Notes under the pieces: generated by a model | What the model saw: only the letters and a program-made list of their open reading frames with translations | Told to the model about the DNA's origin: nothing | Database searches by the model: none | Made by a program: the position numbers and the translations under genes | Shown here: in pieces, positions 1-64,000 of the stretch | Position numbering within the stretch: position 1 is the stretch's first letter | Layout: each line of letters opens with the position of its first letter | Assembly: GCA_013815345.1 (NCBI GenBank) | Contig: JACDGK010000001.1 | Span: 3,076 to 67,075 of the forward strand | Length of the DNA: 64,000 bases | Source of the DNA: Patescibacteria group bacterium | Lineage (GTDB): Bacteria; Patescibacteriota; Minisyncoccia; Phycocordibacterales; Phycocordibacteraceae | Direction of reading: 5' to 3'

Positions 1-737
1 AGACCGTCATTCGCACAATAGAATTCTGCACTTACATCACTGCTGCTATTGCTGAAAGGAGTGAATTCCTGTGGAAGAACTTCACGTAGTTTGATTTCCG
101 TGAGGTTACTAATGTCTACAGTGGTTGTTGCTACACCATTAGTACCTGTGAAGGTTGTATAGCCATGATTGTAGGGACCGGTAGCATCGCCGGGGCTTCG
201 TGGTGCATTCTGATTGCCCCATTCAAAATCCCAATTCTTATCGATTGCAAGATGGCAATCGTGATGAGTGGCTAGAAACGTAGGGACGGTTGATGCGTCA
301 GTGTTGTGAAACGATCCTCCTAGATTCGGAAGTGCTTCCTCGTCATTACACACAATGCTGCTCGCAATAATCGTTACCATGCTGCTGCTTGACGCAACGA
401 CTGAGGTAGGAGGAGTCGAAGTTGCAGGCGCTATTGGTGCGACTGGGTCAGTGGGTGCCGTAGGATCGGTTGGAGCAGTAGTGCTCGCAACTGGATCCGG
501 GGAAGTTACCTCCACCGGAGCAACCACGGGAGTAGGGGCTACGACTGGATCAGGAATAGCAACCGAAGAATCGGTACCCGAAGATACCTCAGTAGTTGAA
601 CCTGAATTTGTATGTCCCGCTTTAGCAAAAGCATAGTTTGGAACATTTGATACCATCATCCCGAGTAAAAGGATGCTGGCGGAAAGTAGTCCGAGACCTT
701 TGGTCAATCTCGGAAAGCGAGTCTGTAGATATTTCAT
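1..737 (-). CDS. Partial secreted protein (5' end of the gene; continues past the window start). Signal peptide MKYLQTRFPRLTKGLGLLSASILLLGMMVS followed by a Thr/Pro/Val/Ala-rich linker.
   Basis: Manual translation of the minus strand from ATG at 737..735 is open to position 1. It has a signal-peptide-like N-terminus. The listed + ORF 355..636 is its low-complexity antisense shadow. Confidence 0.45.
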   Translation of the reverse strand, partial: MKYLQTRFPRLTKGLGLLSASILLLGMMVSNVPNYAFAKAGHTNSGSTTEVSSGTDSSVAIPDPVVAPTPVVAPVEVTSPDPVASTTAPTDPTAPTDPVAPIAPATSTPPTSVVASSSSMVTIIASSIVCNDEEALPNLGGSFHNTDASTVPTFLATHHDCHLAIDKNWDFEWGNQNAPRSPGDATGPYNHGYTTFTGTNGVATTTVDISNLTEIKLREVLPQEFTPFSNSSSDVSAEFYCANDG

Positions 738-930
738 GATAAATAAGTGATGCATCAAACTGATGCGACGATGAATAAGTAATAGTATTTCTGTGCCCGG
801 TAGCAGTGACTTCAGGATGCCCTGTCAGGAGTCTCTTCTATCCATATTTAGTCATACAGTTAAACTGTAAAAAAGTCAAGGCCCTGCTACCCTCTTCTTT
901 TAAAAATACCTTAATTTCATGAAGAATCGA

Positions 931-1857
931 TTAATTATCCCCCGCAACCAGCGTCGTCCCTAGTAAAGCGCTGATGCGCTCTGCGATAGGTGGATGGGTG
1001 GAAAAAAGCTTGTCGATCCAGTCCGTTGGCTTCGGTCCAAAAGGATCACCTATAAAAAGGTGCGCAGTCGCATGACTCGGTCTTTGCATTGGTGAGGAAT
1101 TTCCGATCTTTTGAAGCGCCGATGCCAATCCTTCCGGATAACGGGTGAGCAGCGCGCCTGAGGCGTCGGCAAGATATTCTCTGCGACGGGAAATTGCGAG
1201 CTCGATGAGCTTTGCTGCAAGAGGAGCAAGAACGATAGCAACGATACTAAAAACAAGAAGAAACATTCCTCCCCCACCGCGATCATCGCTGCGTCCACGC
1301 ATGCCTCCTCCCCAAAAAGAAATTCTCAAAAAGATGTCGGCGATGATGGCTACAAAACCAGCGAGCACTACCGCCACCGTCATGAGCAAGATGTCGCGAT
1401 TGCGAATGTGGGAGAGCTCGTGAGAAATAACCCCTTCGAGCTCGGGTCGAGTCATTATCCCCAAAAGGCCCGTGGTGGCGCAGACAACGGCATGTTTTTC
1501 GTCCCTCCCGGTAGAGAAGGCGTTCGGGGAAGGATCAATTATAACATAGAGCTTGGGCATGGGAATACCTGCTGTAATAGCGAGGTTTTCAGTCACTGTA
1601 TAGAAATCAAAGAATTCTTCCTTTGTTGCGGGTCGGGCATTCGTCATCGAGAGCACTTGTTTATCGGAGAACCAGTAGCTATAGAAATTCATCCCGATCG
1701 CAAAAGCGATTGCGACATACAGAATCGCTGAAGAATTGTAATAGTAGGAAACAGCAAAGCCGATCGCGATGACCACAACTAAAAAGCCGGTCATAAGAAA
1801 CGCAGTACGCCATATATTGCTGGATCGTTCTTGATATAAGGTTGGAGGATTTGCCAT
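931..1857 (-). CDS. htpX: HtpX-family M48 zinc metalloprotease
   Basis: HEXXH motif (HELSHIRNRD) and N-terminal TM helices. The C-terminal 'THPPIAERI' region is typical of HtpX. Confidence 0.85.
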   Translation of the reverse strand: MANPPTLYQERSSNIWRTAFLMTGFLVVVIAIGFAVSYYYNSSAILYVAIAFAIGMNFYSYWFSDKQVLSMTNARPATKEEFFDFYTVTENLAITAGIPMPKLYVIIDPSPNAFSTGRDEKHAVVCATTGLLGIMTRPELEGVISHELSHIRNRDILLMTVAVVLAGFVAIIADIFLRISFWGGGMRGRSDDRGGGGMFLLVFSIVAIVLAPLAAKLIELAISRRREYLADASGALLTRYPEGLASALQKIGNSSPMQRPSHATAHLFIGDPFGPKPTDWIDKLFSTHPPIAERISALLGTTLVAGDN

Positions 1858-1875
1858 AGTGATTTCAAAAATAAT

Positions 1876-2394
1876 TTACCGCGTAAGACGTTCGTTAACC
1901 AATGTTATTTCGTGATCGATACCTTGGATGAGTTCGTACTTCGAAATCTCCTCAACGGTTATCCACGCATACTCGGTCGCGTCATTGTCCAAAATTACTT
2001 CTCCGTCGATGTATTTACAATAAAAACTGAGAACAATGGCGGGCACACCATCGGGTCGAATGAACGCCACGTCGAGAAGATATTCGATGTTTTCGACTTC
2101 GAGTCCTACCTCTTCTTTGATCTCTCGCCGCAGAGCTTTCTCGACGGCGTTATACCATTGCGGACTCTCATCATTCTGGTGAGTTGCTTTAGTCTTGAGA
2201 TAATCGTCTACATTCAGACCTCCTCCGGGAATGGTCCATTTGTTTGGCCACGCTTTTTTATGCGGCGAACGTTTGGTGATGAGATAGGAATAGATTCCCT
2301 TTTCATCCTTCTTCCAGATAATTCCCGTGATCGCGATGCGATGCAACTCCTGATGAATTGGACTTGGCGCTGCGGATACAGGGGCCGTCGCCAT
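1876..2394 (-). CDS. NUDIX hydrolase
   Basis: Nudix box PGGGLNVDD...EKALRREIKEEVGLEV. Confidence 0.8.
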   Translation of the reverse strand: MATAPVSAAPSPIHQELHRIAITGIIWKKDEKGIYSYLITKRSPHKKAWPNKWTIPGGGLNVDDYLKTKATHQNDESPQWYNAVEKALRREIKEEVGLEVENIEYLLDVAFIRPDGVPAIVLSFYCKYIDGEVILDNDATEYAWITVEEISKYELIQGIDHEITLVNERLTR

Positions 2395-2401
2395 AGATAA
2401 T

Positions 2402-2962
2402 TTAGAAACTAACCTTTACTGGTTCCCTTGCTGCAGCATCGGTGTCACCCAATTCAAAGAGATCCATTTTGCCAATATGGAATGAGGAGGCAATGATATT
2501 TCCCGGGAACTGTTCGATAGCGATGTTGAGATCACGCACGTTACTATTGTAGAAGCGACGAGCAGCTTGAATTTTGTCCTCAGTATCGCCGAGCTGCTGC
2601 TGGAGTTGAAGGAAGTTCTGATTAGCTTTGAGATCAGGATAAGCTTCCGAAACAGCGAAGAGAGATTTGAGTGCCCCGGTAAGCATATTTTCTGCTTGAG
2701 CTTTGTCCGCAGTAGTGCCTGCTTGCATAGCCTGCGAGCGTGCTTTCGTTACATTTTCAAATACAGCGCTTTCGTGCGACGCATATCCTTTGACGGTCTC
2801 GACCAGATTAGGAATGAGATCATAGCGGCGCTTGAGCTGCACGTCGATGTCTGCCCATGCTTCTTTGGTGCGATTTACGCGCGAAATGAATCCGTTGTAT
2901 GACACTGCGATCCAGAGCAGGATGAGAACGACGAGTGCGATGATGACGTAAAGAATGATCAT
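2402..2962 (-). CDS. lemA: LemA family membrane protein
   Basis: N-terminal TM helix followed by a conserved LemA core (NRTKEAWADIDVQLKRRYDLIPNLVETVKGYASHE). Confidence 0.8.
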   Translation of the reverse strand: MIILYVIIALVVLILLWIAVSYNGFISRVNRTKEAWADIDVQLKRRYDLIPNLVETVKGYASHESAVFENVTKARSQAMQAGTTADKAQAENMLTGALKSLFAVSEAYPDLKANQNFLQLQQQLGDTEDKIQAARRFYNSNVRDLNIAIEQFPGNIIASSFHIGKMDLFELGDTDAAAREPVKVSF

Positions 2963-3055
2963 AGGTGTGCGTTAGTGAGTGCCATAAGTATAGCACTTTT
3001 CTGGACTTGTCAATAGTTTGGAATGAGGTATAGTGTAGGTGGAAAGGAGGTCCCC

Positions 3056-3199
3056 ATGATCTTGAAAAATTGTTTCCGCGCTGCCACGGGAGTGCTCGGA
3101 CTTGCTCTCCTCGGCACCGTTGGGTTGTTTCTCTGCGCCCTCGCGCCGCTCTTGGTGAGCCGGGATGACCTGAGCGCTGCCGGCGTTCTGTGGAAATAG
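3056..3199 (+). CDS. Small hydrophobic protein (47 aa) MILKNCFRAATGVLGLALLGTVGLFLCALAPLLVSRDDLSAAGVLWK
   Basis: Strong Shine-Dalgarno GGAAAGGAGG lies 6 nt upstream of the ATG. It has a single TM-like segment and is followed by a GC-rich hairpin plus T-tract. It is below the ORF-track length cutoff. Confidence 0.4.
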   Translation: MILKNCFRAATGVLGLALLGTVGLFLCALAPLLVSRDDLSAAGVLWK

Positions 3200-3213
3200 A
3201 CTATCGCGCGAAA

Positions 3214-3249
3214 GCGCCGCGGCCCTTCGGGACCGCGGCGCTTCTTTCT
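3214..3249 (+). terminator. Rho-independent terminator (GCGCCGCGGCCC-TTCG-GGACCGCGGCGC followed by TTCTTTCT)
   Basis: GC-rich imperfect 12-bp stem, tetraloop and a T-rich tail directly after the small ORF. Confidence 0.5.
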
Positions 3250-3269
3250 ATACTTACACCTGAAGGTTT

Positions 3270-4940
<1,671 letters not shown>

Positions 4941-5255
4941 CTATTTGGTAATGACTGCGAGAATGCTGGACTCAGAAAGGATATAGTACTCCTGCTCGTC
5001 TACTTTGACTTCGTCATAGCCATATTTTGAAAAGAGAACGGTTTGTCCGACCTTAACCCCCATTGCCACGAGCTTCCCGTCTTCGGTCTTGCCAGGTCCC
5101 ACGGCGACCACGGTGCCTTTTGCGGGGCGTTCTTTGTCTGCAGTGTCAGGGATGATGATACCGAACGTTGATGTTTTTTCATCATTCTTTGATGATGGCT
5201 TCACGACGACACGATCTCCAAGAGGTGAAATCGAAAGAGTGTCTGCTTTTGGCAT
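4941..5255 (-). CDS. groS: Co-chaperonin GroES (Hsp10)
   Basis: 104 aa, ISPLGDRVVVK...GTVVAVGPG pattern, immediately upstream of groL. Confidence 0.9.
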   Translation of the reverse strand: MPKADTLSISPLGDRVVVKPSSKNDEKTSTFGIIIPDTADKERPAKGTVVAVGPGKTEDGKLVAMGVKVGQTVLFSKYGYDEVKVDEQEYYILSESSILAVITK

Positions 5256-5410
5256 AATTAAGAGATGAAATTACCGATCGTTTATAAAAATCGACGTGAA
5301 TGGCTACACGTGTGTACTATTTACCCCGGTTCGACACCGGTCGTATCTGCATTATAGAGACCTAGAATAGTCCGGTCAAGGAATGGTCCAATCTTTCTAT
5401 TTTAGATACT

Positions 5411-5450
5411 TAAAAAAATAAAAAGTGCCACCCGAAGTCTGGGGCGGCAC
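5411..5450 (-). terminator. Rho-independent terminator of the response-regulator gene
   Basis: On the minus strand GTGCCGCCCC-loop-GGGTGGCAC is followed by TTTTATTTTTTT, directly after the stop at 5456. Confidence 0.55.
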
Positions 5451-5455
5451 TGAGT

Positions 5456-5842
5456 TCACACAAGATGAAGGCGGCAGGTCGACCGCAAAGAGGAGTTGAT
5501 CTCGTCGACTATTGAAAGAAGATTTGCTAGCCGCTCCGCCTTATCGACGAATTCTCCTCCAAGTTTCCGCACCTCCGGCCGATGTTCAGCGTTCCCGCTA
5601 AAAAGTATGATCTGAAGCTTCTCGTGCCTCACATCTGCCCGGATGCGACGTATTGCTTCGATTCCAGTGATCGCGGGCATATCGTTATCCGTGATCAGGA
5701 GATCGAATTTCTCACTCGAGTGGAGCGTATCGATTAGATCCTGCCCATTCTCCACCCCTTCCACTTCATATCCCCTATTCTGCAGGATTCGCCTTATGAG
5801 GTTTCTGAGATTGGTATCGTCATCGGAGATGAGTATTCTCAT
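5456..5842 (-). CDS. Single-domain response regulator (CheY-like receiver)
   Basis: Receiver-domain pattern: MRILISDDD..., LLITDNDMP phospho-acceptor Asp region and a conserved Lys near the C-terminus. Confidence 0.8.
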   Translation of the reverse strand: MRILISDDDTNLRNLIRRILQNRGYEVEGVENGQDLIDTLHSSEKFDLLITDNDMPAITGIEAIRRIRADVRHEKLQIILFSGNAEHRPEVRKLGGEFVDKAERLANLLSIVDEINSSLRSTCRLHLV

Positions 5843-5964
5843 TTTTCCTTCCTCCCTTACGTGACTTTACGAAGAGCCAGAGTAAATTTCCATCCTTACA
5901 ATGCCACAGCTACTCTATTTAGTAAAGCGAGGGTCTCAGCGGTTCTTGCTCGGCATAGAGTGCC

Positions 5965-6216
5965 GTGGTAAGGTTTTTCCTACAGATGGAGACACTCAAG
6001 GCACTACTGCCCTACGCAGAAATAACACTCGCGCTCCTCCTCATCATCGGTGTCGTGCTCCAGCAGCGCGGCGCCGGCCTCGGAGGAGCCTTTGGTGGTG
6101 ACAATTTCGCCTCGACATTCTACAAACGACGCGGCGCAGAGAAATTCCTATTCAATGCAAGCATCGTGATTGCTGTCCTTTTCGTGGCGACGGCAATTGC
6201 CGGGTTTCTCATCTAA
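5965..6216 (+). CDS. secG: Preprotein translocase subunit SecG (start may be the internal METLK at 5986)
   Basis: About 75 aa with two TM helices and the Gly-rich loop QQRGAGLGGAFGG characteristic of SecG. Confidence 0.7.
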   Translation: MVRFFLQMETLKALLPYAEITLALLLIIGVVLQQRGAGLGGAFGGDNFASTFYKRRGAEKFLFNASIVIAVLFVATAIAGFLI

Positions 6217-6230
6217 TCCATCCAACCACC

Positions 6231-7955
6231 ATGAAGGAGCGCCTACAAAAGCTCCGCACTTTTCTCTTTGCGCGGCATTCCGTGCCGTTCTTCGCAGATT
6301 TTGCGGATTATTTGAGAGTATTGCCCCCCAGCGACCGATTCATTTTTGGTATTCTCGGTGTGCTTATTGCCGGGTTGAGTCTCATAAGCGTCTACGCGCT
6401 TGAGAAAAAAATTCTTATAACCGAACCGGTATATGGAGGGGGCCTCACCGAAGGAGTTGTCGGATCGCCTCGATTCATTAATCCCCTACTCGCGCTCTCT
6501 GATGCCGATCGGGATATTAGTGCGCTCACCTATGCAGGACTTATGGGCGAAGGTCCGGATGGCGCTCTTATTCCCGTACTCGCCGAAAGTTATATCGTAT
6601 CGCCTGATGGTAAGACGTATCAGTTCACCCTCCGAAATAATGCAAAATTTTCGGACGGCTCTCCCGTGACGGCAAACGATGTCGTCTTTACTATTCAGAA
6701 AGCGCAAGATCCTGCTTTGAAGAGTCCTGAGTACGCCAATTGGAGCAATGTCGCAGTTACCGCTATTGATTCACGTACCGTCCAGTTCACCTTATCTGCT
6801 CCGTACGCACCTTTTCTGGAAGATACGACGCTCGGTATATTGCCGGCGCATCTCTGGCGTACCGTAACCAATGATGAATTTCCTTTTTCAGACCTCGAAG
6901 TAAGGCCCGTCGGTGCAGGACCATTCATACCGAGAGAAATTGTGCGCAACAAGAATAATTCGATTACCAGCTATACGGTGACGAGCAATCCAAACTATCC
7001 TCTTGGCCGGCCGTATCTTGATTCTTTACACTTTGTATTTTTTGGAGATCAATCCTCGCTTCAAAATGCGGTCACTTCTCACGCCGTTGAGAGTGCCTCG
7101 GGGGTTACCGCTAAAAGGGTTGTCACTGCTCCGTATGCGCGCGTCTTTGCTGTATTCTTCAATCCAAAATCAGGTGACCTTTTTGCAAAGCAGCCTGCGC
7201 GGGAGGCGTTATCGGTTGCGGTAGATCGACAGGTGATCGTGAAAAATTTGCTTGGTGGCTATGCGACAGCGATTGCTGGCCCCGTGCCTCCAGGTCAAGG
7301 GGTGGTGAGTCTTCCAGTGCCCTCATCAGAAAATCGCATCGCGAGCTCCACAGCAATTCTTGAAAAGGGTGGGTGGAAACTCGATGCGGGCACGCATGAG
7401 TGGAAAAACGCTTCCGGGGAAACACTGTCGGTCACGCTTAAGACTGCGAACGTTCCCGAGTTGAAAAGGATTGCCGAAGCGGTACAAACTGACTGGAAAG
7501 AGCTGGGGATACCGACTTCACTGCAGCTCTATGAGTCGGGGGATCTCAATCAGAGCGTCATCCAGCCGCGTGCTTACCAGGCACTCCTTTTCGGCATGGT
7601 AGTAGGTAAAAGCGATGATCTGTATGATTTTTGGGATTCAAAAGAACAAGCGAGTCCCGGATTGAATCTCACCGCCTATAACAACCCTGCCGTAGATACC
7701 TTATTGACGAAGATTCGCGCGGAAACTGATCCTGCCACCCGAGTCAAAGATCTTTCAGAGGTGAATGCCTTGATCGCTGCCGATTATCCAGCGGCCTTTA
7801 TTGAATCCCCGGATTTTGTCTACGCCGTGCCAAATGATCTTAAAGGAGTTATACTGCCACAGATAACGTCGCCTGCGGACCGTTTCGCAAATGTCGAAAA
7901 CTGGTACCGACGCACTGAATCTGTGTGGCCATTTTTAGCCCGCAGTTCACGCTAA
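6231..7955 (+). CDS. ABC transporter substrate-binding protein, family 5 (oligopeptide/dipeptide type)
   Basis: N-terminal TM/signal anchor and an SBP_bac_5-like core (YQFTLRNNAKFSDGSPVTANDVVFTIQ), about 570 aa. Confidence 0.75.
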   Translation: MKERLQKLRTFLFARHSVPFFADFADYLRVLPPSDRFIFGILGVLIAGLSLISVYALEKKILITEPVYGGGLTEGVVGSPRFINPLLALSDADRDISALTYAGLMGEGPDGALIPVLAESYIVSPDGKTYQFTLRNNAKFSDGSPVTANDVVFTIQKAQDPALKSPEYANWSNVAVTAIDSRTVQFTLSAPYAPFLEDTTLGILPAHLWRTVTNDEFPFSDLEVRPVGAGPFIPREIVRNKNNSITSYTVTSNPNYPLGRPYLDSLHFVFFGDQSSLQNAVTSHAVESASGVTAKRVVTAPYARVFAVFFNPKSGDLFAKQPAREALSVAVDRQVIVKNLLGGYATAIAGPVPPGQGVVSLPVPSSENRIASSTAILEKGGWKLDAGTHEWKNASGETLSVTLKTANVPELKRIAEAVQTDWKELGIPTSLQLYESGDLNQSVIQPRAYQALLFGMVVGKSDDLYDFWDSKEQASPGLNLTAYNNPAVDTLLTKIRAETDPATRVKDLSEVNALIAADYPAAFIESPDFVYAVPNDLKGVILPQITSPADRFANVENWYRRTESVWPFLARSSR

Positions 7956-8022
7956 TTCATAGCGCGTAAAAATACACGTGAATAAAATATTAAAAATTAG
8001 AATCTAACCTACTTACAACTCC

Positions 8023-10065
8023 ATGACTTCCGCACCAGCTCCGGCACCTGCCCCTGGCAACAATTCCCGCACCCCTCAAAATAATGAAGACCATACAATC
8101 TCGTCAGTGCATCCTTCTCGAAATGACAGCCGATCCCCGCGGCCGCCGATGCGCGGCGGGAGATCCGACGGCCCAGGCGGCAATCGCGGTCCGCGCGGAC
8201 CACGGCCTCCTTTCAGAAATAACGGTCCTCGACCACCCGCTTCTTCGAACGGACGCCCGGGAGGCGCACGCAGTACTAATTCATCCAGCCGTCCCGGACG
8301 CGTGAGCAGACAAATACAGCGAACGTTGCGGAGACTTCCAGCTCCCAACTCCGTCGCAAAGAAACTCGCTGATTATTTTCCTGACATCGCTCCGGACAAT
8401 GTCGTTCGTGTCATTCCCCTTGGCGGTGTCGAGGAAGTGGGACGCAACATGATTGCGGTAGAGACGCAAGGCGAGATATTTGTTTTTGACGCTGGTTTTC
8501 AATTTACCTCTGAAGACACTTCTCCCGGTGTCGACTATATTCTTCCAAATACAAAGTATCTTGAGCACAACGCTGACCGTGTAAAGGCGGTATTTATTAC
8601 GCACGGACACCTCGACCACATCGGTGCTATTCCATTTATCATGAACCGTTTCGGCAATCCACCGATTTACACGCAGAATCTTTCTGCAGTCATGATTCAG
8701 AAACGGCAAGAGGAATATCCCGACATGCCTGCACCAAATCTTGTCGTTGTCGAGCCAGGCTCAACGCACACCATTGGTAAGACCCGGGTGAAATTCTTCC
8801 CCGTCACTCACTCAATACCTGATTCGATGGGCATCGCCATCGAAACACCATATGGCAATGTCATCGCAACGGGCGACCTGAAGCTCGACCATGAAAATGG
8901 TATTCCAGTCGAACACGAGCAAAAGAAATGGGGCGAGCTTGGCGCTCAAAAGAACCTTATGTTCATTGCGGACTCAACCAATGCCGAACGCGATGGGTTC
9001 TCGATTCCCGAACGCCGTGTGACTGAGACACTCGAAGAGATCATCAAAACTGTCCAGGGTCGCCTTATCATCGGTACCTTCGCTTCGCAATTTGACCGCA
9101 TGGTGCATATCATCGAGAGCGCAGAAAAGTATGGCAAAAAGATCGTAACTGAAGGACGCTCGATAAAAACTAATCTCGAAATCGCTCAGCAAACCGGGCT
9201 TCTAAAGATCGACAAAGGCACGCTTATCAGTTCACAAGACATGGCCGACTACCCGCCGGATAAAATCGTTATTCTCGCAACGGGCGCGCAAGGTGAGGAA
9301 TTTGCAGCACTCATGCGCATCGCGACCAAACAGCACAAGTTCGTGCAGCTCACGCCCCGTGACACTATCGTGCTTTCATCCTCCGTTATCCCAGGCAACG
9401 AAATCTCCGTACAAAAACTCAAAGATAATCTGTATCGAAATGGCGTTACGCTCATTCATTACAAATCATCTGACGTGCACTCGACCGGGCATGGCAATAC
9501 AGGTGAGCTGGTCTGGATCAATAAGCAAGTAAATGCGACATTCTTCATGCCTGCCTATGGCTATTATTCTATGACTTCCTGTCATGCAAAAGCTGTGGAG
9601 CAATCAGGACGACCTCGTGAATCAATTATTCTTGCTGACAACGGCATGGTCATTGATATGATCGACGGTGAAAAGCTTTTCATTCATAAAGAGAAAGTAC
9701 CTTCTGCGCCACTCATCGTAGATGGCTTTGCTATCGGCGACATGCAGGAAGTGGTAATTCGTGATCGTCAGGCGCTTTCAAAGGATGGCATGTTCGTCAT
9801 TATCGCGACGGTGAATCTAAAGACTGGCAAACTTCGAAAGTCACCGGACATTATTTCCCGCGGATTCATTTACCTTCGTGAATCCCAAGAGCTCTTGAAC
9901 ACGGCACGACTTCTTATTAAGAAGACGGTTGAGGACTCGACGCGCAATATGAACCCCGTTGATCTCGACTTCGTAAAGAATGAGATCTCGGATGTGATGG
10001 CGGGATATCTTTTCCAAAAGACCAACAAGGCGCCGATGGTTATTCCGGTGCTGATCGGAGTGTAG
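8023..10065 (+). CDS. rnj: Ribonuclease J (metallo-beta-lactamase/beta-CASP) with a roughly 120-aa Arg/Gly/Pro/Ser-rich N-terminal extension
   Basis: HGHLDHIG motif, RVIPLGGVEEVGRNM start of the core, beta-CASP and C-terminal domain. The N-terminus PAPAPAPGNNSRTP...RGGRSDGPGGNRGPRGPRPPFRNNGPRPP is low-complexity. Confidence 0.85.
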   Translation: MTSAPAPAPAPGNNSRTPQNNEDHTISSVHPSRNDSRSPRPPMRGGRSDGPGGNRGPRGPRPPFRNNGPRPPASSNGRPGGARSTNSSSRPGRVSRQIQRTLRRLPAPNSVAKKLADYFPDIAPDNVVRVIPLGGVEEVGRNMIAVETQGEIFVFDAGFQFTSEDTSPGVDYILPNTKYLEHNADRVKAVFITHGHLDHIGAIPFIMNRFGNPPIYTQNLSAVMIQKRQEEYPDMPAPNLVVVEPGSTHTIGKTRVKFFPVTHSIPDSMGIAIETPYGNVIATGDLKLDHENGIPVEHEQKKWGELGAQKNLMFIADSTNAERDGFSIPERRVTETLEEIIKTVQGRLIIGTFASQFDRMVHIIESAEKYGKKIVTEGRSIKTNLEIAQQTGLLKIDKGTLISSQDMADYPPDKIVILATGAQGEEFAALMRIATKQHKFVQLTPRDTIVLSSSVIPGNEISVQKLKDNLYRNGVTLIHYKSSDVHSTGHGNTGELVWINKQVNATFFMPAYGYYSMTSCHAKAVEQSGRPRESIILADNGMVIDMIDGEKLFIHKEKVPSAPLIVDGFAIGDMQEVVIRDRQALSKDGMFVIIATVNLKTGKLRKSPDIISRGFIYLRESQELLNTARLLIKKTVEDSTRNMNPVDLDFVKNEISDVMAGYLFQKTNKAPMVIPVLIGV

Positions 10066-10073
10066 TTGCGCGT

Positions 10074-10173
10074 CGCAGGCATAGCCATAAAAAGGTACGC
10101 ATAATTTTCTGCTGAAAATTTGCTCGCTCTCGCGCGGTCACGCTCCGAGAGCCCTTTTTATGGCTATGCCTGC
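10074..10173. repeat. Long inverted repeat (21-bp arms GCAGGCATAGCCATAAAAAGG / CCTTTTTATGGCTATGCCTGC, about 58-nt spacer containing a nested GC-rich palindrome)
   Basis: Read directly in the gap between the convergent rnj (+) and glycosylase (-) genes. Probably a bidirectional terminator or structured element. Confidence 0.5.
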
Positions 10174-10191
10174 TTCGCTCCCCTCGATATC

Positions 10192-11064
10192 CTAGTGCGG
10201 CAGTCGGAAGTGACTTCCATTCTTCTGTATTAAATGCTCACTCTCAAGTCTTTGGATTTGTATTTTTATTTGGTCCTTCCGGTCATGACCCAACAATCTA
10301 GAAAGTTGAGCCACAGTTTGAGGACCGGAAATAAGAGCTCTGAGAATTGCGCCGCGGACTTCTCGATTTGAACCCGCGAATGTTGATTGTTTTGTATAGG
10401 TGGTGCTTTTAGTATTGTTGCGAACTCCCGAACGTTTCAGGTGAGCGCCATAGTCCATGAGCGCGGAGTACCATTCGCGGGCATTTCCTTTCGGGAGTGC
10501 TTTCGCTAAAATCGCCAGAATATCTTTATCTGCGACTTCTTTCTGATCATGAAAAAAATGATGCGTGATGACCGTACGCACGTTTGTTTCGATACATACG
10601 ACATCTAAATTGTACGCGAAAGTGGCCACTGCTCGGGCCGTATAGGGACCGACCCCTCGTAACGATTCCAGCTCCTCGACCGAGTCAGGAAGTTTTCCTT
10701 TATATTCACTTACTATCTGTTTCGCTGCTTCATGCAGCATTTTTGCGCGACGATTGTACCCAAGCCCTTGCCACTCTTTTAGGACATCCCCGAGCGATGC
10801 TTTTGCGAGGGCATGAACCGTTGGAAATTTTTTGAGAAATTCTTTATAAAACGGCTTTACTCTATCAACTTGTGTCTGCTGCAGCATCACTTCAGACACC
10901 AAAATCTTATAGGGATCCGTTGTCTTCCGCCACGGCAAATCATGTCTCCCTTCTTTCTCATAGTATTTCCAGACGATTCGCTGAAAATCTCGAATGTTGC
11001 CAGAGGATCCTTTTACCATGTTCCGAGGAGGGGCTCTCGGAGCTGGTCTGGCTTGGCCCGCCAT
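10192..11064 (-). CDS. HhH-GPD DNA glycosylase (MutY/EndoIII-like) lacking the 4Fe-4S Cys motif, with a C-terminal winged-helix-like tail
   Basis: HhH-GPD core LQQTQVDRV...LRGVGPYTARAV. Only one Cys in the region where MutY/Nth carry C-X6-C-X2-C-X5-C. Confidence 0.65.
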   Translation of the reverse strand: MAGQARPAPRAPPRNMVKGSSGNIRDFQRIVWKYYEKEGRHDLPWRKTTDPYKILVSEVMLQQTQVDRVKPFYKEFLKKFPTVHALAKASLGDVLKEWQGLGYNRRAKMLHEAAKQIVSEYKGKLPDSVEELESLRGVGPYTARAVATFAYNLDVVCIETNVRTVITHHFFHDQKEVADKDILAILAKALPKGNAREWYSALMDYGAHLKRSGVRNNTKSTTYTKQSTFAGSNREVRGAILRALISGPQTVAQLSRLLGHDRKDQIKIQIQRLESEHLIQKNGSHFRLPH

Positions 11065-11157
11065 TCTGATGGCGGCAGACCGGCGAGAGGGAGCGCGACT
11101 CTCCGCAGGAAAGAGTCGACGCGTACCCCCGCAGGAATAGGGGAAAAGATTCCTCTT

Positions 11158-11883
11158 TTAAACATCGTAAATAACATCTTTGCGCTCCACGACCACCTTC
11201 CACTCATTTTGTTTCGCATGTCGATATAAAAGTCGGTTCGGATTGAAGGCAATCGGTGTCTCGACAAGATCAAGCATCGAAATGTCACTTTCCGTATCAC
11301 CCACGCCGTAGGATCCCATGAGGGTAAGGTTTTCTTTCTCAACCGCGCGCTTCAATATAGCGCTTTTGTTCATGATCAAATGCTCATCGGTCACTACACC
11401 GGTAAAACGATCGCTGGCTCCCGTCTCATACAACGTTCCGTATGTTTTATTAAAACCAAGCTCGTACCCAAAGCCATCAACAATAAACTTTGGCGAGTGA
11501 GATACGCCGAGCAAATAGTATCCATTGCTTTTTAAATCATGAATCAGGTCCCGCGTGTAGCGATACACGCGATGTTTCTTTTGCTCGATAATCTCGCCCG
11601 CCACATCAGCAACGTCACTATAGAGCGTGCCTTTCACATGATGTGCAAACGCCTCAACAACCTTTTTAATAAATGGTCCGTATTCACCATTTCGATTCAG
11701 CCATTCAACTTGAGCCGGCTCATATACTTGACGAGCGTCAGCAGGAAATATTTCCCGCTCGATTAACGCATCAACCAACTCTATTAAAAGAGAAGCGCGG
11801 AAAACCGTTCCATCAATATCAAAAACTGCCACAGGTTGCTTTTCTGTCGGATCTTTAGTCATAACTCTATGGTACCTCCACAT
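11158..11883 (-). CDS. HAD-superfamily hydrolase (subfamily IB-like)
   Basis: Motif I DIDGTV and motif IV GDTESD. Start could be the internal MTKDP. Confidence 0.75.
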   Translation of the reverse strand: MWRYHRVMTKDPTEKQPVAVFDIDGTVFRASLLIELVDALIEREIFPADARQVYEPAQVEWLNRNGEYGPFIKKVVEAFAHHVKGTLYSDVADVAGEIIEQKKHRVYRYTRDLIHDLKSNGYYLLGVSHSPKFIVDGFGYELGFNKTYGTLYETGASDRFTGVVTDEHLIMNKSAILKRAVEKENLTLMGSYGVGDTESDISMLDLVETPIAFNPNRLLYRHAKQNEWKVVVERKDVIYDV

Positions 11884-12157
11884 CCGCTAAAACAGAAAAC
11901 GCCCCCAGAATTTGGAAGCGTCTTTTCGAAAAAGAACTATAAAAAATGAGCTTGGCCCAGTCCCAAGAAGCACAGCAGGTGGCTATAAAATGCCAGGTTT
12001 CCCTGGAATGCCCTGTGACCACGCACCTCATTAGGCTCCGGGGAGAGCGCACAAAGGTGAATACGAGCCATACCCCGTGGACTTTCTTGTCACCGCTTGA
12101 TTCAAGGAACTGGGACCTCGAAGACTATACTCCGGATAGAATATTTTTGCAAACTTT

Positions 12158-12844
12158 CTACTTAGCTTTTGGCCAGCGCTCGGCAGCAGGGGGCCAGATC
12201 TTGGTAAGGGGGTGTTCGTCACAGGCGTGCGGAAGAGCGGGACATACGTAGCGACCATATAGAACGAATCCGTTATTTACATATTTCCAATCTTCTTTTG
12301 GCATAAGTGCTTCAAGGTCTTTCGAGATTTTCGTGAGGTCAGTATTGCTCGTGAGATCGAAACGAAGCGATAAGCGTCGTACATGCGTGTCGGTCGGGAT
12401 ACCTTCCCAGATATTGTAAAGTTCACCGAGTATGACGTGTGAAGATTTGTACGCAACACCGGGCAAGCGAATCAATTCCTCAAGCGTTTTAGGAATCTCG
12501 CCCCCAAACTCATCTTGAACGAGTTTTCCGGCGGCAATGACATTCTTTGCTTTCGCTGCAGGAAATGTTATCGAAGAAATCTCACGTACAAACATATCAA
12601 AATCAGCATTCGCAAAGTCACGTGCGGTTCGATATTTCTTATACAATGTGTCGGTAACATGATTTACTTTCTTATCCGTGCACTGTGCAGAAAGCATTAC
12701 TGCGGCCACGAGTTGGAAAGGTGTTTCGTAGGTGAGCTCGGTAACCGGCGTAGGGTAGGTTTTTTTAAGATACGCAAGAATAAGTCGTGCGCGCTGCACG
12801 CGTTCTTCAGTCGTTGAGAGGACAGGAAGCAGCAATGCGCTCAT
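12158..12844 (-). CDS. nth: Endonuclease III-like HhH-GPD glycosylase (Nth family) with an incomplete Cys cluster
   Basis: HhH motif LIRLPGVAYKSSHVIL and a catalytic Lys/Asp region. The C-terminus has only C-X6-C (CPALPHAC) instead of four Cys. Confidence 0.7.
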   Translation of the reverse strand: MSALLLPVLSTTEERVQRARLILAYLKKTYPTPVTELTYETPFQLVAAVMLSAQCTDKKVNHVTDTLYKKYRTARDFANADFDMFVREISSITFPAAKAKNVIAAGKLVQDEFGGEIPKTLEELIRLPGVAYKSSHVILGELYNIWEGIPTDTHVRRLSLRFDLTSNTDLTKISKDLEALMPKEDWKYVNNGFVLYGRYVCPALPHACDEHPLTKIWPPAAERWPKAK

Positions 12845-12866
12845 AGTACTTTGACTTTAGATGCAA

Positions 12867-14054
12867 TTAAAATTCAGAAAGATCCCGCGAGTATTTCCGG
12901 AATGCAAATTGATAGAGAAGCGAGAGCAATACCCCGCCTGCGGTAGCACCCAAGACTATCTCAACAACCGACCCAATCACAGGAACAAGACCGATGAGGT
13001 AGAGCACTAGGACTCCCAGAATTGCGGTGCGCCACGAAACGTTTCTTTTTTTACGCAACGCTCGCATGAGCGCTGCCCCAGCGAGCACGGCAGCATACAC
13101 ATACGAAAGAAGGAGGAAAAGAATATATGCGGCGCCGATGATAAAGGCTATACCGATCCCCACGAACGAAACGATGAGGAAAAGGAATAAGACCGGTACG
13201 GCAACAAATGCCGCAAATCCAAGCAAAGTCATGAGAATAAATCGTTCAGGGGTGCGGGTGAGCGCTGCCTCTACCACCCGATCAGTAAGCAACGGAAAGA
13301 GTCCCGCAATGAGCCCTACCGCGACAAGTGCTGCAGTAATACGAACAAGAACAAATACCCAAAATCCGGCGAGGGCAAATGTCTTCGCCTGCTGTGCCGT
13401 TGGAAGGTAGGGTTCTGCGCCGATGTAGGTTACTCCTTTATCTACCATCGCTGAAGCAGCTATATCCGCCTGTGCCGGTGCGTTATATTTTAATGCACCA
13501 TGGATGATTGTTCCTGGACCCACTGACACACGATCCGATGCGACCACTTGCACGTCGCCATTGAATTCACCCGAGAGAGATACGGTGGCACCATAAATAG
13601 TTACGGGACCGTTCGAGCCGTTGGTCATTTGCACCGTGCCTCCTCCAATGTATGTGTTCTTTGCTTTTCCCGATACATTTACGATGCCTCCTGCTGCCAT
13701 AAAGTCGCCGTTGACCGTGTCCTCAAGATTTATACGGCCACCAATAACCCGCACGTCTCCTGCTATGGGTTTATGAATATCAATAGTTCCGCCAGCAAGC
13801 AGTGCGTCGCCTTGTATCGGTGCGGAAAGAGTAAGCGTACCGCCGATGGCGCTCAAATCTGCTAACAGAGGAACGTTTATCGTCACTTGACCGCCGGCAT
13901 AGTACGCGTTATTCGGAGTTGATGAGGAAACCTCGATGACGCGGGCACCTTCTACTGTTTGAGCCTGAGAAAGCTCCGGAATAACGAACATGAGCAGGGC
14001 AAATGTACCTACTAAAACGACGCGGGCACTGAGGATTATCGTCTGAGGCTTCAT
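12867..14054 (-). CDS. Membrane protein: signal peptide plus Gly-rich beta-helical (bactofilin/DUF583-like) repeats fused to a C-terminal polytopic TM domain
   Basis: Repeating GG[TR]I/V..G.. units (GGTLTLSAPIQGDALLAGGTIDIHKPIAGDVRVIGGRINL...) followed by 5-6 hydrophobic helices. Confidence 0.55.
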   Translation of the reverse strand: MKPQTIILSARVVLVGTFALLMFVIPELSQAQTVEGARVIEVSSSTPNNAYYAGGQVTINVPLLADLSAIGGTLTLSAPIQGDALLAGGTIDIHKPIAGDVRVIGGRINLEDTVNGDFMAAGGIVNVSGKAKNTYIGGGTVQMTNGSNGPVTIYGATVSLSGEFNGDVQVVASDRVSVGPGTIIHGALKYNAPAQADIAASAMVDKGVTYIGAEPYLPTAQQAKTFALAGFWVFVLVRITAALVAVGLIAGLFPLLTDRVVEAALTRTPERFILMTLLGFAAFVAVPVLFLFLIVSFVGIGIAFIIGAAYILFLLLSYVYAAVLAGAALMRALRKKRNVSWRTAILGVLVLYLIGLVPVIGSVVEIVLGATAGGVLLSLLYQFAFRKYSRDLSEF

Positions 14055-14156
14055 ATGCCGTATGGTATCACGCAGCCAGAACCCTCACTACCGATACGAG
14101 CATTGTAACCGTTACCATGTATGGTATACTTTACATATATCTAATCGATACTATCT

Positions 14157-14576
14157 ATGCCAAACGTTGAAAAAACAGAAGAAGAGTGGAAGAAGGAACT
14201 CACCCCCGAAGAATACCGCGTGCTTCGTGAGAGCGGCACCGAAGCTCCTTGGAAAGGTGCATTCGTCGACAATCACGAAACAGGGATGTATAGCTGCAAA
14301 GCGTGTGGCGCAAATCTTTTTTCTTCTGACACAAAGTTTGACTCTAAGAGCGGCTGGCCTTCCTTTACCGATGCCGCAGTTGCTGAAAACGTCGGCACTC
14401 GGTCAGATGATGCGCTCGGTATGCATCGCACCGAAGTCTTTTGTAAGAACTGTGGCGGCCATCTTGGGCATCTTTTTGATGACGGGCCCGTGGAAGCAGG
14501 CGGCAAACGTTACTGCATAAACTCCGTCTCTCTTGCATTTGAAAAAGAAGGTGAGCAAAAGACCGATGCTTCATAA
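14157..14576 (+). CDS. msrB: Peptide-methionine (R)-S-oxide reductase MsrB
   Basis: CxxC...CxxC zinc motif pairs (CKACGANLF, CKNCGGHLGHLF) and RYCINS. Confidence 0.9.
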   Translation: MPNVEKTEEEWKKELTPEEYRVLRESGTEAPWKGAFVDNHETGMYSCKACGANLFSSDTKFDSKSGWPSFTDAAVAENVGTRSDDALGMHRTEVFCKNCGGHLGHLFDDGPVEAGGKRYCINSVSLAFEKEGEQKTDAS

Positions 14577-14579
14577 AGT

Positions 14580-15134
14580 ATGAATGATTCTCAAAAACAA
14601 ACGGCTGTATTTGGTGGTGGATGTTTCTGGTGCACCGATGCAGTATTTAAAATGCTTAAGGGCGTTGAATCCATAACATCAGGCTACGCAGGCGGCACGA
14701 CCGAAAATCCTACCTATCGTGAGGTGGGCGGTGGGCGGACGGGTCATGCGGAAGTTATTAGTATAGATTTCGACTCCTCACAGATTTCTTTCCGCGATCT
14801 CATGACCGTGTTTTTCGCGACGCATGACGCAACGCAATTAAACCGACAAGGTGCAGATGTCGGTACCCAGTATCGTTCAATCATTTTATACACGAACGAA
14901 GAGCAAAAGACCGAAGCCGAAGCCTTTATAAAGGAGCTCAATAATTCAACTGGTGAGGGTGATCCCGTGGTGACGGAAGTCGCACCACTGACGAAATTCT
15001 ATTCGGCGGAAGACTATCATCAAGACTATTTCACTCAGAATCCTAACCAGAGCTATTGTCAGATTGTCATCGCTCCAAAGCTCCAGCATGCTCAGAAAGA
15101 ATTTGCAGCCCTCCTGAAAACACAAAGCAGCTAG
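14580..15134 (+). CDS. msrA: Peptide-methionine (S)-S-oxide reductase MsrA
   Basis: GGGCFWC active-site motif, 3 nt after msrB. Confidence 0.9.
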   Translation: MNDSQKQTAVFGGGCFWCTDAVFKMLKGVESITSGYAGGTTENPTYREVGGGRTGHAEVISIDFDSSQISFRDLMTVFFATHDATQLNRQGADVGTQYRSIILYTNEEQKTEAEAFIKELNNSTGEGDPVVTEVAPLTKFYSAEDYHQDYFTQNPNQSYCQIVIAPKLQHAQKEFAALLKTQSS

Positions 15135-15166
15135 GCGTTCCACCTAGCTGCTTTGTGTAAATTTTT
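15120..15166. terminator. Bidirectional terminator hairpin (ACACAAAGCAGCTAGG-loop-CCTAGCTGCTTTGTGT followed by AAATTTTT)
   Basis: Perfect 16-bp inverted repeat overlapping the msrA stop codon, between convergent genes. Confidence 0.55.
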
Positions 15167-15206
15167 CCCGTTCGTTTTTATCGTCACGTTAGCCCATTCG
15201 ACGATT

Positions 15207-15416
15207 TTACTCTGCAGGTGTCGCGTCCCATTTCTTTTTAAATTCATCTCCCCATTTATTCGGATCTTCAGCGTGCATCTCTTCCATCTTCTTTGCCGTA
15301 TCTGGATGATTTTCCATAACATGCGCGGTCATTTTTTTAACCATCTCCTCAGAAGTCTCCGCCGTCATTGCTGCGTCACATTCACCTCCGAGCTCCTTGC
15401 AGGTCATTGTTTTCAT
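15207..15416 (-). CDS. DUF1059-family small protein (start taken at MKTMTCKELGGECD)
   Basis: C-x5-C at the N-terminus and His-rich ...MTAHVMENHPD... typical of DUF1059. The listed ORF extends 20 codons further upstream. Confidence 0.6.
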   Translation of the reverse strand: MKTMTCKELGGECDAAMTAETSEEMVKKMTAHVMENHPDTAKKMEEMHAEDPNKWGDEFKKKWDATPAE

Positions 15417-15512
15417 AGGGTTATATATGTAAGTGAATAATGTATCAGTATTAAAGATCGCATATGAAGCATGCATGAGCAGTATCGATAGGCATTTTTA
15501 AAGCGCTATTAT

Positions 15513-16241
15513 TTATGGAATAAGTCGTTTGACTTCTTTTATGAGCTTTTCTGTAGGAATATCTTCTCTGCTGCGTGGGCGCGAAAATGAAATAGGAACC
15601 TTATGAGAAATCGTCCCCCCAGAAAAAACAAGTATCTCATCCGCAAGAAGCACTGCATCCTCGATACTATGCGAGACCATGAGCATGGTGATATTTCGAT
15701 CGGCGAATATTTGCAGTAGTTCTCGTGAGAGATGTTCAGTTGTTTCGACGTCGAGTGCAGAAAAAGGTTCGTCGAGTAAGAGAAGTTCTGGGTCAGATAC
15801 GAGCGCACGAGCAATACCGACCCGCTGTCTTTGTCCGCCTGAAAGATCCCGAGGATACACGTGTGCAAAGTCCGTGAGGCCGAGGTTTGTGAGCTCCTCA
15901 TGAACACGTTTCGCGTGTTCATGCTTTGTGCCCGGTGTATCACTAAACCCTAAATGCACATTCTGTTGTACGGTACGCCAGGGCAAGAGTGCGCCATTCT
16001 GGAAGATCATACGCGTGCGCGCGGTATTCGTAACGGTTCCTTTTAGCGGTTTCTCCAGACCCACACTAAGGCGCAAAAGTGTCGATTTACCGCCCCCCGA
16101 GGGCCCAACAATAGCGGTAAAAGAGCGAGGGGCGAGTGTAAATGAGACCTCATGCATCACCACCGGTAGATGCGGTTCATAGGCAAAAAAAACATGATCA
16201 AAGGAGAGTACGAATTTTGAGGGGTCAGCAGCCATATTCAT
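15513..16241 (-). CDS. ABC transporter ATP-binding protein (NitT/TauT aliphatic sulfonate/nitrate family)
   Basis: Walker A GPSGGGKST, signature LSGGQRQRV and Walker B LLLLDEP. Confidence 0.85.
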   Translation of the reverse strand: MNMAADPSKFVLSFDHVFFAYEPHLPVVMHEVSFTLAPRSFTAIVGPSGGGKSTLLRLSVGLEKPLKGTVTNTARTRMIFQNGALLPWRTVQQNVHLGFSDTPGTKHEHAKRVHEELTNLGLTDFAHVYPRDLSGGQRQRVGIARALVSDPELLLLDEPFSALDVETTEHLSRELLQIFADRNITMLMVSHSIEDAVLLADEILVFSGGTISHKVPISFSRPRSREDIPTEKLIKEVKRLIP

Positions 16242-17056
16242 TACTCAAACTTATAACGTTCTGCACGGGCAAGAAGCGGCTGCCAGAGGAACAGATTGAT
16301 CGCAGTGATGGCAGCTATGAGTATTGTAATAGCGGCAAGAAGCGCGCCATTGTCCCCTGCCGAGGCAGCCGTCACGAGGATGCTGCCAATACCGAAAAGA
16401 TCAGACGCGTGGGAAGACTGGGGCGCATACGCGTGAAGAGCTTCAGCAACGATAAGAATGTTCCATCCTGCCGCAAGCGCGAGGATTGAACCAGTCACAA
16501 GTGGCGGAAAAAGTGCGGGAAGAGTAATTTTCGTAAAGCGTTCCCACTTCGATAAACCGAAAACATAGCCGACTGCTTTTACATCTCGGGGAATAGTTTT
16601 TAATCCTCCGATAGCATTGAAAACAATGCTCCAGATCATCGTGAAGAAGAGCATAAAGATCGCTGCTCCTTCGAGAAATCCTGAACGCACGAAAAAAATA
16701 ATAATGACGGGAAAGAATGCCAGTATAGGAATTGACTCGAGTACGTCATAGATAGGAAGCAGAATGCTTTCCACGGTGCGACTTTTCTCGACGAGGAGCG
16801 CAAGAAGCACCGCAAAAATAAGTGAAAACGTGTAAGCAACCAATAGTCGTAAAAGGGATGAACCTAGCGCGAGAAGCAATATGCCGAATTGCAGTTTGTA
16901 GGGCAACGGAATAAATAATGCGCCGGTAGCAAAGAATGAGGCAAGAACAATGAGAAAGAGCGGCAGTATGATTCCACTTCCAAGTCTTCGAAGAAGTGTG
17001 GTCGGGTGCTTGCGACGTCCGCGATGGCTATAGTAGTGCAAACGCGTCTTTCGCAT
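16241..17056 (-). CDS. ABC transporter permease (binding-protein-dependent family)
   Basis: Six TM helices and an EAA-like loop (EALHAYAP). The start overlaps the ATPase stop (ATGA). Confidence 0.8.
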   Translation of the reverse strand: MRKTRLHYYSHRGRRKHPTTLLRRLGSGIILPLFLIVLASFFATGALFIPLPYKLQFGILLLALGSSLLRLLVAYTFSLIFAVLLALLVEKSRTVESILLPIYDVLESIPILAFFPVIIIFFVRSGFLEGAAIFMLFFTMIWSIVFNAIGGLKTIPRDVKAVGYVFGLSKWERFTKITLPALFPPLVTGSILALAAGWNILIVAEALHAYAPQSSHASDLFGIGSILVTAASAGDNGALLAAITILIAAITAINLFLWQPLLARAERYKFE

Positions 17057-17112
17057 AGATAGTTCTATTCTAGCATCACACTCTAGTCACCTGCCGTAAC
17101 CTTGAAAGTAGC

Positions 17113-17604
17113 TTAGAGACTGTCTTGAGATTGTCGCGGGCTGCGGAATTGCCAAATGTTTTGCAGTACAAAGAGAACGATAGATAGCGCGCCAAGCGTA
17201 TTCACGAGAAGAAGCGCTTTTGCATATGCATTCAGAGGAAGATACAAAGGATTGAGCGCAAAAATCATGATGCTATTAAGCAAAAGACTTGGCGGATCGA
17301 GCACGAGACCTTGAAAACTTCCCGGCATGGCGACCGAAAAGTACCAGTATTGAAAAGCAAAGAAAACTATGAACTCGGTAATAACGGCAGAGAGGAGAAA
17401 AAGCATGTGGTCAGCATTGCGCACCTCTCGTATCACCTCGGTCGAAATGATCACAATGCCAAGCGCTCCTCCGAGAGAAAAGAATACGATAACGCCTGCA
17501 GTAAATGGAGAGTTTCCGAAAAGGAAAAGTATACCGGCTTCGACGACAACGAGCAACGCAATACCTACTATCGAGTGCATTAGATTAAATCGTTTTCGCT
17601 TCAT
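17113..17604 (-). CDS. Hypothetical polytopic membrane protein (start at MKRKRF)
   Basis: Four or five hydrophobic helices and no recognised motif. Confidence 0.45.
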   Translation of the reverse strand: MKRKRFNLMHSIVGIALLVVVEAGILFLFGNSPFTAGVIVFFSLGGALGIVIISTEVIREVRNADHMLFLLSAVITEFIVFFAFQYWYFSVAMPGSFQGLVLDPPSLLLNSIMIFALNPLYLPLNAYAKALLLVNTLGALSIVLFVLQNIWQFRSPRQSQDSL

Positions 17605-17611
17605 AGGATAA

Positions 17612-17992
17612 TTAAAGTGCTGCGAAAATATCGACCATGTAACCATCAGGGTCAGCAATGATCGCGTAGCGCTGTCCCCAAAACGCGTCCCACGGTTCTT
17701 TGATGATGGTGAATCCTTTCTCCGCTATCTTTTTTGTCACCGCATCTACTTCGCTCGGACTGTCGCATTTGAGAGCAAACGAAGAGTGGTTCGCTGGTAG
17801 TGGGTCCTTACCCGTAATACTTTTGATGAGTTCATGATCATCGATCATTAAACGAACAGATCCCGTCTCGGTTATTGGCTCAAGATGCTTTTCCTCTGCA
17901 TCAAAGTCAGGAAACGTGAATCCGAGGAGAGAATAAAATTCAGCACTTTTCTTTAAATCCTTACTGGTAACTGCGACCGCGTCGAGTTTCAT
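17612..17992 (-). CDS. VOC/glyoxalase-bleomycin resistance family protein
   Basis: MKLDAVAVTSKDLKKSAEFYSLLGF... fits the VOC fold N-terminal beta-alpha-beta module. Confidence 0.7.
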   Translation of the reverse strand: MKLDAVAVTSKDLKKSAEFYSLLGFTFPDFDAEEKHLEPITETGSVRLMIDDHELIKSITGKDPLPANHSSFALKCDSPSEVDAVTKKIAEKGFTIIKEPWDAFWGQRYAIIADPDGYMVDIFAAL

Positions 17993-18024
17993 AAAACTAT
18001 TGTATACCACAACAAACAAGCATT

Positions 18025-19854
18025 CTAGCTCGAGCGTTTGCCATGCAGGAGAAGCTCGACGGCATGTTCCATAGAGCCTGCGGGAGTGAGCGTGCCACCA
18101 TTTACGAAGAAAATCTCGTCGGCATTTTGGATAGTGTTGAGACGGTGCGCGATGATGACTTTCGTGGTTGAAGCCGGCAACTGGTCAAGAATTTCTTCGA
18201 GAAGCTGTTCGGTGACCGTATCGATGTTTGCTGTTGCCTCGTCAAGGATAAGAATCTCCGGGTCACGAAGTGCCGCACCCATGAAGGCGATTAGCTGTTT
18301 CTGGCCGAGCGAAAGCGCGTCGCCGCTCGCGGCGACTTTTGTGGCGAGACCCTCTTCGAAACGAGAGACGAGCTTCGTGAGATGCGCTTCTTCTATGACT
18401 TTTGTAAGCTGTTCATCTGAGCAGTCAGTATAGGCTGCGTTTCCATACACGATGTTGTCACGCACCGTGCCACTAAAAAGGAATGGTTCTTGGAGAATGA
18501 ACCCAATCTTCTGCACGCGATCAGAAGGTTCGTACGAACGTACATCCTTTCCATCAAGAAATATGGTGCCGCTGGTCGGGTCATAGAGACGTGCCATGAG
18601 CGAAGCGGTCGTGGTTTTTCCGCCGCCCGTCGGCCCGACTAGTGCATACGTCTTCCCTCTTTCGAGAGTGAAACTAACATTGTTCAGCACGGTCTGCCCA
18701 CCAGGGTATCCAAAGGAGACATCTTTGAATGCAAGTACCGCATTTTCATCGCTCGTTTCGCCTTCGGGAATCACTTGCATATTGGACTGTAGCGCAAGCA
18801 CATCCTGAATACGGTCGAGCGAGGCGAGTGCGAGTTGAAGCGAAGACCATACGGCCGCTAATTGACGAAGAGGATTGTAGAAATTGTTGACATACAATAT
18901 ATAGCCGATAAGGAGACCGACCGTTAAGTGTCCGCTGAGAATGAGGTACAGGCCAAAGGCAAGCACAATGAGCTGACCCAGATTGCTCGCGAGTCCATAA
19001 AGTGGTGTGAAAAGATTCGAAGCAATCCCCGCCTCTATTGAGGCCTTGTAATTCGCTTGGTTTGCTCCGTCAAATTTCTCACGAAAATAATCGAGACGAT
19101 TGAATGCAACAATGACTTTAAAATTATTCAGACTTTCTTGAATCTCTGCACTCATCGCTCCGAGACTTTGCAATCCGGCACGACTTTTCCTTTTTACCCA
19201 GCCAGAAATGAACTGCGTGATGACAAGGACAAGGAGTGCAGGAATAAGTGCGGCAAGACCGAGTTTAAAATTAAGCGCGAGCAAGAAAATACCGGCTCCG
19301 CCGATCAGAAATGCGCTTCCCGCAAACTGCACAAGTGCCTGAGCAAAGAATTGATTTAATTTGTCCGTATCGCTGTTGATTCGGGAAATAAGATCACCCG
19401 TTTTATTTTGATTAAAGAATGCAATTGGAAGCTCTTGGAGCTTCGTGAAAAGCTCGTTGCGCATCTTGAAAAGCACACTGCGGCCCACGAGTCCCATTCG
19501 CTTCGTTTGAAAATAGGCTGCAAATAATCCAACCACATATACGACAAGAAGAAGGAGCGAGAAGATCAGAATACCATCAAAGTTTCCATGCGTAATATAT
19601 ACATCCACTACATGTGCGATGATGACCGGCGCAAGCAACGTCGAAAGCGCGTTTATAACGATAGCAACAAGCGCAATGGTGAGATTCCCTCTTTGATCAC
19701 TCAGCAACGGTGCGAGGCTTTGATATGCCCGTACAAATGTACCTTTTCCCTTCCCTTTTGAGTCGGTTGGGAGTACGTAGCTTACTATTTCATTTTTTGA
19801 TGAGGATTTATTCATAACTTTCGGTGCTCTTCTGTGAATCGTATATCTGTACAT
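18025..19854 (-). CDS. ABC exporter, fused TMD-NBD (MsbA/multidrug type), partner 1
   Basis: Six-TM N-domain, Walker A GPTGGGKTT, signature LSLGQKQLIA and Walker B ILILDEATA. Confidence 0.85.
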   Translation of the reverse strand: MYRYTIHRRAPKVMNKSSSKNEIVSYVLPTDSKGKGKGTFVRAYQSLAPLLSDQRGNLTIALVAIVINALSTLLAPVIIAHVVDVYITHGNFDGILIFSLLLLVVYVVGLFAAYFQTKRMGLVGRSVLFKMRNELFTKLQELPIAFFNQNKTGDLISRINSDTDKLNQFFAQALVQFAGSAFLIGGAGIFLLALNFKLGLAALIPALLVLVITQFISGWVKRKSRAGLQSLGAMSAEIQESLNNFKVIVAFNRLDYFREKFDGANQANYKASIEAGIASNLFTPLYGLASNLGQLIVLAFGLYLILSGHLTVGLLIGYILYVNNFYNPLRQLAAVWSSLQLALASLDRIQDVLALQSNMQVIPEGETSDENAVLAFKDVSFGYPGGQTVLNNVSFTLERGKTYALVGPTGGGKTTTASLMARLYDPTSGTIFLDGKDVRSYEPSDRVQKIGFILQEPFLFSGTVRDNIVYGNAAYTDCSDEQLTKVIEEAHLTKLVSRFEEGLATKVAASGDALSLGQKQLIAFMGAALRDPEILILDEATANIDTVTEQLLEEILDQLPASTTKVIIAHRLNTIQNADEIFFVNGGTLTPAGSMEHAVELLLHGKRSS

Positions 19855-21526
19855 ATTCAGGGGATGTTGTGAGCAGTTCTTGGTGGGTACCCACTGCGAG
19901 CACTTCGCCTTCCATAAGAAGTATGATTTGATCGTATTTTTCGATCGGTGCGATCTTTTGTGTCACAGAGATGAGAGTAAGATCAGGATAATTCTTTGCA
20001 ACATTCGCCAAAATCTTGTGCTCGGTATTCGTATCAACCCGTGCGGTAAAATCATCGAGAAGCAGGATTTTAGGATTAAGCGCAAGTGCGCGTGCCAGCA
20101 TAATGCGTTGTTTCTGGCCACCTGAAAGCGATAGACCACGTTCTGAAACGATAGTATTAAGACCATCGGGTAAGGTGCCAATGAAGTCATGCAGTTCAGC
20201 GGTGTCGATTGCTTTTTGCAGATCGTCGTCGTTCACGGTATTGCTAAAGGCAATATTCTCCCGAAGTGTAAGGTTAAAAATGATACTGTCCTGAAAGACA
20301 AAACCGATCTGCTCGTGAAGTTTTTCTTTTTTGTAACTATCGATCGGCTCATTATCATATTCCACCAACCCGGTGGTCGGCTTCAAAAGTCCCGTAAGCA
20401 GATAGAGAAGCTGTGTCTTTCCTGCGGCCGTCGGCCCAATGATGGCATTTTTGGTTTTCGGTTGAACGGTAAAGGTAACCTCTTGGAGTGCTTTTCGCTC
20501 ACCGTAATGCACGGAGACATTTTTAATCTCAACCGCTCCTGAAAGCTCGTTTGTAAGCGTGCCGCTATCTGGAACATCTGCAGCGTTCAAGACATCTACA
20601 ATGCGTGCATAGGAAGCGCTTGCTTGTGCAATAACATTGCTCATAAAACCGATAATAATGATCGGGAAGATCAAAATGAGCAGGTAGCTATTGAATGCCG
20701 TAAAATTACCCAGACTCATCGAGCCATGAATGACGAAATACCCGCCGAGCACAAGAATAATAAGGGCGGCAAGATTTGAAATGAAAGTAATAGCGGGTAT
20801 GAGAAGCGCGAAATAGCCAATGATCTTTATACCGAGTTCGCGTGATGCCCCAGAAGCAGCTACAAATTTGGTGTATTCGAGATTACGAGAATCCACAAGG
20901 CGGATAAGTGAAGAACCTAAAATACTTTCACTAATAACTTTGTTCAGCCAGTCAAGTATTTCCTGAGCTTTTTTAAAGAGCTGTCGAACACGGGAGAGTA
21001 CGATGTAAAAAGTTACACCGATGATCGGAAGTATGGTGATTACGGCAAGGGCAAGACGCCAGTTAATAAGTAGGAGCAGCGTGCACGCACCAATAATAAG
21101 AAAGACCGAGGAAATGAGGGCTGCAATTGCTTGCGAAACAAAGGTTTTTACTGCATCCACATCGGAAGTGAGATTGGTCAGAAGTTTTGCGGGAGTGATG
21201 GTTTCTATCGTCGCATTTGCCTGTACCGATATTTTTGCCGCGACACGAGTGCGCAGGTCACGCGCAACTCGCTCCGAAGCAACGGTCTGCACAATGCTTT
21301 GGAAATAGGTAAAAATAAAAATACCGACCGCAATAAGAAAGAAGTCGAGAATGACGGTAGTGAGTACTAGATTTCCTCTCGTATAAGCATCAATCGCTCG
21401 TGAGGTGACCTGCGGTACCACGAGACTCAAACCGTTCGCAAGAATCGTGAGAATGGTTAGCAAAAAGATCCACCCTTTATAGGGCTTGAGGAGGCTTATG
21501 AGACTTGGTGGTTTTTTCTCTTTCAT
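19808..21526 (-). CDS. ABC exporter, fused TMD-NBD, partner 2 (heterodimeric pair)
   Basis: Signature LSGGQKQRIMLARAL and Walker B LLLDDFTA. Overlaps partner 1 by 47 nt. Confidence 0.85.
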   Translation of the reverse strand: MKEKKPPSLISLLKPYKGWIFLLTILTILANGLSLVVPQVTSRAIDAYTRGNLVLTTVILDFFLIAVGIFIFTYFQSIVQTVASERVARDLRTRVAAKISVQANATIETITPAKLLTNLTSDVDAVKTFVSQAIAALISSVFLIIGACTLLLLINWRLALAVITILPIIGVTFYIVLSRVRQLFKKAQEILDWLNKVISESILGSSLIRLVDSRNLEYTKFVAASGASRELGIKIIGYFALLIPAITFISNLAALIILVLGGYFVIHGSMSLGNFTAFNSYLLILIFPIIIIGFMSNVIAQASASYARIVDVLNAADVPDSGTLTNELSGAVEIKNVSVHYGERKALQEVTFTVQPKTKNAIIGPTAAGKTQLLYLLTGLLKPTTGLVEYDNEPIDSYKKEKLHEQIGFVFQDSIIFNLTLRENIAFSNTVNDDDLQKAIDTAELHDFIGTLPDGLNTIVSERGLSLSGGQKQRIMLARALALNPKILLLDDFTARVDTNTEHKILANVAKNYPDLTLISVTQKIAPIEKYDQIILLMEGEVLAVGTHQELLTTSPEYVQIYDSQKSTESYE

Positions 21527-21544
21527 TACTGCTGGGCCTCTTGA

Positions 21545-21691
21545 TTATTTTGATGTTGAAACTGAAGGAAGGTTATTCATTGATTTCTCGATCTGCATGC
21601 CCAGATAGATACCGAGCACGAATACGCCTATGAAAAGCACTATCGCCACTGCCTGTGAGACAGGCGTCACGTGATTCCAATCGACTTTCAT
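21545..21691 (-). CDS. Possible small single-TM protein (48 aa) MKVDWNHVTPVSQAVAIVLFIGVFVLGIYLGMQIEKSMNNLPSVSTSK
   Basis: Manual translation. It sits directly upstream of the ABC exporter pair and has a weak RBS. Confidence 0.25.
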   Translation of the reverse strand: MKVDWNHVTPVSQAVAIVLFIGVFVLGIYLGMQIEKSMNNLPSVSTSK

Positions 21692-21755
21692 TCCCCTAGT
21701 GTACCAAATTGGACTGATTTACGGAATAAATGCTGCTGCTGCATAACGAAGTTTT

Positions 21756-23105
21756 TCAATTCTTATTTTGCAAGCTATCTTGAATGGAAACGAGTGTGGC
21801 AAGAAGCGCGGCTGCACTCCACGCTTGCGTACGACACGCGCTTTGTCCGCTTGGTCCTCGGTATTCTTCAAAACCTTCATCCCCATACGCAAAAAGTTCG
21901 ATAGGCGTCTCAAAATGTGCATATGAATTTAAGAGAGCGACTCGCACTCTCTGAGCTTCATCGGTATACCCAAATCGTTCTAATCCCTCTGCTATGATTC
22001 CCGTGTCATGTGGCCATATCGAACCGTTGTGGTAACTATTTACCTCAAAATGTGATGAGAGAGATGAAAGGGTACGAATGCCTGCCTGCGGAATAAAAAG
22101 ATCTTGCTGCATCAGCCTTTCAACGATTCCCGAAACATGTGCAGAGTCGAGAATGCTTTGGGGAAGTTCCCCATGAAGAATCGGGGCTGCCCAAAGACAG
22201 TGTCCCATCGATGATCGTACGGAAGTCAGTAACGTTTCCGTTCCATCTACACCCGCAGCGAGCGCGGTTTTCCCGGTATCGGTGCGAACGAAAATCTCGA
22301 TGAATCTTTTTTTCAACATTCCCGCTTGTTCACTCAATATCTTTGCATATTGAGGATCTTCGATTGCAAAATAAACACCCCACCCAACGAATGCAGCATA
22401 GCTATAGGCTTGCACTTCTACCGAAGCGATCGGGTATGAAGGCCGAGTGTCATTATCCTCAAAAAAAAGTGACTCCGAGCTATCCATCCAGCTTTGTACC
22501 GCCAAACCGCCAAACCGCCGATCCTGATGGAAACGATAATCAATAAAAGCGTCATTATTAGTGTCGCCATAAATAGAAAGCCAGGAAAGCGAAGCGCGTA
22601 CGTACGGTAATATTTCATCCAAAAATGCCGCATCTTCGCTCACCTCGAAATATTCTTTACACGCCATAAGAAAAAGCGGTGTCGCATCGACCGTATCGTA
22701 GTTACGCATGATGTTATCGTCATACACATACCAAGGTTGAGTCAGATGCTTCGTGAGATGCTCATGGTTGCCGGGTCGGAACTCATGAATGTTTTTTCCG
22801 GGTTCTTCCCCGCTTTCTTGATTCACTTTCGTGCCCTGCAGTTTCCCTAAATTTATCAGAATCTTTCGTACGAGGGACAAGAAATACGTATCTTTTGTCT
22901 TTTTGTATACCTTCAAAAGCAAGAGGCTTGTGATAAGAGAGTCACGACCGAATACACAGCCATATACCTCATCTCGCCCCGAGGCAAGAATTCCTTCAGG
23001 TACTTCCAGCGATTGAATGGTGCGCATGCCGATATCCCACAAACGGCTACGCCGTTCGTTGCTTATGAGCTGTTCCTCGGGTAACCCGACCGGTAATGAT
23101 TCCAT
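21756..23105 (-). CDS. Six-hairpin glycoside hydrolase (amylo-alpha-1,6-glucosidase GDE_C/GH63-like)
   Basis: VFGRDSLITSLLLL motif typical of the GDE C-terminal/(alpha/alpha)6 domain, 449 aa. Confidence 0.6.
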   Translation of the reverse strand: MESLPVGLPEEQLISNERRSRLWDIGMRTIQSLEVPEGILASGRDEVYGCVFGRDSLITSLLLLKVYKKTKDTYFLSLVRKILINLGKLQGTKVNQESGEEPGKNIHEFRPGNHEHLTKHLTQPWYVYDDNIMRNYDTVDATPLFLMACKEYFEVSEDAAFLDEILPYVRASLSWLSIYGDTNNDAFIDYRFHQDRRFGGLAVQSWMDSSESLFFEDNDTRPSYPIASVEVQAYSYAAFVGWGVYFAIEDPQYAKILSEQAGMLKKRFIEIFVRTDTGKTALAAGVDGTETLLTSVRSSMGHCLWAAPILHGELPQSILDSAHVSGIVERLMQQDLFIPQAGIRTLSSLSSHFEVNSYHNGSIWPHDTGIIAEGLERFGYTDEAQRVRVALLNSYAHFETPIELFAYGDEGFEEYRGPSGQSACRTQAWSAAALLATLVSIQDSLQNKN

Positions 23106-23117
23106 AGTAGTAGCATC

Positions 23118-23819
23118 CTACACCAAAGGACGCGTGATCGGCTCGGTATGGGATACCGTGTCGTAGTGATACAGGGTTCGATACAGCGGGATAGCAAATG
23201 ACACAGCAAGCCAAAACGCACCAAGCATAAAGCCTCCCAAGACATCGGTCAGATAGTGGTAGTTCAGAACGATACGCGAGACCCCCACCAAAAGAATAAT
23301 AAGGGTCGGCACGATAATCGCGGCAATTTTCGCTGGTCTCGACTTCGCATGTATAAAAAGGAGTACGCCAAGAAATCCATACAGCACCATGCTTTCATTT
23401 GAGTGACCGCTCGGAAATGAGTAGGAGTGTATCGCCTGAAGTCCGGCAAGCGTTGTGGGTCGTGCGCGATGAAGTAATTCTTTTATGTACTCTCCTGAAA
23501 TCGTAGCGCCGAGAAGTGCGAGCAGCAGTCGAGCAATAATATCCGGCCGGTGTCGGTAGAGATAGGCGATAACAAGAAAGACTGCGATGACCGCCTCCGT
23601 GCTCCCAAAAGTGGTGATCACCACGAATACGTTTGACCACCCTGGAGTCTGTAGGGGTATGGCGAGGGTATGCACAAAGGTATCAACCACCGATAACGTG
23701 ACGGGGAAAAGGGTTATGAGCGCCGCGAGTAGTATGAATACGGTGGCGAAGCCGAATGCTGAATGCGGTAAATAGCGTTTCATTCTATAAAGTGTACCGT
23801 ATCCAAGAACAGGCGCCAC
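23118..23819 (-). CDS. PAP2 family phosphatase (phosphatidic acid/undecaprenyl-PP phosphatase-like)
   Basis: KX6RP (KELLHRARP), PSGH (SFPSGHS) and SRX5HX3D (SRIVLNYHYLTD) motifs plus multiple TM helices. Confidence 0.8.
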   Translation of the reverse strand: MAPVLGYGTLYRMKRYLPHSAFGFATVFILLAALITLFPVTLSVVDTFVHTLAIPLQTPGWSNVFVVITTFGSTEAVIAVFLVIAYLYRHRPDIIARLLLALLGATISGEYIKELLHRARPTTLAGLQAIHSYSFPSGHSNESMVLYGFLGVLLFIHAKSRPAKIAAIIVPTLIILLVGVSRIVLNYHYLTDVLGGFMLGAFWLAVSFAIPLYRTLYHYDTVSHTEPITRPLV

Positions 23820-23855
23820 GAGGGCGCCTGTTCTTGGACCTGGATAAAGATAAAA

Positions 23856-24614
23856 TTATTTCTTCAGCAAAGCATCGACTGCTGCCGAAACGGTTGGGTA
23901 ACTCTGCCCTCCTTGAAGAAGGGTCGTGCCGACAATAATACTTGGCGTGCCCTGAATACCGAAGGCTGCTCCCTCAGTTCGATCAGCAGCGATCGCCGTG
24001 TCGTACTGCGCTTTCTTTTGTGTCATGAGCGCAGTAACTTTTGCTACATCAACACCAGGAATGCCTGCCGTAAGTTTCTGAATCGAAGCAAGATCACCGA
24101 AACCACTATTCTCATCATCTTGAGCGTTAAACATTGCCGTGAGCCATGGGTAGTATTGGCTTGGATAGACTTCCCACATTGCGCGGCCAAATTCTGCAGC
24201 GGTCGTAGAGTCATCACGACCCGCGATTGGCGAACGTTCGCCAAGGAATTGGAAATCCTTGAAGACGATCTTTAACTTTCCTGCCTGCACGTAGTTTGTG
24301 TTCAGCTGCGTGATAACCGTTTGGTCGAGCTGCTTACAATATGGGCACTGGTAGTCAAACCACACTGCCATAGTGACAGGCGCGCTTGCGTTGCCAATAT
24401 ATGGCCCGCCATCCATCTTCACTTTTTGTATGTCTACGGCTACTGCTTGTTGGCCAGTATCTCCCGAAGAAGGTTGATTGGGAGCGATCTTGCCGTGTCC
24501 ATACACGAGGGCACCCGCTAATATGACCGCCCCGAGAAGAACCGCGATCGGCGTTAGGTAACGTTCGGTGAAGACGTTGCTTGAAGTATTGTTTGAGTTG
24601 TTATGTTCTGCCAT
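23856..24614 (-). CDS. DsbA-family thiol:disulfide oxidoreductase with an N-terminal membrane anchor
   Basis: CPYC active site (FDYQCPYCKQ) in a thioredoxin fold. Confidence 0.8.
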   Translation of the reverse strand: MAEHNNSNNTSSNVFTERYLTPIAVLLGAVILAGALVYGHGKIAPNQPSSGDTGQQAVAVDIQKVKMDGGPYIGNASAPVTMAVWFDYQCPYCKQLDQTVITQLNTNYVQAGKLKIVFKDFQFLGERSPIAGRDDSTTAAEFGRAMWEVYPSQYYPWLTAMFNAQDDENSGFGDLASIQKLTAGIPGVDVAKVTALMTQKKAQYDTAIAADRTEGAAFGIQGTPSIIVGTTLLQGGQSYPTVSAAVDALLKK

Positions 24615-24642
24615 ACCAAATGCACTTAGGGTAATGGGACTA

Positions 24643-25137
24643 TTATCGCTTTTTTGCGGCCTTTTTGGAAGCCTTCTTTGGAGCAGCTTTTTTCACTTTC
24701 TTTGCGACTTTTTTGGCTGCTTTTTTTGCTTTGGAGCGGCCTTTCTTAGCTGCTTTTTCCACCTTTCCTGCAGGTTTTAGTTCTGCTTCAATCTTTTGCC
24801 AATTTTGCTTGAGTTCATTTGCAGCACGCACAAGATCTTCGCGACGAACGCTACGGACACTTTGGTATGCCTTTGCGGTCTCGTCGACGATAGCAGCTAC
24901 TGCTTGTCTATCGAGCTTTTGAACTTTCTTTGCTTCTTTGATCACTTCTTTCTTCATATCATTTGCCCATTTTGCAGCTTGACGACGATGCTTAGGTGCC
25001 TTCGCCGTTCCGTAAAAATAGTATCCAGCTCCTGCTGCAGCCGCGGCGGCGAGTACTCCTGCGCCGATTTCAGCGGCGAGCATTTTATTATTATTTTTCT
25101 TACTAGCCTTTTTCTGAACTTTTTTCTTTTGAGCCAT
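24643..25137 (-). CDS. Histone H1-like Lys/Ala-rich protein (start at MAQKKK)
   Basis: N-terminal KKKVQKKASKK, a central hydrophobic GAGVLAAAAAAGAG segment and a C-terminal KKAAKKVAKKVKKAAPKKASKKAAKK repeat tail. Confidence 0.55.
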   Translation of the reverse strand: MAQKKKVQKKASKKNNNKMLAAEIGAGVLAAAAAAGAGYYFYGTAKAPKHRRQAAKWANDMKKEVIKEAKKVQKLDRQAVAAIVDETAKAYQSVRSVRREDLVRAANELKQNWQKIEAELKPAGKVEKAAKKGRSKAKKAAKKVAKKVKKAAPKKASKKAAKKR

Positions 25138-25156
25138 GAATATACAATTTGAGTTA

Positions 25157-25441
25157 TTAAGAGCTGCGTTTCTTCTTTGTGAGAAGGCGCTTTTTAGTCT
25201 TGTCCGCAAATCCTAAGAGAGACAAGAGACTGGATCCCCCACGCTTGATGGTTGCTCGTGCTTCATCAAGGTCTCCCTTGAGTGCTTCTGCTTCATCTTC
25301 CACCGTGTGAGCAATTGAGTCGAGTGTTCGCAACAGTCTAATCACATAGAAAATTGCTATACCTACAAGTATCGTAAGCACGACAAGACCGATCGTTGCT
25401 ACAACGAAAAAGATGTCCATCTTGAGAAATTCCTGGGGCAC
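25157..25441 (-). CDS. Small membrane protein (DUF948-like; start may be the internal MDIFF)
   Basis: One TM helix followed by a coiled-coil-like charged region. Confidence 0.45.
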   Translation of the reverse strand: MPQEFLKMDIFFVVATIGLVVLTILVGIAIFYVIRLLRTLDSIAHTVEDEAEALKGDLDEARATIKRGGSSLLSLLGFADKTKKRLLTKKKRSS

Positions 25442-25480
25442 CTCTTTAGTGTAGCATCCTCAAAAAGTGCAAATGGGTAA

Positions 25481-25527
25481 AGTGCAATACAAAAAGACCC
25501 CCAAAAGGGGTCTTTTTGTATTGCACT
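25481..25527. terminator. Perfect 22-bp-stem palindrome AGTGCAATACAAAAAGACCCCC-AAAA-GGGGGTCTTTTTGTATTGCACT
   Basis: Read directly. It lies immediately downstream of the DEAD-box helicase stop (minus strand). The A/T runs inside the arms make it act in both orientations. Confidence 0.7.
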
Positions 25528-25556
25528 TAGTGCTAGCTCCAGAGGTGGCCGTTTAT

Positions 25557-26849
25557 TTAAATAAACGTTAGCGCCTTCCCCGCGAGTCCCGCACGGCCGG
25601 TACGACCGATACGGTGGGTATAATCTTCGTACGTAGACGGTAGATCGTAGTTGATGACATGCGAAACACCCGAGATATCGAGGCCACGAGCTGCAACATC
25701 AGTCGCGACGAGCACCTGGACATGGTCCTGTTTGAAAAGACCAAGTGCCTTCTGGCGACGACCGTGTGTTTTGTCGCCATGAATCGAGTCTGCGCGGATA
25801 CCGCGAGAACCGAGATCTTTCGCAAGACGCTCAACCCCGTGCTTCGTGCGTCCGAAAACCAATACCTTACTAAACGTAGGATCATTTTTGAGCATACCGA
25901 CGAGTATCTCGAATTTCGACTCACCGTTACCGACACGAATAACGTCCTGATCGATAGTGCGAGCTGTATCGCGGGTCTTCACTGAAACGCGCGCGGGCTT
26001 GTTGAGAAATTCACCAATAAGTCCTTCGATCTCCCGCGACAAGGTCGCTGAAAAGAAGAGCGTATGACGTTTCTTCGACATTTTCGCCATGATGAAGCGC
26101 ATGTCAGGGATGAATCCCATGTCGAGCATACGGTCAGCCTCGTCGAGGACGACGGTTTGAAATACGGAAAGCTCAAGCTCGCCACGTTCCATAAGGTCTT
26201 TCAAACGTCCCGGGGTTCCAATAACGAAATTCGGCTTACGACGTAGCACGCGGATCTGAGGCTCGATGCCTGCTCCACCCACGCAACAGACGGCATTGAT
26301 TTGGAGGCCTTTTGCAAAGCCGTAGAATTCTTGTTCGATTTGAATAGCGAGTTCTCGTGTCGGCACCATGATGAGCGCTCGTTCGTTTCGATCATTCAGC
26401 ACTTTGTCGATAAGAGGAAGCAGAAACGCTGCTGTTTTGCCCGTTCCGGTATTCGCGATACCCACGATGTCCTCCCCATCAAGCACGTGAGGGATTGATT
26501 TATCTTGGATAGGCGTCGGCGTGATGTAGCCTTTTTTCGCTACATTCTCTTTGAGACGGCCGTCCAGAGCAAAATCACTGAACTGATGTTCAGGGATAAA
26601 TACCTCCGGTGCTTCGCCCACAACTGCTTTATTAATAAGTTTTGAGAGGTCGATAGACATCTCTTGGAATCCGCGCTTGCCTTTTGGACGTGCTTGCGAA
26701 TGAGATGAAAAGCTTCCACGACTACTGTTTCCGCCGAAGCTTGAACGATTGCCGTATGAGTGTGATGAAGAACGGCCATAGCCGCTGCTTCGTCCGCCTG
26801 TTTGCGGAGCGCGACGTCCATCAGTGCGCCGTATATACGTTGTTGCCAT
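25557..26849 (-). CDS. DEAD-box ATP-dependent RNA helicase with an Arg/Gly/Ser-rich N-terminal extension
   Basis: Q motif, Walker A AxTGTGKT, PTRELA, DEAD (VLDEADRMLDMGF), SAT, ARGLD and HRIGRTGRAG. N-terminus RRTDGRRAPQTGGRSSGYGRSSSHSYGNRSSFGGNSSRG. Confidence 0.9.
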   Translation of the reverse strand: MATTYIRRTDGRRAPQTGGRSSGYGRSSSHSYGNRSSFGGNSSRGSFSSHSQARPKGKRGFQEMSIDLSKLINKAVVGEAPEVFIPEHQFSDFALDGRLKENVAKKGYITPTPIQDKSIPHVLDGEDIVGIANTGTGKTAAFLLPLIDKVLNDRNERALIMVPTRELAIQIEQEFYGFAKGLQINAVCCVGGAGIEPQIRVLRRKPNFVIGTPGRLKDLMERGELELSVFQTVVLDEADRMLDMGFIPDMRFIMAKMSKKRHTLFFSATLSREIEGLIGEFLNKPARVSVKTRDTARTIDQDVIRVGNGESKFEILVGMLKNDPTFSKVLVFGRTKHGVERLAKDLGSRGIRADSIHGDKTHGRRQKALGLFKQDHVQVLVATDVAARGLDISGVSHVINYDLPSTYEDYTHRIGRTGRAGLAGKALTFI

Positions 26850-27304
26850 TTAATTATTCTGTATGAGTTTGTGCGCAGCGTCTGTGCCCGTATGAAAAAG
26901 GCCTGTCGCGAATCCGCGCGGATTTATATAAGAAACCGAAGGAGTCAAAAAATTGCACGCCTCAGGCTTGACCGATCTCGAGAGTTTGCAGGTTCGTGTC
27001 CATTTACACGTGAACGTTGCTTTGCCACCTGGTCCTGAGCGACTCTCAAGACGATAAACCGTGGAGAACTGGTTAGCTACACAATAGCATACCTCGTTAG
27101 TTTTGCAAGCTCCTTATCAAGGAGCTAAACGTATCGACCCCCGGCTTGATAAATCAAGTCGGGGGTCAGGCTCATCCGGTGAGCGGCCGAAAGGTCAGAC
27201 GGCGGCGGCGCTGTTGTGCAGGCCGGGCACCGGGGCGGCGGCGGTCAGGTCGATGAGGATCACCTTCCCGAACCCGACTTGCGTCCGCCGCCTAGGGGAG
27301 CGGT
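26850..27304 (-). promoter_or_regulatory. Long GC-rich structured 5' leader/promoter region of the DEAD-box helicase gene (candidate regulatory RNA)
   Basis: 455 bp without a credible ORF, locally well above the window's GC content, with several hairpins (GACCCCCGGCTTGAT-AAA-TCAAGTCGGGGGTC; AGCTCCTT-ATCA-AGGAGCT; GGCGGCGG repeats). Confidence 0.3.
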
Positions 27305-27457
27305 TTATACGATAGGATTTTTTCCTTGAATGAGACGAATGAGAATCAAGATGATGGCAACCACAAGTAGAATGTGGATAAAGCCTCCAATCGTATATGA
27401 AGTTACCAGACCAAGGGCCCAAAGTATGAGCAAGATAACGGCGATCGTGATAAGCAT
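27305..27457 (-). CDS. lmo0937-family small membrane protein (50 aa) MLITIAVILLILWALGLVTSYTIGGFIHILLVVAIILILIRLIQGKNPIV
   Basis: Manual translation. The ..LIILW..G......GG.IHILLV.AII..LIRLI.G pattern matches the lmo0937 family. The listed 75-aa ORF 27195..27422 is in a different frame. Confidence 0.55.
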   Translation of the reverse strand: MLITIAVILLILWALGLVTSYTIGGFIHILLVVAIILILIRLIQGKNPIV

Positions 27458-27542
27458 AAATATAGATTTTAGTGTGTAAGGCGAGCTACGCTTCAGTAGA
27501 ATATATATACACTTACCAGTATGAAGACTTTATGAAATAGCG

Positions 27543-29336
27543 TTATTTCTGTTTGTTTCGTGCTTTGACACGCTCGCTCTCATTCAAAAACTGTTTACGC
27601 AAACGCACACTGAGTGGAGTAATCTCAAGGTATTCATCTTCTGCCATTATTTCGAGGCCGCGTTCGATAGTGAGCGTAAAAGGAGGAACAAGATTGATCG
27701 CTTCGTCGTTACCGGAAGAGCGCACGTTTGTGAGATTCTTTCCTTTCGTAGGGTTCACCATCATTTCCTCGCCCTTTGACGTATTGCCGATAACCATACC
27801 TTCATATACTTCAATGGCCGGCATAATATACATAACTCCCCGCTCTTGAAGGCCCCACAGTGCATAGCCGAGTGCCTTGCCTGGCGCCATCGAGATCATC
27901 GAGCCCACCTGACGCTTCTTGATGTCTCCTGCGTACAGCTTAAAGCCGAGCACGCGCGATGAAAGGATACCCTCCCCTTTTGTGTCGATAACGAATTGGT
28001 TGCGATACCCCAGAAGTCCGCGGGTCGGCCCTTCGAACGTAAGGCGGACGAGATCGTCGCTCTGAGTAAGGTTTTGAAGCACAAATGCTCGGGTACCGAG
28101 TCGTTCAATGATCGCACCTTGGAATTCACTTGGTGTATCAATAATCACTTCTTCGAATGGCTCAAGTTTTTTGCCTTCCTCTTCACGGATAATGACCTGC
28201 GGCTGCGAGACCTGGAGCTCGTATCCCGACCGCCGCATGTTTTCGAGAAGTATCGCAATGTGAAGTTCACCACGTCCTGATACTTTGAACGAGTCAGGGG
28301 AAACGAAGTCAATTTTGAGTCCCACGTTTACTTCAAGTTCACGTTCAAGATACTCGCGAAGTTGGCGAGAAGTGACAAATTTTCCTTCACGTCCCGCAAA
28401 AGGAGAGTTGTTCACAAGGAAGTTAAGCGTAATGGTCGGTTCGTCGATAGCGATTGCCGGAAGTGCTTCGGCATTTTGGTCGGTGGTGATCGTTTCGCCG
28501 ATGAAAATGTCCGAGAGGCCCGCAAGCAACACAATATCCCCTGCCTGTGCTTCAGCCACCTCCACACGCTCAATTCCCTTGAAAGAGAAAATCTTGGTGA
28601 GTTTTCCTGTACGGGTTTCACCATCTGGCTTTTTTACAAATACCTGCTCGCCTACATGAACAACACCCTCGTAAATGCGAGCGACAGCAAGACGACCAAG
28701 GAAATTGTCATAGCCAAGGTTAAAGGATTGGATACGAAGAGGCTGTGCAATGAGCTCAGGCGTTGCCGCAGACGCCACATGCTCAAGAATGACGTCGAGA
28801 AGCGGGGTAAGGTCTTTTCGTTCATCATCAAGGCTGCGCATTGCTACCCCCTCACGGCCTATTGAATAAACAGTGGTGAAATTCGCCTGTTCATCCGAAG
28901 CACCGAGCTCGAGAAAGAGTTCGAGCACCTGTTCCTCTGCCCAAGCAGGATTAGCGGCAGCCTTATCTATTTTATTTAAAACGACAATGGGTTTAATGCC
29001 GAGTTCCAGTGACTTTTTGAGTACAAATCGTGTTTGTGGCATCGGACCTTCTTGCGCATCAACGACGAGAAGCACAGAATCAATAGAACGAAGTACGCGT
29101 TCGACTTCAGAACCGAAATCCGCGTGGCCCGGTGTATCGACAATATTGATTTTGGTTCCTTTATATTCTATTGAAGTATTTTTGGAGTAAATGGTGATGC
29201 CGCGCTCTAGCTCGATAGAGTTCGAGTCCATGGAAATACCCTCAACCGCCGCACCTGTTTGACGCATCAAAGCATCCGTCAAGGTAGTCTTGCCGTGGTC
29301 AACGTGCGCGATAATCGCGATGTTTCGGATTTCCAT
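27543..29336 (-). CDS. typA: Translational GTPase TypA/BipA
   Basis: AHVDHGKTTL G1, DTPGHADF G3 and NKID G4. Length and domain order match BipA. Confidence 0.9.
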   Translation of the reverse strand: MEIRNIAIIAHVDHGKTTLTDALMRQTGAAVEGISMDSNSIELERGITIYSKNTSIEYKGTKINIVDTPGHADFGSEVERVLRSIDSVLLVVDAQEGPMPQTRFVLKKSLELGIKPIVVLNKIDKAAANPAWAEEQVLELFLELGASDEQANFTTVYSIGREGVAMRSLDDERKDLTPLLDVILEHVASAATPELIAQPLRIQSFNLGYDNFLGRLAVARIYEGVVHVGEQVFVKKPDGETRTGKLTKIFSFKGIERVEVAEAQAGDIVLLAGLSDIFIGETITTDQNAEALPAIAIDEPTITLNFLVNNSPFAGREGKFVTSRQLREYLERELEVNVGLKIDFVSPDSFKVSGRGELHIAILLENMRRSGYELQVSQPQVIIREEEGKKLEPFEEVIIDTPSEFQGAIIERLGTRAFVLQNLTQSDDLVRLTFEGPTRGLLGYRNQFVIDTKGEGILSSRVLGFKLYAGDIKKRQVGSMISMAPGKALGYALWGLQERGVMYIMPAIEVYEGMVIGNTSKGEEMMVNPTKGKNLTNVRSSGNDEAINLVPPFTLTIERGLEIMAEDEYLEITPLSVRLRKQFLNESERVKARNKQK

Positions 29337-29553
29337 AATAAAAAGGGGCGCCGCTTGTGACGGGCCGTTATATATAAAGTAACCTTATATTCGCTTTCCG
29401 TCAACAAATATTCGATATGATACGCCGGCAAGGAGGATTGAACTCCTGGGATGTGATTTGATAGATCTATCCTGTCACCAGACCGCCGGCTCTGTGAGCA
29501 TAGCGAATTAGTGATAAAGAATTCCTGGAGAAAAAATCTAGATTGTATTAAAG

Positions 29554-29581
29554 AAAAACGCCGGCTTTCGCCGGCGTTTTC
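29554..29581. terminator. Rho-independent terminator AAAACGCCGGC-TTTC-GCCGGCGTTTT
   Basis: Perfect 11-bp GC-rich stem flanked by A- and T-runs, downstream of the GH18 gene (minus strand). Confidence 0.6.
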
Positions 29582-29669
29582 CCATCACATCCTATCTGAT
29601 GACTAAGTAGATCTATCACCTATAATAATATTCCTCTCGAAGAAGAATGTCAAACGTCTTGAAAAGATT

Positions 29670-30950
29670 TTATTTACTTGGCAAAATGTTCCAAAGATTT
29701 TGATCTTCTCCTCCGTCTAGTTTAAAAATGGCTACTCCGCGAATACCGAGCTTTTTCGCGAGCGCGATCTTTTGCGCAATTGAGGTCGCATCGCTCCAGG
29801 TCATATAGCGGAACGTTCCGGGAAGCGCGTTTGTACTTTCCGCAGCTTGCGCAACCGCTACGCCGGCCGAAGCCGTCAAAAAATTTGCTGTCGTTGAGGT
29901 CGCAGGGGAGGTTCCTGCTGGTAGTACCGCCGGTGTCGTAGTCGGTATATAGGAAACCGCCATTTCTCCTACGCTATTACGCAGGGGCGTCTTATTGAAT
30001 GCACTGGCGAGCTGTGTTGCATATTTGAGGTTAAACGACCATAAAAGATTGTAGAGATAGCCACTCCCCTTTGCGTACGGTGTTACGTCATATTCGTAGC
30101 CGTAGGTAGCAACGCCCATTTCCATTTTGCTTGGCGCGATGCTTTTCTCCATAAGCTGCACCACGGAGGTGATCCACGCCGGATCAGCTACTGGTGTGTA
30201 GATAGTATTCCCTGCTGCCGCATTCAGTTTTTTGTCGGCTGATTCTTGATCATACGTCATAATACGGACTCGATCGCAGTATTTGTTTATAGCTGAAAGA
30301 TCATTGGCGTATTGAAACTGGCCAAGCGGCTTAGTCGTATTAAGTTCTTCAGGAGGCGTACGAGCTTCGATGGTGCACATAACCCACTTACTGCCCATTG
30401 CAGTATAAAGCTGTTTTAAGAACTGTGAGAAATAATTTATATCTGAAGCTTTTTTGCCCTCATAATCAATATCGACGCCGTCAAAGTTGTTTTGTTTCAC
30501 CATTGCAACGATAGCTGCGACATGCTGCGCGCGAAGTGTGGGGCTACTCAATATGTGGTCGATCGCATTTGTATTACTCCACATTACCGTGGGAACAACC
30601 CGCACATGCTGCGCATGTGCGGCCGTAATAAGTGGTGCCCAGGTTGACGTCGCACTGTTGAGATTCGCCGCATCAAAAAGCGTGCCGTCAGTTTTCACCG
30701 TATAGCCAAAAGGATTAATTTCCGTGAGTTTATTTAAATGTGGCAAGACGTCGGCTGTGGAAGTAGCCACTCGCCAATACGGAAGCCAGCCAGAAACCTC
30801 GAATGGCCGCGTGGTGGTAGCGGCGAACGCTAGCGAGGGCATGCTATTTCCGAGCAGCACTGCCAGAAATAGAATGAGGCAAGCAGGAATGTTCCCTAGA
30901 CCCATTTTCAAAAGAAGCGATTTGACCATGATACCTATAGTATACGGCAA
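29670..30950 (-). CDS. Secreted glycoside hydrolase family 18 (chitinase/spore-cortex-lytic-like)
   Basis: Signal peptide and GH18 catalytic motif FDGVDIDYEG (DxxDxDxE). Confidence 0.75.
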   Translation of the reverse strand: MPYTIGIMVKSLLLKMGLGNIPACLILFLAVLLGNSMPSLAFAATTTRPFEVSGWLPYWRVATSTADVLPHLNKLTEINPFGYTVKTDGTLFDAANLNSATSTWAPLITAAHAQHVRVVPTVMWSNTNAIDHILSSPTLRAQHVAAIVAMVKQNNFDGVDIDYEGKKASDINYFSQFLKQLYTAMGSKWVMCTIEARTPPEELNTTKPLGQFQYANDLSAINKYCDRVRIMTYDQESADKKLNAAAGNTIYTPVADPAWITSVVQLMEKSIAPSKMEMGVATYGYEYDVTPYAKGSGYLYNLLWSFNLKYATQLASAFNKTPLRNSVGEMAVSYIPTTTPAVLPAGTSPATSTTANFLTASAGVAVAQAAESTNALPGTFRYMTWSDATSIAQKIALAKKLGIRGVAIFKLDGGEDQNLWNILPSK

Positions 30951-30992
30951 AATAAGCTCTCAATGAAATAATTCTGAAGAATATCTAAATCT

Positions 30993-31970
30993 TTATTTCA
31001 AATATTTATTCACGTTTGCCACCTGTCCTTTGTAAGTAACCGAGCAATGAATCTGCCCATTAGTGTCATGCAAGTAGAAGATACAATCAGTCTTTTGAGG
31101 GTTCAGTACCGCGTTAATGGCGGTAAGACTTGGCTCGTCGATAGGATGCGGTGGCAAGCCCACGTGTCGGTAGGTATTAAAAGGCGACTCAATAAATTTA
31201 TCAGCTGAAGTTGGCACTGGCCACCAATTCGATTCGTCGCCTTTCACGTATTGCAACGTGTCATCAAGCTGTAATGCCATGTGGTGATCGAGTCGATTCC
31301 ATAAGATTCCCGCAATGATGGGCATATCTTTCGGACCGGCTGCTTCACGTTCGATAAGGGAGGCAAGATTCACTACCATGGTCCATGGAATATTTTGCTG
31401 TTCGGCTTGAATAGCGAAAGGTGCGAATACCTGCTGAAAACGATCCCTGAAACGTTGGGCAACTAGTGCGGGTGACTGGTCAGAAGGAATGAGGTATGTA
31501 TCAGGATAGTAGACACCTTCTACGAAAGAAGGCGATGGTGCGGTATCTATATTTATCCATTCGGTTTTTTGGGCCGCCGTCCACGCAAACGTGCTCGCAA
31601 GTTTTTCAGCAATCTGCTCCTTACGCCATCCTGGAGGAAATTTAAAAAACACCAGATAGGGTGGCTTTGTGAGCAGCGACGCAATGGTCCATATATCCAT
31701 GCTTGCCGAAATCTCATACCCGCCGGGACGAATCTGCCTTCCGATAAGCGCACCCCCTATGGCGATTTGGAATGCAAGTCGGCTTCGAATGAAGCCTTCT
31801 CTCTTCAGATTATTATTTATTTGGTCAGTGGTTTGTCCTTCAGTAACAATAAACTCAGTCTGCGTAGCATACCGGTCAACAGGACCAAAAAAATGTGAAT
31901 ACGTGAGTGCGAATCCAATGAGCAAGACCACGAACCCACCTACACCGACATATATTAAGCGCTTCCTCAT
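30993..31970 (-). CDS. mltG: Endolytic murein transglycosylase MltG (YceG family)
   Basis: N-terminal TM, YYPDTY and ASLIEREA motifs. Confidence 0.85.
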   Translation of the reverse strand: MRKRLIYVGVGGFVVLLIGFALTYSHFFGPVDRYATQTEFIVTEGQTTDQINNNLKREGFIRSRLAFQIAIGGALIGRQIRPGGYEISASMDIWTIASLLTKPPYLVFFKFPPGWRKEQIAEKLASTFAWTAAQKTEWINIDTAPSPSFVEGVYYPDTYLIPSDQSPALVAQRFRDRFQQVFAPFAIQAEQQNIPWTMVVNLASLIEREAAGPKDMPIIAGILWNRLDHHMALQLDDTLQYVKGDESNWWPVPTSADKFIESPFNTYRHVGLPPHPIDEPSLTAINAVLNPQKTDCIFYLHDTNGQIHCSVTYKGQVANVNKYLK

Positions 31971-31979
31971 TTGCCGTAC

Positions 31980-32121
31980 CTATTTCGCACTTTCTCCCTC
32001 CCAATACTGGAGACTTTCTCCAACCTTTCCTAAGAAGGCAAAACCTTCGGGTGCCTTTCCCATCGCCGCTGGACGAGGCAGATACTCCAATTCCTTAAGG
32101 TTTATGATTGATTCTTGTTCC
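31980..32121 (-). CDS. Possible small ORF (47 aa) MEQESIINLKELEYLPRPAAMGKAPEGFAFLGKVGESLQYWEGESAK
   Basis: Manual translation directly upstream of mltG, with no other support. Confidence 0.2.
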
Positions 32122-32280
32122 ATATTTGTATTCTATCATTATTCTTATTGCCAACGCTTTGTTTTTCCACGAGATAAAAAATTAATGAATTTAAAATAAA
32201 GATTATCTGTACAAGTTGTCCCATTGTTTTTTCCTAAAATTCCTTGTTACCGTCATTGTGGTTGCTACAATCAAAAAACC

Positions 32281-32952
32281 ATGCGAGCACTCGTTATCGA
32301 TGACGAAGAAGGAGTACGAAATATTCTATGTCAACATTTGCGTTCAGAATGTTTTGCCGTCGATGCTGCAGAAAATGGTACGAAAGGTTCCTATCTCGCT
32401 CGCACCAATGACTACGACATTATTATTCTCGATAATATGATGCCGGAGAAATCAGGGGTGCAAGTATGTGAAGAGATACGACGAACCGGCCGCACCATGC
32501 CCATACTCGTATTATCCGTTCTTGGAGAGACCCGTCAAAAGGTAGAACTTATCAATGCGGGAGCAGATGATTATATGATCAAACCTTTCTCTTTTGATGA
32601 GCTCATGGCTCGAGTTCGCGCGCTTATGCGACGTCCACCAAACCTCGAGGGCGATCTTCTAAGCATTGATGATCTTACCCTCGATACGAAGCAACAGAAG
32701 GTGCAACGTGGAGAGAAAGGCATATATCTTACGCGTAAAGAATTCATGCTTCTTGAATACCTTATGCGTAATGAGGGTGCGGTGCTCTCGCGTGGAATGA
32801 TCATGGAACATGTATGGGATATGTCGAGTGACCCTTTTTCAAATACCATTGAATCTCACATTTTGAGTTTGCGTAAAAAGATCGGTGATGTTGCTGGCTC
32901 TCGATTAATAAAAACGGTGCCAGGACGTGGATATACCATAGGTCTTTCATAA
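32281..32952 (+). CDS. OmpR/PhoB-family response regulator (receiver plus winged-helix DNA-binding domain)
   Basis: MRALVIDDEEG..., DYDIIILDNMMP Asp region and C-terminal trans_reg_C motifs (LTRKEFMLLEYL..., RLIKTVPGRGY). Confidence 0.85.
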   Translation: MRALVIDDEEGVRNILCQHLRSECFAVDAAENGTKGSYLARTNDYDIIILDNMMPEKSGVQVCEEIRRTGRTMPILVLSVLGETRQKVELINAGADDYMIKPFSFDELMARVRALMRRPPNLEGDLLSIDDLTLDTKQQKVQRGEKGIYLTRKEFMLLEYLMRNEGAVLSRGMIMEHVWDMSSDPFSNTIESHILSLRKKIGDVAGSRLIKTVPGRGYTIGLS

Positions 32953-33064
32953 AACTTCATAAGTATTTTATCTTTCTTTGAGAATTCATATATCTTCCAC
33001 TTGCTAACTTTCTCTATAGATCGTTCTTTGTAAGCTGTTTGTCAGCAAAAAAAGGAATTATTCG

Positions 33065-34036
33065 ATGAACGTCATAGAATTTATCGACATTCCGAAGTCA
33101 CTAAAGAGAGGATGTGTGCTGCGATTCATACCGAGAAACCCCGATCCTAAGTATTACGCTCAAAGAATCGATCGTAATCTGGGAGTGATAACGGGGGAAG
33201 AGCAAGAAATTCTTCGTAATTCAGTAGTGGGTATTGCGGGGACGGGAGGGATGGGAGGTCTCATCGCTGCTCAGTTAACCCGAGTTGGCATTGGTGAAAT
33301 TCGAATTGCCGATAGCGAAACATTCGATGTTTCGAACATTAACCGACAATTTGGTGCACTTCGCACCAATATCGGTAAATCGAAAGCTCTTGAGACAGCG
33401 CGGATGATACGGGCTATCACTGATGACGTGACCCTTGAGGTATACCCTCAGGGAATTACGGAAGAAAGCGTAAAGACTTTCGTTAGTGGTTGTGACGTTA
33501 TCTGCGACGAAATAGAGTTTCTCGCCATCGACGCTCGCATCCTTCTGCATCAGCAGGCACGTACCCACAATGTCTCGCTTCTCAATTGTAATTCGGTCTG
33601 GTTCGGTTCTTATCTCTTTCTCTATACACCGCAAAGCATGACGATGGAAGAAGCTATCGGCTTATCGTATGAAAAAGCAAAAGAGTTGCGATACAAAGCA
33701 ATGACCGGAGACATTGAGGCTGCTGCGCTTATTATCAAAAGAATGACTCGGGCGGTAGCTCCAGGGCTGCCGGAATACCGACCACATGCGACAGAAACGG
33801 ATCATCAGGCATTTTCCCGAAGACTTTACGAAGAAGGAAGGGTGCCCATTTTAGGCACTAATCCTCTCTTTGCTGCAGGATTCTTAGCTGATCGACTCGT
33901 CTTGTATCTTTTACGGAAATCGGGAACACCGCGAGAGATTAGACTCCTTCCCGAAATGCCAGGATATCTCTATATGGATGCAGCCTGCGTAGAGGGAAAA
34001 TTCAGCACGAAAGGGTGGTTTGATGATGTCTGTTAG
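33065..34036 (+). CDS. ThiF/MoeB-family E1-like adenylyltransferase
   Basis: Rossmann GIAGTGGMGG, NINRQ and D..V..SN motifs. It has no CxxC zinc pairs and a roughly 45-aa N-terminal extension. Confidence 0.75.
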   Translation: MNVIEFIDIPKSLKRGCVLRFIPRNPDPKYYAQRIDRNLGVITGEEQEILRNSVVGIAGTGGMGGLIAAQLTRVGIGEIRIADSETFDVSNINRQFGALRTNIGKSKALETARMIRAITDDVTLEVYPQGITEESVKTFVSGCDVICDEIEFLAIDARILLHQQARTHNVSLLNCNSVWFGSYLFLYTPQSMTMEEAIGLSYEKAKELRYKAMTGDIEAAALIIKRMTRAVAPGLPEYRPHATETDHQAFSRRLYEEGRVPILGTNPLFAAGFLADRLVLYLLRKSGTPREIRLLPEMPGYLYMDAACVEGKFSTKGWFDDVC

Positions 34037-34586
34037 TAACCCATTAATCACAGCTTCCATTGTCGTGACCCAAAAGGAACATGATGAGGCTATTGTCTAC
34101 ATAGAGAGTTCTATGAGAAAGATATTTCGCTGCGAACCGCCGCCCACGCGCGGAGCCATCTGTATCGCTCGAATCCATGACAGAATCGTCGGGAGCTTGG
34201 TGCTGCAGAGCACCAAGCACGATTGCCCATTCCCGATCGAAGATCACTACGATTTCGACCCAAAAGAGATGCCATTTCCTTTCTCTCGAAGCGAGGTGGT
34301 TCAGGCTACAAGGTGGATAGCTACGGAACCGGGCGTCTCTCTTCGCGTTGTAAAGGCATGTGGGTGGATTGCGCACGGTTTCGAGAAACGATACATGTTT
34401 ATCGAAGCCAAACCGTATTCCGTAGAACGCCTTTGTGAATTAGGACTTGATTGCCGGATTGTCAAAAATGCCGTCCTTGTACCCGAACGGGTACGAGAAT
34501 CAGTCGGTGAAGCAGGGATATTCTACTACACCGAACATCCTTTACCAACTCTCTGTATATTTCCGATTGCACCTCTTCTTATCTAG
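34020..34586 (+). CDS. Hypothetical 188-aa protein, possibly a GNAT-fold LuxI/N-acyl amino acid synthase-like acyltransferase
   Basis: Pattern ...AICIARIHDRIVGSLVL..., ...SEVVQATRWIA... and ...ERLCELGLDCRIV resembles the Acetyltransf_5/autoinducer-synthase fold. It overlaps the E1-like gene by 17 nt. Confidence 0.35.
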   Translation: MMMSVSNPLITASIVVTQKEHDEAIVYIESSMRKIFRCEPPPTRGAICIARIHDRIVGSLVLQSTKHDCPFPIEDHYDFDPKEMPFPFSRSEVVQATRWIATEPGVSLRVVKACGWIAHGFEKRYMFIEAKPYSVERLCELGLDCRIVKNAVLVPERVRESVGEAGIFYYTEHPLPTLCIFPIAPLLI

Positions 34587-34625
34587 TCGTGCATTAATCA
34601 CAGTAGTATGAGTAACTGCATACTT

Positions 34626-34655
34626 CGTCCTCGGCATGCCGAGGACGTCCTTTTA
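34626..34655 (+). terminator. Rho-independent terminator CGTCCTCGG-CATG-CCGAGGACG followed by TCCTTTT
   Basis: Perfect 9-bp stem plus a T-tract after the 188-aa gene. Confidence 0.55.
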
Positions 34656-34669
34656 AAAAACTATGGTGA

Positions 34670-36733
34670 ATGCGAAAATATGAAAGACTCTTTAGCTCAA
34701 TGATCACTCTCGGGCAAGCGCTCCTCCTTTCTATCAATGCCGTTAATCTCGGTATCGGTCTATGGGTTCTTATCAAAAATCCGCGGCAGCGAGTTAATCT
34801 TTCATTCTTTATTTTTATCTTGGGTATCACGGCGTGGTCGGTAGGAATATCGCTGCTCTACATTACCCATGATTTTCAGTACGACAAACTTGCTCTAGGA
34901 GGAGGACTGCTTATGCTTTTCGGACTCACGTTTTTCGCACGTGTTTTCGCAAATGACAAACCACTCACCGCCCGATTCTTTGTGCTTTTCACTCCTCTTA
35001 TCGTTGGTGTTGCGTGTCTTCCTTTCAATGTATTCATACGAGGTATGACCGTAGATGCCCAGGGTTTCATTCAGCCGGTAAATGGTCCTCTGTTCCCTTT
35101 TTATCTCTTACTCGCTGTCGGCTATTTTTTAATAGGGTTCTATCTTTTTGCCTATAATTTCGTTCATTCGACCGGAAAAGCGAAACTACAAATGCGTTAT
35201 CTGGCGACGGGCATTATAATTTTTATGAGTGCGGTACTGCTATTCAATGTGTTTCTTCCTTCTTTTGGCATCTATCGATTAAATCTTTTTGGACCCGCTG
35301 GTTCCGTCGTGTTCGTAACACTGACCAGCTATACTATCGTGCGCCACCAACTCATGGACATACGGGTTGCTATACAACGAGGCGCCTTTTATTCATTGCT
35401 TGTTTCGCTTATTGTATCCGCCTATGTAGCCCTGCTCATGGTTATGGTGGAGCTATTCGATACCGGAGAACGAGTCGCGATACTGGTATCGGCAACCATC
35501 ATAACCATCTTCGGTATCGTGACGGTTCCTCCTATTGAAAGATATTTTCAAAAGGTGACCGATCGATTCTTTTTTAAAAACAAATATAACTACGCACTTG
35601 CTCTTGAGAAATTAAGTGTCGTCTTAAAAGATAATATACGATTTTCTCGACTTGTTCCTCTCATTTTGCGCTCACTTCAGGATATTCTAAAACCAACTTT
35701 TATTGAGTTTGCTCACGCAAGCACAGGCAAGGTGTTTGATCTTGAAAATCATACTTCCGCACGACGTGCTCCTCGCGGTATGTCAAACAATGGCTTACAA
35801 ATATCGATTGTGTCACGTAAACGCAGCGTCGGCACTTTTACCTTCGGTCCCAAACGATCGGGAGATCCCTATACAAGCGAAGACCATATGTTATTGCGCA
35901 CATTTGCGAGCCAAGCCTCGGTTGCATTCGAAAAGGCTGAGCTGTACCAGGAGCTCCAAACCTACTCCGAATCTCTCGAACAGAAAGTGGGTGAGCGCAC
36001 ACAGAGGATTCTTAAACTTCAAGAGCAGCAACGTCAACTTTTTGACGATATTTCACATGCACTTCAAACACCTCTTACCGTACTCAAGAGCGCCTTGGAA
36101 TCAATGAATCGAGAAAAGATAGTGTCGGAGAAACGTGCGGTGGAGTGTATGGAGCACAGTCTCGACGACCTTTCAGCCAGAATACGAAATCTCCTTCAAC
36201 TTGCTCGCATTGATGCCGTTCCGATGGATGAGCAAAAAGAATGTGTTGATATAGGACTTTTAGTTGCAGCTGTTATTGAATACGTTGAAGTGATCTGTCG
36301 AGAAAAGGATATTACTGTACGGGTTACTCTTGAACCTGGTCTCATTATATTTGGAAACAAAAAACAAATTGAGGAACTGATCACGAATCTACTAAGCAAT
36401 GCCGTGCGCTATACAGGATCATGCCTCATACGAGAGATAAGCGTGGCAGTGAGAGCAAGAAAGAAGGATGTTGAATTCGCTTTAACTGATACGGGCATAG
36501 GCATTGCGAAAGATCGACTTCCTTATATCTTCGATCGTTTTTATCGTGCGGGTGATACAGATTCCGCCTCTGGGGGATATGGTCTCGGTCTCGCGATTAG
36601 TAAAAGTATTGCAGAAAGAAACGCAGGTACTATATCAGTGAGTAGTACCTACGGCAAAGGCACACGTTTTATAGTACGTTTCCCTCGAGTGTTTCCGGGA
36701 AAAGATCTAGTAAAAGACGTCGCGAATGGATAA
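34670..36733 (+). CDS. Sensor histidine kinase with an N-terminal polytopic (about 7 TM) domain, HisKA and HATPase_c
   Basis: H-box FDDISHALQTPLT, N-box LLSNAVRYT, G1 DTGIGI and G2 GGYGLGLAIS. Confidence 0.85.
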   Translation: MRKYERLFSSMITLGQALLLSINAVNLGIGLWVLIKNPRQRVNLSFFIFILGITAWSVGISLLYITHDFQYDKLALGGGLLMLFGLTFFARVFANDKPLTARFFVLFTPLIVGVACLPFNVFIRGMTVDAQGFIQPVNGPLFPFYLLLAVGYFLIGFYLFAYNFVHSTGKAKLQMRYLATGIIIFMSAVLLFNVFLPSFGIYRLNLFGPAGSVVFVTLTSYTIVRHQLMDIRVAIQRGAFYSLLVSLIVSAYVALLMVMVELFDTGERVAILVSATIITIFGIVTVPPIERYFQKVTDRFFFKNKYNYALALEKLSVVLKDNIRFSRLVPLILRSLQDILKPTFIEFAHASTGKVFDLENHTSARRAPRGMSNNGLQISIVSRKRSVGTFTFGPKRSGDPYTSEDHMLLRTFASQASVAFEKAELYQELQTYSESLEQKVGERTQRILKLQEQQRQLFDDISHALQTPLTVLKSALESMNREKIVSEKRAVECMEHSLDDLSARIRNLLQLARIDAVPMDEQKECVDIGLLVAAVIEYVEVICREKDITVRVTLEPGLIIFGNKKQIEELITNLLSNAVRYTGSCLIREISVAVRARKKDVEFALTDTGIGIAKDRLPYIFDRFYRAGDTDSASGGYGLGLAISKSIAERNAGTISVSSTYGKGTRFIVRFPRVFPGKDLVKDVANG

Positions 36734-37034
36734 GAGACTCGAGCATAAAGGTTAACTGCTGTTCGTCATCTAACGTGTATCGCTTTTGCACATTCCCAAA
36801 ATTCTTCAGTTCTTCCTGAAACTTGTAGATACCGGCACCAAAATAGCTCGGCAGGGAGTGTGGACCAAATTCTTCCCACAAACGATCGTCGACTACGTCG
36901 AGCATTAATTCATCTCGCAAAAGTCCAAACACTTTTGCATAGGGTGAACATATAGCTACTCTTCCCTCCTGATTTGAACGCCGATAGGTCTGTACTACGT
37001 TTTCATTCTTCGCATCGTGAGACATCATTTTCAT
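36669..37034 (-). CDS. Hypothetical protein (121 aa)
   Basis: Protein-like composition immediately downstream of RadC on the same strand. It overlaps the kinase 3' end by 65 nt, which lowers confidence. Confidence 0.35.
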   Translation of the reverse strand: MKMMSHDAKNENVVQTYRRSNQEGRVAICSPYAKVFGLLRDELMLDVVDDRLWEEFGPHSLPSYFGAGIYKFQEELKNFGNVQKRYTLDDEQQLTFMLESLIHSRRLLLDLFPETLEGNVL

Positions 37035-37051
37035 AGAGTAGTGATATTAGA

Positions 37052-37813
37052 TTATTCATGAGTAGGAATACTCGTAAAGTTTTCGGCGGTAATAATCACA
37101 TGGTCAATAAGATCGATACCGAGAAGAGTTCCGGCTTCACTCAATTGGCGGGTAACCTCCCGATCGGCAGTACTCGGTTCACCATTTCCGGAAGGATGAT
37201 TGTGGACCAGAATGACTGCTGCAGCCGAATGAGCCAGGGCGGGTCGAAATACTTCACGCGGATGAACGATGTTTGCATCGATCGTACCGATGGATATCGT
37301 CTCGTCATGCACGAGTTGATAATGAGTATTAAGGTATAAGCCCCGCAAATGTTCTTTCGAAAGATTTCGCATATCGAGAGTATATTCGAAGACATCTTTA
37401 GCGGTACGTATGACTGGTGCCCCGTTCCTGCTTCTGCGAAAATACCGGCGACCGAGTTCTCCACACGCTACTATTTGTGCCGCTTTTCCTAGGGGAACGT
37501 CCAAATCTTCCGCGAGTGCTTTTGCATCAGTCGAAAGTAAAACACTTTGCTCACCATATTCTTGCATGATTCGGTTTGCCATGGTGAGAATTTCTTCTTT
37601 TTTAGTACCGGTGGTAAGAACAACTGCCAGCAATTCAGCGGTGGAGAGCACTCCGGGACCTTCAGCGAGAAGTCGTTCTCGTGGTTTTTTCTCGGTGGGT
37701 AAATCACGAACACGAAGTACGTATCGCTTTCCTAGCTTCTCCTCTCTCCCGGTGACTATGCCTGATTCGTCAAGAATCATGGGCGAGAGAATCATTTTGT
37801 AGAGTGTTTCCAT
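37052..37813 (-). CDS. radC: RadC-like JAB/MPN domain protein
   Basis: JAMM motif HNHPSG...D plus an N-terminal HhH-like region (RERLLAEGP). Confidence 0.8.
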   Translation of the reverse strand: METLYKMILSPMILDESGIVTGREEKLGKRYVLRVRDLPTEKKPRERLLAEGPGVLSTAELLAVVLTTGTKKEEILTMANRIMQEYGEQSVLLSTDAKALAEDLDVPLGKAAQIVACGELGRRYFRRSRNGAPVIRTAKDVFEYTLDMRNLSKEHLRGLYLNTHYQLVHDETISIGTIDANIVHPREVFRPALAHSAAAVILVHNHPSGNGEPSTADREVTRQLSEAGTLLGIDLIDHVIITAENFTSIPTHE

Positions 37814-37852
37814 AGGTTTCAGTATACACGGAAGATATTAGTAGTACGGACA

Positions 37853-38896
37853 TTATTTACAGCCTAACCGTTGGTTTGCAATGCAATACGTTGCCATAGT
37901 CCAATGACCATTCGTGATTATTCTACTTTTAATAATCCCGTTTCTCATGAGTGATGTGAGATAATCCGCCTGAAAACTCCGCACTGCCGTTTCTGTCATT
38001 TTTCCGAAATAAGTAGTTGTGCGATCTTGCTTCATAAAGCCGGCGCTCATCAGAAATGCTTGTATGACTTTTATTTGAGTACTTCGGGAACCGCGGACGA
38101 ACGTCCGTGAAAAATAAGGACAGAGCGGCGGATAGGTGATAGTAGGTTGATCTGCATTTATCTTCTGGGTGGTGCTTCCCACAGAGAACATGGTTTGTGT
38201 GTTGACTGGAGAATTCTTTGACATAAATGCATTGCCACTAGAATTACTGAAGCTGCTTCCTGCTCCTCCACTTCCCGAAAATGGGATACCCGGAATTGAA
38301 GGAGCGATTGAAACGATACTGGTTGAACTCTCTGACTGAGTGTCTACAGGAGCAACAGGCGTATTCGTCGCTTCGACAGACGTTGATGAAGATGAAACGA
38401 GTACAATGTTGTCGAAGTTGAAATTCGAAAGCGCCAATAAGGGTAGTTCAAATCCATATCTCATCACGGTGCTATGTGTTGAGGTCGCGGTTTGCTCCAG
38501 ATTTATCGTTACTTGAGTCCATTCGTTCGCAGGTACGGAAGGAAGAGGGTACGAATTCGTACTACTCCCGAGTGATTGAATATCAGAGAAAAGATCAAAA
38601 TGTATCTCACCTAAATCTACCAAGCGACTACTTCGTATCCAGAGACTGATACCGGTGTAATTCGACCAGTCGTGTGGGACATCGAAACCAAAATAGAGTG
38701 TTCCTACTCTGTCACCATTTGTGACACTCGCCTTTAAACTTCCGAGTCCTTGCACTTTTTGGATTGAGTCGGTGAAGAATGATATGAATGAGGGTGTATT
38801 CGTATTCCATGCCGTTGTCGAATCCAAAGAATCAAGAACTAAGACCGTCGTACTACCTTCATCTGCATGTACCGCTTGTGTCGGTATAAAGAACAC
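37853..38896 (-). CDS. Protein with a C-terminal peptidoglycan-binding (PG_binding_1-like) domain. The N-terminal signal peptide appears split by a frame break (ATG at 38943).
   Basis: GSRSTQIKVIQAFLMSAGF...YFGKMTETAVRSFQ matches the PG-binding domain. Main-frame translation starts only at GTG 38896, right after a TAG. An ATG at 38943 in the -1 frame encodes MSFTLRLFSAALFF. Confidence 0.6.
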   Translation of the reverse strand: MFFIPTQAVHADEGSTTVLVLDSLDSTTAWNTNTPSFISFFTDSIQKVQGLGSLKASVTNGDRVGTLYFGFDVPHDWSNYTGISLWIRSSRLVDLGEIHFDLFSDIQSLGSSTNSYPLPSVPANEWTQVTINLEQTATSTHSTVMRYGFELPLLALSNFNFDNIVLVSSSSTSVEATNTPVAPVDTQSESSTSIVSIAPSIPGIPFSGSGGAGSSFSNSSGNAFMSKNSPVNTQTMFSVGSTTQKINADQPTITYPPLCPYFSRTFVRGSRSTQIKVIQAFLMSAGFMKQDRTTTYFGKMTETAVRSFQADYLTSLMRNGIIKSRIITNGHWTMATYCIANQRLGCK

Positions 38897-39085
38897 ACCC
38901 TAAAGAACAAGGCTGCACTGAACAATCGTAACGTAAAGGACATAACGAAAAGAGTTAAGTCTTATAACCCCTTTCCCGCTGACTAGTATAAAAAGAATCA
39001 CCTCACCGACTTCTCAAGAAAATCTAAAATCTTTATGAAATTTATTACTGCGATTCGTTGCAGTCACTTTCACAACAGTAGGCGA

Positions 39086-39886
39086 CTATTTTTTCGGAAA
39101 CCAGGGCAAGAACACACTTGTTTTTGCTTTATACGCTTCCCAGGCAGGATTACCAGCAAAGTGCGTTTCGAGCATTGGCACGCCCGATACTTTTAGAAGC
39201 AAAAAGGTAATGAGTATGGGCCCAATAAACGGCAGAAGGGCGAGCAGAACGTTTCCGGTCACAAGAAGCGTACCGAAAGAGATAAGCGCAATGCCCCACC
39301 ACATGAGCGATTCTCCGTAGTAATTTGGATGACGTGTGTAGTGCCATAGTCCTTTATCCATAATTTTGCCTTTGTTTGCAGGATCACGCATAAATCGCGT
39401 AAGCTGCCAGTCTCCAACAGTCTCAAAAAAGAAGCCTTTTATCCAAATAAGGAGTCCGAGGAGTGCGATCAGATCGGGAATACTTCCAAGAACGATAGGA
39501 CCACTGTAGAGATTCACCAGTGACACCGGCAATACCACGAGAAAAATCACGAGTCCTTGCAGCATATATACCTGCAAAAAACTACGCAGGACGAACGTTT
39601 TCCCCCACTCTTCACGCCAGGTACGATAACGAAAATCCTCCGGTTTGCCGCGGTTACGCAAGTAGATGCGTATCGAGAGCCGCGCAGCCCAAATAGTCGC
39701 CAACCCCGTTACGAGGAAGCCGTGAAATGATTGAGTGCCGAGGATGTAGGTAACGCAAGCCACGAGGACAAATCCCCAGCCATAGGCAATGTCAGCCGTA
39801 CCATTGTCTTTACGAATTAAAGAAATGATAAAGGCGAAGCACATGTACAGAAAAAGACAGCTAAGTGCAATCAGTAGAGGTATCAT
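39086..39886 (-). CDS. DUF1295/ICMT-like polytopic membrane protein (steroid reductase/methyltransferase superfamily)
   Basis: RHPNYYGE motif and multiple TM helices. Confidence 0.7.
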
Positions 39887-40149
39887 GGCGTAAGTATAGC
39901 AGCGAAAAGCTGAAGCTTTTCGCTTCTGGTTAACTGCTTCAGCGCGTACTCTCTCCTTTGCGCTTCTTCTTTTGTTTTAAAATTTTCTGAATATTTCAGT
40001 ACGACGGGCCGTCGGGGCTTCGTATATTTAGCACCTTTCTTTGAACCATTATGCTCCTCGAGACGCCGCACAATGTCAGTCGTCCACCCCGCATAGAGCG
40101 TTCCGTCGGCGCATTCAAGCAAATAGGCGATATATACGACGTGTGCCAT
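39883..40149 (-). CDS. GIY-YIG nuclease superfamily protein (UPF0213-like)
   Basis: [31 protein letters not shown]...GAKYT matches the GIY-YIG core. It overlaps the DUF1295 gene by 4 nt. Confidence 0.75.
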
Positions 40150-40154
40150 CAGTG

Positions 40155-41606
40155 TTATTTCTCAAGATCAAGGATATCATCGATACGAATCTGGAAGACA
40201 AATTCTGGCACGTGACTCACGAGTAGCATTGTTCCCTCATACTCATCAAGAGCTTTTGCGATAAGCGGAAGATGTCGGAAATTAATATGGTTTGTCGGCT
40301 CATCAAAGATTAAAAGCCCTGGTTTCAGCAACACCAACTGCGCAAATGCCACTAATCCCTTTTGGCCCTCAGACAGACTGCCTATTTTGCTCTTGATGAC
40401 TTCTCCACTAATGAGAAACCCTGCCGCCACACTGCGCATATGGTGCTCATCTGGTTTCTTCATAACCGACTGCAGCGACTCGTATACGGTATCTTCAAAA
40501 TTCAATGTCGAAAAATCTTGGCGATAATAACCAACCGTTACTCCGGCAGCAATCTTTGCCCCTTCCGTCGTACCGGTTGCTATCGCTTCGAGTAAGGTGC
40601 TTTTCCCTATGCCATTGGGGCCTTTCAACAAAAGATGGGTATTCTTGCGGAGCTCAAGTGCTACTTTGTGAACTTTCGGTTTATGCGCTTTGAGGGTCGT
40701 AAAAGACGTAATCGCGAGTACCGTACCTCCCAGATCAACTTGCATAGGAATCGTGAAGGGTCGTATAGTGCGGTCTTCTTTACGCACGTCCACTTTTTCT
40801 TCCTCCATTTCCTCGGCTTCGGTACGCATACGCTTGGCAACCAAACGCATCTTCCCTCCTTTTTGTGCAAAAAAGTTTGCCTTGTCTTTATTTTCTTGAA
40901 TCTTCTTCTCCAGTTGGGCGTTCTTTCGGTTTTCTTTCTCGATACGCGCAGTTATCTCTTTCAGCACGTCCATATAGGTACCGGAATATTGTTCGATTTT
41001 CTTAGTGAAAACATCGAGATAGAGCACGCCGTCAGTAAAAGCATTCAAGAACTTCGCATCGTGAGAAATCACGATGCAGGTCTTTTTGTAATTGATGAGG
41101 AAATCGGTGAGGTGCTCGATACCTGCCTTGTCGAGATTGTTGGTCGGTTCATCGAGCAAAAGGAGGTCCGGGTCCTGGATGAGTGCCGAGGCAAGAAGCA
41201 GTCGGGCCTGTTGGCCTCCGGAAAATGACTTGATAATTCGATCATGTGGCGCCGCGAGATGCACAACCTCGAGAACGGCATCGATTTTTGGATCGATATC
41301 ATATATCTTTTTCGTAAAAGATTTCTCGAAGAATTCACGTACAGTGAGCTGAAGATGTTCTCGAGGAATAACCTGTGCGGACGTTGCGATGGTCGTTCCT
41401 GCCATAATCTGTACTTTTCCTGACTCGGGTTTTGTTGTCCGCGTAATCAAGCTGAACAACGTGCTTTTCCCAGCACCGTTCTGTCCCATAATCGCCACCT
41501 TGGTGTTGCGGCGCACGGAAAAATCTACCGATGTAAGAATCGGTTTGTTGGGGCCATACTCAAAGCTCACTTCCTCGAAGCGAAGCGTGGATTCATCACG
41601 TGACAT
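40155..41606 (-). CDS. ABC-F family ATPase (tandem ABC domains, no TMD; translation-factor type)
   Basis: Two Walker A motifs ([18 protein letters not shown]), two signature motifs ([18 protein letters not shown]) and two Walker B motifs. Confidence 0.85.
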
Positions 41607-41635
41607 ATATAGAACCTACCGTACTTGCGGGTATA

Positions 41636-41672
41636 TGTAAAAAAGAGAGGTATACGCACTCTCACCTCTCTG
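41636..41672 (-). terminator. Rho-independent terminator (AGAGAGGT-loop-ACCTCTCT, T-run on the minus strand)
   Basis: 8-bp stem. The minus-strand reading is followed by TTTTTTACA, downstream of the IPT/TIG gene. Confidence 0.5.
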
Positions 41673-41674
41673 GT

Positions 41675-42202
41675 TTAAAATTCACTTACCGTAAAGGAGG
41701 TTGCCTTACTTGCCGCATAACCGTTACTCACTGAAACGGGATATGAACCTGGAGTTATGCGGGTTGCAGAAACACCGATGCAGTGATTCAACGAGTCACA
41801 AAGGAGACCACTCGGACCACTTGCTGGCACGGTAAAGGTAACGGTTATGCCATCAGGAGAAGGAACTGTTGCTATTACGTTGTCCGGAGTACCGTCCGGA
41901 CGATGTCGCCCGTTTGACGTCCCGAAGAATAGATAGTTTCGCACACGGTCGAAACCGGTTCCGATGATTGTGACCGACGATCCAACACTTGCCGTGGCGG
42001 GAGTGAATTTAGTAACGGTTGGCGTTACCTTTGGCGCTACTGGTTGAGGTGCCGGGCTCGCCGTCGTATTTGCGGGTGCTGTTGTCTTCGCATTTCCTGT
42101 TGACACATTCGATCCCGTTGACGTTGCGGTAGTCGATGCAACGAGACCAGGAAAGAGATTGTTCGTATCACTGCTAAGGAACTTCGAGCCCAGAGCAATC
42201 AC
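41675..42202 (-). CDS. Secreted IPT/TIG-domain protein. The listed ORF starts at GTG. An upstream ATG at 42248 sits one frame off across an A5 run and would add a signal peptide.
   Basis: IPT/TIG-like FTPATASVGSSVTIIGTGF. An in-frame upstream HEKPLYPLGIAIVVVLVIALGS hydrophobic segment has no in-frame ATG. ATG AAA AAC... is +1 relative to it. Confidence 0.5.
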   Translation of the reverse strand: MIALGSKFLSSDTNNLFPGLVASTTATSTGSNVSTGNAKTTAPANTTASPAPQPVAPKVTPTVTKFTPATASVGSSVTIIGTGFDRVRNYLFFGTSNGRHRPDGTPDNVIATVPSPDGITVTFTVPASGPSGLLCDSLNHCIGVSATRITPGSYPVSVSNGYAASKATSFTVSEF

Positions 42203-42293
42203 GAGAACAACGACGATAGCAATGCCTAAAGGATATAGAGGTTTTTCATGGTGAAATTATATCATTCAATATTTTTCGAAAAGGCACTCTCCA

Positions 42294-43592
42294 CTAGTGA
42301 GGAAGAATGGTCGTATACAGGAGTGCAGCGCCGGAAAGACCCATCACGCCGAATGTTAGCCATACGAACGTTTGCGAAAGCATACCGCCCTTTTTATCGC
42401 CCAAGATCTTCACGTTCCCATTAATTTTCGCAATGAGAAAAAGAAGCGGCACAGCGGCAATACCATTGAATACTGCTGTAAAGACGAGCGCTTTGATCGG
42501 ATTGATACCAATGAAGTTGAGCAGGAGTCCTACGAGCGTCGAAAAAATAATGACACCATAAAAAGCCTTCGCTTCACTAAATTTTTTCGAGAGACCTTCT
42601 TTCCATTTAAATGCTTCAGATAGCGCATAAGCAGCGGAGCCCGCGAGCACGGGTATTCCCAACAGACCGAGTCCAACGATTCCTACTGCAAAGATATATT
42701 TAGAGATAAGCCCTGCATCTGGAAAAGACTGCACGAGAGGCTCGATCGCTTTCGCGGCGTCTGCAGCTGTCGCAATGGTGGTCACCCCATGACTAAAGAG
42801 CACCGTTGCGGTCGTAATGATGATGAACCATTGAGCGACTTCTGCTGCAAGCATACCGATCGTAGTATCAATACGGACATCCTTCAGATAATTACGAGGG
42901 AGAATCGGTTTTCCTTTTTTATTTACAGCAACTCCATCAGCGATCTCTTGTTCAACTTCTTGAGAAGCCTGCCAGAAAAACATGTAGGGTGAAATAGAGG
43001 TGCCAAAGACACCCGTAATGATAAAAAGAAAGGCGAAGGTGAATTCTATATGGGGAACGAACGTGGCGTACAGTATCTGCGACCATGGCTCATGAATGAT
43101 AAGTGCCGTCACCGGGTATGAAAGGAGCGCGAGCGCGAGCCATTTTAAAACCTGTGTGTAGTGCTTATAACTTACAAGAACTTCCAGAAGAACCACGACG
43201 AGTGCGGTGAGTACTGCAAGAAACCAGAATGGTACGTTTATCACGAGTCGACTCGCGGCCGCGACGGCGCCGATATCGGCGCCGATATTTATTGTATTTG
43301 CGACCACCACCAAAAAAACCATCGCAAAAAGAATCTTTCGGCTATAGTATTTTTTTATAACCCCCGCAAGACCCTGGCCGGTCACGGCGCCAATGCGCGC
43401 GCAGGCTTCTTGCACTGCAAGAAGCAGCGGTATCTGGTAGAGCGCCGTCCAGAGCATGCCATAGCCAAACTGTGCCCCCGTTTGCGAGTATGTGGCGATA
43501 CCTGAAGGATCATCATCTGCTGCGCCGGTAATAAGTCCTGGCCCGAGAATCTTCAGAAAACGTTTGAGTGGCGAGGGCTTTTTTTCTTCCAT
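42294..43592 (-). CDS. mntH: Nramp-family divalent metal (Mn2+/Fe2+) transporter
   Basis: GPGLITGAADDDPSGIATYSQTGAQFGY consensus and about 11 TM helices. Confidence 0.85.
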   Translation of the reverse strand: MEEKKPSPLKRFLKILGPGLITGAADDDPSGIATYSQTGAQFGYGMLWTALYQIPLLLAVQEACARIGAVTGQGLAGVIKKYYSRKILFAMVFLVVVANTINIGADIGAVAAASRLVINVPFWFLAVLTALVVVLLEVLVSYKHYTQVLKWLALALLSYPVTALIIHEPWSQILYATFVPHIEFTFAFLFIITGVFGTSISPYMFFWQASQEVEQEIADGVAVNKKGKPILPRNYLKDVRIDTTIGMLAAEVAQWFIIITTATVLFSHGVTTIATAADAAKAIEPLVQSFPDAGLISKYIFAVGIVGLGLLGIPVLAGSAAYALSEAFKWKEGLSKKFSEAKAFYGVIIFSTLVGLLLNFIGINPIKALVFTAVFNGIAAVPLLFLIAKINGNVKILGDKKGGMLSQTFVWLTFGVMGLSGAALLYTTILPH

Positions 43593-43607
43593 ATAACGTG
43601 CCGAGAA

Positions 43608-44129
43608 TTATGGCTGGCTTTCTTTCTGAAGTGCTTCATGTTTCAGATTTTCCGCTTTCCAACCAATCATGTTTGCCACAATCTGAACAAACGACGACAC
43701 TCCGGCCACCGCAAGAAAGAGAATGATGAACCAACTCCACGTAAATTCAAAGTAAGAAAAAGTCACAATGAGTGCCGACCACATACCGATGCACCAGGGA
43801 CAATTTACTAATTCATGCAGTGTCCCACGAAGTCCATGAGTATAAGGGATAATTTCAACCCAACTCTTTCCTTCTCGGCTAACTTCTTTTTTCTGTACAA
43901 ACCACTCACGAAAGAACCGAGTTACTTTGTCATACACGACAAGACGGGTGATACGAAACGAAGCTAAAATAAGCAGTAATACGTCGAAGAATGAAATCGA
44001 ACTCGGCAAGCGTTCGCGGGTAATGTAAAGAAATGCAAGAGAACAAAAAAGCACGAGGACGAAAAAAATAGAAAAAACAAAATTCCAGAAATTTTGGTCT
44101 TCTTTCGGACGCGAGCGGGTTGGTGTCAT
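43608..44129 (-). CDS. DUF1360-like membrane protein
   Basis: CPWCIGMW motif within TM helices. Confidence 0.55.
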   Translation of the reverse strand: MTPTRSRPKEDQNFWNFVFSIFFVLVLFCSLAFLYITRERLPSSISFFDVLLLILASFRITRLVVYDKVTRFFREWFVQKKEVSREGKSWVEIIPYTHGLRGTLHELVNCPWCIGMWSALIVTFSYFEFTWSWFIILFLAVAGVSSFVQIVANMIGWKAENLKHEALQKESQP

Positions 44130-44138
44130 AGATACGAA

Positions 44139-44423
44139 TTATATATTTGGGAAGATTCTCTTTCTTTTGGTCGTATAGTACCACCATGGTCGTGCCGAGG
44201 CACCATTCATAAAGTCGACCGCTGCCATAAAAGTATCGAGTACGCACGGGTCCTGCCGTACATGGGTCATGGTGCAAAGTTTCTTATATAACGTCAGTGG
44301 ATCTTTCTCGGTGAGCTCTTGCGAATTTTTAAGACCAAGCCGTTTAAAATCATTGGCCATGCTTGGCCCGATGTTAGGGATATCAACAAATCGAGCAACG
44401 TCTTTTGCCTTCGCTGCTTTCAT
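44139..44423 (-). CDS. Small helix-hairpin-helix protein (TfoX-C/Cdd1-like)
   Basis: FVDIPNIGPSMANDFKRLGL HhH-like motif. The 3' end abuts the next gene. Confidence 0.45.
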   Translation of the reverse strand: MKAAKAKDVARFVDIPNIGPSMANDFKRLGLKNSQELTEKDPLTLYKKLCTMTHVRQDPCVLDTFMAAVDFMNGASARPWWYYTTKRKRIFPNI

Positions 44424-45035
44424 TTATTGAAGTGGATGTTCCTTGAGCAGTTGCGCATACGAAACGAGGTTTTTCGCTGTCATCTGCGCCATTTTATCGA
44501 CCGCGGGATTTTTGCGACGTCTTTCGCTGTCGGTCTTTGGATCCATCCCGACTTCCCCCACCCAATATGTACAGCACTGCGGCGGCATAGTGAAGTTCAA
44601 AAATGACAATACCTCCATAATCGAAGCCATGACCGCCTGTGCGCCGTCTTCGCTTCCTGTAATGACAATACCGGCCACTTTATTTGTGATCGCAGGATGA
44701 CCAGCGCTCGCTTCTTCATCAAATGCATCCATGCGTTCGATGATACGTTGCATGAGACTCGAGCGGCCTCCCCACCATATTGGTGTCGCAAAAATAACCA
44801 CGTCAGAGGCCTTAATGTGCTCAGCAATACTCGGCCACTCGTCGTCCTCGCTTTCCCTATATTTGAGTCCGACGGGGATGTTTTTGTCTGACAACCGAAC
44901 CTGTGTGATGTGTATCTCACCGTGCTCTTTCATGTGGTCAAGGACGAGATTGGTAACCTCTTCGGTGCTTGATACTTCCGGACCATGTTTGAGAGAAGCA
45001 TTGAGCACAAGCACATTCAAGGGTTCCGTATCCAT
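44424..45035 (-). CDS. Flavodoxin-like NAD(P)H-dependent FMN reductase
   Basis: LVLNASLKHG..., VVIFATPIWWGG and GSEDG match the FMN_red/flavodoxin_2 fold. Confidence 0.7.
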   Translation of the reverse strand: MDTEPLNVLVLNASLKHGPEVSSTEEVTNLVLDHMKEHGEIHITQVRLSDKNIPVGLKYRESEDDEWPSIAEHIKASDVVIFATPIWWGGRSSLMQRIIERMDAFDEEASAGHPAITNKVAGIVITGSEDGAQAVMASIMEVLSFLNFTMPPQCCTYWVGEVGMDPKTDSERRRKNPAVDKMAQMTAKNLVSYAQLLKEHPLQ

Positions 45036-45045
45036 ACGTACTGAT

Positions 45046-46182
45046 TTATTGATATTGAATAAACAGTGGCTGCGGCGATAATTTCAAGACCTCAGCAGGA
45101 GTGAGCATTCGAGTGCTTGGCGGCTTCAGATCGTTCACATAAAACAGCTTGAATCCCGCAAACTGAATCGGTTCATTATGTACGAATTGGGTAAACGTAT
45201 TTATTTTTTTTGCCGGTGATCCCCACCCATCCATATCCATGACAATCTGCACTTCCGGCAACGGGTTTATATTCTGATATCCCGTAACCATATGTTCGGT
45301 GAAGCGATGGACCACGAGAATTTTCGGAGGAAGATTATTTTCCTGCACGAGTTTTGCAAGATAATTCGCAGCAAAGTTTATATCACTAGAGCTCATGGTA
45401 CCGATAACAGTGCCAGGCTTCGCTCCCGTCTTCATATCAAATTCCGGATCAAGAGCAAGCTCCACATTTGGCAGCTTCAAATACGGCTCGAGTAACGGCA
45501 CTTCGGTCTGTACAGAGCTGAGTCCTACCTGAATATCAAGAATAACGATGCCGTGCACCTGTGCGGCAAGATCAAGTGCTTCTTGAATCTGACTTGCGGG
45601 CATACGGAATCGATATTTTCCATCTGCACCCGGACTTCCCTGCGCGGTGATGGCGATATAGTCGATTGCAGGAATGACCGGTGTACTTGGATCGGCTGCT
45701 TGCCATTTTGCTGCCGCTGCTTGCAGCATAGGAATCATTTGTGCCGGAGGATATTTACCGAGCACCCCCATTTTAGTTGAGTAAAAGTTTCCATAGTATG
45801 CGACGATACGGTGAAATGGCAAAAGTGCGCCGGCGAGCGGATATGGCGCTTTTGTAGGCCACAGTCGTGCAGTGGTAGAAGAAGTTGTCGAAGCATAGTT
45901 TGCGAGCGAAAGCATTTTCGCATCGTAGGCAACAGTATCAAGGGGCATGACCACGGGTACGGTGGCCGTCGTGCCTTCCGTAGGAGTAGTGCTCGCGGTC
46001 GCTGACTTCGCTTGAAAATCAGCACGACTGTACTGAACGGAAAAAATATTAGAAAAACTAAGGGTGCCGAGAAGAATCAGGTATACGCTAAACGCGCAGG
46101 CACCGCTCACGAAGAGCGAACGCTGCTGGTCGTTATCTTGTTTTTTCGATGGATGCTTTGTGGAATTTTTTGACATGAACAT
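45046..46182 (-). CDS. Membrane-anchored extracellular protein (putative glycoside-hydrolase-like TIM barrel, DUF4015-like)
   Basis: Lys-rich cytoplasmic N-terminus, one TM helix and a Thr-rich linker. Functional assignment is weak. Confidence 0.45.
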   Translation of the reverse strand: MFMSKNSTKHPSKKQDNDQQRSLFVSGACAFSVYLILLGTLSFSNIFSVQYSRADFQAKSATASTTPTEGTTATVPVVMPLDTVAYDAKMLSLANYASTTSSTTARLWPTKAPYPLAGALLPFHRIVAYYGNFYSTKMGVLGKYPPAQMIPMLQAAAAKWQAADPSTPVIPAIDYIAITAQGSPGADGKYRFRMPASQIQEALDLAAQVHGIVILDIQVGLSSVQTEVPLLEPYLKLPNVELALDPEFDMKTGAKPGTVIGTMSSSDINFAANYLAKLVQENNLPPKILVVHRFTEHMVTGYQNINPLPEVQIVMDMDGWGSPAKKINTFTQFVHNEPIQFAGFKLFYVNDLKPPSTRMLTPAEVLKLSPQPLFIQYQ

Positions 46183-46235
46183 TCCTCGCTCCGAGGTACA
46201 GTCAAGTCTACCACAAGGGTAGAAGGAGATAGCAA

Positions 46236-46264
46236 AAAGCACCTATGTAGGTGCTTTTTGCTAT
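46236..46264 (-). terminator. Terminator hairpin AAAAAGCACCT-ATGT-AGGTGCTTTTT
   Basis: Palindrome with flanking A/T runs downstream of the 46289..47164 gene. Confidence 0.45.
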
Positions 46265-46288
46265 CTCCGAAGCTAGGGCGACTCTTAA

Positions 46289-47164
46289 TTAGCGAGCCTT
46301 AACAGAAGCGGTAGATGAAGCAGTAATTCCAAAGCTTTTTAGCCCATTGACGATTGTTTGTGCGTCTGCACGTGCGGCCTTAAGGTCGGTCTCTGCAGCT
46401 GCAGTATCAGCACGCCCTTTTTCAAGTGCCGCTTTGTTAGAAGCGATCACCGTTGCGTTTCCTTGGTCAGGAACGAGGCCCGAAACACCCGCGGTTACCG
46501 CGGCAGAATGGATTCCTGCAGAAGTTACTTTGGCGTTCATGTCACTAAGCGCTGCTTGCAGCGCGACGACGTTATGTCCGGCATTTCCTGCAGCGGTTAT
46601 ACGCGTTTGAAGTGCGGTGCTCAGATTGTTCATCATGCCGTCGATGGTCACGACGCGATCAGCAGCCGCAAGTTCATATCCTTTAGGAATGACAACTAGG
46701 TAAACACGGAATGAGCCGAATATAGATTTGTAGTCGGTCGCAAGAATCGATGCGTCGGTTTCTCCATCAATTTTTGTCTTGAGAGCAGTCAAGCCATTGA
46801 TGTTAGTGGTGACGTTTGCTTGAAACCCTGCTATCTGGGTTGCGGAGAGATGCTGGAGAGTTGCAAAACGTGCGGAGACTGACTGAAGAGAGGTGAGACG
46901 TTGATTGATTGCCGCATCACTTCTCAGTTTAATATCAGCAGGACGTGTCGTGCTGCTTACCGTAACAGCATTGACGTTCATATTGGCATGTATGCCATTT
47001 CCCGTGTTCGCCTCAATGTGAACGGCATTCAAGATATTACTTGAAGTGTGAGTTGAAATGTCGATGTTTTGTGCATGCGCATTTGCAGAGAGTCCAAAGA
47101 ATGCGACCAGCGCTACAAGTGACAGTGCTGAGGTTTTAAAGTGTGTATGTATCATGAATGTTTT
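46289..47164 (-). CDS. Secreted Ala/Thr/Asn-rich protein (signal peptide MKTFMIHTHFKTSALSLVALVAFFGLSANAHA)
   Basis: Clear Sec signal with AHA cleavage site. No enzymatic motif. Confidence 0.5.
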   Translation of the reverse strand, partial: KTFMIHTHFKTSALSLVALVAFFGLSANAHAQNIDISTHTSSNILNAVHIEANTGNGIHANMNVNAVTVSSTTRPADIKLRSDAAINQRLTSLQSVSARFATLQHLSATQIAGFQANVTTNINGLTALKTKIDGETDASILATDYKSIFGSFRVYLVVIPKGYELAAADRVVTIDGMMNNLSTALQTRITAAGNAGHNVVALQAALSDMNAKVTSAGIHSAAVTAGVSGLVPDQGNATVIASNKAALEKGRADTAAAETDLKAARADAQTIVNGLKSFGITASSTASVKAR

Positions 47165-47211
47165 CATTAGTTGATAACCTGTACGTATATAACGTACGAA
47201 GAGCTCCATTC

Positions 47212-47538
47212 TTACTGACTCTCTATGGCGCTATTTGCACTCGTTGAATCAGATTTAAGTCCACCCATTTGTGCATCGATGTTAGCGAGGTCTTGCTGAA
47301 GAGCTGCATCTGAAGTGTTCGTTGCAGAAACATTCGTATTGCCGCCTCCTTGAGAAACGGAAGCGTTTTGCGCCGCCTGTGTGCGAGTTGCGTTCTGAAC
47401 CGCTGCCTCATTCTGATCTGAAGAAAAAGTAGTAGAGGAAAGCACCGAGCCAGACTGCATCCCAAAGTACCACCACGAACCAGCTCCTAGTACTACCACG
47501 CCGAATACCACCAGCAATATCTTTAGGTTTTGTGTCAT
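47212..47538 (-). CDS. Small membrane-anchored Ser/Thr/Gln/Ala-rich protein
   Basis: N-terminal TM helix and a low-complexity ectodomain. The stop is 3 nt from the next gene start, so it is likely co-transcribed. Confidence 0.45.
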   Translation of the reverse strand: MTQNLKILLVVFGVVVLGAGSWWYFGMQSGSVLSSTTFSSDQNEAAVQNATRTQAAQNASVSQGGGNTNVSATNTSDAALQQDLANIDAQMGGLKSDSTSANSAIESQ

Positions 47539-47630
47539 GTGTTAATTAAAATAAGCACTAGTAATCTCTCAGAGAGAGTATAGAACATAAAAGTATGACG
47601 TTTGAGTCGGGTGTTGATTACCAATCCTCG

Positions 47631-48338
47631 TTAAAAACTCGCGAGCTGGATCGCTCCATATATCACTCCTGCTCCGAGGACGGTCATTATGCTTGTTAAA
47701 AAACGAGGATGTCTATGATGGCTATCGGGAAGAAGCTCACTTGCACCGATGTAAAGGAAAAATCCAGAAAATAGAGAGAGGATAATCGACAAAGATTGCT
47801 CAGGAATTGCAAAGAGTAGCGATACGCCGATACCAACCAAAGGAGCGAGGGCATCTGCAAAAAGCCATAGTCGGGCAACCTTCGGTTTTCCTGTTCCGAC
47901 AAGACTGAGATTTACGGTGTTTATGCCATCGGAAAAATCATGCACAAGAACGGCAACCGCTACGATTGCACCGAGTGCCGGAGAAACTTGAAAAGCAAGA
48001 CCAATACCAAGTCCGTCGAGAAAACTGTGTATCGTGAGACTGCCTGCCCCCACATGACCGCGATGACCGCTTTCTTTACTCGTGACGAGGGGAATCGTAC
48101 GATCGAGGATCATGTATGCCATAAAACCGATAGCGATGAACGTTGTGAGAGTTCCCACGGTATGAAATTTCTGTCCGATATCGATGGCTTCGGGAAACAA
48201 ATCGAACAATGCTACGCCAATAACGGCACCAGCACTGAATCCGAGAATAAGGTGTATCTGGTTCTTGAAACGAAGTGCAAGTGAGCCACCCACGAATGTA
48301 GAGATGCCAGTGGCAATGCCAATAAGTAAAAGGGTCAT
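47631..48338 (-). CDS. zupT: ZIP-family zinc/iron permease (ZupT-like)
   Basis: HSFLDGLGIG and LVHDFSDG His/Asp-rich TM motifs, with 7-8 TM helices. Confidence 0.75.
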   Translation of the reverse strand: MTLLLIGIATGISTFVGGSLALRFKNQIHLILGFSAGAVIGVALFDLFPEAIDIGQKFHTVGTLTTFIAIGFMAYMILDRTIPLVTSKESGHRGHVGAGSLTIHSFLDGLGIGLAFQVSPALGAIVAVAVLVHDFSDGINTVNLSLVGTGKPKVARLWLFADALAPLVGIGVSLLFAIPEQSLSIILSLFSGFFLYIGASELLPDSHHRHPRFLTSIMTVLGAGVIYGAIQLASF

Positions 48339-48790
48339 ATGTCTTTATTAGTATACGATAATGCGAGCTTGTCCTTATACAGATTTAAAAAGTTGGGAGT
48401 CTGTGAATGAAGTGGTGTAGGAAGGGCGTCAAGCGTAAACCATCCGATTTCGTCAAATTTGTGCGGTTCTCCATTTTTTGTTTTTGAGCGATCTACAAGA
48501 ACCTTAAAATCAAGAGCAATCCAGTGCGTTTTCTTTCCGTTATTCTCACGATGAACGTCTCGATAGCCTAGGAACTCATACTCAATCACGTCTGTACAGT
48601 ATTCCTCAGCGATCTCCTTGCGAAGAGTGTCTTCAACGGTGTCTCCGAACTCAAGTCCACCGCCGCCCTGGTCCCAGGTTCCTTGTTCATCTCTGCACTG
48701 CATTCCCCTCTTATTAAAGAGGAAGTTACCTTTTCCATCGTGACACGCGTAGACAATAGTTACCCCCGTATAATCTTCTCCTTTTTTCAT
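48335..48790 (-). CDS. NUDIX hydrolase
   Basis: Nudix box GGGGLEFGDTVEDTLRKEIAEEYC. Confidence 0.75.
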   Translation of the reverse strand: MKKGEDYTGVTIVYACHDGKGNFLFNKRGMQCRDEQGTWDQGGGGLEFGDTVEDTLRKEIAEEYCTDVIEYEFLGYRDVHRENNGKKTHWIALDFKVLVDRSKTKNGEPHKFDEIGWFTLDALPTPLHSQTPNFLNLYKDKLALSYTNKDI

Positions 48791-48828
48791 GGATAATCAA
48801 AGTATATAACTTCTTTGTGTAATAATGT

Positions 48829-49254
48829 TCATGGTTTTTGAAGGGATTCAAACACTTTTCGTGTAGTTTGAATGAGGGGAAGTTTGGAATACTCATCAAA
48901 AGATACCCCTTGGAAGTCGTCAAAATCTTCTCCGAGTGTAAACTCTGATCCTGCTGGCTCACACATAAAAAAGATGCCGATGATCTGAATCTGTTCACCT
49001 TTCACCGTTGGCCACCATTCGTCAACAAAAAATGGCTTACCAATTTTCACACTCATGCCAACCTCTTCTCTCACCTCTCTTTCAATCGCTTCTGTAATAG
49101 ATTCGCCAATTTTTACCTTACCACCAGGAAAATCGTATTTACCGTGATTGGTGCCTCCCTCATATTTGTTTGACTCACGAATGATTAAAATCTTTTCGTC
49201 TTTTACAATAACTGACCGCACGGCGAGAAATTGTTTTTGAATCACCTTTTCCAT
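48829..49254 (-). CDS. NUDIX hydrolase
   Basis: Nudix box FPGGKVKIGESITEAIEREVREEVGM. Confidence 0.75.
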   Translation of the reverse strand: MEKVIQKQFLAVRSVIVKDEKILIIRESNKYEGGTNHGKYDFPGGKVKIGESITEAIEREVREEVGMSVKIGKPFFVDEWWPTVKGEQIQIIGIFFMCEPAGSEFTLGEDFDDFQGVSFDEYSKLPLIQTTRKVFESLQKP

Positions 49255-49266
49255 ACTGAGAGTGTA

Positions 49267-50796
49267 TCAGAGCTCGGCTCTTGTCGTTTTAGACGGTGCA
49301 CTACGTAAAGGAATTTCTTTTAAAAAGAAGGCGATGACGAAGGCGATGAGCATAACCGGTACAGCATAAAAAAATATATCATCAAAGGCGAGCGTAAACG
49401 CTTGCAACACCGGGGCCGCAATAGCAGGAGGGAGCATTCGAAGTTGTCCTATATTCTTCCCAAGCGTCGTCGCTCCGTTCCCTACCGTTGGTAAAAGAGA
49501 GGTGAGGTGGGTAGCGAATCGAGAAATAAGCAGGGCACCAAAAATCGATGTGCCGAATGAGCTTCCCATGGTACGGAAGAATGTTACGGTGGAGGTGGCA
49601 GTGCCAAGATCGCGATGGTCAGTAGCATTCTGTACCGCAAGTGTCATTACTTGCAGGAAAAAACCAATGCCGATACCCGTAATCAGCATCCAAAGTGAGA
49701 GCCACCATTGGGAGGTATCCACGGATAGTCTACTCAAAAGAAGAAGTCCGATAGCGCTTATCATCGTCCCGATAATAGGAAAGATGCGGTAACGGCCGGT
49801 TGCTGAGATGATGCGGCCGGAAGCGATGGACGCCCCAAGAAGCCCGACGACGAGCGGCAACATAAGAAGCCCAGACTTTGTCGCTGAATAGCCACGCACC
49901 ACTTGCTGATATTCTGGAAGATAAATGATTGCCGTGAACATTGCTACGCCTGAAATAAATGAGAGGAGTGAGGAAACCGTAAATATGCTGCTTTTAAATA
50001 GTCGGAATGGGATGAGCGGTTCCTTTGCCTTGGTCTGCCACCATATAAATGTATAACCAAATGTGGCACCCAACCAAAAGAGCCACAATATAGGAAGTGA
50101 ACTCCACGCGTAGGTCGTACCTCCCCAGACAGATGCAAGAAGAAATGATATGACACTTACCGAGAGCAAAAAGGCCCCAAGGTAATCAATAGAGTGTTCC
50201 CGTTTATGAACAGGCACATGCAAGCGGGTTGCGATGGCAAATAGTGCTAAAAGTCCGAGCGGAATATTTATATAAAAAATCCATCGCCACGAAAACTGAT
50301 CGGTAAAGAATCCCCCGAGAAGCGGGCCAGCAATACTTGCAACGCCAAATACTGCACCAATTAATCCTTGATACTTTCCTCGTTCGCGGGGGGGTACCAC
50401 GTCGCCGATAGTTGCAAGCACGAGTGTTATAAGTCCACCAGCACCAATACCCTGGATAAAGCGGAAAAGTATGAGCTCACCAATATTTTGTGAAAGACCC
50501 GCGAGTATTGATCCAATAAGGAAAATGATGACCGCAATGATTAACATGCGTTTGCGACCAAAAATATCACTTAGCTTTCCGTAGAGAGGTGTAGTGACAG
50601 CACTCGCGATGAGGTAGGCGGTGACGACCCACGAAAGTTCGTTCAATGCGTTGAAATCGCTGGCTATTTTGGGGAGAGCGGTAGCCACAATGGTTTGGTC
50701 GAGTGCAGCCAAAAGTATGGTGAGCATGAGCGCTCCCATAATGAGTATGATGCTCCCCTGCCCTTTTTGCGGGGCTTTTTTGTCTTGTGTGTCCAT
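49267..50796 (-). CDS. MFS transporter, DHA2 (EmrB/QacA) 14-TM drug:H+ antiporter type
   Basis: LDQTIVATALPKIASDF motif, GRKRM loop and about 14 TM helices. Confidence 0.85.
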   Translation of the reverse strand: MDTQDKKAPQKGQGSIILIMGALMLTILLAALDQTIVATALPKIASDFNALNELSWVVTAYLIASAVTTPLYGKLSDIFGRKRMLIIAVIIFLIGSILAGLSQNIGELILFRFIQGIGAGGLITLVLATIGDVVPPRERGKYQGLIGAVFGVASIAGPLLGGFFTDQFSWRWIFYINIPLGLLALFAIATRLHVPVHKREHSIDYLGAFLLSVSVISFLLASVWGGTTYAWSSLPILWLFWLGATFGYTFIWWQTKAKEPLIPFRLFKSSIFTVSSLLSFISGVAMFTAIIYLPEYQQVVRGYSATKSGLLMLPLVVGLLGASIASGRIISATGRYRIFPIIGTMISAIGLLLLSRLSVDTSQWWLSLWMLITGIGIGFFLQVMTLAVQNATDHRDLGTATSTVTFFRTMGSSFGTSIFGALLISRFATHLTSLLPTVGNGATTLGKNIGQLRMLPPAIAAPVLQAFTLAFDDIFFYAVPVMLIAFVIAFFLKEIPLRSAPSKTTRAEL

Positions 50797-50869
50797 ATAT
50801 AACTTTGTAGTTATAGTACAACTGGCGATTTAAAGCTAGCTTGAAGATTATTAAGTATTTCGGTAACTC

Positions 50870-52117
50870 TCACGCGTTCTCACCTGCGACAAAGCCCGTG
50901 GTCCAGCAGAGCTGGAGAGAGAAGCCGCCCGAAGGGCGGCTAATATGGAGGAGATCTCCCACAATGAAAAGATTTTCAATTTTGTGCGAGCGCATCGTAC
51001 GCATGTCGATTTCCGTGAGTAGCACGCCGCCGTCGGCGACCACGGCCTTCTCGAATCCCATAAGTCCGGTGATTGTCAGCGATACACCTTTGAGTAGCTC
51101 GACGAGCGTTCGCCGCTGATCTCTGGTCACACTATGCACTTTGGCATCTCCGCTTATATCAGGAATCATTTCAAGAAGCACCGTACTCATGCCAGCTGGT
51201 GCGAAGGTCTTGAACACATTCTTTAATACTTTATTTTTGTTTTGTTCAAAAAGTTCGGTGAGTTGCTGATCCAAATTTCCGATATCGATGTGCGGAAAAA
51301 AATCTAAGTGAGCAGTCACCTCACCCTCTTGAAACAGCGGAGAAACTTTTCCTGAAGAATTCAGTATCGTTGGTCCTGAGATGCCCGTATGGGTAAAAAG
51401 AATCGGACCTGTTTTTGAGAACGCACGTACGTTATCGACGAGAAAAGTAATCTTCATTTCCGGAATCGTTACGCCAGCTACATCTTTCAGCCATTTTTCT
51501 TTTACTTTGAGTGGCACGATAGTGGGTGTGGGCGGGTCGCAACGGTGACCGAGTTCTTGTAACCATTTGAAGCCGTCGCCCGTTGAGCCAGTTTCGGGTC
51601 GCGAAAGTCCACCCGTTGCTAAAATGTACGAGTCAGCGCTGTGGGTCATTCCGCCGCTTTCTACATACTCGATGTGGTCTCCTTTGCGTTTGATTCGGTC
51701 GACTGCTGACCGCAATTTTATATGCACGCCTCCCCTTGCGAGATAGGCTCGAAGAATATTCACCACATCTACTGCCCTTTGGCTTGCCGGAAACGCTCGC
51801 TTTCTTGCTTCTACTTTGAGCGGCAAGTCGAGAGATTCAAATAATGCATAGGTCTTTCGCATCCCAAATTTTGAGAACGCTGAATAAAGAAATTGGTTTG
51901 CTCTGCCGAAGTTCGCGAGTAGCTTCTTCTCGTCTTCCTCAGCATTCAAAATATTGCATCGTGTACCTCCTGAGATCGCCAATTTTTCGCCGAGTTTGGC
52001 ATTTTTCTCCAAAAGCAGCACTTTCTTTCCCCGCGCTGCTGCGGTACCCGCGGCCATCATGCCGGCGGCTCCGCCGCCGATAACAATTACGTCATATTTT
52101 TGAATCCCGGATTTCAT
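50870..52117 (-). CDS. HI0933/BaiN-like FAD-dependent oxidoreductase
   Basis: YDVIVIGGGAAGMMAAGTAA dinucleotide-binding motif and HI0933 family layout. Confidence 0.8.
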   Translation of the reverse strand: MKSGIQKYDVIVIGGGAAGMMAAGTAAARGKKVLLLEKNAKLGEKLAISGGTRCNILNAEEDEKKLLANFGRANQFLYSAFSKFGMRKTYALFESLDLPLKVEARKRAFPASQRAVDVVNILRAYLARGGVHIKLRSAVDRIKRKGDHIEYVESGGMTHSADSYILATGGLSRPETGSTGDGFKWLQELGHRCDPPTPTIVPLKVKEKWLKDVAGVTIPEMKITFLVDNVRAFSKTGPILFTHTGISGPTILNSSGKVSPLFQEGEVTAHLDFFPHIDIGNLDQQLTELFEQNKNKVLKNVFKTFAPAGMSTVLLEMIPDISGDAKVHSVTRDQRRTLVELLKGVSLTITGLMGFEKAVVADGGVLLTEIDMRTMRSHKIENLFIVGDLLHISRPSGGFSLQLCWTTGFVAGENA

Positions 52118-52209
52118 GCACCGTAAGTGTACCTCACGGCATACGTCTGATAAGTAAAGACTCTTAATAAAGGTTTCATACTAAGGGAGAAGTGATAGAA
52201 TAAGACCAT

Positions 52210-54153
52210 ATGGCACATCTCAATAAAAAAACACTAGCTACAAAAATGACAAGCGTGCTTGGCATCATCCTTTTTATTATTCCTCTTTTTGGCAGTTTTT
52301 CTCCCCTCCCTGCACACGCAACCGCACCAGTGGTGTCGATAGGCGGCTCAAACGACGTCCAGTATTCGACGGTTCTTGATTATTCAGCAAATACTATTCT
52401 TCTCAAACAAGGCGGATATGTCGCTACCTCGACCTACACCTGTGTGATCGCTACGCAAGGCTGCGTGCTCGTTCCTTCATCCACGACAACCCTCGCTCCC
52501 AGCGCACTCGCGAGTACTTCTAATTTCGTAAGTCCGGACTACAGCGAAGCATTAGTTACCACCTACGTTGCAAACTCCAACCCCACGGAGCAGCTTTATG
52601 GTATTCAAAATAATGTTCTCGCTCCTCAAGCTACCCTTCCCGCTCTGAAGGGTCTTATCACAAACGTACACTGGTCGGGCGACAATACCGTTCTCATCAT
52701 AAAAGAAAGTGACGGCTCAACACAAAAATATAATCGCACCACTAATACCCTCACAACTTTAAAGACGTCGCTCCCCAGCGGGGCTGCCTGGATAACGCTT
52801 TCTGCTGATGGTCGATACATCGCCTACTACATTCCGGCAGTTATTTCGACCGGCAAGCGCACGTTTGGCGTGATAGATACGAATCTAGATATCGGTTATA
52901 CGCTCGAGTCTACTATTTCTTACTGGGATTTGCTTTCTGAAGGAGTTCGTATCTTTGCCTTCTCTCCGGATAGCACCAGGCTTCTCTATCTCGATGATCG
53001 GAGCGGATACCAAACCTTGTACGCAGTGAATATGAAAGATCTTGCGACTACAGGCCTCACCGGCACACAGGTAACTGCAAAGAAATATACGATCGAAGAT
53101 ATGCAGTGGGAAGATAACTCCTCGATTGTCTTCAGTGCAAACCGAGATAACCCTATGCAATGGTCGCTGTATGAGCTCAACCTCGGCACCTACACCCTAA
53201 AGAAAATTGTTGACTCTCCCGCCTACAATCAACCGATGCATGCTTTAGGTTCAAACATTCTGTTCCAGACAGCTGACGCTAATGGCCGTCTCACCAAAGT
53301 CTTTAACACGCTCACAAAGACTGTTTCAGCCTTCCAGACTCTGGGTCTTGATCAATCGAAAGTAGGCACGACGAATCAAGTCGTGCAGCAGGGTGGTGTC
53401 TATGGCGCCTACCTTCCGACTACCGTTGCTACTTCTACCCTTCTGGTGTGGCTTCATGGAGGTCCTGATCGCCAGACCAGCCTCGACTACAACTCTTACA
53501 TGAGCTATGGCGGCTATGACTGGGTGCTGAACAAAGTACAAGCATCAGGTGTTCCGGTATTAAAACTCGATTACCCAGGAAGCATAAATCACGGCACTGC
53601 CTTTGCGCAGTCGATTAAAAACGGCGTGGGCACGGTTGACGCAAGCACCACTATGCAAGCGATAAAAGATTTCTCCGCAGCCCACGGTTTCAAGAACGTC
53701 TATGTGATGGGTAACAGCTATGGTGGCTATCTAGCACTCAAACTCCTTGTTTCTTATCCATCCCAAATCAAAGGTGCCTATTCCCTCTCTGGTGTTACCG
53801 ACTGGCAAACACTACTCACCAATATTCCTTCATCTATCTTTAGTCTCGACTTCAATGGCTCACCAAATCCACTGAATCAAGCGTTGTACAACAAAGCGTC
53901 GATCGTTGCGAATATTCCTAACATCGGTACTCAAAAAGTCATCGTCACTCAGGGAGACGCCGACAGTGAAGTTCCATACGCACAGTCACAACTCATTGAT
54001 GAAGCCCTTGTCGCCGCAGGAAAAAATGTCGAGTACAGCACACTTGCCGGCGAAGACCATATCTACAAACTCCCTTCTTCCTACACACTCGTGTGTAACC
54101 AAGCTCTTGAGCTTGTCGGTCTTCCAAGCAATTCACTCTGCACGATGCATTAG
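52210..54153 (+). CDS. Secreted S9 family serine peptidase (prolyl oligopeptidase/acylaminoacyl-peptidase type) with an N-terminal beta-propeller
   Basis: Signal peptide, GxSxG nucleophile elbow (MGNSYGGYL) and a C-terminal Asp/His region. Confidence 0.75.
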   Translation: MAHLNKKTLATKMTSVLGIILFIIPLFGSFSPLPAHATAPVVSIGGSNDVQYSTVLDYSANTILLKQGGYVATSTYTCVIATQGCVLVPSSTTTLAPSALASTSNFVSPDYSEALVTTYVANSNPTEQLYGIQNNVLAPQATLPALKGLITNVHWSGDNTVLIIKESDGSTQKYNRTTNTLTTLKTSLPSGAAWITLSADGRYIAYYIPAVISTGKRTFGVIDTNLDIGYTLESTISYWDLLSEGVRIFAFSPDSTRLLYLDDRSGYQTLYAVNMKDLATTGLTGTQVTAKKYTIEDMQWEDNSSIVFSANRDNPMQWSLYELNLGTYTLKKIVDSPAYNQPMHALGSNILFQTADANGRLTKVFNTLTKTVSAFQTLGLDQSKVGTTNQVVQQGGVYGAYLPTTVATSTLLVWLHGGPDRQTSLDYNSYMSYGGYDWVLNKVQASGVPVLKLDYPGSINHGTAFAQSIKNGVGTVDASTTMQAIKDFSAAHGFKNVYVMGNSYGGYLALKLLVSYPSQIKGAYSLSGVTDWQTLLTNIPSSIFSLDFNGSPNPLNQALYNKASIVANIPNIGTQKVIVTQGDADSEVPYAQSQLIDEALVAAGKNVEYSTLAGEDHIYKLPSSYTLVCNQALELVGLPSNSLCTMH

Positions 54154-54166
54154 TCAAGATATCAGA

Positions 54167-54202
54167 AAAATCGTACCTGTCTGAAAGAGCCAGGTACGAT
54201 TT
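54167..54202 (+). terminator. Terminator hairpin AAAATCGTACCTG-loop-CAGGTACGATTT
   Basis: 12-bp stem directly after the S9 peptidase stop. Confidence 0.45.
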
Positions 54203-54317
54203 CTCTATATAAATTGAAGAGTTGGACTCTTCAGAAACAAAGTGTAATCTTCAGACAGAGCGGCACTTGGCCGCTAGTTCTATTCGTTTCTGAATCTCAC
54301 TCAAGGGAGAAAGTCCT

Positions 54318-55460
54318 ATGATCGATACATTCAAGAAAGCGGCGCCAGAAGTGCTCACCGGAATTCGCGAAGAAATGGCTGTCCGGCGTACGACCGAAGT
54401 TTTTCTGCTGTTCGTTAATGGCAGCCAGTTCGACCATCTCATCTTCCAGACCACAAGCAAGCTCGGCGTCTACTGTCTTGTGGCCGATCCTGCGTCGGTT
54501 ACGTCAGAGGATGTGCGAGCTCTGAGTCCGAAGGGCATCATTCTGTCAGGAGGCCCGGCGTCAGTCGTTTCCGAACCACCGCGTTTCGACAACGCGATCT
54601 TTGATCTCGACATTCCGGTACTCGGAATCTGCCTCGGCTTTCAAATGTGGGCAAAGTATGCCGGCATCCAAGTGGTGGAAGGGACGAGTAAGGAGTTTGG
54701 CATGAATGACTTGCGCGTCTTAAACCCCAGCGGCTTGCTCGAAGACTTCGAGCAAAACACAACGACTCCCGTTCTTCAAAGTCACGGTGATCAAGTACTG
54801 CTGGATGAACGACTCACCCTTCTCGGCTCCACCACCTTCCATGGTGATGCAGTCGCGGTGTCTGCGGCTTCACTCGGACATCTTCACGGTGTCCAGTTCC
54901 ATCCCGAAGTCACCGAGACTTTGAAGGGTTCGAAAATTTTCGAGAACTTCTGCTTTGGTATCTGCGGCGCAAGGGATCGATTTTCGGCCCATAATATTGC
55001 CGAACAAAAAATTGCGACTCTTCAGAAAAAAATCGACGACAAGAAAGTACTACTCGCTCTCTCAGGTGGTGCTGACTCGTCGACGGTTGCCTATCTTCTG
55101 AAGCATGCCACCATCGGACGAGGCAACAGATACAACGGGGTGATTCCATTCACTCGGCATATGAGCATGGAGGCTTGCTGCGGCAAGAATCCTGTCTACC
55201 ACGTAGGCAAGCTTTACACCGCCATCTGCTCTCTCATTTCCGATGAGATTCATCGTCTTGTAGGACTTGAGACATACGTGTATCTGACCTCTCAGATGGG
55301 CAGAAGTCTGTCGGACCCATGGTCTGCATGCGTGGAGGTATGCGGCGGAGATACAACATCTGCGCAACGTCAGATGATTGAAGCAATCCTCGAGCGCAAC
55401 TTGGCAAATGCCAACGAAACTACCCAGAAAATCGTGAAAGGAGAATTGAACCTATTCTGA
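54318..55460 (+). CDS. guaA: GuaA-like protein: class I glutamine amidotransferase plus the start of a PP-loop ATP pyrophosphatase. The C-terminal half is not GuaA-like, so this is possibly a pseudogene.
   Basis: GATase GICLGFQMW and VQFHPEV, PP-loop LLALSGGADSSTVAYLL. After LLKHA the sequence no longer resembles GuaA and stops at 380 aa. A +2 frame shows a GGLLRQES fragment resembling the GuaA VDNGLLRLNE motif. Confidence 0.55.
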   Translation: MIDTFKKAAPEVLTGIREEMAVRRTTEVFLLFVNGSQFDHLIFQTTSKLGVYCLVADPASVTSEDVRALSPKGIILSGGPASVVSEPPRFDNAIFDLDIPVLGICLGFQMWAKYAGIQVVEGTSKEFGMNDLRVLNPSGLLEDFEQNTTTPVLQSHGDQVLLDERLTLLGSTTFHGDAVAVSAASLGHLHGVQFHPEVTETLKGSKIFENFCFGICGARDRFSAHNIAEQKIATLQKKIDDKKVLLALSGGADSSTVAYLLKHATIGRGNRYNGVIPFTRHMSMEACCGKNPVYHVGKLYTAICSLISDEIHRLVGLETYVYLTSQMGRSLSDPWSACVEVCGGDTTSAQRQMIEAILERNLANANETTQKIVKGELNLF

Positions 55461-55474
55461 AGGGATCGATCCTC

Positions 55475-55510
55475 AGTACCCATGTCGTAACGACATGGGT
55501 ACTTTTTTTA
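55475..55510. terminator. Bidirectional terminator AGTACCCATGTCG-TAA-CGACATGGGTACT followed by TTTTTTT
   Basis: Perfect 13-bp stem between the convergent guaA-like and S51 genes. Confidence 0.6.
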
Positions 55511-55511
55511 T

Positions 55512-56207
55512 TTACAGATTGAAAGATTCTTCAGGATTAAGTTCCCTTTTTGTTCCATCTGCAAGATAAATAACACACGACTTTGTGCCAGCGCATAAAG
55601 CGCTGCCATTTTCTATAACTAGACCACTTTCTTCTGGTAAGCAAACAATCGGCAAGTTATTATCAATTGCCCAAGTTCTAAATCTGTCATTCTGTTCATC
55701 CTTAAAGTGACAGGCTACCGAAAAATTATTTAGAAGATTAAATCCCGATACGTCTTCCAGACCTATTTTATTTTCATCATCATGAGTATTAATTTTCTTA
55801 CCCATTATGATTGCACCGGCACTGCCTCCGTAAACTTGACCACCAGCTTCAATGTATTGAATTAAAATATCAGCAAATCCAGAATTTTTAAGCTCCTGCA
55901 TAAGGCTCCATGTATTGCCGCCTCCGATATAAATCCCATTAAATTCTTTAAGGGTTTCGAGAGTATATTTTGATGGGTCGTCTACCGTTTCGAACTGAGT
56001 ATCCGCTCTTTCATGAAGTTCGGTAATGCTGTTCATCCACAAATGCGCGGTAGGATATAGCTTGTGTCCGCGGAGAGCTATGGGTATGTATAAAAAGCGT
56101 CCATTTTTTGGTAATGTACTAAAAAAAAATTTGTCGAGGGGGAATGATTGCTTCTCATTACCACCCCCCGACAAATATATTCGGTTGTTCTCCTTTATGT
56201 TTTGCAT
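55512..56207 (-). CDS. Peptidase S51 family (dipeptidase E/cyanophycinase-like)
   Basis: GGGNTWSL...GGSAGAII matches the S51 catalytic Ser region. Confidence 0.75.
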   Translation of the reverse strand: MQNIKENNRIYLSGGGNEKQSFPLDKFFFSTLPKNGRFLYIPIALRGHKLYPTAHLWMNSITELHERADTQFETVDDPSKYTLETLKEFNGIYIGGGNTWSLMQELKNSGFADILIQYIEAGGQVYGGSAGAIIMGKKINTHDDENKIGLEDVSGFNLLNNFSVACHFKDEQNDRFRTWAIDNNLPIVCLPEESGLVIENGSALCAGTKSCVIYLADGTKRELNPEESFNL

Positions 56208-57382
56208 GTTTGTATCGCTTTGCGCAGCTCGTAAATGTTAGCGTTACAAATATACACCAAGCGGTCGAAATAGGCTTGACTCGTCTCACTACTTCGAGGT
56301 GGCGGAAGCCCTAACGTCTCACAGACCCTCAGATTAACGAACCTTTCGATCTCCAAGAGGGCAAGCTGGACGGCGGCCTCGCGGTTAATCGACGGCTTGA
56401 TGAATTGCGCCCAATAATCGAAATAATACGCAAGGATGCTATATACATCCGAACCGTAGTACTTCTCACTGAGCACTTTCGCAAACCGCCTGAACTGGAG
56501 ACCTGAACCCTTGTTTGCAACTTGGACGCCGCATAGCACCAAGAGCGCAATCGTCCGACATGAGTCGAACATTTCTCGCGTCCCATTAGCAGTCCATGGC
56601 ATAAGCACATCGAAGTAGGAATCGGTTTTGTTTATGGCCCATGCCATTCTTTCAAGACCGAAGCCGATATCGCTGATTGGAATCGCCGGACGGTTCGCTT
56701 GGGGAATAAGAAGATAAGCGGCATCTCCAAGCTCAAGCCCCCCGTAGGAAAAAAAGAGCTCAAGTGCCGAAAATTTCCCGGTTCCCCAATCATTAACGGA
56801 TGTTCTCATGACGACAATGAAGTCGTTCATATGAAGACCGAGCTTTGAAAGAATTGTGCACCAGTGGTCTACTGACCGCAGATGCTCTGCAAACTCTGCC
56901 CCCATCTTTTCCGTGCAAACGTTCACGAAGGAGGTTGATGTCCCTTCTTGCGACTCGACATGCGGTTGAAACTGCATACGAACACATGGCTGCGCCACAA
57001 ACACTTTGTCATTTCTGATTTTTTGATTGCGATGAATGACATCATCAAACATCTGCACACCAGCAATGACCAGGTCAGTCTGACCCTCGAAATTCGCAAT
57101 GTTGCGCGGAGGTGCCAGATCAAAGCCTACCGAACGAAAGTATTCGCTCATCCGTGTGCTGATTTGTACAGGGGTCAGCATCTTCTTCCGCTTGGTATAT
57201 GTGCGGAAAGGATAACCTCCTTTGTCGCACTTATGCCAGCCGCAGACCGAGACATCCATTTTGGTAGATGGCTTAGAGAAAAAAGTTCTGTCACAGGAGC
57301 TACACGAGCGCCCCTGCCATCCTCTTTCGGCCATGAATTCATTCACGGCCTTAGAGGTATCCACAATTGTTGTTTCAGACAT
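56195..57382 (-). CDS. Stand-alone alanyl-tRNA synthetase catalytic-domain paralog (AlaRS-N-like) with a Cys4 insertion
   Basis: LVIAGVQMFDDV (AlaRS motif 1 region FTNAGMNQFKDV), QPCVRMQ (QRCVR), DIGFGLERMAWAINK (DTGMGLERL motif 3) and RTIALLVLCGVQVANKGSGLQFRR (start of the tRNA-recognition domain). It lacks the editing and C-Ala domains. Insertion CSSCDRTFF...CGWHKC. Confidence 0.6.
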   Translation of the reverse strand: MSETTIVDTSKAVNEFMAERGWQGRSCSSCDRTFFSKPSTKMDVSVCGWHKCDKGGYPFRTYTKRKKMLTPVQISTRMSEYFRSVGFDLAPPRNIANFEGQTDLVIAGVQMFDDVIHRNQKIRNDKVFVAQPCVRMQFQPHVESQEGTSTSFVNVCTEKMGAEFAEHLRSVDHWCTILSKLGLHMNDFIVVMRTSVNDWGTGKFSALELFFSYGGLELGDAAYLLIPQANRPAIPISDIGFGLERMAWAINKTDSYFDVLMPWTANGTREMFDSCRTIALLVLCGVQVANKGSGLQFRRFAKVLSEKYYGSDVYSILAYYFDYWAQFIKPSINREAAVQLALLEIERFVNLRVCETLGLPPPRSSETSQAYFDRLVYICNANIYELRKAIQTCKT

Positions 57383-57470
57383 GGGTGTATCTCCAGTTAA
57401 GGTTTCAATGTTCTAAATCTGTACTCTGCCTACAAACTAACGATAATTCTCTTTTTTGTCAATATAGACC

Positions 57471-57499
57471 TTGACTAAATCAATAATTGATATTAATAT
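57471..57499 (+). promoter_or_regulatory. Putative sigma70-type promoter for serS (TTGACT - 17 nt - TAATAT)
   Basis: Consensus-like -35/-10 spacing about 60 nt upstream of the serS ATG. No T-box leader was seen. Confidence 0.3.
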
Positions 57500-57560
57500 T
57501 CCGACCTGTCATCTAAACGTAGTTCATTGAAACCAACAACCCTTTTTAGGAGACAAAGTT

Positions 57561-58850
57561 ATGCTCGATATCCGATTCATTCTCGACAACGTCGAACTGG
57601 TCAGACAAAACACGCAGGACCGGAACGCCAACGCTGATGTTGACAAGACAGTTGCTCTATACGGGCAATTGAAGCAGAAAAGACAGAGTCTCGAAGAGGC
57701 TCAATACCGATCCAACCAGATCTCTGGACAATTCAAGGGTGCCGACGAAGTGACCCGCGAACAACTTAAGACAGAGGTTGCAGGTCTCAAACAGATCATG
57801 GCAACACTTAAGGAAGAGATCGCGGTCATCGAAAAGGAGTACACCGAGGAAGTGCTCAAGATTCCCAATCTTGTCGCTCCCGATGTTCCTTCCGGCAAAG
57901 ATGAGCATGGCAACGTGCCCATCAAGCATGTCGGTGAGCCCACCAAGTTTGGCTTCAAGCCACTCGATCATGTCGAGCTCGGCAAAAAGTTGGACATCCT
58001 GGACTTTGAGGCGGCGGCGAAAGTCACTGGCTCGAAGTTCTACTTCTTGAAGAACGAAGCTGTTCTTCTCGAACTCGGTCTCATCCGCTTCGCACTGGAC
58101 CTGGCGATCAAGCACGGCTTTACGCCGGTGACAACGCCAGAACTTGCTCGTGACGAGATCATCACAGCTTCTGGATTCTCTCCGCGAGGACCCGAAAGCC
58201 AGATCTACTCCCTTACAGAAGGAGACCTGAGCCTTATCGGTACCGCCGAGATCACCATCGGTGGTTATCTGGCCAAGACCGTGATTCCAGAAGAGGATCT
58301 TCCGATCAAGATCTCCGGCGTCAGTCATTGCTTCAGAACTGAAGCTGGTAGCGGCGGTCGTGAGAGCAAGGGACTTTATCGGGTACATCAGTTCAGCAAG
58401 GTCGAACTCTACCAATTCGTTCATCCCGACAAGAGCGCAGCCGCTCACGAAGAGATGCTCGCAATCGAGGAAGAGTTTTATCAAGCCCTGAAACTTCCCT
58501 ACCGCGTTTTGCTCATGTGCAAGGGCGATCTGGGAACCCCCGCGTACCGGAAGTACGACATCGAGGCGTGGATGCCTTTTGTCGGCGAAGGTGGCGGATA
58601 TGGTGAAGTGACGTCCGCGTCAAACTGCACCGATTTCCAAGCACGACGCTTGAACACCAAGTTCAAGAACAGTGCTTCTGGTAAGACTGACTTCGTCCAC
58701 ACCCTCAACGGCACAGCTGTTGCTGTTACTCGAACGATGCTCGCCATCCTCGAGAACAACCAGCAGGCCGACGGTACGGTACTCATTCCCGAAGTGTTGC
58801 ATCCCTACGTTGGGGTGCAGAGCATCAAACCAAAAAACAAGAAATTCTAA
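57561..58850 (+). CDS. serS: Seryl-tRNA synthetase
   Basis: N-terminal coiled-coil arm, class II motif 2 HCFRTEAGSGGRESKGLYRVHQF and motif 3 GTAVAVTRTMLAILENN. Confidence 0.9.
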   Translation: MLDIRFILDNVELVRQNTQDRNANADVDKTVALYGQLKQKRQSLEEAQYRSNQISGQFKGADEVTREQLKTEVAGLKQIMATLKEEIAVIEKEYTEEVLKIPNLVAPDVPSGKDEHGNVPIKHVGEPTKFGFKPLDHVELGKKLDILDFEAAAKVTGSKFYFLKNEAVLLELGLIRFALDLAIKHGFTPVTTPELARDEIITASGFSPRGPESQIYSLTEGDLSLIGTAEITIGGYLAKTVIPEEDLPIKISGVSHCFRTEAGSGGRESKGLYRVHQFSKVELYQFVHPDKSAAAHEEMLAIEEEFYQALKLPYRVLLMCKGDLGTPAYRKYDIEAWMPFVGEGGGYGEVTSASNCTDFQARRLNTKFKNSASGKTDFVHTLNGTAVAVTRTMLAILENNQQADGTVLIPEVLHPYVGVQSIKPKNKKF

Positions 58851-58858
58851 ACCCTATT

Positions 58859-58892
58859 CCCTTAGCAACTGAGTTGCTAAGGGAATTTTTTA
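58859..58892 (+). terminator. Rho-independent terminator CCCTTAGCAAC-TGA-GTTGCTAAGGG followed by AATTTTTTATT
   Basis: 11-bp perfect stem 9 nt after the serS stop. Confidence 0.6.
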
Positions 58893-58931
58893 TTCACAAG
58901 ACTAAAGTGGTAAATTTATACTCCAACTTAA

Positions 58932-59100
58932 CCTAGGACTCGAACCAAATAAATGGCTTCAGATATTGATTTTCTGATTTTGTGCAAAATAGGAAAAGTT
59001 CGAGCCCATGACTCGTTCAAAAACTATGTTGAGAAATATGACCGATTTAGCCGTCTAGGTAGGTCTCACATGACTGCTGCCGCAAAAGGATTCGAACTGT
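58932..59100 (-). other. Two decayed tRNA T-arm-like fragments (CCTAGGACTCGAACC at 58932-58946 and GGATTCGAACT at 59089-59099) without complete cloverleaves
   Basis: Reverse complements contain the canonical GGTTCGAGTCC / GTTCGAATCC T-loop box. The first shares an exact 14-mer with the tRNA-Gln at 61834-61847. Neither has a pairing acceptor or T-stem. Confidence 0.3.
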
Positions 59101-59237
59101 CTCGGTCGCCCTTGACTGCTATGGCTTAGAATATAGGTTTTTTGGTAAAAATGTCCAAAATCGCTTCGCGAGTAAAAATCAAAGGGTCAAAGTATCCAAG
59201 GGCCAAAGAATCAAAATAATACAAAAATACAAAAGTT

Positions 59238-61079
59238 CTAAGCTTCAACCTTGCGGAAACGGAACACAAACTCACGGCCAGAATCCCACCCGCTGCCAGG
59301 CTCCGCCCAACTGCGGTCGAGCCACAAACCGCCGTCATACCGGCGCAGGCGGAAGACGCTCGGGTCGCCATCGCGAGCCGCAATTTGCTTCATACCAATA
59401 TGTACGTATTCTCTTAAGGGTTGGTCTTTATATTTGAGACGATAGTTAGGTCCTGTATCTGGGGGACAGAGTTCCAGTCCGAGGGCTTCCGCTCGTTCAT
59501 AAATCTGATCAGTAGTAGCGTTTGTCTTAAATCCAAGATCGGCGACAGTGAGGCGAACAAGCTTCGCTTCTTCGCGATTTTCGGAAACGGTAAAATCAGG
59601 ATTCCCCATCATTGATTTTGCATAATCAGAGATGTTGATTCCAGCCGATTCCATTTCGGCAATGAGTTGCTCTTTTGACTTTCCTCCTATTTCCACGCTA
59701 TCTCTCCTAATTTTCTTTTCGGGAAATGAGGTATAGACATGTTCTAGATGTTCCGACAATTTTTGAAAAATGCCCGGTTCGAGTTGTCCGACATACGCTT
59801 TAGTTTTTTCAGTTATTTCGCTCGGCACATGAGCGATCTCGTCTCTGGTACATTCAAATATGACAAGCATATCTTCCTCAGTATTTCTCCCTTCCCGAAG
59901 TTCGTCGATACGAGGGTCTTTATCATATCCGAAGCCCTCGATAGTTCCGTTGATTTCGTAAAGAAAGGTTAAGTCGTCTTTAGTAAACGGTTCCTCTTTT
60001 TCACGTTTTTGGTCAAGAGCGGTCAATATTTTCATGTCATTACTCTTCTTGCGATATGAATCAGCTTCGCCACCAAAATCTTGAAGTTTTGCATCAAGTG
60101 CTTCTTGCATGATCGGCTCTACTCCTTGGTGTGGCAAAATACCTCGCACTTCGCCAATCTTGTTCTCTCCATTCATACGGATAGCGAGGCGGGGTTGGGT
60201 CGGCTCGCCTGATGAATCGTTAGTGTAATACACATAAAAATCGCCTGATTCTATCTGCGTCTCGGCCGTCGAACGTCCGGCAGTACACCAGCCAGTGCCC
60301 TTGCCTTCTAGAGATTCAAATAATTGCTCTGCATCACCATTTCTTCCTTGCTGATATTTTTTCCATTCACCCCTGACTTCTTCACGACCTTCCATTGAGG
60401 CTGCGAGAGATTTTGAAATGAGTTCAGCATAAAGAGTTGGAAACTTCTTAGAGAACGCTTCTTTGATTTCTGGTTCCCTGAGGTGCTTGTTATCCTCTTT
60501 TACTTTTAAGTAAATATCGGCAATTTGGGCAAGCGGTTCGCGGTAGATATCCGGATATGGAGCGACTGTTGTACTAGTTCGCTTTTTGAATTCACCTCGT
60601 TCTTTGTCGAATTGGGAAAGCTTGGTGACCTGGTTCCAAGCGTAGTATTTAAACCAAGCAGGATATACCGCATCATTTGAAGAAAGATAGTCAATCCAGG
60701 CATCAAGCGAGTGCTTCTGGTCTTCGATCGCCACGCTCATCATCTGCTCGCGGACGTTTTCTGGAATTTCTTCTACCGCTTGACCTCGCTCACGAGCAAT
60801 ACGTTGCTGGAGCTCGAAATATGATTCTGGAAAGTTCTCTTTCTTGATGATGAATGCGTCGTATATCTTATTCCGAAACATGTCTAGGTTTCGTTCACGA
60901 ACTCGCTCGTCTGGATTGAGAAAAACATTCTCCAAGCGATCCATATACGCCTCAACGCGTTCCGCAGGATCATTTGGTATTTTTTCTTCGGTCTGTCTCT
61001 CTTCTCGCTCCACGGCTCGATTTACCTCAGGAGAGGTTTGGAGTTCTGGGTTTTTGAGATGAAGCGGATGTTTTTCCAT
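59238..61079 (-). CDS. Large hypothetical cytoplasmic protein (613 aa), no recognised domain
   Basis: Long charged ORF (Glu/Lys/Arg-rich), no TM helix, no nucleotide-binding or nuclease motifs found by eye. Confidence 0.6.
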   Translation of the reverse strand: MEKHPLHLKNPELQTSPEVNRAVEREERQTEEKIPNDPAERVEAYMDRLENVFLNPDERVRERNLDMFRNKIYDAFIIKKENFPESYFELQQRIARERGQAVEEIPENVREQMMSVAIEDQKHSLDAWIDYLSSNDAVYPAWFKYYAWNQVTKLSQFDKERGEFKKRTSTTVAPYPDIYREPLAQIADIYLKVKEDNKHLREPEIKEAFSKKFPTLYAELISKSLAASMEGREEVRGEWKKYQQGRNGDAEQLFESLEGKGTGWCTAGRSTAETQIESGDFYVYYTNDSSGEPTQPRLAIRMNGENKIGEVRGILPHQGVEPIMQEALDAKLQDFGGEADSYRKKSNDMKILTALDQKREKEEPFTKDDLTFLYEINGTIEGFGYDKDPRIDELREGRNTEEDMLVIFECTRDEIAHVPSEITEKTKAYVGQLEPGIFQKLSEHLEHVYTSFPEKKIRRDSVEIGGKSKEQLIAEMESAGINISDYAKSMMGNPDFTVSENREEAKLVRLTVADLGFKTNATTDQIYERAEALGLELCPPDTGPNYRLKYKDQPLREYVHIGMKQIAARDGDPSVFRLRRYDGGLWLDRSWAEPGSGWDSGREFVFRFRKVEA

Positions 61080-61170
61080 ACATTGATTTTAGCAAAAATG
61101 AACCTTTTTCGCTATACTATTTTCAGATTGGTTTCATTGAACGGTTACGGCTTTTCAAGACCATTCCGAT

Positions 61171-61665
61171 TCACATATGCTGAGAGCGCAGCCGGAGGGT
61201 CTTAGTTAGAAAGATTGAAACGGATGCGAAAAGTGCAAATCCCGCTCCAAGCAGGATTAGCACATCAGGAGATAGAAATGAGGCTATAGCGCCAGAAATT
61301 ATGCCAGGTAAAGCAGATGCCAGAGATTGCACACTAGCATTTATCCCTAATACTTCTCCTTGCGTATCATTGCCAGTGCTACTGCTTAAAAGACTGGTGA
61401 TCATCGTATAAGACAGGGCGACGCCCAGAGCGATGATAGGTGTGGCAATCAGTAACCAGCCCCATTGGGGAGCCCGTGGTTCCTCATACCTTTCCTTAAA
61501 ACTAGGGTACTCAAAAAACAAGCGTGTGAATTTGTTTTGCTCTTCCTTTGTGGCTGATTTAAGTAGCGCATCCGTAACAAAGTAAACGTTATCGATTCCT
61601 TGGGGATTTTTGGAGAGACGTATTATAGCTAGCAAAACCCGCAACTCTAAGAGTTTCCGCATCAT
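61171..61665 (-). CDS. Hypothetical membrane protein (two or three TM helices)
   Basis: Hydrophobic C-terminal half and no motif. Confidence 0.45.
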   Translation of the reverse strand: MMRKLLELRVLLAIIRLSKNPQGIDNVYFVTDALLKSATKEEQNKFTRLFFEYPSFKERYEEPRAPQWGWLLIATPIIALGVALSYTMITSLLSSSTGNDTQGEVLGINASVQSLASALPGIISGAIASFLSPDVLILLGAGFALFASVSIFLTKTLRLRSQHM

Positions 61666-61822
61666 ACTAGAAGAATGAGTAGTAAGCAGTCACGCCTGTA
61701 TTCTAACGTGGAAAGAAGCAGAATACCATTAGATACCTATAGATACCTACAAAGCTATTTTGAGGCTTTACTCAATCATATTGCGAATCTATAACTTGCT
61801 AGCATCTCGGACTAGCTCAAGT

Positions 61823-61896
61823 TGGCTGCGAGACTAGGACTCGAACCTAGATAACGACCTCCAGAGGGTCGCGTCCTACCATTAGACGATCTCGCA
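61823..61896 (-). tRNA. tRNA-Gln (anticodon CUG), CCA encoded
   Basis: Manual cloverleaf: acceptor UGCGAGA/UCUCGCA (U1-A72), D-arm GUCU-AAUGGUA-GGAC, anticodon arm CGACC-CUCUGGA-GGUCG, variable loop UUAU, T-arm CUAGG-UUCGAGU-CCUAG, discriminator G, CCA. Confidence 0.8.
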
Positions 61897-61917
61897 AGGT
61901 GGCTCTGTGGGCCTTGA

Positions 61918-61937
61918 TAGGCGCGGCTTTGCCGCGC
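61918..61937. terminator. GC-rich hairpin GGCGCGGC-TTTG-CCGCGCC downstream of pyrG
   Basis: 7-8 bp perfect stem between pyrG (minus) and the tRNA. The T-tract is weak. Confidence 0.35.
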
Positions 61938-62018
61938 CATTTGTCTTCTCTATTTAACACTCAACCTACAGACGATACGGGAAAATCACTAAAGAAACAA
62001 GGCCGGAAAGGGCTAGCG

Positions 62019-63686
62019 TTATGATTTCGCTGACTCTTTTCTCTCGAGCGCTGCCTTCAGGAAAGCAGTGAAAAGTGGGTGCGGCGTGAGCGGGCGCGCT
62101 TGGAGTTCAGGGTGGAACTGCGTACCGAGATAGAAGGGGTGCTTTTCACGAGGAAGCTCGGCTATTTCCATGAGCACGCCGTCGGGAGAAACTCCAGAGA
62201 ATACAAGGCCAGCATTTGTAATCTGCTCGATGTAGTCAGGATTGATCTCGTAGCGGTGACGATGACGTTCTTCCACGGACGCGGCGCCGTAGGCGCCGCG
62301 TGCAACCGTTCCCTCTTTCAGGTCTGCTGTATACACCCCGAGTCGCATTGTGCCGCCATACTTTCCTTCTTTAATAAGCGTTGCTTGCTCAGGCATAACG
62401 TCGACAACCGGATTCGTTGTCGTGGGATTGATCTCTACCGTATGCGCATCTTTGAGACCAATCACATTTCGTGCGTATTCGATCACGAGCATGTGCATGC
62501 CGTAGCAGAGACCGAAATACGGAATTTGATGTTCGCGCGCATATTTTGCTGCAAGTATCTTGCCCTCGATACCGGTTTCTCCGAAGCCGCCGGGAACGAT
62601 GATGCCGTCATATTTCGCAAGCGTTTCAATGTCCGTGCCACCACCCGTTTCTTTTGCAAAATCCTTCGCGTTCACCCACTCGATCTTCGGCTTCACGCCG
62701 ATCTCTGCACCGGAAAATTTAAGCGCCTCAATCACCGAAAGATACGCGTCAGAAAGCACGAAGTCGCCCGTATCAAAATACTTACCCACAATACCGATCG
62801 TGAGAACCTTATCACTTTTCTTTGAACGTTCAACGAAGTTTCGCCAGTCACGCATGTCAGCAGGGACTTCTTTTGAAAGTGCGAGTGCGTCAAGCAGCAG
62901 ATCGCCGAAATGATCCTTCTCAAAGTTTAGTGGCACGTCATAAATACTTTCGACATCGGGTGCCGAGATGATGTGGTCAGGACGGACGTTACACCAAATA
63001 GCGAGTTTCTCTTTTCGCTTCTCATCCATCGAAGTATTCGAGCGAGCGATAATGAAGTCGGGCTGTACACCGTATGAATTTAACTCGCGCACTGCAGTCT
63101 GCGTTGGCTTGGTTTTCATTTCACCAATAGTGTTCGGAACCGGTAAATACGAGACGAGCAAGTAGCGCACGTCGTCAGGATGCTTAAGACGCATTACACG
63201 AGCAGCTTCGATGAAAAGCGCATTCTGAAAATCTCCAACCGTTCCCCCTATTTCGATGACAGAAATTTGGCTGCCGTTGTGGGCAGCCGCAGCTTCAATG
63301 CGTTGAATGATTTCATCTCGCACGTGCGGAATCGCCTCAACGAATTTTCCGTTGTATCCCAAACTACGCTCTCTGGTGATAACCGCCTGATATACCATGC
63401 CACTCGTCATGTAGTCTTCGGGCGTAAGATCACGGCCGAGAAACCGTTCGTAGTTTCCCATGTCCTGATCGGTTTCAAGCCCACTACGAAGCACAAAAAC
63501 TTCGCCATGCTCGGTGGGGTTCATCGTGCCGGCATCGACATTCAAATACGGATCGATCTTTACGAGATTTACCCCGAAGCCGCGCTCCTTCAGAATGAGG
63601 CCCGTTGAAGAAGTCACGATGCCTTTCCCGACGCCTGACATCACCCCGCCCAGTACGAAAATATATTTATGACCTTCCGTTGCCAT
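62019..63686 (-). CDS. pyrG: CTP synthase
   Basis: N-terminal KYIFVLGGVMSGVGKG amidoligase P-loop and a C-terminal GATase domain (GLCYGMH). Length 555 aa. Confidence 0.95.
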   Translation of the reverse strand: MATEGHKYIFVLGGVMSGVGKGIVTSSTGLILKERGFGVNLVKIDPYLNVDAGTMNPTEHGEVFVLRSGLETDQDMGNYERFLGRDLTPEDYMTSGMVYQAVITRERSLGYNGKFVEAIPHVRDEIIQRIEAAAAHNGSQISVIEIGGTVGDFQNALFIEAARVMRLKHPDDVRYLLVSYLPVPNTIGEMKTKPTQTAVRELNSYGVQPDFIIARSNTSMDEKRKEKLAIWCNVRPDHIISAPDVESIYDVPLNFEKDHFGDLLLDALALSKEVPADMRDWRNFVERSKKSDKVLTIGIVGKYFDTGDFVLSDAYLSVIEALKFSGAEIGVKPKIEWVNAKDFAKETGGGTDIETLAKYDGIIVPGGFGETGIEGKILAAKYAREHQIPYFGLCYGMHMLVIEYARNVIGLKDAHTVEINPTTTNPVVDVMPEQATLIKEGKYGGTMRLGVYTADLKEGTVARGAYGAASVEERHRHRYEINPDYIEQITNAGLVFSGVSPDGVLMEIAELPREKHPFYLGTQFHPELQARPLTPHPLFTAFLKAALERKESAKS

Positions 63687-63691
63687 ATGCC

Positions 63692-64000
63692 CTACACGTG
63701 AAGATAGCGACGAACGGCAAGATAGCTGGCGAAACCGCCGAGCAAAATACCTGAACCGAGAACAATACCTCCTACTCTAAGGAAGTTTGCGGTGTAGTAC
63801 GCGAAGAGATCAAAACCACCGAGCCAATTCGAAAGATGGGTGCCCGCATACCACGTTGCAGGTGTAAAAAGGAGAAGGGCCAGAATGGCAGATAGCACGC
63901 CGGCGAGGACGCCGGCGACAATAAACGGCCCCCGAATATAGGCATTGGAAGCGCCCACGAGGCGCATAACCGCAATTTCGTCTCGTGCGCTGTAGATAGC
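63692..64000 (-). CDS. ftsX: Cell-division ABC permease-like protein FtsX (3' part; the gene continues beyond the window end)
   Basis: The C-terminal FtsX signature ...DEIAVMRLVGASNAYIRGPF... reads through the listed ATG, and the frame is open to position 64000. Confidence 0.75.
   Translation of the reverse strand, partial: AIYSARDEIAVMRLVGASNAYIRGPFIVAGVLAGVLSAILALLLFTPATWYAGTHLSNWLGGFDLFAYYTANFLRVGGIVLGSGILLGGFASYLAVRRYLHV

Follow-up and report, generated by a model that had tools for sequence, protein, structure and literature searches.

A conserved, probably regulatory leader of a patescibacterial DEAD-box RNA helicase mRNA beside a genome-specific GC-rich hairpin block

The 455-bp interval upstream of a DEAD-box RNA helicase gene consists of two separate, unrelated elements, namely a GC-rich hairpin block present in one genome and a conserved leader of the helicase mRNA. 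The folded core of this leader is conserved in about 30 related uncultivated bacteria, where it likewise precedes the RNA-helicase gene. We consider it rather probable that the interval combines a conserved cis-regulatory leader, which would probably sense the helicase, with a genome-specific GC block located upstream of the promoter.

Organization of the interval

The window is the whole stretch of 64,000 nucleotides analyzed here. The genes typA, a 50-aa DUF5670 gene and the helicase gene follow one another in this order on the minus strand, and all flanking genes lie on the same strand. The interval (26850-27304) is the exact gap from the DUF5670 stop (27305) to the helicase ATG (26849), and it is composed as follows.

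25557..26849, minus strand: DEAD-box RNA helicase gene, 430 aa (Pfam DEAD 5e-47, Helicase_C 1e-30)
26850..26870, minus strand: A/C-rich stretch without a Shine-Dalgarno sequence (AAACUCAUACAGAAUAAUUAA) before the ATG, unpaired in the MFE fold
26871..26955, minus strand: distal leader, including the CUCCUUCGG region
about 26871-26920, minus strand: second block, in near relatives only (GCGCG..UUCGCGACA..variable..CACAGAC/UACGCGCGCA)
26956..27079, minus strand: conserved leader core, three-way junction (model R2 91.9 bits, E 8e-26, sole match in the window)
27081..27108, minus strand: sigma-70-type helicase promoter, with -35 TTGCAA (27103-27108), a 16-nt spacer ending in TGC (extended -10) and -10 TATTGT (27081-27086)
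27109..27304, no strand assigned: GC-rich, hairpin-dense block found in this genome only, flanked by the DUF5670 stop and the helicase -35 box
27305..27457, minus strand: DUF5670 (lmo0937-like) gene, 50-aa membrane protein by its translation (Pfam PF18919, E 2.5e-15)

The helicase has 7975 homologues, the nearest outside its own cluster being 82% identical, and its N terminus contains an Arg/Gly/Ser-rich low-complexity segment (residues ~8-60). When we searched for closer strains with the helicase and the DUF5670 protein, the two turned up on no other contig than this one, which is present in two assemblies. The DUF5670 gene, whose stop codon forms the upper boundary of the interval, was also called in a Logan contig. 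An earlier note on this DNA, made from the letters alone, had seen no credible ORF in the interval, and our searches agree with it: the ORFs inside 26850-27304 (70 aa on the plus strand, 75 aa on the minus strand, and others) gave no Pfam match, and a 41-aa test peptide from the interval had no homologue in a protein search.

The same note had described the interval as a single 455-bp GC-rich, hairpin-dense leader. When we compared the folding of the 455 nt with that of shuffled sequences, the z values were -3.8 for the minus strand and -4.5 for the plus strand. The 230 nt adjoining the helicase gene showed an ordinary GC content (~0.50) and folded no better than shuffles (z -0.36). The high GC and the named hairpins are thus real, but they are confined to ~27109-27304, indicating that the interval is a composite rather than one GC-rich leader.

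Promoter and predicted transcription start of the helicase gene

The helicase promoter reads TTGCAA-16-TGcTATTGT, and a scan with the consensus promoter missed it because it matches just 8 of the 12 positions. The arrangement TTGnnn-16/17-(TGn)-TAnnnT is kept in all 30 loci bearing the leader motif. In every one of these loci the RNA model starts 1-4 nt past the end of the promoter, and the sequence farther upstream is unrelated. Transcription would accordingly begin at about 27074-27078, which gives a predicted 5' UTR of about 225 nt. Many genes of this genome have a -10-like box a few nucleotides before the ATG, so a 225-nt UTR is exceptional here. As judged from the sequence, this gene has the arrangement of a deaD-type leader, i.e., a long 5' UTR with the promoter far upstream of a DEAD-box coding sequence, the putative start lying ~225 nt from the ATG.

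GC-rich hairpin block

The block contains four hairpins, whose arms on the plus strand are 27223-27241/27285-27303, 27176-27188/27221-27233, 27136-27150/27153-27167 and 27108-27115/27119-27126. The hairpin GACCCCCGGCTTGAT/ATCAAGTCGGGGGTC has 15-nt arms with 93% complementarity, the hairpin AGCTCCTT/AAGGAGCT has 8-nt arms with 100% complementarity, and the arms GGCGGCGG/CCGCCGCC were likewise found by an inverted-repeat search. The GC content is 0.64 for 27100-27299 and reaches 0.73 in 120-nt windows, compared with a mean of 0.474 (sd 0.057) for the whole window. When the GC-rich 203 nt were folded alone, the z values against shuffles were -5.9 and -5.4 for the two strands.

The block has no counterpart in any of about 35 related loci. 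It is missing from L001, L002, L003 and L009 and from the closest relatives, L035, L037, L038 and L042, whose helicases are 80-85% identical. BLASTN and MAFFT comparison with the relatives showed homology on either side of a ~190-nt gap that is filled only in the window, and BLASTN and tblastx searches of the block against all related loci returned only low-complexity noise. No second copy was found in the 64-kb window by self-BLAST or in ~300 kb of related loci. A blastn search of phage and plasmid collections gave nothing but one 41-nt chance match in Nonomuraea, and an exact-pattern scan of viral contigs gave no match. When we considered the block as a MITE or repeat, we found a 20-nt inverted repeat with 75% complementarity that brackets it, one arm of which coincides with the conserved 3'-terminal part of the DUF5670 coding region. 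The spacer varies among the relatives and is a hot spot carrying different small ORFs, and the block would be an insertion specific to this genome within that variable spacer.

Since the block is absent from all relatives and lies upstream of the conserved promoter, it does not belong to the conserved leader. Its hairpins, which the earlier note had offered as evidence for a leader, lie on the far side of a promoter seen in 30 of 30 loci. Transcription could reach the block only as read-through from the DUF5670 gene upstream of it. Its effect, if any, would likely be to stop or terminate transcription coming from typA and DUF5670, at a place where some relatives have an ordinary terminator (in L038 and L042 the position of the block is occupied by canonical terminators). 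This terminator role is no more than a candidate one, as none of the stems leads into a U tract: a scan for terminator-like sites on the minus strand found none in 27109-27304, where the stems are followed by GAUACGUUUAG and UGCAAAAC.

We also weighed whether the block is functional in itself, either as the independent structured sRNA that had been suggested or as an extension of the leader through DUF5670 read-through. The exceptionally stable multi-hairpin fold of both strands speaks for such a function, and the lack of a canonical terminator between DUF5670 and the helicase gene in this genome makes read-through transcripts possible. However, the block is unconserved even in the nearest relatives, it has no Rfam match and no second copy, and the scan found no promoter-like or terminator-like signals flanking it. 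In addition, the promoter conserved in all relatives lies downstream of it, and equal structure on both strands points to DNA palindromes rather than to a strand-specific RNA. We regard a function of this kind as very unlikely. The proposed likeness to SRP RNA helix 8 did not hold either, as no SRP-clan match appeared even at E <= 10 and the GGTCAGG repeats lie in this non-conserved insert.

A second possibility is that the block is decayed foreign or lost coding DNA, such as the 3' end of a high-GC gene or a remnant of a small ORF like those in the spacer of the relatives. The GC content of 27195-27304 shows a period of three (0.57/0.92/0.69), an order (GC2/GC3/GC1) that high-GC coding sequences typically show, and an open frame ending in ...VGFGKVILIDLTAAAPVPGLHNSAAAV* is followed by strong hairpins. 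On the other hand, this signal comes from ~37 codons that are partly GCC repeats (rough P ~0.01 by our own estimate), and a fold 5-6 sd better than that of shuffles would be unusual for a coding fragment. Homology searches gave no candidate, whether by a protein database search with the GC3-rich frame, tblastn against plasmids (best E = 9), blastn against plasmids and phages, or tblastx against the related loci and the rest of the window. A coding origin is therefore unlikely in our judgment.

Conservation and specificity of the leader core

The earlier note had also suggested a long regulatory leader analogous to that of deaD. A long, structured and conserved 5' leader does exist, and in this general sense the suggestion holds, but the leader occupies the promoter-proximal half of the interval (~27074-26850), which had not been singled out.

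We built two covariance models of the core. Model R1, built from 9 near relatives, gave exactly one match in each of 27 loci. When both strands of 293,716 nt were searched with model R2, 30 matches were obtained, all of them directly preceding the helicase gene and none elsewhere, and the model additionally matched L047, L048 and L049. Altogether 32 distinct sequences lie directly upstream of the helicase gene on the same strand, indicating a fixed position and orientation. When we scanned metagenome contigs with a gene-blind pattern, 15 matches were obtained, 13 of which have the helicase downstream; in the remaining two, the contig ends just past a helicase-like start. The leader is reduced or different in some orthologues (L043, L045, L005, L008 and L010-L013), indicating that the junction is not indispensable.

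A search with Rfam 15 at the gathering threshold returned only a tRNA-Gln for the whole window, and ARAGORN likewise reported only this tRNA-Gln, which is far away. When the threshold was relaxed to E <= 10 for 26600-27700, the covariance-model scan yielded only sub-threshold chance matches, the best being mir-138 (27.1 bits against a threshold of 50) followed by four weaker ones, and the core stayed unmatched. Rfam also found no match in 14 related loci. By these searches the leader core matches no catalogued RNA family. We also considered whether the leader mimics the 23S rRNA substrate and rejected this: local alignment to E. coli 16S/23S gave a non-significant 16-mer (5 of 200 shuffles were as good), and R2 scored <= 6 bits on rrnH.

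Three-way junction of the leader core

The core model comprises the following parts, all on the minus strand.

ACC 27071-27073, G 27069, UCUC 27064-27067, GGUUU 27056-27060: 5' strand of P1
27045-27052 (A = GUCUUGAG), 27040-27044 (loop), 27032-27039 (B = CUCAGGAC): P2 hairpin
26989-27031: P3, variable hairpin
AAACU 26983-26987, internal loop CUC 26980-26982, GAGA 26976-26979, C 26974, GGU 26971-26973: 3' strand of P1
26975-26983: segment C (UCUCGAGAU), complementary to A too

P1 is a long interrupted helix, in which the 5' end of the transcript (ACC/ACAAC, CUC, GUUU) pairs with AAAC-...-GAGA-...-GGU/GUUGU. The junction is closed by the GUUU:AAAC and CUC:GAG pairs of P1, and P2 is formed by GUCUUGAG/CUCRRGAC. 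Because B and the 5' strand were misplaced in MAFFT-only alignments (A2 and A3), we used a model of the near relatives, to which the other sequences were realigned. In this alignment, standard pairs occupy 92.7% of the pair cells. The share is 85.6% in shuffles, none of 500 attaining the figure of the real data, and falls to 25-51% when the partners are slid; these shuffle and slide controls are favourable and are not a formal significance test of covariation.

The support differs among the helices. First, in the alignment fitted to the model, changes on both sides were found at nine pairs: P3 covaries at five of its five pairs (CG/GC, AU/GC/UA, GC/AU/UA/CG), P1a/b contain four such pairs, and P2 and P1c show one-sided changes or none. 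Second, P2 is 100% paired, all of its variation being UA<->UG or GC<->GU, and in three lineages an extra helix is inserted in its loop. Third, RNAalifold recovered P1b, P1c, P2 and P3 independently, and the junction is the single-sequence MFE fold in 14 of 23 sequences. Finally, P1a and P1b are just 83% paired and their register shifts between lineages. When we compared cognate with non-cognate 5'/3' tails, the mean P1a/b energies were -10.5 and -8.4 kcal/mol, with several lineages reversed, and because this difference is weak we regard the P1a/b helix as tentative. A 5' hairpin, P0 (AACC:GGUU), was tried and rejected, as it is 82% paired, is absent in the L023 group, and its GUUU pairs better with AAAC.

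These pairings also bear on whether the conserved sequence acts at the DNA level, as an operator whose three near-palindromes GTCTYGAGAC bind a dimeric transcription factor, RNA pairing being a by-product. TCTCGAGA is indeed a perfect DNA palindrome, with three copies in the 80 bp or less that directly follow the promoter. However, B is not kept palindromic (CTCAGG, CTCAAG, CTCGGG), and every variant still pairs with A as RNA through U-A or U-G. A itself (TCTTGAGA) is palindromic only when G-U pairs are allowed, and the spacing from A to B varies by 11-13 bp through the insertion of extra helices. The covariation of all five P3 pairs and the long-range pairing of GUUU:AAAC and CUC:GAG likewise speak for RNA. 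An operator is thus most improbable, and we interpret the core as a folded RNA.

Alternative fold and possible function

Segment C (UCUCGAGAC), located in the 3' strand of P1, is complementary to A, so a mutually exclusive A:C fold is possible that would break P1 and P2 and free the 5' end of the transcript. The A:C helix of 11 pairs is 95.6% paired among the orthologues. When we folded 28 sequences under constraints, the junction was favoured in 16 and A:C in 12, and the two folds were within 3 kcal/mol of each other in 14. In type-2 variants without A, segment C pairs with a downstream GGAUCUC instead. The conservation of this alternative helix in the folding models suggests that it may act as a switch. 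Since A is invariant, neither A:B nor A:C shows changes on both sides, and their conservation could also reflect a sequence kept for another reason, e.g., as a protein-binding site.

The motif is conserved and specific, its P3 hairpin covaries, and the potential of A to pair with both B and C is kept. The leader is probably a cis-acting regulatory element, and we infer that it is most probably an autoregulatory sensor of helicase activity. In the mechanism that we propose, the first ~120 nt of the helicase transcript would fold into the three-way junction, and the DEAD-box protein that this mRNA encodes would shift the balance between the two folds, its RG-rich N-terminal tail perhaps serving to target it. 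Such a shift would lower the stability or translation of the helicase mRNA, providing negative feedback. In a more specific and only tentative version, the leader would be bistable: the junction would form co-transcriptionally, keeping the 5' end paired and the mRNA stable and translatable, and the helicase recruited through its tail would drive the A:C fold and expose the 5' end to decay.

The invariant nucleotides cluster at the multi-helix junction and the internal loop (GUUU/AAAC, loop CUC and GUCUUGAG), as is typical of ligand- or protein-binding RNAs, and the motif (G)UCUYGAGAC is common to A, B and C. The leader might therefore be a site for another trans-acting factor (an RNA-binding protein, a ribonuclease or a riboswitch ligand), the likeness of A, B and C reflecting repeated protein-binding half-sites. 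We consider this improbable in view of the strict one-to-one tie to a single gene family, with no other target in any locus. For a riboswitch, moreover, no expression platform is recognizable (no terminator and no Shine-Dalgarno sequence), and a metabolite controlling an RNA helicase alone would be unprecedented. A sensor of the helicase itself is the reading that we prefer.

The junction lies ~100 nt from the AUG, and no element tying it to initiation or termination was found. The second block of the distal leader may form a hairpin closed by GCGCG:CGCGC; alignment and RNAalifold on the 9 near relatives gave 5 predicted pairs and no covariation. No Shine-Dalgarno sequence precedes the helicase ATG here or in any relative, and low use of this signal is general in the genome (7 of 40 ORFs). 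Neither alternative fold includes the last 20 nt ahead of the AUG, which the MFE fold leaves unpaired, and the scan found no terminator-like site on the minus strand within the leader.

These observations are relevant to a cold-shock-type RNA thermosensor, in which temperature would populate the junction or A:C as in cspA mRNA and the helicase protein would not be needed. DEAD-box helicases are classic cold-induced proteins, two nearly isoenergetic alternative folds are conserved, and the source samples of the loci include groundwater and soil metagenomes according to the record names. An RNA thermometer would be expected to act on the initiation region, but neither a Shine-Dalgarno sequence nor the AUG is sequestered, the unpaired AUG region being ~100 nt from the switch. 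Rfam showed no likeness to known thermometers or cspA leaders, and one would not expect of a calibrated thermometer that the energy difference between its folds ranges from -11 to +6 kcal/mol across the orthologues. A direct thermosensor is thus unlikely, and control by helicase activity is again the reading that we favour; by analogy with the known systems below, a cold-shock or autoregulatory function is plausible.

Comparison with known systems

The hairpin block resembles intrinsic terminators and REP/BIME-like palindromes in placing stable GC-rich hairpins between convergently read or co-directional genes. It differs from them in that it has no U tracts, its four hairpins are different rather than a repeated unit, and it is present as a single copy in 64 kb. 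The eye-catching hairpins (z about -6) are not conserved, and the functional candidate is thermodynamically unremarkable and became visible only through the relatives.

With regard to the leader, the regulation of DEAD-box helicases is poorly understood. E. coli DeaD is negatively autoregulated via an 838-nt 5' UTR, through mRNA stability and Rho-dependent termination (Ojha and Jain 2020, PMC7430678). The leader described here is also unusually long for its genome and precedes a DEAD-box helicase gene, and the logic that we favour, in which the helicase would remodel its own leader, is analogous. However, the two leaders differ fourfold in length (838 nt and 225 nt) and come from very distant phyla. 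No conserved motif has been defined in the E. coli UTR, multiple regions of which add to the feedback, whereas the leader here has a compact conserved three-way junction and its feedback is putative. Rfam contains no curated model of the E. coli deaD 5' UTR. We know of no sequence or structural relationship between the two leaders, which are compared here by description.

The leader shares with cspA-type thermosensors the alternative long-range folds of a 5' UTR and a gene class linked to cold adaptation. It differs from them in lacking a cold-box, an Rfam match and an initiation region within the predicted alternative folds. The 5'-terminal stem-loops of the ompA 5' UTR and of the B. subtilis aprE leader protect these mRNAs from 5'-end-dependent RNases. 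Similarly, the first nucleotides of the predicted transcript are paired in P1a of the junction, and A:C would release them. These stabilizers are simple terminal hairpins that are not known to switch, whereas the 5'-end pairing here is the least supported helix (83% paired).

If the proposal is true, a conserved motif of ~120 nt with two competing folds and a one-to-one tie to the helicase gene would be a tractable system for the study of helicase-sensing feedback, compared with the 838-nt E. coli UTR without a defined element. It would also be among the few cis-regulatory RNAs described for Patescibacteria (CPR), which are not culturable alone and whose gene regulation is almost unknown. A true sensor would provide homeostatic control of possibly one of very few RNA helicases in these reduced genomes.

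Another counterpart in logic is a plant RNA element termed 'DEAD' in the DRH1/RH46 DEAD-box helicase genes, which senses helicase activity and controls alternative splicing (Burgardt et al., bioRxiv 10.64898/2026.01.23.701338). This element is opened by the encoded helicase, leading to negative feedback, and its specificity comes from a disordered RGG/RG region (bioRxiv 10.64898/2026.01.23.701338). As in plants, a conserved RNA structure lies inside the transcript of the helicase itself, and the helicase here has an RG/S-rich disordered tail. The plant element differs in being eukaryotic, intronic, splicing-based and unrelated in sequence, and the tail is C-terminal in plants and N-terminal here. 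The read-out of the leader would have to be mRNA decay or translation. If the sensor is real, it would be the first RNA motif defined in bacteria for the autoregulation of a DEAD-box helicase, having arisen in convergence with the plant DEAD element.

Architecture of the region upstream of the helicase gene

The genes around 26850-27304 are all on the minus strand, and this interval fills precisely the gap from the DUF5670 stop codon to the helicase ATG, so the minus strand is the reading strand. The features are as follows.

27543-29336, minus strand: typA/bipA
27305-27457, minus strand: DUF5670 membrane protein, 50 aa
27103-27108 and 27081-27086, minus strand: helicase promoter directly after the GC-rich block (-35 TTGCAA, 16 nt ending TGC, -10 TATTGT)
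25557-26849, minus strand: DEAD-box helicase, 430 aa

The earlier note described the whole spacer as a GC-rich, hairpin-dense leader. GC content does reach 0.64 over 27100-27299 and 0.73 in 120-nt windows (window mean 0.474, sd 0.057), both quoted hairpins are present together with two further ones, and none of the spacer's ORFs matches Pfam. The 455 nt also fold more stably than every shuffle (z -3.8 for the minus strand and -4.5 for the plus strand). However, GC and hairpin density characterize only the 203 nt at 27108-27310 (z -5.9, -5.4), and the gene-proximal 230 nt have ordinary GC and a z of -0.36. A proposed resemblance to SRP RNA found no support, since Rfam gave no match either at gathering thresholds or at E <= 10.

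When the window was compared with 17 related genomic loci retrieved via the helicase, BLASTN and alignment revealed homology at two places, the DUF5670 gene and 26960-27112, and none at 27113-27304. The promoter arrangement TTGnnn-16/17-TGn-(T/C)AnnnT occurs in 30 of 30 related loci, with 1-4 nt between its end and the conserved RNA core, and the sequence further upstream is unrelated. A simple consensus scan did not pick up the helicase promoter because only 8 of its 12 positions match. The promoter sequence leads us to expect transcription to begin near 27074-27078, which would make the 5' UTR about 225 nt long. This placement puts the GC-rich block upstream of the helicase's own promoter. 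The idea of a regulatory leader was right in spirit for the promoter-proximal half, whereas the GC-rich features on which it drew belong to the non-conserved half.

A UTR of about 225 nt would be exceptional, because genes of this lineage mostly lack a Shine-Dalgarno sequence and often carry a -10 box a few nucleotides before the ATG. In the window, a Shine-Dalgarno match (even a 4-mer, <=20 nt upstream) was found at only 7 of 40 long ORFs, and a -10-like TAnnnT lies 6-8 nt ahead of the ATG at several, for example at the minus-strand starts 39886, 37813, 48338 and 17056, which suggests that leaderless or very-short-leader mRNAs are widespread in this genome. In three related loci (L007 3500-3560, L014 3490-3545, and L020) a long hairpin directly precedes the helicase promoter; its loop, GTCTCAGCGAGCGGGAC, is conserved among them, and the hairpin could be a terminator or a small element of another sort.

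The GC-rich insert

In the related locus L001, only 13 nt separate the DUF5670 stop from the conserved block, and the window carries about 190 extra nt there. The closest helicases in the protein database share 80-85% identity, with none closer beyond the window's own contig, and their loci (L035, L037, L038, L042) lack the GC-rich block. What lies between typA/DUF5670 and the helicase promoter varies among relatives: nothing, a canonical intrinsic terminator (L038, L042) or assorted small ORFs. Synteny is otherwise kept across Parcubacteria (L035, L038, L045, L047, L048 and the window) as typA, (DUF5670), variable spacer, helicase, two small unknown proteins and a DsbA/thioredoxin-like protein, with different small ORFs in the spacer of each lineage.

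The insert has no second copy within the 64-kb window and no similar DNA or protein in any collection searched. Its structure is equal on both strands, and U tracts were not found at its hairpins. The first 110 nt form an open frame terminating in a stop, with a period-3 GC of 0.57/0.92/0.69, and this weak signal hints at an origin from decayed high-GC coding DNA. As to function, the simplest guess is that the insert acts as a barrier to transcription between DUF5670 and the helicase promoter, because relatives carry ordinary terminators at the same position; the insert may equally be functionless, and could form part of a longer leader only via read-through transcription.

A 20-nt inverted repeat, 75% complementary, flanks the GC-rich core (27117-27136 and 27310-27329); the insert contains one of its arms, and the conserved 3' end of the DUF5670 coding sequence makes up the other. 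The repeat may be due to chance or be a vestige of the insert's origin. A second GC-rich island at 3060-3245 (plus strand) appears to hold an ORF for a small membrane protein (MILKNCFRAATGVLGLALLG...); a textbook intrinsic terminator (GCGCCGCGGCCCTTCGGGACCGCGGCGC and a T tract) comes after it, indicating that canonical terminators are in use in this genome. Further GC peaks of 0.67-0.71 (8085-8280, 11013-11150 and 59249-59400) are located within long ORFs or at their ends and are unrelated to the insert in sequence.

A conserved leader associated with the helicase

Comparison of the relatives' leaders revealed a common architecture. As an unbiased test of gene association, metagenome contigs were scanned for GTTTN{3,4}GTCTTGAGN{35,65}AAACWCTCRAGA. 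Of the 15 matches, 13 lay shortly before the helicase gene and on its strand, and in the remaining 2 the contig breaks off within the first few codons of a helicase-like N terminus. R1, a covariance model of the leader core built from nine near relatives only, gave one match per locus in 27 loci. A second model, R2, gave 30 matches in 293,716 nt (both strands), each directly upstream of the helicase and none elsewhere; L047, L048 and L049 are also matched, and the window has a single match, 26956-27079 (minus strand; 91.9 bits, E 8e-26). The motif is strictly one-to-one with the DEAD-box helicase gene. It is absent from the more distant helicase loci L010-L013. Of these, L011 and L013 keep only its 5' GUAUCUCAUUGGUUUUC, and L012 (250-300) and L013 (3920-3990) share a different leader element, CCAGUCnGUCUUACUUU...AGACUGG. 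Departures from the common form are as follows.

L005 3821-3927: variant leader
L008 3818-3923: variant leader
L045 about 1035-1130: variant leader
L043 about 1110-1190: minimal leader, about 90 nt

In type 2 variants the A:B hairpin is replaced, and the C element (GAGACC) pairs with a downstream GGAUCUC. Near relatives alone keep a second leader block at 26871-26920 (minus strand; GCGCG..UCGCGACA..variable..CACAGAUACGCGCGCA), which may form a CG-closed hairpin and shows no covariation among them.

A predicted three-way junction in the leader

A three-way junction was obtained in 14 of 23 single-sequence MFE folds and by RNAalifold on a 30-sequence alignment. Its helices are as follows.

P1: interrupted closing helix, in which the transcript 5' end (ACC or ACAAC), CUC and GUUU pair with AAAC, GAG(A) and GGU or GUUGU
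P2: invariant segment A, GUCUUGAG, with segment B, CUCRRGAC
P3: variable hairpin

In A7, the alignment used for pair counts and itself fitted to the model, 92.7% of cells hold standard pairs, compared with 85.6% in column shuffles (0/500 as high) and 25-51% when partners were slid by 1-3 columns; changes on both sides were seen at nine pairs. First, P3 covaries at 5/5 pairs. Second, P2 is 100% paired, varying only between U-A/U-G and G-C/G-U; true compensatory changes are lacking because A never varies, and an additional small helix inserted in the P2 loop in three lineages argues for P2 as a real hairpin. Finally, 83% of P1a/b is paired, and four of its pairs show changes in both partners; P1c (GUUU:AAAC) is invariant. 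A test of cognate against non-cognate duplexes for the outer P1 strands gave a weak result.

Up to 11 bp can also form between A and segment C (UCUCGAGAC), the donor of GAG(A) to P1, and this A:C pairing potential is conserved at 95.6%. When each fold was forced, the junction had the greater stability for 16 of 28 sequences and A:C for the other 12; in half of the set the two differed by no more than 3 kcal/mol. For the window sequence, A:C reached -34.9 and the junction -29.6 kcal/mol. Type 2 variants, which lack A, have a complementary partner for C just downstream. In both designs, then, C can pair with either of two partners but not with both at once, which is the main argument for a switch. 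The three near-palindromes could instead be read as a DNA operator, which is unlikely because B has variants that are no longer palindromic yet keep pairing with A as RNA, the inter-site spacing varies, and P3 covaries.

Proposed function and comparison with known systems

We favour the view that the leader is a sensor of helicase activity giving negative feedback, by analogy with the two systems cited below. Its read-out could plausibly be 5'-end-dependent mRNA decay, because P1a pairs the transcript's first nucleotides; neither a terminator nor an SD-sequestering platform was found in the leader. Two live rivals to the helicase-sensing view are a cold sensor that works without protein and control by some other trans-acting factor. 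Mimicry of 23S rRNA was tested and dropped: 26957-26972 (minus strand) matches E. coli 23S rRNA 1505-1521 at 15/16 positions (TCAAGCCTGAGGCGTG), which is not significant (5/200 shuffles equal), and lies in a leader part not conserved among relatives.

The helicase has its affinity within Patescibacteria (CPR), in Parcubacteria/Paceibacterota near Kaiserbacteria-like MAGs. Its residues 1-60 (26670-26849, minus strand) form an Arg/Gly/Ser-rich low-complexity N-terminal tail, which is longer and GC-rich in the L007/L014 lineage, and the first residues, MATTYIRR, are kept across orthologues even at the nucleotide level.

The motif matches no Rfam family and no description was found in the literature searched; it is probably a new family of RNA whose functional kind is known, the structured leader of a DEAD-box helicase gene. 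For the favoured helicase-sensing view, one analogue is the E. coli DeaD 5' UTR, which mediates negative feedback (PMC7430678). Another is the plant DEAD element, which owes its specificity to an RGG tail (bioRxiv 10.64898/2026.01.23.701338). The helicase in the window likewise bears an RG/S-rich tail, at its N terminus.

Follow-up and report, generated by a model that had tools for sequence, protein, structure and literature searches.

We identified, in a 64,000-nucleotide stretch of a Patescibacteria contig (the window), four neighbouring genes encoding an OmpR-type response regulator (RR), a ThiF/E1-like enzyme, a 188-aa protein from an overlapping ORF and a multi-transmembrane (multi-TM) histidine kinase (HK; Table 1). 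To us it is an evenly balanced proposition that they form a Patescibacteria-wide cassette in which the two coupled enzymes make a small molecule under the control of the two-component system, which in turn probably responds to it. [quoted passage not shown] An earlier note on this window had proposed small-molecule synthesis coupled to a two-component system, which remains the best reading, and the four ORFs and coordinates that it gave were recovered.

Table 1. Features of the cassette and of nearby candidate regulon members, in window positions
Feature	Coordinates	Strand	Evidence
GH18 glycosyl hydrolase gene	29670-30950	-	Pfam GH18 5.4e-28
Second-best window match to the ThiF-promoter motif, candidate site	30964-30989	-	Leave-one-out PWM 17.4; directly upstream of the GH18 gene
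OmpR/PhoB-family response regulator, receiver and winged-helix DNA-binding domains	32281-32952	+	Pfam Response_reg 1.4e-26, Trans_reg_C 1.2e-24
Three TTTA-type direct repeats, ~11 bp phasing (TTTATCTTTCTTTGAGAATTCATATA), candidate OmpR-type regulator site	32967-32992	+	Gibbs motif
ThiF/E1-like ATP-dependent carboxylate-adenylating enzyme	33065-34036	+	PF00899 4.5e-29
188-aa GNAT-fold acyltransferase, AHL-synthase/N-acyl-amino-acid-synthase type	34020-34586	+	Translationally coupled to ThiF
Intrinsic-terminator-like hairpin with T tract, between GNAT and kinase genes	34626-34657	+	9-bp stem
Sensor histidine kinase, 7-TM N-terminal domain	34670-36733	+	Pfam HisKA_7TM, HisKA, HATPase_c
347-aa protein with PG_binding_1 domain	37853-38896	-	PG_binding_1 1e-06
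Best window match to the ThiF-promoter motif, candidate site	39003-39028	-	Leave-one-out PWM 18.5; ~107 nt 5' of the PG_binding_1 gene

Conservation of the cassette

Gene neighbourhoods were compared across 51 non-redundant related loci, with denominators that vary with the room available at the flanks. The full order RR-ThiF-GNAT-HK is present in 28/43 fully flanked Patescibacteria loci. Taken singly, the GNAT gene adjoins ThiF in 43/49 related loci, a kinase lies downstream of ThiF/GNAT in 40/47, and an RR is encoded upstream of ThiF in 30 of the 45 loci with space for one. This arrangement is far beyond chance. Lack of co-conservation of the four genes would, on the earlier note's own terms, have refuted its proposal; they are co-conserved, so it is not refuted on those terms. 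Gene spacing is also conserved, with median gaps of 105 nt between RR and ThiF and of 43 nt between GNAT and HK and an overlap of ThiF with GNAT, and no other gene family conserved across the 51 loci was found. The cassette was found across many ultra-small Patescibacteria.

The modules are separable in some genomes, which weighs against the best explanation. The enzyme pair occurs without a two-component system in L001, L023, L032 and L034, ThiF and the kinase occur without the GNAT in L041 and L044, and the RR is missing from about one third of loci. The absence of an exporter from most cassettes also counts against it. In the window, the neighbours of the cassette are BipA, GH18, YceG, RadC, the PG_binding_1 protein, DUF1295, GIY-YIG and an ABC ATPase. 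No ThiS, MoaD, ThiG or MoeA was found within ~5 kb of the cassette, in agreement with the earlier view that the context is neither thiamin nor molybdopterin biosynthesis.

The ThiF-like enzyme and its GNAT partner

Like other members of the PF00899 superfamily, the ThiF-like protein has a Rossmann-like fold; it carries the GxGxxG nucleotide loop together with the Arg finger and the Asp that binds Mg. The motifs GTGGMGG (residue 59), NINRQ (91) and CDEIE (147) are present and no CxxC zinc site was found in the window protein, as had been read from the sequence for the glycine-rich loop, NINRQ and the missing CxxC. Its clade shares a conserved N-terminal extension of ~35 aa (Y..ER.DRN.G). Activation of a sulfur carrier, as by ThiF/MoeB, was rejected: the NCBIfam models for these enzymes reach 48-78 bits where the cut-offs are 152-376, and there is no CxxC, no GG-ending ORF and no pathway gene in the flanks. 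The nearest NCBIfam model is PRK08223 (145 bits, below its cut-off of 266), which is passed at 384 bits by the ThiF of locus L084, encoded beside a nitroreductase; the Rv1355c-family model gives 80 bits. The score below the PRK08223 cut-off weighs against the best explanation.

Relatives of the window enzyme adjoin other N-capping enzymes and exporters in other phyla. In Rhizobium etli the neighbours are a GNAT, a DMT transporter and a fatty-acyl-CoA ligase. An MFS transporter recurs in the other cases, together with a formyltransferase in Bacillus cereus, a carbamoyltransferase-like protein in Staphylococcus epidermidis and actinomycetes, and an alpha/beta hydrolase in Legionella. We predict that the window enzyme is a cyclodehydratase acting on an N-capped amino acid. 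Its best sequence match among solved structures (7.7e-12) is TcdA/CsdL, the dehydratase that converts tRNA t6A to cyclic t6A; as proposed for the window enzyme, this E1-like protein needs no ubiquitin-like partner to adenylate the carboxylate on an N-capped amino acid moiety and then cyclise that moiety. Unlike the window enzyme, TcdA/CsdL acts on a tRNA nucleoside, and it has neither an acyltransferase partner nor the N-terminal extension.

The 188-aa ORF overlaps the ThiF stop by 17 nt, as reported earlier, with a TTG at 34020 as its first in-frame start and ATG codons at 34023 and 34026; the three peptide strings quoted in the earlier note all occur in its translation. The ThiF gene runs into the GNAT gene in 34/43 loci (median -10 nt) and natural ThiF-GNAT fusions exist (including L013), the order being ThiF then GNAT in genes and fusions. 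The suggested GNAT/LuxI-like fold is upheld by an AF2 model (pLDDT 96.8) and by the structural neighbours TofI, FeeM, RpaI and MesI, and a profile link connects the protein to FeeM/Autoind_synth-type domains found at the corresponding position of ThiF fusions. Pfam gives no match to the window protein, even at E<=10, and so none above the gathering score of FeeM (PF21926) or T_hemolysin (PF12261); for this sequence the family is unrecognised by both Pfam and NCBIfam. The scan of 138 GNAT relatives gave 29 that touch PF21926, with a best value of 1.9e-6, and 51 that touch PF12261, with a best of 1.4e-8; the family sits between the two within the GNAT clan.

The earlier note took the pairing to be undescribed, and this was wrong. 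An N-acyltransferase is paired with a ThiF-like ATP-dependent cyclase in the oxazolone pathway, as in OxzAB of Pseudoalteromonas rubra (bioRxiv 10.1101/2020.06.11.147165), TyzACB of M. tuberculosis (Rv2336-Rv2338c; PMC10404671) and TrzAS (Rv1356c/Rv1355c; PMC12856293). As in these systems, a GNAT-type N-acyl-amino-acid synthase gene lies beside a ThiF-like gene, and the genes are operonic or overlapping. In contrast, the cassette lacks a fused or adjacent flavin-dependent oxidase, their defining third enzyme, which counts against the best explanation. No such oxidase (nitroreductase superfamily) is present among the conserved neighbours of the 51 loci, and jackhmmer with the L084 nitroreductase returned no match in the window or any Candidate Phyla Radiation (CPR) locus. 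Thus, no 4-ylidene (unsaturated, coloured) oxazolone is expected from the cassette. TrzS yields the cyclised saturated intermediate when the oxidase is disabled or O2 is limited (PMC12856293). The systems also differ in the fusion partner of ThiF (acyltransferase in cassette relatives, oxidase in the oxazolone systems), in the acyltransferase, which is of a separate family here, and in the embedding of the pair in a two-component system and a Patescibacteria host. The missing flavin desaturase, the dedicated two-component system around the pair and the unrecognised GNAT family appear to be new; already known are the N-acyltransferase/ThiF-like cyclase pairing and, since 2020, a LuxI-like/kinase adjacency in CPR bacteria.

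Sensor kinase and promoter motif

The kinase matches HisKA_7TM at 29.3 bits (cut-off 28.6), which supports the 7-TM sensing domain assigned to it earlier, as well as HisKA (1.3e-10), HATPase_c (8e-26) and, weakly, GAF_2. Hydropathy and conservation among 34 orthologues delimit a conserved motif, YxIxRHxLxDIR, at residues 221-232. Beyond the 7-TM domain lie two more TM segments, a GAF-like region, a DHp domain with His463 in a conserved DISHxLQTP motif, and a catalytic ATPase domain. Both halves of an OmpR-type two-component system are thus present, the RR having a receiver and a winged helix and the kinase a DHp histidine and an ATPase domain. The sensor half (residues 1-440) matches the downstream kinase in 40/47 loci (~1e-27 to 1e-134). 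The terminator noted earlier after the 188-aa gene is a terminator-like hairpin (34626-34647) with seven G-C pairs in its stem, followed by TCCTTTT; similar GC hairpins, also with T tracts, commonly stand between the GNAT and kinase genes elsewhere, as in L016, L022, L028, L029, L031, L033, L049 and L050.

The TTTA triple repeat lies 72 nt 5' of the ThiF ATG and is followed, by reading of the sequence, by a -10-like hexamer (TATAGA, 33015-33020). The Gibbs motif from the RR-ThiF spacers of 27 loci has an information content of 13.2 bits, against 8.5-8.8 in shuffles, and with a leave-one-out PWM 21/27 spacers score higher than 95% of 250 control intergenic regions (p=1e-13, Mann-Whitney). The window copy upstream of ThiF scores 11.6 bits and ranks fifth in 128 kb of two-strand sequence. 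Sixteen of 32 strong sites are upstream of thif and six upstream of one other neighbouring gene family. This direct-repeat motif is conserved, and the thif promoter is where it is specifically found. Its AT-richness weighs against the best explanation, and we infer that the cassette RR is the protein that binds it. The GH18 gene and the 347-aa PG_binding_1 gene are possible regulon members, given the candidate sites upstream of them.

Proposed pathway and alternatives

Judging from its fold and family, the GNAT would acylate an amino acid, probably from an acyl-CoA or acyl-ACP thioester, to give an N-acyl amino acid, the product class of FeeM, OxzA, TyzA and TrzA. Patescibacteria generally lack fatty-acid synthesis, and thus the acyl donor is problematic. 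Homology, fusion and precedent suggest that the ThiF-like enzyme would then use ATP to adenylate the free alpha-carboxylate, and attack by the amide oxygen would yield a 5(4H)-oxazolone (azlactone). With no flavin desaturase to act on it, the ring would remain in its saturated, reactive form. Its possible fates are use as a labile signal, reopening to an N-acyl amino acid that might be racemised, and transfer of the acyl group to another nucleophile. The RR, putatively bound at the three conserved 11-bp-phased TTTA repeats, would drive the ThiF-GNAT transcription unit, which the terminator would insulate from the kinase gene. The lipophilic product may be detected within the membrane by the multi-TM kinase, which would complete a loop of autoinduction like those of LuxM/LuxN, CqsA/CqsS and Agr, and the nearby cell-wall genes (GH18 and the PG-binding protein) may be additional targets.

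As in LuxM/LuxN, CqsA/CqsS (LqsA/LqsS) and agrBDCA, a synthase gene lies beside genes for a polytopic membrane histidine kinase and a cognate RR, and in 28/43 loci synthase, putative cognate receptor and regulator are encoded together; the motif before the synthase is compatible with autoinduction, as in such pairs. Unlike these circuits, the cassette has different enzymes and presumed signal chemistry, its OmpR-type RR is encoded upstream, its synthase operon is terminator-insulated and its signalling role is predicted.

It is possible, if on the unlikely side, that the two-component system turns on ThiF-GNAT in response to an external, host-derived or envelope cue, and that the ThiF-GNAT product is an effector (for instance an antimicrobial, a membrane/cell-wall modifier or a reactive acyl donor) and not the kinase ligand. 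The motif-like sites before the GH18 hydrolase and PG-binding protein genes suggest a regulon for the envelope or for host interaction, the enzyme pair is present without the two-component system (L001, L023, L034) and with exporters in other phyla, and the biological role of known oxazolones is itself unresolved (bioRxiv 10.1101/2020.06.11.147165; PMC12856293). However, nesting of the synthase between RR and kinase in those 28/43 loci is the typical layout of an autoinducer circuit, and a membrane-embedded 7-TM sensor fits a lipophilic self-made ligand; neither point is decisive.

Reversed chemistry is rather improbable. Here, ThiF would first adenylate a free fatty or amino acid and the GNAT would transfer the acyl group from the adenylate to an amine, without CoA or ACP. 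The order ThiF then GNAT in genes and fusions fits this route, tight translational coupling suits channelling of an unstable intermediate, and the route would remove the difficulty over the acyl donor in bacteria that generally have no fatty-acid synthesis of their own. To our knowledge, however, no GNAT uses acyl-AMP, and thioesters are the donors for TofI, FeeM, RpaI and MesI, the structural neighbours of the window GNAT. The characterised ThiF/N-acyltransferase pairs all run in the opposite order, with an acyltransferase that uses acyl-CoA (PMC10404671, PMC12856293).

Classical quorum sensing, with the GNAT making an acyl-homoserine lactone (AHL) from SAM and ThiF incidental, is very unlikely. 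AHL synthases are the top structural matches of the GNAT, and Bernard et al. 2020 (PMC7567580) listed 18 CPR 'LuxI homolog/putative sensory kinase' adjacencies among 36 LuxI-HMM hits, proposed as a complete quorum-sensing system and read as AHL synthesis. One listed pair, OGI92353.1/OGI92354.1 (Nomurabacteria RIFCSPLOWO2_01_FULL_42_20), matches locus L033 in genome and gene order; in at least this case the adjacency is the cassette described here, in its FeeM-type variant. That variant is a minority detectable with LuxI HMMs, whereas the window family is not detectable with those models; the ThiF gene, RR and promoter motif go unmentioned in that report. The window protein has no match to PF00765 (LuxI-type AHL synthases), and none of its 138 relatives matches it at E<=0.01, touching PF12261 or PF21926 instead. 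By inspection of alignments, the E-x-D-x-x-D segment of FeeM/LuxI-like fusion domains is replaced by CEPPPT, and AHL synthesis does not explain a ThiF that is adjacent, overlapping or fused in most loci.

The C-terminal peptide/protein modification once offered as an alternative, in which ThiF activates a ubiquitin-like protein or RiPP precursor and the GNAT tailors it, is done by ThiF-like enzymes of the ThiS/MoaD, MccB, PaaA and Cap2 systems, all structural neighbours, and is here extremely unlikely: a search of the flanks, as the earlier note had advised, found no real ubiquitin-like/GG-ending ORF, there is no E2, JAB or sulfurtransferase partner and no CxxC zinc site, and a precursor gene would not fit into the conserved gaps, with no further family conserved across loci.

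Returning to the N-acyl-amino-acid/azlactone reading, we tentatively extend it to a widespread, self-contained Patescibacteria cell-cell circuit. A ThiF-GNAT autoinducer of this type, made without oxygen or a flavin oxidase, would be read by the 7-TM kinase, with OmpR-type feedback on the synthase promoter and cell-wall/host-interaction genes switched on. If true, the signal chemistry would be new and the circuit would be the first quorum-sensing system of the CPR with a defined mechanism. Some CPR cassettes include methyltransferase and MFS genes, and methyltransferases as occasional neighbours recall the Stieleria clusters (PMC12479983).

A four-gene cassette in Patescibacteria

The locus encodes an OmpR-type response regulator, a ThiF/E1-like enzyme, a 188-aa GNAT-type protein and a 7-TM sensor histidine kinase, and each of these proteins has an established fold and family. 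ORF calls and domain matches in this Patescibacteria MAG bore out the four ORFs described in the earlier note, the overlap between the ThiF stop and the 188-aa ORF (counted from its TTG start), and the terminator placed after that ORF. The ThiF protein carries the motifs GTGGMGG, NINRQ and CDEIE; as had been read from the sequence, NINRQ is present and a motif check found no CxxC.

Features of the locus and its surroundings in the window
Feature	Position	Strand	Remarks
GH18 glycosyl hydrolase gene	29670-30950		
Motif match upstream of the GH18 gene	30964-30989	-	one of the two best matches, ranked over the whole 64 kb window
OmpR-type regulator	32281-32952	+	receiver and winged-helix domains
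Motif copy of the ThiF gene	32967-32992	+	22 nt 5' of a TATAGA hexamer
ThiF-family protein, 323 aa	33065-34036	+	PF00899, 4.5e-29
GNAT-type ORF, 188 aa	34020-34586	+	17-nt overlap with the ThiF stop; ATG codons at 34023 and 34026, after the TTG start
GC-rich hairpin, 9 bp, with T tract	34626-34647	+	3' of the 188-aa ORF
Kinase, 687 aa	34670-36733	+	HisKA_7TM, HisKA, HATPase_c
121-aa ORF	36669-37034	-	convergent with the kinase gene, 65-nt overlap at its 3' end
PG_binding_1 protein gene	37853-38896		
Motif match upstream of the PG_binding_1 gene	39003-39028	-	one of the two best matches, ranked over the whole 64 kb window

The flanks encode BipA, GH18, YceG, RadC, a PG_binding_1 protein, DUF1295, GIY-YIG and an ABC ATPase. 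A role in thiamin or molybdopterin synthesis, already set aside from the sequence, is rejected because the flanks hold no genes of these pathways, CxxC is lacking and the ThiF/MoeB models of NCBIfam reach 48-78 bits, below their cut-offs of 152-376. The nearest NCBIfam model of the ThiF protein is PRK08223 (145 bits against a cut-off of 266). The 121-aa ORF has no match in Pfam or NCBIfam. Related ORFs of ~100 aa lie in the kinase-RadC interval of three other loci, including L029 (L-numbers denote related genomic loci compared with the window); L004 has an ORF at the same position.

One genome per species was scanned with a pattern from the ThiF alignment, which gave 80 loci; in these, ORFs were called and then searched with our own HMMs. 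Conservation was counted over 51 non-redundant Patescibacteria-type loci (a few labelled otherwise), the denominators being loci with room. The GNAT gene adjoins the ThiF gene in 43 of 49 loci, a kinase with the same multi-TM sensor half lies downstream in 40/47, and an OmpR-type regulator lies upstream in 30/45. The complete set in this order, a neighbourhood whose conservation had been left to be checked, occurs in 28/43. Only these four were widely conserved families in an all-against-all clustering of the neighbours. Accessory genes inside the cassette encode SAM methyltransferases (five loci) or, in some cases, an amidinotransferase-like protein, and MFS transporters follow the kinase in some cassettes. 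In L010, a Paceibacteria contig, the GNAT gene is followed by two tandem cassette-type 7-TM kinases (1930-4062 and 4068-5353).

The modules can separate: the enzyme pair occurs without the two-component system (TCS) in L001, L023, L032 (gammaproteobacterial MAG) and L034 (Legionella norrlandica), and ThiF and kinase occur without the GNAT in L041 and L044. The TCS-free pairs of L032 and L034 suggest that the enzyme module was exchanged horizontally between the Candidate Phyla Radiation (CPR; Patescibacteria) and other host-associated bacteria.

Patescibacteria are epibionts with minimal genomes, abundant and for the most part uncultured; to our knowledge, very little has been learnt of how they perceive partners or each other. 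As the four-gene cassette is kept across many of their lineages, it likely matters for their lifestyle.

An oxidase-less ThiF/N-acyltransferase pair

Homologues of the ThiF protein (355 at E<=1e-10, mostly from Patescibacteria) include several fusions of 495-526 aa. The C-terminal half belongs to the 188-aa family in the homologous proteins P0034, P0071, P0086 and P0102, and is Pfam Acetyltransf_5, Autoind_synth or FeeM in P0052, P0060, P0078 and P0085; a profile-profile comparison (86.7%, E 4.3e-6) links these two kinds of domain. ThiF and GNAT genes overlap in 34 of the 43 unfused loci. The two proteins almost certainly work on one common substrate.

The 188-aa protein has no match in Pfam or NCBIfam, and a word-index search with it returned only four relatives. 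At E<=1e-3, an exhaustive profile search retrieved 292 cluster representatives, whose length is almost always 180-210 aa. Sequence-level links to named families are weak: PF12261 (T_hemolysin) is touched by 51/138 members and PF21926 (FeeM, an N-acyl-amino-acid synthase) by 29/138, and a profile search of PDB sequences gave only marginal GNAT matches (best E=0.056). The kinship to GNATs is seen only via structure and profile-profile comparison. Our search for usable literature on PF12261 biochemistry found nothing. The deposited annotation (P0001, 157 aa) begins at Met32, so that the GNAT fold loses its first beta-strand and most of helix 1. Since homologues can be aligned from about residue 8 on, and the AF2 model confidently places a strand and a helix in residues 11-36, the 188-aa form is the real ORF. 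The cassette thus defines a GNAT family missed by current domain libraries.

The oxazolone pathways (OxzAB, TyzACB, TrzAS) already combine an N-acyltransferase and a ThiF-like enzyme: OxzA, TyzA or TrzA carries out acyl-CoA-dependent N-acylation of Tyr, Phe or Trp, the ThiF part uses ATP to cyclise the product, and desaturation by a flavin oxidase of the nitroreductase type follows (bioRxiv 10.1101/2020.06.11.147165; PMC10404671; PMC12856293; review PMC12596934). The earlier note was right in its GNAT call and in its reading of a TCS-coupled small-molecule system, and mistaken in taking the pairing to be undescribed. Unlike these pathways, the cassette has no oxidase (no nitroreductase was found in the window or the CPR loci), uses an unrecognised GNAT family, has a dedicated TCS and is widespread in Patescibacteria. 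In TrzS, cyclisation comes first and the saturated ring builds up if the oxidase is disabled or O2 runs short (PMC12856293); an oxidase-less ThiF cyclase can thus make a saturated 5(4H)-oxazolone. Acid, methanol and ethanol cause oxazolones to open (PMC12856293). We found no paper linking ThiF, the 188-aa GNAT family and a TCS in Patescibacteria.

The locus is an oxidase-less ThiF/N-acyltransferase pair wired into a dedicated TCS. The GNAT would make an N-acyl amino acid, which the ThiF protein would adenylate and then cyclise to a saturated azlactone-type product. The cassette joins the recently discovered oxazolone/N-acyl-amino-acid lipid chemistry, known also from M. tuberculosis, to its own sensor and regulator, which offers a directly testable hypothesis that molecules of this type may serve as signals. 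Sensing of the product by the 7-TM kinase is the most tentative step, and in the main rival reading the TCS responds to another cue, the ThiF-GNAT product being an effector. With lower probability the chemistry may run in reverse, ThiF making an acyl-AMP that the GNAT uses; this lineage would then face no acyl-donor problem.

Synthesis of acyl-homoserine lactones (AHLs) by the GNAT is unlikely. AHL quorum sensing was proposed from 36 LuxI-HMM hits in CPR genomes, 18 of which adjoin a 'putative sensory kinase' (Bernard et al., PMC7567580); OGI92353.1/OGI92354.1 of their Table S4 have the same genome and gene order as L033. The kinase adjacency is the same, but ThiF goes unmentioned there, and PF00765 is touched by 0/138 family members at E<=0.01. 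The cassette corrects this earlier reading of the same loci. Modification of a protein or peptide is likewise unlikely: Ubl and sulfur-carrier genes are absent, and Ubl/E1 conjugation and RiPP readings are rejected, since a search of the flanks for a ubiquitin-like or GG-ending ORF gave no genuine one and there is no further conserved neighbour family.

Promoter motif and candidate regulon

A Gibbs sampler run on the spacers between regulator and ThiF genes of 27 loci returned three TTTA-type repeats with 11-bp phasing (consensus TTTAttTTTTcTTTAgAAaTatTTTA; 13.2 bits versus 8.5-8.8 in shuffles). In a leave-one-out comparison, 21/27 spacers outscored 95% of the 250 other intergenic regions taken from the same loci (p=1e-13), and 16 of the 32 strong sites over all loci lie upstream of the ThiF gene. 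OmpR/PhoB-type regulators bind direct repeats at helical phasing; the cassette regulator would bind the TTTA repeats and through them drive the enzyme operon. At least nine loci have a GC hairpin with a T tract in the gap from the GNAT to the kinase gene, so that ThiF-GNAT looks like an insulated, inducible unit. The best window matches, upstream of the GH18 and PG_binding_1 genes, hint at control of cell-wall or host-interaction genes by the TCS as well.

A family of ~150 aa, absent from the window and without Pfam match, adjoins the regulator in 11 Patescibacteria loci (for example L028:6649-7095, minus strand; also L013, L026, L031, L033, L035, L037, L043, L048, L051 and L052), with the conserved motifs IIFAGKKxSGALEIIDLA...LCDHD...DGH..C.E. 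Six of the 11 copies are preceded by the ThiF-type repeat motif (6 of the 32 strong sites), and the family therefore looks like a further regulon member.

The wider ThiF clade

The top structural neighbour of the ThiF protein is AclA (PDB 9egb), on which we found no usable literature. The N-terminal Y..ER..RN.G extension of the ThiF protein is common to other members of a wider clade, whose common theme is a ThiF working on an N-capped amino acid. PRK08223 is passed, at 384 bits, by a Vicinamibacterales ThiF with a methyltransferase and a nitroreductase as neighbours. In Rhizobium etli (L087, pRetIE4771a) ThiF lies beside a GNAT N-acyltransferase, a DMT transporter, an EctB-like aminotransferase and a fatty-acyl-CoA ligase. 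An MFS transporter accompanies it elsewhere, together with a formyltransferase in Bacillus cereus (L088, FRI-35 p01), a split carbamoyltransferase-like protein (STRTR motif) on small Staphylococcus epidermidis plasmids (L086, pSE45A5-4), an OTCase-like protein in actinomycetes (L053/L056) and Herbaspirillum (L072), and an alpha/beta hydrolase in Legionella and Pseudomonas. That ThiF is paired in many phyla with exporters and with acyl-, formyl- or carbamoyl-transferases suggests that it functions generally as an 'N-capped amino acid cyclodehydratase'.

The ThiF/188-family GNAT pairs of L034 and L032 are ~44% identical to the Patescibacteria ThiF, with genes overlapping likewise; in the Legionella locus an alpha/beta hydrolase and an MFS transporter come after the pair. 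In L086, L088, L087, L053/L056 and L072, compact clusters unite ThiF with an ArsR regulator, an exporter and one N-capping enzyme (formyltransferase, carbamoyltransferase-like protein or GNAT); these clusters look like uncharacterised small-molecule pathways of the type 'N-capped amino acid plus ThiF cyclase'.

Follow-up and report, generated by a model that had tools for sequence, protein, structure and literature searches.

A guaA-methionine adenosyltransferase chimeric open reading frame, probably a young pseudogene, in a Patescibacteria group bacterium

The open reading frame and its two parts

An open reading frame (ORF) of 380 codons plus stop, with an ATG start, occupies positions 54318-55460 on the forward strand of the window, by which is meant the whole 64-kb stretch of DNA that was analyzed. 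Its product is deposited at NCBI as MBA3788829.1 (locus tag H0X32_00320, Patescibacteria group bacterium) and is annotated as 'hypothetical protein'. A Shine-Dalgarno-like AAGGGAG (54303-54309, forward strand), read directly from the sequence, is located 8 nt 5' of the ATG. Between the ORF and the convergent S51 gene lies a hairpin with a 13-bp stem and T-runs on both sides (55475-55503), which resembles an intrinsic terminator acting in both directions. A search of 54100-55600 for sigma-70 consensus promoters gave none, and no riboswitch or other RNA element was found at the locus. The original prediction had been made from the sequence alone; the ORF it described was recovered together with its motifs, namely NGSQFDH near the start, GICLGFQMW (containing Cys105), VQFHPEV (containing His195 and Glu197), SGGADSS and LLKHAT (aa 260-265). 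The neighbors it named were found as well, these being an S51 peptidase and a 395-aa protein weakly similar to the catalytic domain of archaeal AlaRS.

Codons 1-266 (54318-55115, forward strand) are derived from guaA, as determined from Pfam, NCBIfam and an identity of 71% to a 538-aa GuaA. This part comprises an N-terminal extension specific to the clade, the whole of a class-I GATase domain and a linker; of the ATP-PPase it has the first strand, the PP-loop and the first helix. PF00117 (GATase) matches aa 34-213 (Pfam, E = 2.2e-28), and the Cys-His-Glu triad of class-I GATases is present in the form of Cys105, His195 and Glu197. By motif reading, the PP-loop SGGADSS (aa 249-255; 55062-55082, forward strand) is the last catalytic motif of GuaA to have been kept. 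Coverage of the ATP-PPase is partial, extending over model positions 14-53 of 242 in PF02540 (NAD_synthase) and 1-40 of 310 in TIGR00884. The GuaA equivalog NF000848 (NCBIfam) is matched at model positions 6-237 of 512 only, with 185 bits compared to a cut-off of 400. GMP synthases (GMPS) in the PDB align to aa ~26-267, which corresponds to GMPS residues ~17-257. Regarding proteins rather than profiles, a full-length 538-aa GuaA from Patescibacteria is 71% identical over aa 1-268, where the similarity stops (tblastn), and the 120 best word-indexed protein matches were ordinary Patescibacteria GuaA proteins of 530-540 aa (Minisyncoccia/Paceibacteria) with an identity of at most 71%.

The original prediction had proposed a profile check of all frames; in this check PF00117 was complete, PF02540 was represented by its start only, and PF00958 (GMP_synt_C) yielded no match, including in the 380-aa protein itself (Pfam). 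Neither GMP_synt_C nor the remaining ATP-PPase sequence was found in any frame of the window, and a full-length in-frame GuaA alignment over the C-terminal region was not obtained. When the 64-kb window was searched in all frames by tblastn with a full-length close GuaA, no GuaA similarity was seen past aa 268 (E ≤ 1). The parts of GuaA that are absent from the chimera amount to ~270 residues and include the ATP-PPase core, the XMP-binding elements and the GMP_synt_C dimerisation domain. The view that this is a truncated guaA unable to encode a GMP synthase is thus upheld, as the GATase and the PP-loop are kept, whereas the rest of the ATP-PPase and the dimerisation domain are missing.

Codons 267-380 (55116-55457, forward strand) are derived from the gene for an archaeal-type methionine adenosyltransferase (MAT, SAM synthetase) and encode the last 114 residues of that enzyme (about 306-419 of 419), as determined from PF01941, NCBIfam, PDB and relatives. 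PF01941 is matched in frame at positions 279-395 of 395 by aa 264-376 (Pfam, E = 1.9e-27). Five methionine adenosyltransferase models of NCBIfam are matched at their C-terminal ends, with 87-93 bits compared to cut-offs of 435-577, and the solved archaeal MATs 4L4Q, 4HPV and 6S81 are matched at residues ~284-405. The tail begins inside the conserved motif GDEGvvGRGNR. It shows 96% protein identity and 85-88% DNA identity to the intact MAT genes of two relatives (loci L039 and L008). A full-length MAT is not encoded, because the chimera retains no more than the last ~28% of the enzyme (intact relatives have 419 aa); the preceding ~305 residues are missing, and with them the N-terminal and central parts that form the active site and the dimer.

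The C-terminal third of the protein had originally been described as degenerate GuaA, in keeping with a decay of guaA by frameshift that would leave the GuaA C-terminus recognizable in another frame downstream. Instead, this third is the well-preserved 3' end of an archaeal-type MAT gene, joined in frame (PF01941). The sole sign in favor of frameshift decay was the short string GGLLRQES in the +2 frame. The string does occur in that other frame, but its resemblance to GuaA is due to chance, the string being an off-frame reading of conserved MAT codons, those for HMSMEACCGKNP. Besides the negative tblastn result given above, the in-frame tail is 96% identical to intact MATs with a dN/dS of ~0.02, and the ~270 missing GuaA codons could not be accommodated in the 345 nt from the junction to the stop. 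These results refute frameshift decay.

Native locus of the MAT 3' end and position of the junction

Genome and metagenome collections were scanned with the 117-residue tail, and 96 loci were recovered. In about 60 of these the tail forms the end of an intact MAT gene of ~419 aa, and the copy in L039 covers the NCBIfam MAT models at full length. In the intact loci, which belong to related Patescibacteria, the MAT gene is followed by a convergent gene for an S51/PepE-like peptidase, a gene of ~400 aa (405 aa) and the gene for SerRS. The same order is found in the window, where the S51/PepE-like peptidase (55512-56207, reverse strand), the AlaRS-like 395-aa protein (56195-57382, reverse strand) and SerRS (57561-58850, forward strand), all assigned from Pfam, NCBIfam and PDB, make up the rest of the conserved block (55512-58850) that is native to the MAT 3' end. 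The closest loci (L039, L008 and L010) are collinear with the window only over 55116-58848, at 85-88% nucleotide identity. Since the collinearity with MAT loci sets in at 55116, the MAT 3' end occupies its native position, the 5' 266 codons of guaA having taken the place of the 5' ~305 codons of MAT. To the left of the breakpoint, none of the MAT loci showed homology to the window.

The two parent genes were not found together elsewhere. No guaA was present within 10 kb of MAT in any of the MAT loci examined, and no MAT was present near guaA in the genomic contexts of the two closest GuaA matches. The idea that a relative would show guaA and MAT side by side, as the starting point of a deletion, was considered and dropped: no relative has guaA upstream of MAT, so a scenario of one deletion has no direct ancestral template.

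Insertion into guaA of the block formed by the MAT, S51, AlaRS-like and SerRS genes, as a mobile cassette, was considered since homology between lineages never extends to the flanks. This idea was rejected: the block shows a dS of 0.6-1.1 with a dN of ~0.02, which points to a highly conserved cluster of genes whose genomes have diverged. In addition, tblastn of the window revealed no 3' half of guaA beyond SerRS. A second pair of an S51 gene and a 395-aa gene, at 12158-14054, was also discarded, as it shows no similarity.

MAT remnants that keep the 3' end only were observed in other lineages of the family (L006, L069, L079, the L089 group and possibly L099-103), and neither N-runs nor contig ends account for these truncations. 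This suggests that the archaeal-type MAT was repeatedly lost in this Patescibacteria family. The fragments are too short or too gapped for their dN/dS to be informative. Loss of MAT in the clade as a whole was rejected: the protein search with the tail, which was biased, gave only proteins of at most 193 aa, but the DNA scans showed about 60 intact MATs of 419 aa. Three of the genomic contexts looked broken at first; in L005 and L009, what had seemed to be lesions are stretches of N.

The recombination junction comprises codons 266-268 (55113-55121, forward strand; ATC GGA CGA, encoding Ile-Gly-Arg), as determined by blastn, tblastn and codon comparison. In about 70 separate pairwise comparisons (blastn), homology to the DNA of MAT loci sets in at 55114-55116; homology to GuaA ends at 55121 (tblastn). 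At the join, GuaA relatives read ...SGGSDSSTVAYLLKHAT-x-GR-EQL..., MAT relatives read ...SGDEGVV-GR-GNRYNG..., and the window reads ...SGGADSSTVAYLLKHAT-I-GR-GNRYNG.... Codon by codon, both parent families have the Gly-Arg codons GGxCGx at the crossover; the crossover therefore lies within 55113-55121, with a microhomology of at most ~8 nt. The reading frame is kept across the join. Two unrelated parent genes are thus each truncated inside a domain core, guaA after the first helix of the ATP-PPase and MAT within its GDEGxxGRGNR motif, with a short shared sequence at the join, as in a chimeric pseudogene. Judged from the sequence, such a junction is the signature of illegitimate recombination of the slippage or end-joining type, and not of frameshifting or of domain shuffling at the level of linkers.

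The junction was found in this lineage only, relatives lacking it in both pattern and protein searches. A degenerate pattern consisting of the PP-loop and, 11 codons later, GRGNRYNG yielded one match in the window, none in the metagenome collection and none in the GTDB species-representative genomes. In a phmmer search of 1.84 billion representative proteins (6654 matches), no protein among the matches listed covered both halves; the alignments extend over aa 1-~275 or over aa 263-380, never both. Conservation of the same 380-aa architecture in relatives, which the original prediction had named as evidence for a functional truncated family, was likewise not found in any collection searched.

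A junction that is unique to one source raises the question of an artefact, that is, of a chimeric read, a library artefact, a mis-join within the same or a related genome, or a minority variant. Both halves are intact, as if two intact genes had been joined in silico or in vitro. Chimeras generated by template switching typically show microhomology at their junctions, and microhomology is present here too. Against this, the identical 380-aa protein was obtained from two assemblies of the source sample, an NCBI MAG contig (193.5 kb) and a Logan assembly. Over 17543-39336 (21.8 kb) the window and the 137-kb Logan contig (run SRR11719862) agree at 100% identity, with the contig's coverage of the junction derived by coordinate extrapolation. 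The junction lies deep inside these long, otherwise identical contigs. Assemblers that work with k-mers could not be misled by so short a shared sequence (at most 8 nt), and the GC and GC3 content show no break at the join. The block to the right is collinear with relatives, the 55 kb to the left hold an ordinary Patescibacteria gene set, and MAT was truncated at its 5' end independently in other lineages. On these grounds an artefact is considered unlikely.

Age, product and origin of the chimera

Both halves are intact at the level of conserved residues. In the guaA half, which was compared with 116 full-length relatives, no deviation occurs at any of the 48 columns with a conservation of at least 98%. 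Of the columns that are at least 90% conserved, 2 of 102 deviate (H130N and P223S), which is within the range of intact orthologues and equals or betters what the intact proteins show. In the MAT tail, none of 53 columns with at least 90% conservation deviates, and there is no residue that was not also seen in intact relatives. The dN/dS of the tail compared with intact genes is 0.014-0.05 (at a dS of 0.6-1.1), the same as for pairs of intact genes. Decay after the event, in the form of stops, frameshifts or an excess of nonsynonymous change, is not detectable, which is compatible both with a very recent event and with continued constraint. Because there is no relaxed constraint in either half, the event would be very recent; either this is the case or both halves are still under selection. 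As a rough estimate, from 114 codons without a novel residue, the neutral divergence since the event is at most about 0.015 substitutions per site, or a few percent of the divergence from the nearest relative sampled.

An AlphaFold2 model (mean pLDDT 84) was computed with GuaA homologues and homologues of the MAT fragment as the input alignment. It contains a confident GATase domain (aa 1-220, pLDDT >90), a helix of lower confidence that bears the PP-loop remnant, a segment predicted to be disordered (aa 270-294, pLDDT <50), which in the native MAT follows the GRGNR motif, and a small alpha-beta-beta-alpha unit (aa 295-375). With the ATP-PPase core, the dimerisation domain and the N-terminal ~300 residues of MAT missing, neither a GMP synthase nor a SAM synthetase can be made. 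GATase domains of the GuaA type are essentially inactive in the absence of a substrate-loaded ATP-PPase domain. Among the roughly 45 genes of the 64-kb window that were scanned, there was no ATP-PPase partner, no second guaA, no guaB and no bacterial metK, and no SAM transporter was identified in the window.

The 380-codon ORF is probably a young, lineage-specific chimeric pseudogene, produced by one microhomology-mediated rearrangement that inactivated both guaA and MAT. A single illegitimate recombination would have joined guaA at codon ~266 to the archaeal-type MAT gene at codon ~306. In its simplest form this would have been a deletion between guaA and MAT genes on the same strand, a deletion rather than some other rearrangement being what we infer. 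The crossover would have taken place on the microhomology of at most 8 nt (GGxCGx) and would have preserved the frame by chance. The ribosome-binding site and start of guaA and the stop and terminator of MAT would now bracket the 380-codon ORF. Both functions would have been lost at the locus, with GMP and SAM presumably supplied by the host, by a partner or by other genes. The chimera itself is presumably non-functional and the organism presumably dependent on these outside sources; the source genome is small and probably host-dependent.

It should be noted that the ORF is fully open, has a good ribosome-binding site and a terminator, and shows no suspicious substitution; a functional fusion kept under purifying selection would look alike.

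In such a fusion the GATase would act as a glutaminase or donate ammonia, either by itself or together with a separate partner, as is the case in two-subunit GMP synthases, while the MAT module would serve in stabilization, oligomerization or ligand binding. The intact ORF with its flanking signals is compatible with this, as are the retained Cys105, His195 and Glu197, the lack of a substitution excess in either half and the resemblance of the GATase part to stand-alone GuaA subunit A (PRK00758, E = 4e-31; PDB 2d7j, 1wl8); the MAT remnant, moreover, is predicted to form a compact alpha-beta-beta-alpha unit. However, neither the architecture nor the junction has a homologue in any collection searched, and the cuts lie within domain cores, which is typical of an accident rather than of domain shuffling. 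The segment of aa 270-294 is predicted to be disordered, the window holds no gene for an ATP-PPase subunit, and the recency of the event explains the lack of decay equally well. A functional new fusion thus appears improbable. Repurposing as an amidotransferase/ATP-PPase, the alternative to a pseudogene in the original prediction, found nothing in its support, the architecture being unique to this genome and both parents being cut within domain cores. There is also only a slim chance that a newborn gene is involved, either an expressed GuaA-type glutaminase whose MAT-derived module is kept for a new, regulatory or binding activity, or a gene in which the 3' ~100-145 codons of MAT encode an independently useful small domain, kept in several lineages that lack the rest of the gene.

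If the ORF is a young pseudogene, as we consider probable, it provides a nucleotide-resolved example of gene loss in reductive genomes, in which one microhomology-mediated event removes the two core functions of GMP and SAM synthesis and leaves behind a well-formed ORF. The archaeal-type SAM synthetase would be dispensable and repeatedly lost in the family, which implies uptake of SAM or of a precursor from the host or the community. The locus also carries a warning for annotation: pipelines label the chimera 'hypothetical protein', and anyone who goes by its motifs takes it for a variant of GuaA. In protein catalogues built from metagenomes, chimeric ORFs of such origin can make 'novel domain architectures' seem more numerous than they are.

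Comparison with known systems

Chimeric ORFs that result from illegitimate recombination in reduced genomes are well known; the present instance is undescribed and annotated as hypothetical only. A literature search for archaeal-type MAT in CPR bacteria returned nothing useful.

Compared with GuaA (EC 6.3.5.2; E. coli 1GPM and the 530-540-aa Patescibacteria proteins P0001 and P0002), the N-terminal 266 residues of the chimera are collinear and 71% identical, and the GATase triad and the SGGxDSS PP-loop are shared. The chimera differs in lacking ~270 residues and, with 185 bits against the 400-bit cut-off, is not assignable as GuaA. Compared with archaeal-type MAT (PF01941), the last 114 residues are 96% identical to the orthologues of close relatives and are encoded at the same position, convergent to the S51 gene, with the same stop and terminator, whereas only the last ~28% of the enzyme is kept, starting in the middle of GDEGvvGRGNR.

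Stand-alone GATase subunits (PDB 2D7J, 1WL8, 2LXN) likewise consist of a complete GuaA-type GATase without an attached functional ATP-PPase. These subunits have ~190 aa, whereas the chimera has 380 aa, with 165 extra residues of unrelated origin, and scores 108 bits against the cut-off of 198 for this family (PRK00758). No partner gene for an ATP-PPase or GMP_synt_C was present in the 64-kb window, and the chimera goes back to a bacterial guaA of the fused type instead of the split archaeal system.

With respect to SAM, metK is pseudogenised in most Rickettsia species, which import SAM (PMC5615194). The metK pseudogenes of Rickettsia and the loss of metK in Chlamydia, both host-dependent and SAM-importing, resemble the present case in that a SAM synthetase was lost or degraded in a reduced, host-dependent lineage. 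The chimera differs from them in that the enzyme is of the archaeal type and its gene, truncated at the 5' end, is fused in frame to another broken gene.

Organization of the MAT-S51-AlaRS-like-SerRS block

In more than 60 Patescibacteria loci, a conserved block of four genes encodes an archaeal-type methionine adenosyltransferase (MAT, the SAM synthetase; PF01941), a convergent S51/PepE-like peptidase, an AlaRS-like protein of about 400 aa and a seryl-tRNA synthetase (SerRS). The block spans 55116-58850 in the window, and among the loci in public contigs that were matched by the 117-residue MAT tail (L-numbers) it was located at L039 9089-13734, L008 1864-6507 and L010 155-4796, as well as in L013, L040 and L041. 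DNA identity between loci is 83-88%, with dS of 0.6-1.1 and dN of about 0.02, and homology between lineages was never seen in the flanks of the block. The position of SerRS varies: in some loci it diverges from the AlaRS-like gene, and in others it lies upstream of MAT. The rearranged joints of L013 and L016 carry short (approximately 90 bp) repeated intergenic segments.

Remnants of MAT and apparent losses

Several lineages other than that of the window carry a MAT gene cut down to a 3' remnant, and each time the end adjoining the S51 gene was kept. Such remnants lie at L006 7077-7474, L069 1572-2120, L079 549-941 and L089 9932-10350, and also in L032 and L091; those at L099-L101 (about 150-340) and L103 (125-265) are less certain, being situated at most about 160 bp from contig ends. 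Frameshifted MAT genes were found in L007 (about 9910) and L092 (about 300). Together, the remnants and frameshifts suggest that SAM synthetase was lost recurrently in this Patescibacteria family.

Other apparent losses are due to the data or the search. A MAT deletion or frameshift in L005 (5815-5914) and L009 (1778-1807) was rejected, as both intervals consist of N runs that stem from scaffold gaps or masking, and the 97-aa 'AdoMet_Synthase' database ORFs from the two loci are artefacts of these runs. When the 117-aa MAT tail served as query in a word-indexed protein search, only 19 proteins were matched, all of them short (≤193 aa). A clade-wide loss of MAT deduced from such matches is ruled out by dozens of intact 419-aa orthologues (75-96% identity) that did not appear in this search, the length or coverage bias of which can mimic clade-wide gene loss.

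The guaA-derived part and non-coding elements

The closest relative of the guaA-derived part of the chimeric guaA-MAT ORF (54318-55121) shows 71% identity; on the same contig, relatives of TypA/BipA (27543-29336) are found at 91-95% and those of SerRS (57561-58850) at 96-98%. The nearest relatives may rarely carry guaA or their copies may be unsampled; alternatively, guaA may evolve much faster. Between the convergent chimeric ORF and S51 gene lies a perfect 13-bp hairpin, AGTACCCATGTCG-TAA-CGACATGGGTACT (55475-55503), with T/A runs on its flanks, which looks like a bidirectional intrinsic terminator. The only Rfam family matched at gathering score in the 64-kb window was tRNA (61826-61896, minus strand).

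The AlaRS-like protein

The 395-aa protein (56195-57382, minus strand), the gene of which always neighbors the S51 peptidase gene, with SerRS nearby, has no match in Pfam. Its similarity to archaeal alanyl-tRNA synthetase is weak and falls in the N-terminal catalytic domain of that enzyme (NCBIfam TIGR03683, E=2.7e-8 over aa 15-137; PDB 2ztg, E=0.005 over aa 15-264). The protein is possibly a paralogue of an amino-acid ligase.
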